DNA of 4,293 bases, taken from IMG/VR virus record IMGVR_UViG_2065487004_000030. One strand, written 5' to 3'. Source of the stretch: a virus. Lineage: Duplodnaviria; Heunggongvirae; Uroviricota; Caudoviricetes. Positions 1-4,293 of the stretch are shown here, piece by piece (positions within the stretch are counted from its first letter, which is position 1; each line of letters opens with the position of its first letter). Both the position numbers and the translations under genes were made by a program. The notes below the pieces were generated by a model, which worked only from the letters and a program-made list of their open reading frames with translations, did no database searches and was not told the origin of the DNA.

Positions 1-1056
1 AATAAGAGCCACTAACCAGGCCAGAAGAATCGGGTGCATATGCATATTGGAGAGAATAACTGCCAGCGTATCAGCGAGACTGCTGCTTTTTAAAATGGCG
101 TTGAATGCGCCTCCGGCCCCGATAATCAGCAAAATATTAGCAATAGAACCGAAGCCATTTTCCGTATGTGTGAGCATCGTCCCCATGCTCATATGCTGGC
201 GTATACCCAACACATAATAGGCGACAAACACGGCGATAAACATGGCAGTGATAGGGTTGCCAATAAACTCAACCAAGATATACAAACCACTCTCACGCGC
301 CATATTCAATTCGGCAATCGTTTTAACCAACATCAGCGCAATGGGTAGCAGTATGGTGAATAACGTTGCGCCTAATGACGGTAGTGTTTTTTCATCGCGA
401 ACTTTGAGATCTGCAAACTCTGTGGGTACAGGTTTAAAGGGCAGTCGTTGACCCAGAAATTTAAGGAAAAGTGGGCCACCGATCAGTGATGCCATCAGCC
501 CAACCAGCAAACCGTAGACGATCACCGAACCGATATCTGCGCCCAGCTTATTGGCAACATATAAAGCAGCCGGATGTGGAGGAACCACGCAGTGCACTGC
601 CATCAATGCGGTACATAGCGGAATGGCAAGCTTTAATAATGAGGTATTGGTTTTTTTGGCAATTGAAAAAGCCAGAGGAATCAATAGCACGACGCCCACT
701 TCAACAAACAGCGTGATGCCACAAATCAGGCCAACCAGCACCATAATGACATCAACTGAAAGCCAGCGGCAGCGTTGAAGTGTCAGACCAATTCTTTCTG
801 CGGCCCCGGATACTTCCATCATTTTTCCCAGTATCGTGCCAAGGCCGATAACCGCTGCGAGGAACCCCAGCGTTCCGCCAATTCCACTTTCAATAGCATT
901 TACCATATCCAGTGGCCCCATGCCCATCATCGTTCCCACGAAGAAGCTGGCCAGCAACAGCGCCAGAAACGGGTGGAATTTGAACTTCACGATGGTCAGT
1001 ACAATTAACACGATGCTGATAAGCAGCGTGCTCACAACCCAGATTTGAGAGTGCAT
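1..1056 (-). CDS. dsdX: D-serine permease DsdX (GntP-family transporter); partial, N-terminal 352 codons present, C-terminus and stop lie beyond the window start
   Basis: Minus-strand ATG at 1056-1054 with an in-frame stop directly upstream (1062-1060) and an SD-like AAGGTG ending about 6 nt before the ATG. The frame stays open to position 1. Translation starts MHSQIWVVSTLLISIVLIVLTIVKFKFHPFLALLLASFFVGTMMGMGPLD..., a very hydrophobic multi-TM protein that I recognise as E. coli DsdX. It is absent from the ORF track because it has no stop inside the window. Confidence 0.9.
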   Translation of the reverse strand, partial: MHSQIWVVSTLLISIVLIVLTIVKFKFHPFLALLLASFFVGTMMGMGPLDMVNAIESGIGGTLGFLAAVIGLGTILGKMMEVSGAAERIGLTLQRCRWLSVDVIMVLVGLICGITLFVEVGVVLLIPLAFSIAKKTNTSLLKLAIPLCTALMAVHCVVPPHPAALYVANKLGADIGSVIVYGLLVGLMASLIGGPLFLKFLGQRLPFKPVPTEFADLKVRDEKTLPSLGATLFTILLPIALMLVKTIAELNMARESGLYILVEFIGNPITAMFIAVFVAYYVLGIRQHMSMGTMLTHTENGFGSIANILLIIGAGGAFNAILKSSSLADTLAVILSNMHMHPILLAWLVALI

Positions 1057-1273
1057 ATCTCACCTTCCCCTGTGATTAACCTGATGATATTGGACAAAAA
1101 AACAACGCAGGCTGACAAACGATAAAATTTGCCTTTCACATGAGGTAAATTGCATCAATGGAGTGATTTACATCTAAAAATGAAGGTGAATTGAGATATG
1201 GTTCACTTTAGCTCATCTCATAGCTGAAATTTTGCCGCTATTTTTTTACACTTAAGCGAAAAATGAGGTGATT
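1057..1273. promoter_or_regulatory. Divergent dsdX / dsdC intergenic control region (promoters and operator expected here)
   Basis: 217-bp AT-rich spacer between two divergently oriented start codons (dsdX ATG at 1056 on minus, dsdC ATG at 1274 on plus). It contains a dyad GTGAA-N11-TTCAC at 1186-1206. I cannot place -35/-10 hexamers confidently by eye. Confidence 0.6.
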
Positions 1274-2209
1274 ATGGAACCCCTTCGTGAAATAAGAAAT
1301 CGGCTGCTTAACGGCTGGCAATTATCAAAAATGCATACTTTTGAAGTGGCTGCCAGGCATCAGTCCTTCGCCCTGGCGGCAGAGGAATTGTCGCTGAGCC
1401 CCAGTGCGGTAAGTCACCGTATCAATCAGCTGGAAGAAGAATTGGGCATTCAGTTGTTTGTTCGTTCCCATCGCAAAGTGGAATTAACGCACGAGGGGAA
1501 ACGTGTTTATTGGGCGCTAAAATCGTCGCTGGATACCCTGAACCAGGAAATTCTTGATATCAAAAATCAGGAGTTATCGGGAACGTTAACTCTGTATTCC
1601 CGGCCCTCTATCGCCCAATGCTGGTTGGTGCCCGCATTAGGTGACTTTACACGCCGGTATCCGTCTATTTCGCTCACCGTGCTCACTGGTAATGACAACG
1701 TCAATCTGCAACGTGCCGGAATCGATTTGGCGATCTACTTTGATGATGCGCCGTCAGCGCAACTCACTCATCACTTTCTGATGGATGAAGAAATCCTGCC
1801 AGTATGTAGCCCGGAATACGCTCAAAGACATGCTTTAACCAACACGGTAATTAACCTGTGTCACTGTACGTTGCTCCATGACAGACAGGCATGGAGCAAC
1901 GACTCCGGTACGGATGAATGGCATAGTTGGGCGCAACATTATGCGGTTAATTTGCCGACATCTTCTGGAATTGGCTTTGATCGTTCTGATTTAGCTGTTA
2001 TTGCCGCGATGAATCATATTGGGGTGGCGATGGGAAGAAAACGCCTGGTACAAAAAAGGCTTGCCAGTGGTGAGCTCGTCGCGCCGTTTGGCGATATGAC
2101 GGTGAAATGCCATCAGCATTATTACATCACCACATTACCGGGCAGGCAGTGGCCAAAAATTGAAGCGTTTATTATCTGGCTAAGAGAACAGGTAAAAACC
2201 ACTTCATAA
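1274..2209 (+). CDS. dsdC: LysR-type transcriptional regulator DsdC (D-serine-responsive activator of dsdXA), 311 aa
   Basis: ATG at 1274 preceded by GAGGTG at 1265-1270; stop TAA at 2207-2209. The ORF track begins two codons earlier at GTG 1268 (MIM...), but ATG 1274 gives MEPLREIRNRLLNGWQLSKMHTFEVAARHQSFALAAEELSLSPSAVSHRINQLEEELGIQLFVR..., with an N-terminal helix-turn-helix typical of LysR regulators and a length of 311 aa. I recognise the sequence as E. coli DsdC. Its divergent arrangement with dsdX matches the known dsd locus. Confidence 0.9.
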   Translation: MEPLREIRNRLLNGWQLSKMHTFEVAARHQSFALAAEELSLSPSAVSHRINQLEEELGIQLFVRSHRKVELTHEGKRVYWALKSSLDTLNQEILDIKNQELSGTLTLYSRPSIAQCWLVPALGDFTRRYPSISLTVLTGNDNVNLQRAGIDLAIYFDDAPSAQLTHHFLMDEEILPVCSPEYAQRHALTNTVINLCHCTLLHDRQAWSNDSGTDEWHSWAQHYAVNLPTSSGIGFDRSDLAVIAAMNHIGVAMGRKRLVQKRLASGELVAPFGDMTVKCHQHYYITTLPGRQWPKIEAFIIWLREQVKTTS

Positions 2210-2304
2210 TGAATAAAACCACGAGTTCCTGGTGTGCCTTATTCGGCCTGCTAGTTCGAATTTAATTTACGGTTTTTATGTGGTTTTAGGGATAAACACA
2301 AGGA

Positions 2305-2319
2305 TGGTGTCCCCTGCAG
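2305..2319 (-). repeat. attR core: 15-nt duplicate of the 3' end of tRNA-Arg (argW), ending in ACCA
   Basis: Plus strand TGGTGTCCCCTGCAG is the reverse complement of CTGCAGGGGACACCA (T-stem 3' strand + acceptor 3' strand + discriminator + CCA). There is no upstream tRNA body, so this is a fragment and not a gene. Its position between the chromosomal dsdC and the phage gene torI fits an att core. Confidence 0.75.
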
Positions 2320-2343
2320 ACATCTACTTGAAGCAGCAGGGGA
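2310..2343. repeat. Inverted repeat TCCCCTGC ... GCAGGGGA (8-bp arms, 18-bp spacer) overlapping the attR core
   Basis: Arms at 2310-2317 (tcccctgc) and 2336-2343 (gcagggga) are exact reverse complements. The left arm lies inside the tRNA-derived core and the right arm is on the phage side. Confidence 0.5.
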
Positions 2344-2376
2344 TTGATTGGAATGGTGTTTTTTAGATGTGAGAAA

Positions 2377-2398
2377 TATTTTACCCGCTATTTTACCC
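2377..2398. repeat. Tandem direct repeat, 2 x TATTTTACCC (12-bp period), at the 3' end of torI
   Basis: Copies at 2377-2386 and 2389-2398 are identical 10-mers separated by GC. The second copy overlaps the torI stop codon (2393-2395) and last sense codon; the first lies just 3' of the stop. Confidence 0.5.
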
Positions 2399-2593
2399 AT
2401 TGGCGCGGCTTAAGAGCTTATTTTTGAATTCACAATGGTCACGATATAACCATCTTGCTCGCCCGTGGATAACTTTGGCTTTTGGCAGGTCGCCTGACTT
2501 AATCCGGTCATAGATGAAGGTTTTACCAAAGCCAGTATCAGCCATGATGAATTTCAAATCAACCAGTGAATCAGGCTGTAGTTCGTGTTGCAT
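2393..2593 (-). CDS. torI: TorI, prophage excisionase (recombination directionality factor) that also inhibits the TorR response regulator; 66 aa
   Basis: ATG at 2593-2591, stop TAA at 2395-2393, GGAG about 9 nt upstream. Translation MQHELQPDSLVDLKFIMADTGFGKTFIYDRIKSGDLPKAKVIHGRARWLYRDHCEFKNKLLSRANG matches the E. coli TorI sequence as I recall it. Small basic Xis-like protein next to an att core. Confidence 0.9.
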   Translation of the reverse strand: MQHELQPDSLVDLKFIMADTGFGKTFIYDRIKSGDLPKAKVIHGRARWLYRDHCEFKNKLLSRANG

Positions 2594-2612
2594 GAGTGCT
2601 ATCTCCGAATAG

Positions 2613-2628
2613 GGAATCGAACCTGCAA
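2613..2628 (-). other. tRNA T-arm fragment (TTGCAGGTTCGATTCC on minus strand) 19 nt upstream of the torI start; not a functional tRNA
   Basis: Plus strand GGAATCGAACCTGCAA at 2613-2628. On the minus strand it reads TTGCAGGTTCGATTCC, i.e. T-stem 5' strand GCAGG + T-loop TTCGATT + CC, which matches the argW T-arm as I recall it. The flanks do not fold into a cloverleaf: the following bases are CTATT, not the CCTGC needed to close the T-stem. Confidence 0.45.
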
Positions 2629-2693
2629 ATCAGGTAATAAAAATACGCTCTATGACGGCGATGGTAGATCAGGATATTTTAAGAAACTGACAG

Positions 2694-2712
2694 GCCTCAT
2701 CGAGTGTGAGGC
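2694..2712 (-). terminator. Weak hairpin (GCCUCA-7 nt loop-UGAGGC) 13 nt downstream of the yfdT stop; possible partial terminator between yfdT and torI
   Basis: Arms 2694-2699 and 2707-2712 are exact reverse complements. On the minus-strand transcript a UUUCUU run begins about 7 nt after the stem, so this is not a canonical intrinsic terminator. Confidence 0.25.
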
Positions 2713-2724
2713 TGTATGGCTCTA

Positions 2725-3030
2725 TTATTTCACCTCTTGTTGTGACATTGTTGAAAAATGGATACCAGCTCGTTGCTGCCAGATGATCCAACCGAGAGTC
2801 ATATCCCATGCCATGTATTCGTTATCGCCGTTTTTTGCTCTCCGACGATCTACTAAGTCACCGAAACGCTTTTCCATGAATAATTCATAGGCTTCGCGTT
2901 CATCTGGCTCTACTTCCAGAGATACGAGTGCGATTTCATAAGCACGGCGCTCAATATCGTCTCGAACCTCTAGGCTGCTGATTCGTTCTTTGATTTCTTT
3001 AATCAGTTCTTTATTGGTAAATGTGGTCAT
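2725..3030 (-). CDS. yfdT: Prophage protein YfdT, 101 aa, function unknown
   Basis: ATG at 3030-3028, stop TAA at 2727-2725. Its start overlaps the yfdS stop (minus strand reads TAATG). Translation MTTFTNKELIKEIKERISSLEVRDDIERRAYEIALVSLEV... is charged and predicted helical. Position and length match K-12 yfdT as I recall it. Confidence 0.8.
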   Translation of the reverse strand: MTTFTNKELIKEIKERISSLEVRDDIERRAYEIALVSLEVEPDEREAYELFMEKRFGDLVDRRRAKNGDNEYMAWDMTLGWIIWQQRAGIHFSTMSQQEVK

Positions 3031-3392
3031 TATGCTCCAGCCTCCGGTGCTTTTGGCATTACTGCCCAGTGAGTGATATTGACGTTTTCAAGGTCCCCAA
3101 CCTGAAATGTCCACTGCCATTCTCCGGTTTCTTTTTGTCCCCAGGTGTACCAGAGAGAACGCCAGCCAATCAGCCAGCCTTCTCCGTTAGCATCAAATAA
3201 CAGAACACTTTCATTTGCTGGTGGCAGTTCAGCTGACACTGGTATTATTTTGTTTTCCAGTGCCGCACATTTAGCTTCAAGCGCGTCGAATTTACGTACC
3301 AGGTACTCAGCATTTGTTTCGTTCACTTTCAGATCTCGCGGTACACATTTCCCGCGAAGAAACCCTTCCATTTCGAAAACATTCATGCGCAT
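3030..3392 (-). CDS. yfdS: Prophage protein YfdS, 120 aa, function unknown
   Basis: ATG at 3392-3390, stop TAA at 3032-3030. The 5' end overlaps the yfdR 3' end by 10 nt (minus strand ATGCGCATGA). Translation MRMNVFEMEGFLRGKCVPRDLKVNETNAEYLVRKFDALEAKCAALENKI... has a Trp-rich C-terminal half (GWLIGWRSLWYTWGQKETGEWQWTF). Confidence 0.8.
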   Translation of the reverse strand: MRMNVFEMEGFLRGKCVPRDLKVNETNAEYLVRKFDALEAKCAALENKIIPVSAELPPANESVLLFDANGEGWLIGWRSLWYTWGQKETGEWQWTFQVGDLENVNITHWAVMPKAPEAGA

Positions 3393-3919
3393 TTGCGTAA
3401 CTCCGATAAATCGTTAAAACGTTCCATAAACATCCCGTAGGCATGACCCGGTGCCAGTGGAATCACGTTGAACATCTCTGTTGCCGGGATGCCTTCCAGT
3501 ACAGGCCAGAAAGAGCCATCATCAAGCCCGAGATCACGGCGTTCGGTTGCCAGCATAATGAGATCGGCATATTTCACTGGCGTGCTCATAACAGGAGGTA
3601 ACCCGTATTTCTCACGGATTACTGCATCTATTTTTTCTTCCATCCGTTTATAGTCAGGAAGAAGGCGTTTCAGTGGTGCGGGGATGTCCTGGCAATACGC
3701 TTCTGTTGCATCATGCATTAATGCTTCAAAAGCAAATTCCTGCGGCACCAGCTGGCTGCAAAGCACCGCATGTTGGGCGACACTGTAGAAGTGAGAAAGA
3801 TGACCGGCAAAGCGGCAGATATTTGAAAGGGAAACCGCGATATCGTTAATCACGATGTCGTCTTTATTTATCTTGTCATAATAAAAATGCTTCCCGGAAA
3901 AAGTTTTAATAAATGACAT
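3383..3919 (-). CDS. yfdR: HD-domain metal-dependent phosphohydrolase YfdR (5'-deoxynucleotidase-like), 178 aa
   Basis: I place the start at ATG 3919-3917, which has GGAGAA 6 nt upstream. The ORF track extends it 9 codons to GTG 3946-3944. Stop TGA at 3385-3383. Translation MSFIKTFSGKHFYYDKINKDDIVINDIAVSLSNICRFAGHLSHFYSVAQHAV...ALMHDATEAY...RRDLGLDDGS shows the H..HD..D metal-binding pattern of HD phosphohydrolases. The 178-aa length matches K-12 YfdR as I recall it. Confidence 0.85.
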   Translation of the reverse strand: MSFIKTFSGKHFYYDKINKDDIVINDIAVSLSNICRFAGHLSHFYSVAQHAVLCSQLVPQEFAFEALMHDATEAYCQDIPAPLKRLLPDYKRMEEKIDAVIREKYGLPPVMSTPVKYADLIMLATERRDLGLDDGSFWPVLEGIPATEMFNVIPLAPGHAYGMFMERFNDLSELRKCA

Positions 3920-4013
3920 TTTGTTCTCCACGTATATGCGCTGCACCGCGCTGAGTTTGGGTAAAAGGAAGCCCTCACCATCCGGTGATTATTGAGTTAA
4001 TTACGTTTCCATA

Positions 4014-4034
4014 AATGCCCCCGCAGGGGCATTT
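4014..4034 (-). terminator. Perfect 9-bp stem / 3-nt loop hairpin (AAATGCCCC-GCA-GGGGCATTT) 13 nt downstream of the yfdQ stop; candidate attenuator or partial terminator between yfdQ and yfdR
   Basis: Arms 4014-4022 and 4026-4034 are exact reverse complements with a GC-rich core. On the minus-strand transcript the stem is followed by AUUUAUGG, only a short U run, so termination would be partial at best. Confidence 0.3.
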
Positions 4035-4046
4035 GCAGTAATGAAA

Positions 4047-4293
4047 TCAGGCGGTGAAAGTACCAATAAAGGTTTCTACTTTGCTGTCTTTGAATTTCTC
4101 AACAAGCAGATCACGAAATTCGTTAGCCATATCTTCCTGCACCGCTTCCAGCTGAATAATGCGCAGAACCAGTACAGGACGATCGCCAGTGATAATGCTG
4201 AGGCGTAATTTAAACGGACGTTCTTTCAGACCTTCAAACGGAACGCATTTAAATTCAAATGCCACTGGCATAATGTCTTTGGTCTTCGCTTCG
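4047..4293 (-). CDS. yfdQ: Prophage protein YfdQ (DUF2303-like), partial: C-terminal ~82 codons present, N-terminus beyond the window end
   Basis: Stop TGA at 4049-4047. The reading frame stays open upstream to 4293 (..[81 protein letters not shown]), so the Met at 4271 in the ORF track is internal. The assignment to yfdQ rests on gene order and the recalled C-terminus. Confidence 0.7.

Follow-up and report, generated by a model that had tools for sequence, protein, structure and literature searches.

The window, as the whole 4,293-nucleotide stretch of DNA analysed here is called, carries a locus found in Escherichia coli K-12. Positions 1900-2700 are 100% identical, over their full length, to K-12 derivatives in a megablast search of 5,426 complete E. 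coli genomes, and K-12-derived strains also match 2320-4293 at 100% identity. Gene positions follow RefSeq for this identical K-12 locus, in which each coordinate equals the window position plus 11101.

On the left, the 5′ part of dsdX, for a D-serine transporter, occupies 1-1056 on the minus strand and is truncated by the window end. Next is dsdC (1274-2209, plus strand), for a LysR-type regulator with Pfam HTH_1 and LysR_substrate domains; this is the final chromosomal gene before the junction considered below. The remaining genes all lie on the minus strand: torI (2393-2593), for the recombination directionality factor (RDF), or excisionase, of prophage KplE1 (RDF role, PMC3509656); the prophage gene yfdT (2725-3030), whose DNA is 95-98% identical in phages SfV, SfIV and PhiR29; a gene for a yfdS-type phage protein (3030-3392; DUF551); yfdR (3383-3919), a prophage gene for an HD-domain 5′-deoxynucleotidase; and the 3′ part of yfdQ (4047-4293), truncated by the right end of the window. 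The yfdS-type and yfdR assignments draw on Pfam and phage DNA matches as well as on RefSeq. The TorI sequence is identical to PDB entry 1Z4H, "Tor inhibition protein."

RefSeq annotation gives the order of the K-12 locus as dsdC, attR, torI, about 10.2 kb of prophage, intS, argW and yfdC. Within the window torI adjoins attR, and the intS-argW pair lies outside it, at the opposite end of the K-12 prophage.

Base composition gives no hint of this arrangement. Neither GC content (about 0.41-0.49 on either side) nor skew shows a step at the junction, so composition alone would have missed the boundary. Scans of 2000-2800 found no promoter-like site and a single terminator-like site at 2765-2782, which is outside the region of interest and equals the chance rate.

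A tRNA 3′ end without its tRNA

The region between dsdC and torI contains one exact copy of CTGCAGGGGACACCA, on the minus strand at 2305-2319, and the window holds no other. This sequence is the final 15 nucleotides of the 75-nucleotide tRNA-Arg(CCU) gene argW, comprising four nucleotides of the T-stem, the 7-nucleotide 3′ acceptor strand, the discriminator A, and CCA. In the window ARAGORN predicts 0 tRNA genes: only these 15 tRNA nucleotides are there, and the cloverleaf body with its anticodon arm is absent. Rfam likewise returns nothing for the window at E≤1. By contrast, ARAGORN does call argW in a strain with an empty site and, in K-12, at the prophage end away from dsdC.

The original prediction, made from the letters alone, had noted this tRNA 3′-end copy, reverse-complemented, without a tRNA body and placed between dsdC and an excisionase gene, and had read it as the attR of a prophage integrated in a tRNA gene. 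The copy, its missing body and its position between dsdC and torI are all as described, and its match to the 3′ end of a host tRNA, offered as a check, is to argW.

A sequence this short, at a site of flat composition, might match a tRNA end fortuitously and mark no boundary at all. However, only about 0.01 matches are expected by chance in the window even if two mismatches are allowed; an identical copy lies within argW at the other end of the prophage; and, as described below, similarity to empty sites stops, and similarity to free phages starts, exactly at the block containing the 15-mer. Comparison of attR, attB, attL and attP rules out a chance match, whose probability is vanishingly small.

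The empty site

Strain JNQH498 carries the locus without an insertion, in the order dsdC, a 95-nucleotide spacer, argW (minus strand, CCU anticodon), yfdC. Its sequence is 100% identical to the window from 1900 to 2319, and its intact argW begins at the equivalent of 2305. The match then fails: attR equals attB through 2319 and diverges at 2320. The K-12 attL, beside intS and argW, behaves reciprocally; it equals attB from the equivalent of 2304 onward and has just 2304-2319 in common with the window. Aligning the window, JNQH498 and K-12 thus leaves ATGGTGTCCCCTGCAG (2304-2319) as all that attR, attB and attL have in common.

This block is the att core: 16 nucleotides that read CTGCAGGGGACACCAT on the minus strand, being the last 15 nucleotides of argW plus one, and the sole block common to attR, attB, attL and the attP of phage HK620. 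The second copy lies in argW at K-12 locus coordinates 23620-23635, a distance of 10,215 bp from the first. These values agree with the published description of KplE1 as a 10.2-kb element integrated in argW and bordered by a duplicated 16-nucleotide core of this very sequence (PMC2951348). A tRNA-derived att copy of 15 nucleotides had been proposed. The derivation from argW stands; the length does not, because the A at 2304 is also common to attL, attB and attP. Strand exchange must occur within this 16-nucleotide core.

The core also limits how finely host and phage DNA can be told apart. Since 2304-2319 is common to both, it is assignable to neither, and unambiguous phage DNA starts at 2320. 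The suggestion that everything to the right of about 2305 was acquired holds in substance, for that side is phage DNA (HK620, Sf6 and Kapi1 first; SfV, SfIV and Stx2c farther on), with its start moved to 2320.

The left side of the core is the B arm (2210-2303), the chromosomal spacer that separates dsdC from the argW 3′ end at empty sites. It is 100% identical in JNQH498 and absent from free phage genomes. Its distribution was examined with a 410-bp empty-site query (dsdC 3′ end, argW, yfdC upstream region) run on the 5,426 complete genomes. The argW/yfdC half is present in every one (5,426/5,426). An uninterrupted dsdC-argW-yfdC arrangement occurs in 912. Among the matches listed, most interrupted attB matches start at query position 195 or 196, equivalent to window 2304/2305. 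The window's own 1900-2700 segment, used as a megablast query, finds the dsdC-attR-torI junction in 858 of the genomes and tells the same story from both directions: many genomes match it only over 1900-2319, with "tRNA-Arg" annotated beneath the end of the match, and others match only from 2302-2305 rightward, across torI. The proposed check, that intact argW should directly abut 2210-2304 in prophage-free strains, is thereby borne out in JNQH498 and across the uninterrupted genomes.

Several genomes carry other arrangements at this locus. In E. coli AR_0086 (locus 3001-6424), the dsdC-spacer-core junction is the same but a different element follows, akin to a P4-like satellite and coding for an HTH regulator, a P2-family major capsid protein and an Icd-like protein. 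Elements of more than one kind thus appear to use the argW core. In E. coli O145:H28 RM13514 (3695-5134), a complete argW adjoins the dsdC spacer, and similarity to attB stops precisely at the 5′ end of the tRNA. About 200 bp past that end begin a gene for another tyrosine integrase and further prophage genes; two places in the record match the query. The opposite flank of argW seems to serve a prophage of a second type. In E. coli THO-008 (4296-8296), the match with the window ends at 2195, within the dsdC 3′ end, so that DsdC is four codons longer; ipuB/ipuA invertases and a phase-variable adhesin gene, upaE, replace the spacer and argW. This last arrangement exemplifies the variability of the argW-dsdCXA region.

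Such variability bears on what "native" means here. Conceivably dsdCXA is itself an island acquired at argW, with 2210-2303 a part of that island and not of the ancestral chromosome. The region has been called hypervariable (Moritz and Welch 2006, as cited in PMC8787464), and the THO-008 similarity gives way at 2195 to an ipuA/ipuB/upaE island. Yet the spacer contains no phage att arm and is absent from free phages, and the 912 uninterrupted genomes have dsdC, spacer, argW and yfdC together without an insertion. An island origin is thus improbable, and it would in any case not conflict with the assignment of the junction as attR. The original prediction took 2210-2304 to be the native sequence downstream of argW; it is so at empty sites and in that sense only, other islands occupying the position in some strains.

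The phage attachment site

The complementary comparison is with free phages. Window 2210-2620 was compared with 50,697 phage records. HK620, Sf6, Kapi1, HK633 and about a dozen others match at 96-99% identity, and every free-phage match begins at window 2304 or 2305 (query 95 or 96). Only phiv205-1 matches over the full length, and its record contains host flank together with an annotated attR.

HK620 is especially informative. In its record the feature "attP core" covers precisely the 16 bases that correspond to 2304-2319, and an attP repeat_region covers those corresponding to 2377-2399. The window's attR equals HK620 attP base for base from 2304 to at least 2420, and the phage-derived side of the K-12 attL is the opposite arm of the same attP. 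The alignments with attB, attL and HK620 attP therefore resolve attR into three parts, namely bacterial arm, core and P arm, as expected from recombination between attP and attB.

Could the 15-mer instead be the decayed remnant of a second complete argW, a pseudo-tRNA left by deletion without any site-specific recombination? The RM13514 locus, with its complete argW beside dsdC and a different prophage on the 5′ side of the tRNA, indicates that tandem or duplicated arrangements exist at argW. But the DNA past the 16 nucleotides is the HK620/Sf6 attP P arm, base for base, and not degraded tRNA; beyond 2320 the alignment resembles neither the T-loop nor the anticodon arm of argW above chance. 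Free phages, moreover, carry the same 16 nucleotides without a tRNA body, and published excision restores attB (PMC2951348). Decay is accordingly extremely improbable.

Almost certainly, window 2210-2416 is the attR of KplE1 (CPS-53), a defective prophage of E. coli K-12 that derives from integration of an HK620/Sf6-like phage at argW. No observation contradicts this assignment. The comparison of attB, attL and attP agrees with the predicted attR of a tRNA-integrated prophage, and the name attR matches that used in the KplE1 literature (PMC2951348).

Similarity within KplE1 changes partner a short distance to the right. The att-torI module, from 2304 to about 2620-2643, is HK620/Sf6/Kapi1-like; a mosaic joint lies at 2643-2672; and the yfdT-yfdQ block, about 2663-4293, is like that of SfV, SfIV, PhiR29 and Stx2c phages (95-98% identity over 2663-4293). 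The records of these latter phages annotate their own excisionase gene beside the yfdT-yfdQ-like block. This rest of the window is mobile DNA, with as many as six occurrences in a single genome, and is sometimes plasmid-borne.

The P arm

The P arm (2320-2416) is phage-derived, unrelated to attB, and overlaps the last 24 bp of torI. Its right limit is that of the published in vitro attR substrate: primers attR-XbaI and attR-IHF2 (PMC3509656) map to 2282-2306 and 2397-2416, and the 135-bp excision substrate to 2282-2416. In one respect, then, the original prediction fell short. It ended attR at 2392, just before torI, whereas the functional site reaches about 2416, 24 bp into the gene, and takes in two candidate arm-type repeats at 2377-2398.

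These are direct repeats of TATTTTACCC (minus strand GGGTAAAATA) at 2377-2386 and 2389-2398, 12 bp apart, coinciding with the HK620 repeat_region. The right-hand copy overlaps the stop codon of torI. The motif GGGTAAAA is found in three copies in the window (0.17 expected), and half of its copies in the 26.8-kb K-12 locus, 5 of 10, sit in the two att arms. The P′ arm-type sites described previously all have TAAA in common (PMC2951348). From sequence, we infer that the TATTTTACCC repeats are candidate IntS arm-type sites of the P arm. For IHF, a consensus scan of the window gave 7 matches where 6.4 are expected, and the P-arm match at 2337-2349 (minus strand) is not callable; with matches at the chance rate, no IHF site is placeable from sequence.

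An open reading frame for 49 residues (2251-2400, minus strand) starts 8 nucleotides inside torI and crosses the core. Its N-terminal part is phage-derived and corresponds to HK620 "hkaB" and Sf6 gene 17, an open reading frame spanning attP; integration swaps the C-terminus of this hkaB-like frame for chromosomal sequence. Pfam finds no match for the 49-residue product. Its GKIAGKI repeat mirrors the DNA repeats of the arm, so the frame is probably not a gene, but a non-coding hybrid of hkaB.

The core and P arm also share a perfect 8-bp inverted repeat, TCCCCTGC (2310-2317) and GCAGGGGA (2336-2343), separated by an 18-nucleotide spacer, with one arm in each. On the minus strand the TCCCCTGC/GCAGGGGA hairpin, which is present in the predicted fold, is followed by CACCA. 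RNA folding of both strands gave z = -1.26 (a 100-nucleotide minus-strand fold with the hairpin) and -0.39, no support for structured RNA relative to shuffled sequences. One might speculate that the torI-sense hairpin plus CACCA, resembling a tRNA acceptor minihelix, processes the torI transcript or stabilizes its 3′ end, and that in the free phage it would act instead on an xis-attP-int transcript, the fate of the RNA being set by the state of integration. This idea is a very long shot.

Integration and excision

The course of events is almost certainly as follows. An ancestral temperate phage of the HK620/Sf6 type carried an attP whose 16-nucleotide core was identical to the argW 3′ end. Its tyrosine integrase, IntS, exchanged strands inside this core, rebuilding argW intact at attL, beside intS, and leaving the body-less copy of the tRNA 3′ end at attR, between the dsdC spacer on one side and the P arm with torI on the other. 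For excision, IntS acts on the core and on arm-type sites (the candidate repeats in the P arm), IHF bends the DNA, and TorI bound in attL sets the direction; recombination of attL with attR then regenerates attP and attB.

The present comparisons locate the junction exactly, define the core, show attR to be a hybrid and give its distribution among genomes; the protein requirements and the excision activity come from the literature. KplE1 is excisable in vivo, restoring attB (PMC2951348). Excision has been reconstituted in vitro with purified IntS, TorI and IHF acting on linear attL and the 135-bp attR (PMC3509656, PMC2951348). The recombination module (attL, attR, intS and torI) is conserved in HK620, Sf6 and CUS-3 (PMC2951348).

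Relation to known systems

The KplE1 attR at this junction is already known, well studied and ordinary. Panis, Mejean and Ansaldi reportedly worked on the KplE1/CPS-53 attR in 2007, and papers by Panis in J Biol Chem (2007) and Virology (2010) are said to have mapped the protein-binding sites of attR. The K-12 site described in PMC2951348 and PMC3509656 is the very same one: core, neighbours (dsdC and torI) and substrate all match, with no difference.

Phages HK620, Sf6 and Kapi1, P22-like podoviruses that integrate in argW, have the same 16-nucleotide core, the same P arm and the same two TATTTTACCC repeats. Their RDF gene (hkaC, gene 18 and xis, respectively) aligns with torI at 96-99% DNA identity, and the other arm of their attP is that of the K-12 attL. 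The difference is one of state. Free phages have both arms joined, in the order xis-attP-int, whereas the window has its P arm fused to chromosomal DNA. Kapi1 integrates between yfdC and dsdC, with xis beside dsdC, at a locus described as hypervariable (PMC8787464). Its identity with the host was counted as 17 bp because one more A matches in that host (PMC8787464); in K-12, attR and attL carry different bases at 2303, which makes the core 16 bp.

The organization also recalls the attR of phage lambda (POB′) and, more broadly, the heterobivalent att sites of lambda-type tyrosine integrases: a short core of identical sequence links a bacterial arm to a phage arm with integrase arm-type repeats (candidates, in the window), and excision requires an RDF and IHF (PMC2951348). 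Three differences stand out. The core lies here in the 3′ end of a tRNA gene, but in lambda between gal and bio. The KplE1-type attP is flanked by xis and int, which integration moves apart, unlike in lambda. Finally, KplE1 has its RDF sites in the int-proximal attL, overlapping the promoter of intS; in lambda, Xis binds attR (PMC2951348, PMC3509656).

Implications

These comparisons contain no new biology: the KplE1 attR, its 16-nucleotide core, TorI and IntS were characterized genetically, biochemically and structurally between 2004 and 2012. They do provide a base-exact annotation, with chromosome through 2303, common core at 2304-2319, and prophage from 2320. Moreover, they indicate that a reading of sequence alone can place the end of a prophage correctly from the 3′ end of a tRNA that has lost its body.

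Follow-up and report, generated by a model that had tools for sequence, protein, structure and literature searches.

Two stretches that match consecutive parts of the tRNA gene argW flank the excisionase gene torI in the window, the whole 4293-nt stretch of DNA that was analyzed. With a probability of about 0.55, we regard them as two different kinds of object: the known attachment (att) core on one side of torI and, on the other, a selected T-loop box forming the leftmost element of the recombination cassette. This box is probably derived from a tRNA yet kept by selection, and not the leftover half of a split att site. The window corresponds to the right end of KplE1 (CPS-53), a defective prophage of Escherichia coli K-12, read in reverse, and contains in order dsdX, dsdC, the argW–dsdC spacer, attR, torI, yfdT, yfdS, and yfdR. 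The blocks, torI, and the cassette are described below in the minus-strand reading; their coordinates, together with the forms of the box found in relatives, are listed in Table 1.

Table 1. Features of the window around torI and forms of the box in relatives.
Feature	Position in the window	Strand	Sequence or remark
T-loop box	2613..2628	-	TTGCAGGTTCGATTCC, equal to argW positions 46-61; unique exact match
Cassette left edge, common to HK620/Sf6	2629..2643	-	T-run and ATTACCTGAT
torI Shine-Dalgarno sequence	2603..2606	-	GGAG, 6 nt past the box; ATG 9 nt further
torI	2393..2593	-	Excisionase / recombination directionality factor, 66 aa (ORF, RefSeq annotation, PMC3509656, PMC2951348)
Two direct repeats over the torI stop	2379..2398	-	GGGTAAAA; presumed integrase arm-type sites, P arm
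Phage-side sequence abutting the core	2320..2326	-	TAGATGT; corresponds to TTCGATGT in relatives
attR core	2304..2319	-	CTGCAGGGGACACCAT; argW 3' end and one further base; published crossover identity block
Bacterial side of attR	2210..2303		Original argW-dsdC spacer, identical to the unoccupied site of strain LD27-1
Remnant of a different, SfV/SfII-type excisionase gene	2669..2716	-	5' part, ending in YSLTLDEACQFLKIS and a stop; matches annotated 'xis'
Box, Escherichia			TTGCAGGTTCGATTCCC
Box, Enterobacter L012			ATAGGTTCGATTTCTAG
Box, L013, L015, L030, L044			TCCAGGTTCGATT(C/T)CC
Box, Serratia L014			CCAGGTTCGATTCCTG
Box, Pantoea L017			CCGGTTCGATTCCTG
Box, Edwardsiella and P. stewartii (L020-22)			ACAGGTTCGATTCCCTGT
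Box, L071 and L101			Present
Box, Salmonella g341c and Emek			CCAAGTTCGATTCCC
Box, K. aerogenes			CAGTTCGATTCC; one G missing
Box, Erwinia phiEt88			TAGGTTCGATTCCC
Box, Erwinia phage Midgardsormr38			Twice in tandem
Box sequence, other notations			GTTCGATT, GGTTCGATTCC; designed altered version of GTTCGATT, CAAGCTAA

The downstream block (2319..2305, minus strand; CTGCAGGGGACACCA) lies 73 nt past the torI stop (2393), as the preliminary description had placed it. The stretch 2304–2319 is the already known attR core of KplE1: the duplicated 16-nt core published for this prophage, CTGCAGGGGACACCAT, is the same as the sequence in the window (PMC2951348) and is common to HK620, Sf6, CUS-3, and Kapi1 (PMC2951348, PMC8787464). 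In the K-12 lysogen, the core sequence was found at both prophage ends (L004 1722–1742 and 11937–11957), where it matches the 3′ end of argW; strand exchange by IntS would take place inside this 16-nt identity between the attR core and the argW 3′ end. Arm-type repeats flank the core, and xis and int are situated on either side of attP in the phage form. As attP lies between xis and int, torI adjoins attR after integration. The GGGTAAAA repeats are presumed to be arm-type sites because they are repeated here and near the intS start and give way to GGGCATAA in other alleles; the HK620 record annotates an ‘attP’ repeat_region covering the arm-type repeats. A 135-bp attR, containing the core and leaving out the box, recombines in vitro (PMC2951348, PMC3509656), and the primer attR-IHF2, which forms the end of this substrate (PMC3509656), maps to 2413..2394 of the window. 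The box is outside the 135-bp attR and is dispensable for excision in vitro.

The upstream block (2628..2613, minus strand) is located 19 nt from the torI ATG (2593), and 293 nt separate it from the downstream block; both figures agree with those given earlier. The sequence of argW, read from an unoccupied site (L003 541–615) and from the K-12 lysogen, was GTCCTCTTAGTTAAATGGATATAACGAGCCCCTCCTAAGGGCTAATTGCAGGTTCGATTCCTGCAGGGGACACCA, so that the sequence assumed in the preliminary description was right by both readings. The two blocks correspond to argW linear positions 46–61 and 61–75; they are indeed consecutive, as had been claimed, with one C in common. The box covers the end of the variable region, the 5′ strand of the T-stem, the T-loop, and the T-stem 3′ strand as far as its second base. 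The box 16-mer forms, in the K-12 lysogen, a perfect direct repeat, with the argW copy at L004 1712–1727 and the copy in front of torI at 11633–11648, 9.9 kb apart; few other long direct repeats were found across the prophage. The joint expected from a deletion between these two 16-nt T-arm copies, with the 5′ part of argW fused to torI, was present in 0 of 5426 E. coli genomes. The published attL primer attL-KpnI has the box 16-mer at its end and could prime at torI too.

A chance match of the upstream block to a conserved T-arm had been listed among the possible explanations. The sequence GGTTCGAnTCC is very common in genomes owing to tRNA genes, and unrelated tRNAs reach 14–15 matches of 16, which favors a fortuitous resemblance of unrelated sequence. 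However, the 16-mer has a single match in the window with 0 mismatches, the expectation being 0.05 even with 3 mismatches allowed, and by our own estimate any exact 16-mer of a 75-nt tRNA is expected ~1e-4 times in 2 × 4293 positions. The block is also in the core-like orientation, 293 nt from the core, in a cassette targeting the same tRNA, and its recurrence in many lineages effectively refutes coincidence. We have set this explanation aside as having next to no probability, given the exact match of 16/16 and the recurrence over lineages.

As to the tRNA of origin, a 16/16 match to the box was obtained only from argW, and unrelated tRNAs gave 14–15/16, in a panel of 291 tRNAs from phage contigs that is biased because some of the contigs were fetched using the box pattern itself. 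The 5′ TTG, which is the source of the argW-specific match, occurs only in the Escherichia lineage; in the Serratia and Pantoea boxes, the tRNA identity is extended in the 3′ direction by TG instead. The common 12-mer AGGTTCGATTCC is a generic T-arm sequence, shared by 19 anticodon types among the 291 tRNAs of this panel. By its sequence the box is certainly T-arm-like, and its derivation from argW in particular is plausible. No tRNA gene was detected in the window by ARAGORN, and an Rfam scan returned nothing relevant, with snoRNA matches at chance level only. Similarity to the tRNA beyond the T-arm was found neither before the box, by direct reading, nor after it, where the argW 3′ end was looked for.

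The first explanation offered by the preliminary description, a long tRNA identity block in attP split by the insertion of xis, was not borne out. Among 24 genome loci, ~200 viral contigs, and 10 phage records, no relative had a contiguous block of ~31 nt with xis elsewhere. To the left of the core, relatives carry (G/A)TTCGATGT(A/C/T)TGCAGGGG, also written with TGCAGGGGACACCAT, at the place where argW reads GTTCGATTCCTGCAGGGGACACCAT. T-loop-like examples at this place are GTTCGATgtaTGCAGGGGACACCAT in Serratia L014 and GGTTaGATgtaTGCAGGGGACAC in phage Chronis, and K-12 shares GAT left of the core (repeat D2: GATTCC.../GATGTC...). The TTCGATGT-type sequence abutting the core is a degenerate T-loop and, presumably, the left core-type half-site. 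Since attP beside the core is itself T-loop-like, the T-loop is present twice rather than divided. In relatives without the box, the layout of xis, arm repeats, and core is unchanged. A tRNA piece split by torI was also rejected on three further grounds: the box is doubled in tandem in Midgardsormr38, no significant likeness to the argW 3′ end follows it, and the geometry of attP × attB recombination (integration, excision, tandem lysogeny) never sets a bacterial T-arm beside xis. The upstream block thus reads as a conserved copy of the T-loop at the edge of the xis–int cassette, not as the other half of the tRNA.

Relatives of TorI were gathered from phage records, species genomes, viral contigs, and a protein collection. 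Lineages were scored for the box by a regular expression, and its description as conserved is therefore partly a matter of ascertainment; the statistical case for the box is its recurrence, not an alignment. The box, with the consensus CAGGTTCGATTCC(C), was found in ~15 lineages with unlike flanks, 4–7 nt upstream of the Shine–Dalgarno sequence of xis (13 nt in Serratia), and the spacing seen between the box and the Shine–Dalgarno sequence of torI is maintained among relatives. The box-bearing lineages represent three xis types and two arm-repeat types, and argW was the target in every one found. In phiEt88, the identity of xis to TorI is down to 39%, the arm repeats have the sequence GGGCATAA, and the P′ arm repeats are of a non-GTTCG type, yet the box AGGTTCGATTCCC is present. 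L044 has a box region of the L013 type in front of another xis allele. Per lineage, a 30-nt window is expected to hold an exact 10-mer ~6e-5 times; compared with this expectation, its recurrence implies that the 10-mer is either under constraint or was acquired repeatedly.

In viral contigs, the combination of the box, a Shine–Dalgarno sequence (GGAG), and ATG occurred only before this xis family, apart from genuine tRNA genes. Among 169 contigs of the Escherichia type, common polymorphisms occur to either side of the 16-mer (positions -45, -42, -19, and -14 relative to the ATG) but not within it; single-base variants of the box do exist in a few E. coli prophages. Presence of the block at the same position in related prophages, one of the points on which the preliminary description had made its reading depend, holds for ~15 lineages and fails for about as many. 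The box was absent from Dryocola L016, Tatumella, Rouxiella, Arsenophonus, several Pantoea, Chronis, EhrS_49, Morganella, and Erwinia L243; in Dryocola L016, an apparent 23-nt deletion has removed it between CCTGG and GGAG. The box is dispensable, as roughly half of the lineages are without it. An argW-type core was present in every member of the family found. Relatives aimed at other tRNAs were not found among phages searched with the TorI and IntS proteins, genomes, the protein collection, or contigs. The next closest integrases (Yersinia YeP5 and Pseudomonas VW-6S; <39% identity) have a different gene order, and a profile scan of viral contigs returned identical TorI loci only.

Homology of the window to HK620 and Sf6 is confined to 2643..2304, which places the box at the left edge of a portable cassette consisting of the box, xis, the P arm, and the core. 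Cassette replacement has left the SfV/SfII-type xis remnant as a scar close to the upstream side of the box; the remnant also occurs in g341c, Emek, IME10, and K. aerogenes, cut at other points. At least three independent replacement joints lie inside this older SfV-type xis (K-12/IME10, g341c/Emek, and K. aerogenes), and at all of them the box is the first element of the incoming cassette. Its fixed place just before the ribosome-binding site of xis suggests a role in cis in xis expression, as does the fact that it stays the first cassette element. Most likely, the box is a selected cis element acting on xis; it would act on the expression of xis (torI), or on integration, through a protein encoded by the cassette. 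An accessory role of the box in attP is possible.

The second explanation of the preliminary description, a relic of an older crossover, stays as a rival, although we consider it rather unlikely. According to it, the box is a functionless remnant of an ancestor that carried more of the argW 3′ half, or of a crossover in the T-loop with attP upstream of xis, and persists through recency and recombinational spread. Integration scars made of tRNA fragments are common, as is well established. The differing tRNA extensions of the box, 5′ in Escherichia and 3′ in Serratia and Pantoea, resemble the differential decay of a longer T-arm; loss from about half of the lineages and the existence of point variants point the same way, as does the nature of the cassette edge, a mosaic joint where the box region moves between xis alleles. 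What a relic leaves unexplained is the exact 10–13-mer amid wholly changed flanks: the same sequence outlasts the change of all flanking bases, of xis (to 39% identity), and of the arm repeats. Moreover, the sequence after the box has no residual similarity to the argW 3′ end: local alignments of 11 lineages to CTGCAGGGGACACCAT did not score above shuffles (summed p = 0.13). Reasoning from att geometry, the products of simple integration, excision, and tandem lysogeny would not have put the T-arm where the box is, and attP already has its own degenerate T-loop beside the core.

The box is not maintained as a T-arm-like hairpin of RNA or DNA. RNAalifold gave no consensus pairs, and in a count of T-stem pairs 54% of cells were paired, no better than in shuffled or slid controls; only the two G–C pairs beside the loop are retained. 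A promoter element is a further alternative: the box would be the spacer and the -35 side of a cII-dependent integration promoter, or a part of the torI promoter. In the GenBank records of HK620 and Sf6, the box stretch is annotated with a ‘phage integration’ promoter and with a cII site, and the HK620 counterpart of 2629..2643, TTGCCTGATTTGC, is labeled there as the cII site of a putative integration promoter. PMC2951348 describes the torI promoter itself as non-characterised. As the box often follows an intrinsic terminator, a restart of transcription at this place would make sense. Against this stands the result of a consensus scan, in which no sigma-70 promoter-like match was found in 2250–2850. 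In lambda and P22, the cII tetrads are spaced by N6. At the box stretch, the arrangement TTGC-N6-TTGC over -35 with a -10 hexamer, which defines a cII promoter, was not found: the tetrads of HK620 read TTGC-N5-TTGC, K-12 reads TTAC at a commonly polymorphic site, and TTGC tetrads are absent from other lineages that retain the box. The box is, furthermore, shared by phages with unrelated regulatory backbones. A promoter role is highly improbable on these grounds.

If the box acts through a protein of the cassette, the candidate binder that we tentatively propose is the integrase core-binding domain, for which the box would mimic the left half-site of attB. The 12-mer AGGTTCGATTCC comprises argW positions 50–61, directly before (C)TGCAGGG, and equals the left (B) half-site of attB. 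The core-binding domain is favored because target specificity is the sole property common to all box-bearing cassettes. Mimicry of the attB left half-site would also account for conservation that ends exactly where the crossover identity starts, the feature that the preliminary description had noticed. Two points count against the mimic: beside the crossover region, G(A/G)TGT stands in the presumed half-sites of the phage side and of the right, whereas the box, like attB, has GATTC and so departs from the phage-side half-sites in the two bases nearest to that region, and we know of no established role for a lone half-site without an overlap region or a partner half-site. In a more elaborate and improbable version, the box would be an accessory site for the core-binding domain, to which arm-bound integrase would bridge, looping out xis. 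Such bridging, if true, would couple excisionase expression, or the architecture of attP at integration, to the DNA-recognition surface that reads the target; an accessory-site or regulatory logic of this kind has not been described for tyrosine-recombinase cassettes. Assignment of the box as an arm-type site of the integrase was dropped, the arm repeats being GGGTAAAA / GGGCATAA; PMC2951348 assigns the P′ arm repeats with GTTCG to TorI, which also speaks against the arm-type reading.

Binding of TorI to the box through a GTTCG core is nearly as likely as binding of the integrase core-binding domain. The pentamer GTTCG is present inside the box. It is one of the cores of the TorI sites of attL, the others being GATCG and GTCCG, and these sites mediate repression of the intS promoter by TorI (PMC2951348). 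The box could then be an operator at which TorI binds GTTCG and, in some lineages, a second pentamer over the ribosome-binding site, limiting its own synthesis. A second GTTCG/GTCCG was found 12 nt downstream, over the Shine–Dalgarno sequence, in L012, L021, and L020 (K-12 has ATTCG at this position), and the tandem copies of the box in Midgardsormr38 and the partial second copy carried by L012 are also consistent with an operator. Most lineages, however, are without the second pentamer. The box is kept in phiEt88 and in other cassettes with a GFTSKYFYSQI-type excisionase, although the P′ repeats of phiEt88 are GATGTAAC / GCGTTAC / GCGTAAA; that is, it is unchanged when the excisionase and its other sites change. 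Lineages with and without the box do not sort by excisionase clade. The conserved stretch reaches through ATTCC, a sequence that TorI sites lack: at the P′ arm sites, GTTCG is followed by C or T and the flanks vary. An autoregulatory operator of this kind is thus a doubtful explanation.

The KplE1/HK620/Sf6 cassette is a worked model of excision control; the box, being conserved, identical to tRNA sequence, and situated at the ribosome-binding site of torI, provides a concrete candidate for an operator within it. Mimicry of the target half-site, if it is confirmed, would mean that an integration cassette can put its target sequence to a new kind of use; if the box is only a relic, it bears on the acquisition of tRNA sequence by phages. 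No description of the T-arm identity or of the conservation of the box, and no published footprint over the stretch, was found in the accessible literature, and sequence records refer to a putative promoter. Within this well-studied recombination module, the box is a minor curiosity that lends itself to testing; it does not amount to a new kind of system.

Compared with the att core of KplE1, HK620, Sf6, CUS-3, and Kapi1 at argW, the downstream block is the same in every respect, and the papers on these sites describe the same arm repeats, TorI sites, and xis/int arrangement (PMC2951348, PMC3509656, PMC8787464). The upstream box, on the other hand, is no part of the att sites described there.

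Long tRNA identity blocks in attP are represented by phage epsilon34, whose attP carries 43 bp of argU (PMC2629481). Like the box, such a block is a partial copy of the target tRNA that includes the T-arm. It is, however, one contiguous stretch holding the crossover site, whereas the box is located 293 nt off, beyond xis; and, unlike in epsilon34-type blocks, the stretch beside a KplE1-type core has a degenerate T-loop of its own.

Successive integrations at one tRNA gene, as in the tandem accretion of islands and prophages, leave tRNA-fragment scars. Like the box, these are pieces of tRNA 3′ sequence inside an integrated element or at its border, oriented as the gene is. Such scars include the 3′ terminus of the tRNA, beyond which the integrase side of the older element begins, and they belong to the chromosome and decay. 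Unlike these scars, the box is without the tRNA 3′ end, is followed by xis, occurs in virion genomes, and is conserved. The cII-dependent promoter pI of lambda is the system of which the HK620 and Sf6 records make the box stretch an analogue, but pI lies inside xis and the box stretch upstream of it, and the spacing of the tetrads and the conservation are also unlike.

In integrons, DR1 and DR2 of attI are accessory integrase sites outside the crossover site. If the integrase core-binding domain binds the box, the latter would be a similar extra half-site that does not recombine; unlike DR1 and DR2, it is situated ~290 bp away, across a gene, and at a ribosome-binding site.

Directly after yfdT, the window contains the 5' end of an excisionase gene different from torI, ended by a stop. 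The same remnant was found in the IME10, g341c, Emek and K. aerogenes prophages with differing truncation points, so an older xis-int cassette has been displaced by the argW cassette (box, xis, P arm, core and int of argW-targeting phages) several times independently. Outside the window, KplE1 also carries four 15-nt iteron-like repeats, CAGATTTTGACGGGT (8805-8879 of the K-12 lysogen locus L004), within a truncated replication-initiator-like gene; these are presumably the remnant of a lambdoid origin.

Features of the torI-attR region (window coordinates)
Feature	Position	Strand	Details
5' end of SfV/SfII/P22-like helix-turn-helix xis	2669-2760	minus	ends ...YSLTLDEACQFLKIS*
GATGT-cTGCAGGGg-ACACC, an imperfect inverted repeat spanning the crossover region	2304-2326		counterparts in attP of relatives: L007 ~2254-2276 and L020 downstream of xis
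49-aa ORF, homologue of HK620 hkaB / Sf6 gene 17	2251-2400	minus	

The inverted repeat flanking the crossover is perfect in EhrS_49, a relative without the box (GGTGT...ACACC), and in Edwardsiella both arms are altered jointly (GGCGT...ACGCC). This joint change suggests that the arms are the core-type half-sites on either side of a TGCAGGG overlap. The 49-aa ORF starts at the torI stop and continues through the P arm into and past the att core. Integration has left bacterial sequence in place of its 3' portion in the prophage, and the ORF probably does not represent a genuine gene.

A published attL primer, attL-KpnI (…GCTAATTGCAGGTTCGATTCC; PMC3509656), has as its 3' end the 16 bases of the T-loop box upstream of torI; the two sites concerned are L004 1707-1727, within argW of the lysogen, and minus-strand positions 2613-2633 of the window. 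Since it ends in these bases, the primer can also prime upstream of torI; combined with an attR reverse primer, it would yield a product of ~350 bp from unexcised DNA.

Extra copies of the box, whole or partial, were present in two relatives. In Erwinia phage Midgardsormr38, it is duplicated in tandem with a 16-nt period, ACAGGTTCGATTCCCGT CAGGTTCGATTCCCAC (L005 1985-2016), immediately preceding the xis Shine-Dalgarno, and in the Enterobacter locus L012 the box is preceded, at a distance of 13 nt, by part of another copy, GCTCGATTCAT. Two box-bearing contigs, L013 and L030, bear the labels 'MAG: Actinomycetes bacterium' and 'MAG: Parachlamydiaceae bacterium', respectively; their torI-attR ends, with the argW core, are of enterobacterial type, and these assemblies are therefore likely mis-binned or contaminated. 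The box was absent from the Arsenophonus nasoniae relative (L023), in which xis is preceded by ATTGCGTGAGATTTGCGTG (~2455-2480), a TTGC...TTGC direct repeat resembling cII-type sites.

What the first reader, a model, noticed from the sequence alone, without database searches (positions are those of the whole stretch)
2725..4293. Translationally coupled yfdQ-yfdR-yfdS-yfdT cassette next to the excisionase
Four same-strand genes are packed with overlapping stop/start codons (yfdR/yfdS share ATGCGCATGA; yfdS/yfdT share TAATG), implying co-expression at fixed ratios. Only YfdR has a recognisable fold (HD phosphohydrolase). YfdS (Trp-rich C-terminus), YfdT (charged, helical) and YfdQ have no function I can assign from sequence. 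This position in a lambdoid-type layout is where accessory host-takeover, anti-defence or superinfection-exclusion genes usually sit. I recall a report that over-expressing this operon inhibits chromosomal replication initiation, with YfdR binding DnaA, but I cannot verify it here. If true, the roles of the three partner proteins remain open.
Basis: partly seen in the sequence, partly recalled or inferred. Interest (0 to 1): 0.5.

Follow-up and report, generated by a model that had tools for sequence, protein, structure and literature searches.

The report
Known K-12 prophage yfdQRST gene cluster
This stretch is the already-studied yfdQ-yfdR-yfdS-yfdT end of the cryptic prophage CPS-53 of E. 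coli K-12, an early phage operon whose YfdR protein binds the replication initiator DnaA. Only yfdP-yfdQ(-yfdR) and a hairpin after yfdQ are conserved across related prophages, not the four-gene set.

Summary
The window is 100% identical to E. coli K-12 at the dsdC-proximal end of prophage CPS-53/KpLE1. All four genes lie on the minus strand: yfdQ (only its last 81 codons are in the window), yfdR, yfdS, yfdT, then a truncated xis (ypdJ) and torI.

The yfdR/yfdS (ATGCGCATGA) and yfdS/yfdT (TAATG) overlaps are real. yfdQ and yfdR do not overlap. They are separated by 127 nt that hold a GC-rich stem-loop.

Noguchi & Katayama 2016 showed that multicopy yfdQ + yfdR + (yfdS or yfdT) inhibits oriC initiation and that YfdR binds DnaA domain I.

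New here:
- The cluster is ~97% identical to orf32-28 of the functional phage SfV, where it lies between cI and xis-int.
- Across 80 species-level loci, yfdP-yfdQ is invariant (79/80), yfdR frequent (59/80), and yfdS (6/80) and yfdT (4/80) rare. The four genes are therefore not a conserved unit.
- The stem-loop after yfdQ is found in 76/80 loci and shows compensatory changes.
- YfdS and YfdT are mosaic modules of the Ead/Ea22-DUF551 kind.
- YfdQ matches no known fold, but a Xanthomonas-phage homologue has just been solved (PDB 9o7m).

Verdict: already known and of modest interest.

The parts
4047..4293 (-). yfdQ, 3' part only (last 81 codons plus stop). The full gene is 274 codons and runs off the window. 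DUF2303/YfdQ family.
   Evidence: RefSeq annotation of the identical K-12 locus. Pfam PF10065 at 77 bits against a cutoff of 26.6. Homologue solved as PDB 9o7m 'YfdQ Protein', E 2e-44.
4013..4034 (-). Conserved stem-loop 12 nt after the yfdQ stop: AAAUGCCCC-UGCG-GGGGCAUUU (9 bp, about -15 kcal/mol). It is terminator-like but has a weak U tract.
   Evidence: Folding. Present at dG <= -12 in 76/80 species loci against 1.7% of random 70-nt windows. Covariation: 93% of cells paired, and 9 of 11 pairs show double changes.
3920..4046 (-). yfdQ-yfdR intergenic spacer of 127 nt. It also holds a second small hairpin at about 3975-3988 and the yfdR Shine-Dalgarno GGAG.
3383..3919 (-). yfdR, 178 aa. An HD-domain protein like a 5'-deoxynucleotidase; a DnaA domain I binder according to the literature.
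   Evidence: PMC4776307.
3030..3392 (-). yfdS, 120 aa: a variable N-terminus, a predicted helix at 25-46, then a Trp-rich DUF551 module. Its start overlaps the yfdR stop by 10 nt.
2725..3030 (-). yfdT, 101 aa. Its conserved core at about residues 40-90 is a portable module with no Pfam family. Its start overlaps the yfdS stop (TAATG).
2669..2809 (-). ypdJ (name from memory): the first 46 codons of an SfV-type xis, overlapping the 3' end of yfdT in another frame. It is cut off where homology to SfV ends.
   Evidence: 91% identical to the N-terminus of SfV Xis. The DNA alignment breaks at about 2665. A relative, P0137, continues into an HTH_17 domain.
2393..2593 (-). torI, the excisionase of KpLE1 and inhibitor of the TorR response regulator.
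   Evidence: RefSeq annotation; PHROG 66 excisionase.
2304..2319 (.). attR core ATGGTGTCCCCTGCAG, identical to the 3' end of the argW tRNA-Arg gene at the other prophage end.

Best explanation
The region is the distal part of the early-left (PL-type) operon of an SfV-like lambdoid prophage, preserved in the cryptic prophage CPS-53/KpLE1 of E. coli K-12. The minus-strand order is yfdP, yfdQ, stem-loop, yfdR, yfdS, yfdT, xis remnant, torI, attR.

Shown here or in the literature:
- yfdR, yfdS and yfdT are translationally coupled. yfdQ is not coupled to yfdR.
- YfdR is an HD-domain protein with intact catalytic residues.
- When the cluster is oversupplied, YfdR binds DnaA domain I at the Phe46 site, competes with DiaA and DnaB, and lowers oriC initiation.

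Inferred:
- In the ancestral phage this is a host-takeover function, expressed after induction. It would hold back host initiation, and possibly adjust dNMP pools, in favour of phage replication.
- The evolutionary and functional core is yfdP-yfdQ followed by a conserved stem-loop, usually with yfdR next.
- The stem-loop acts as a leaky terminator or as an mRNA-stabilising 3' structure, so that P/Q and R/S/T are expressed at different levels.
- yfdS and yfdT are swappable mosaic accessory genes of the Ead/Ea22-DUF551 kind. They are not obligate subunits.
For: - Identity with K-12 is 100%.
- The cluster is ~97% identical to SfV/SfIV/PhiR29/Kati over yfdP..ypdJ. In SfV the layout is cI-orf33-orf32(P)-31(Q)-30(R)-29(S)-28(T)-xis-int.
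- Junctions and Shine-Dalgarno sites were read directly.
- The HD motif aligns to 2gz4, and PHROG 318 matches.
- Published genetics and biochemistry (PMC4776307): the minimal set is yfdQ + yfdR + (yfdS or yfdT); YfdR alone is pulled down by DnaA domains I-II; binding depends on Phe46; YfdR competes with DiaA and DnaB.
- Co-occurrence across 80 species loci: P 79/80, R 59/80, S 6/80, T 4/80. A DUF551 ORF is present in 5/80.
- Co-occurrence among close relatives: P and R 76/76, S 50/76, T 29/76.
- Neighbours across species are a cI-like S24 repressor and CII upstream, and xis/int downstream.
- The stem-loop is conserved and covaries. It is also present after the yfdQ homologue of Xanthomonas phage CP2, where a YfdP homologue precedes it and Erf/exonuclease/SSB genes follow.
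- YfdS and YfdT are mosaic.
Against: - Every functional result comes from multicopy or overexpression. Deleting yfdQRST has no replication phenotype, and the authors themselves allow that the effect may be an artefact.
- The pull-downs showed no stable contact of YfdQ, YfdS or YfdT with YfdR or DnaA.
- The hairpin's role is inferred only. Its U tract is weak and the terminator scan did not call it.
- The hairpins were located per sequence before alignment, which inflates the percentage of paired cells.
- 21/80 loci lack a detectable YfdR next to P-Q, so P-Q must have a role independent of YfdR.
- Neither YfdQ nor YfdS matched a known fold, so their mechanism remains open.
Confidence: 0.55

Rival explanations
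1. One reading: the four proteins form one machine and are made at fixed ratios through translational coupling. Q, S and T would be obligate partners of YfdR.
For: The genetic requirement for yfdQ, yfdR and one of yfdS/yfdT. The R/S and S/T overlaps. All four genes are kept together at ~97% identity in SfV, SfIV and others, and the stretch covers >=80% in 1857 of 5426 complete E. coli genomes.
Against: The Q-R spacer carries a conserved hairpin. In extracts containing all four proteins, only YfdR was recovered with DnaA. YfdS and YfdT substitute for each other yet share no sequence similarity. S and T are absent from most loci that carry P-Q-R.
Confidence: 0.12
2. YfdR's real job is nucleotide-pool remodelling as a dNMP phosphatase during phage growth. 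DnaA binding and initiation inhibition would then be overexpression artefacts.
For: The HD catalytic residues are intact. The PHROG annotation is 'deoxyribonucleoside 5' monophosphate phosphatase'. Deletion has no replication phenotype and the authors raise the artefact caveat.
Against: The paper reports that YfdR's nucleotide affinities are much lower than YfbR's (citing Zimmerman 2008). Binding is specific to DnaA domain I and depends on Phe46, and it inhibits an in vitro oriC system. A pure enzyme role does not explain the need for yfdQ.
Confidence: 0.2
3. The requirement for 'yfdS or yfdT' is a cis effect rather than a protein function. Translation or RNA downstream of the overlapping yfdR stop would stabilise the yfdQR message or sustain YfdR synthesis.
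For: Two unrelated small proteins are interchangeable. yfdR's stop lies inside the yfdS start region. S and T are evolutionarily dispensable next to P-Q-R.
Against: A plasmid lacking yfdT but with intact yfdS suppresses, while the same construct with a yfdS frameshift does not. The authors read this as a protein requirement. YfdR levels in these constructs were not compared in the text I read.
Confidence: 0.13
4. The cluster is an anti-defence or superinfection-exclusion module.
For: The position is in the accessory early-left region. CPS-53 YfdQ affects production of another phage, SW1, in one preprint.
Against: No PADLOC match for any of the five proteins. There is no known anti-defence family hit and no experimental link.
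Confidence: 0.05

Closest known systems
Shigella phage SfV orf32-orf28 (also SfIV, Escherichia phages PhiR29, Kati, 2H10, and several Stx2c phages)
   Same: Same five genes in the same order with the same overlaps, ~97% DNA identity. They lie between cI and xis-int.
   Different: In K-12 the SfV-type xis is cut after 46 codons and joined to the KpLE1 torI-attR module. The cI/PL region upstream of yfdP is lost.
Lambda P protein, B. subtilis SirA, and E. coli DiaA/Dps (proteins that act on DnaA)
   Same: YfdR binds DnaA and lowers initiation. Like SirA and DiaA, it uses the domain I Phe46 (Phe49 in B. subtilis) surface (PMC4776307).
   Different: There is no sequence relationship. Lambda P targets domain III and DnaB. 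YfdR is an HD-domain protein and needs yfdQ plus yfdS or yfdT in vivo.
E. coli YfbR and A. tumefaciens Atu1052 (HD-domain 5'-deoxynucleotidases)
   Same: HD fold and metal/catalytic residues.
   Different: YfdR scores below the Pfam YfbR-like gathering threshold (24.3 against 25.9) and far below the NCBIfam equivalog cutoff (19.9 against 122). The literature reports much lower nucleotide affinity.
Lambda Ea22 / P22 Ead-type mosaic proteins with DUF551 C-terminal domains
   Same: The C-terminal module of YfdS is fused to Ead/Ea22 (PF13935) N-termini in relatives. The YfdT core is fused to DUF551, Ead_Ea22 or dATP/dGTP pyrophosphohydrolase domains in relatives. The genome position, between the recombination/early genes and xis, is the same (PMC10834534).
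   Different: YfdS and YfdT themselves do not hit PF13935. YfdT carries no DUF551.
Intrinsic terminators of lambdoid early operons (tL-type, read through under antitermination) and protective 3' stem-loops
   Same: A GC-rich stem directly after a stop codon, conserved in position. SfV has annotated terminators further upstream in the same operon.
   Different: The K-12 U tract is only UUUAU and pairs with an upstream A tract. Neither termination nor stabilisation has been measured.

Membership tests
HD-domain 5'-deoxynucleotidase (YfbR-like, PF12917) - YfdR | H...HD...D metal-binding and catalytic residues | tested here: met
   VAQH50, MH69D70ATE73, D78 and YAD align to VAQH, LHDAPE, GD and KAD of Atu1052 (2gz4).
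HD-domain 5'-deoxynucleotidase (YfbR-like, PF12917) - YfdR | Score above the curated family thresholds | tested here: not met
   PF12917 scores 24.3 bits against a cutoff of 25.9. NCBIfam PRK03826 scores 19.9 against 122. YfdR is a distant HD relative, not a YfbR orthologue.
HD-domain 5'-deoxynucleotidase (YfbR-like, PF12917) - YfdR | dNMP phosphatase activity | not testable with these tools
   The literature, as cited in PMC4776307, reports activity with much lower affinity than YfbR.
DUF2303 / YfdQ family (PF10065) | Profile match above the gathering score | tested here: met
   77 bits against 26.6 on the C-terminal fragment in the window. Full-length homologues were found.
DUF551 (PF04448) - YfdS | Profile match above the gathering score | tested here: met
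   22.2 bits against a cutoff of 22, which is only just met. Close relatives are annotated as DUF551.
Ead/Ea22-like (PF13935) - YfdS, YfdT | Profile match in the protein itself | tested here: not met
   No hit in YfdS or YfdT. Only relatives that share their C-terminal or core modules carry PF13935.
Translationally coupled gene pair | Stop/start overlap with a Shine-Dalgarno motif inside the upstream ORF | tested here: met
   This holds for yfdR/yfdS (10-nt overlap, GGAG 8 nt upstream) and yfdS/yfdT (TAATG, GGAG 4 nt upstream). It does NOT hold for yfdQ/yfdR, which have a 127-nt gap.
Intrinsic (rho-independent) terminator - hairpin 4013-4034 | GC-rich stem-loop | tested here: met
   A 9-bp stem with 5 G-C pairs, about -15 kcal/mol.
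Intrinsic (rho-independent) terminator - hairpin 4013-4034 | U-rich tract right after the stem | tested here: not met
   The tail is AUGGAAAC after a stem ending in UUU. The terminator scan did not list it. Some orthologous hairpins do have a proper tract, for example Morganella GGCGGCAUUUUUAU.
Conserved RNA structure | Compensatory base changes that preserve pairing | tested here: met
   9 of 11 pairs show double changes. 71 cells have both sides changed against 15.9 in shuffles, and 93% of cells pair against 44-52% when the register is slid. Caveat: the hairpins were located per sequence before alignment.
Known anti-phage defence systems (PADLOC) | Any profile match | tested here: not met
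   No hits for YfdP, Q, R, S or T at E <= 0.1.
DnaA domain I-binding initiation inhibitors (functional class) | Direct binding to DnaA domain I and inhibition of oriC initiation | not testable with these tools
   Reported for YfdR in PMC4776307. This was not re-tested here.

The most novel reading that the evidence does not exclude
yfdP-yfdQ plus its trailing stem-loop would be an ancient, self-contained early-phage module. It is found from SfV-like enterobacterial prophages to Xanthomonas phage CP2. YfdQ has a fold with no known relative and builds a large homo-oligomer (36 chains in PDB 9o7m). The module would act on host or phage DNA replication or recombination in a way not yet described. 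YfdR-DnaA binding would then be only one output of it.
Probability: 0.25. Interest if true: 0.6.

Novelty: already known. Interest (0 to 1): 0.28.

Why it matters
The cluster is one of the few prophage-encoded factors reported to touch the DnaA initiator. More than a third of complete E. coli genomes carry most of this stretch. Knowing that the conserved unit is yfdP-yfdQ-hairpin(-yfdR), rather than yfdQRST, redirects the open question. The proteins to study with YfdR are YfdP and YfdQ, and a YfdQ-family structure now exists. The puzzling 'yfdS or yfdT' requirement may be secondary. None of this changes the verdict that the locus itself is known.

Tried and rejected
- Rfam at a permissive threshold found no family in the window. 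ARAGORN found no tRNA or tmRNA.
- The promoter/terminator scan of the cluster gave promoter-like sites at chance level and did not call the yfdQ hairpin.
- PADLOC gave nothing. NCBIfam gave nothing for P, Q, S, T or TorI.
- PDB sequence searches for YfdS, YfdT, YfdP and a YfdS/DUF551 profile returned only chance hits such as coiled-coil peptides and dehaloperoxidase.
- I tested whether YfdS and YfdT are paralogues, which might explain their redundancy. There is no similarity (E 0.38).
- I considered YfdT to be a truncated gene, then rejected that. The 101-aa form is intact in functional SfV and heads a cluster of about 1100 sequences.
- I found no paper for PDB 9o7m in the library.
Full report
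**Identity of the window**

The 4293-bp window is 100% identical to E. coli K-12 strains MG1655, C600, J53 and others. In the RefSeq annotation of MG1655 it covers the following:
- dsdX (partial, minus strand)
- dsdC (plus strand)
- the right end of the cryptic prophage CPS-53/KpLE1: torI, yfdT, an unnamed 'phage protein' (yfdS), yfdR and yfdQ, all on the minus strand

Upstream of the window on the same strand lies yfdP. At the far end of the prophage lie intS and the argW tRNA-Arg gene. A 16-bp attR core at window 2304-2319 (ATGGTGTCCCCTGCAG) repeats the 3' end of argW.

**Checking the observation**

The ORFs are yfdT 2725-3030, yfdS 3030-3392 and yfdR 3383-3919. yfdQ runs from 4047 to beyond 4293, so only its last 81 codons of 274 are in the window.

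yfdS ends TAA and yfdT starts ATG within TAATG. GGAG motifs lie 8 and 4 nt upstream of the two starts, inside the preceding genes. Those two junctions are confirmed.

The fourth junction is not. yfdQ's stop and yfdR's start are 127 nt apart. yfdR has its own strong Shine-Dalgarno (GGAGAACAAAATG). The spacer begins with a perfect 9-bp stem-loop, AAAUGCCCC-UGCG-GGGGCAUUU, at window 4013-4034.

Overlaps as such are not remarkable here. In the homologous region of phage SfV most same-strand neighbours overlap: gtrA/gtrB/gtrV, orf28/29/30, orf36/37/38/39 and xis/int.

**What is already known**

Its main findings are:
- A multicopy clone of the cluster suppresses the over-initiation mutant hda-185.
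- Oversupply inhibits initiation in wild type, dnaAcos, seqA, DARS-deleted and diaA backgrounds.
- In extracts containing all four proteins, only YfdR is recovered with DnaA. It binds domains I-II, depends on Phe46, and competes moderately with DiaA and DnaB.
- Deleting the four genes has no replication phenotype.
- The authors state that the roles of YfdQ, YfdS and YfdT are unclear and that an overexpression artefact cannot be excluded.

Wang et al. 2010 (PMC3105296) linked yfdS, yfdK and yfdO deletions to H2O2 sensitivity. Later papers only cite these results.

**The proteins**

YfdR
- It matches PHROG 318 'deoxyribonucleoside 5' monophosphate phosphatase' at E 1.5e-109 and the solved HD protein Atu1052 (2gz4) at E 1.3e-13.
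- The H50, H69-D70, E73 and D78 residues align.
- It falls just below Pfam's YfbR-like threshold and far below the NCBIfam YfbR equivalog cutoff. It is a distant HD relative, not a YfbR orthologue.

YfdQ
- It is a DUF2303 protein.
- A sequence search of the PDB did find 9o7m, 'YfdQ Protein': 274 residues, 36 chains, E 2e-44. It is absent from the fold libraries, which stop at April 2026, and I found no paper for it.
- The 9o7m sequence is 98.8% identical to a protein of Xanthomonas phage MET23-P3 and 93.5% identical to ORF37 of Xanthomonas phage CP2.

YfdS
- It has a variable N-terminus, a predicted helix at 25-46, and a Trp-rich C-terminal module that just passes the DUF551 threshold.
- The model was poor (pLDDT 59.8) and gave no fold match.
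- In relatives the same C-terminal module follows Ead/Ea22-like N-termini.

YfdT
- It has no Pfam family.
- Its conserved core is about residues 40-90, with invariant E44, R45, E49, G68, D69, Y72, W75, D76, W81 and W84.
- The core occurs in 335 cluster representatives, at varying positions in proteins of 80-450 residues. In a sample it is combined with DUF551 (11/76), Ead_Ea22 (3/76) or dATP/dGTP pyrophosphohydrolase (2/76) domains.

YfdS and YfdT share no detectable similarity. Both look like the shuffled accessory proteins typical of the ea/ead region of lambdoid phages (compare PMC10834534).

**Context in working phages**

The stretch from yfdP to the first 46 codons of the ORF that overlaps yfdT's 3' end is ~97% identical to SfV, SfIV, PhiR29, Kati, 2H10 and several Stx2c phages. 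In SfV the order is cI, orf33, orf32 (P), orf31 (Q), orf30 (R), orf29 (S), orf28 (T), xis, int. These genes therefore make up most of the early-left operon.

Homology to SfV stops at window ~2665, exactly at the stop codon of the 46-codon ORF. That ORF is 91% identical to the N-terminus of SfV Xis. CPS-53 is thus a hybrid: an SfV-type early-left arm joined to the KpLE1 torI-attR module.

**Co-occurrence**

- Among IMG/VR contigs whose YfdQ is >=98% identical and that have enough downstream sequence (76 loci): YfdP and YfdR are always present, full-length YfdS is in 50, full-length YfdT is in 29, and all four as in K-12 are in 29.
- Across one genome per species (80 loci, YfdQ 41-100% identical, from Escherichia to Proteus, Xenorhabdus, Marinobacter and Photobacterium): YfdP lies immediately upstream in 79, a YfdR homologue lies downstream in 59, YfdS is in 6 and YfdT in 4. 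An iterated DUF551 profile finds such an ORF in only 5.
- Typical neighbours are a cI-like S24 repressor and a divergent CII upstream. Excisionase, integrase and sometimes an Rv2179c-like exonuclease lie downstream.
- In Xanthomonas phage CP2 a YfdP homologue (38% identity, E 2e-17) precedes the YfdQ homologue. Erf, exonuclease, endonuclease and SSB genes follow.
- In complete E. coli genomes, 3034 of 5426 have some match to 2725-4293 and 1857 have at least 80% of it.

The conserved unit is yfdP-yfdQ, usually with yfdR. yfdS and yfdT are lineage-specific additions.

**The stem-loop after yfdQ**

- In 76 of the 80 species loci, a perfect-stem hairpin of dG <= -12 kcal/mol lies within 70 nt of the yfdQ stop. 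The median distance is 10 nt and the median stem is 10.5 bp. Only 1.7% of 1953 random 70-nt windows from the same loci have such a hairpin.
- On a MAFFT alignment of 51 distinct versions, an 11-pair structure has 93% of cells paired, against 78% in column shuffles and 44-52% when the partner is slid by 1-3 columns.
- 9 of 11 pairs show changes on both sides. 71 cells have double changes against 15.9 expected, and 0 of 500 shuffles reach the observed value.
- The caveat is that I centred each sequence on its best hairpin before aligning, which favours pairing. The flanks are clearly homologous within Enterobacterales, however.
- A GC hairpin also follows the CP2 homologue.
- In K-12 the tail is not U-rich and the terminator scan did not report the site. 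Some orthologues, such as Morganella, have a proper U tract.

I read it as a leaky terminator or a protective 3' structure that uncouples P/Q expression from R/S/T. That is inference. No transcript data were available.

**Most likely mechanism and rivals**

The best-supported account is that this is the distal early-left operon of an SfV-like phage. After induction, YfdR occupies the DiaA/DnaB site on DnaA domain I and damps host initiation. YfdP-YfdQ is the conserved partner module of unknown biochemistry. YfdS and YfdT are exchangeable accessories. Confidence is 0.55, limited by the fact that every functional result rests on overexpression.

The rivals are:
- a true four-subunit machine, which the Q-R spacer, the pull-downs and the co-occurrence all argue against
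- YfdR acting mainly as a nucleotidase, with DnaA binding an artefact
- the 'yfdS or yfdT' requirement being a cis effect on yfdQR expression
- an anti-defence role, for which there is no evidence (PADLOC negative)

**Verdict**

The finding describes a real gene cluster in the best-studied bacterial genome, and that cluster has already been characterised.

The additions from this analysis are:
- the yfdP-yfdQ-hairpin(-yfdR) core
- the mosaic nature of YfdS and YfdT
- the xis/torI recombination joint
- the existence of a solved YfdQ-family structure

These are useful leads. They do not change the classification: already known, modest interest.

Noticed in passing
window 4013-4034 (minus strand); orthologous sites in L082-L161 and L163 3894-3918: The GC-rich stem-loop directly after the yfdQ stop is conserved in position across about 76/80 species-level loci, with many compensatory base changes. 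It is also present in Xanthomonas phage CP2. It is terminator-like but has a weak U tract in K-12.
   Followed up: yes
window 2669-2809 (minus strand), joint at about 2660-2670: A 46-codon ORF overlapping yfdT's 3' end is the N-terminus of an SfV-type excisionase (91% identity). Homology to SfV ends at its stop codon, where the KpLE1 torI module begins. CPS-53 is therefore a recombinant of two recombination modules. I believe this ORF is annotated as ypdJ in K-12, but that name is from memory.
   Followed up: yes
window 2304-2319: The 16-bp attR core ATGGTGTCCCCTGCAG is identical to the 3' end of argW at the other prophage end (L001 24519-24534).
   Followed up: yes
window 3975-3988 (minus strand): There is a second small hairpin (UCACC-GGAU-GGUGA) in the yfdQ-yfdR spacer. 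Many orthologous spacers carry a similar GCC-NNNN-GGC hairpin at the same relative place. I did not analyse it for covariation.
   Followed up: partly
L163 (Xanthomonas citri phage CP2) 2639-8241: In CP2 the YfdP and YfdQ homologues (ORF38, ORF37) head a block that continues with a weak DUF1351 match (ORF36; 26.3 bits, below the 27.8 cutoff), Erf, exonuclease, endonuclease and SSB. The PDB entry 9o7m 'YfdQ Protein' (36 chains) comes from a close relative of this phage.
   Followed up: partly
E. coli complete genomes, e.g. H49, H51: The yfdQ-yfdR part is present in over half of complete E. coli genomes, and about 34% carry >=80% of the T-S-R-Q stretch. This contradicts the statement in one paper that CPS-53 is K-12-specific, at least for this module. 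In some strains a PAPS-reductase-family gene follows yfdR in place of yfdS/yfdT.
   Followed up: partly
L001 17313-17340 (outside the window, upstream of yfdP): The only sigma-70-like match upstream of yfdP (TAAACA-16-TATGAT) lies inside the truncated divergent HTH pseudogene. The original cI/PL region seen in SfV is missing in K-12, so it is unclear what drives yfdPQRST in the cryptic prophage.
   Followed up: no
proteins P0010, P0073: A few YfdQ-like proteins carry an additional Pfam domain, PF27127, fused to DUF2303. I did not look up what this domain is.
   Followed up: no
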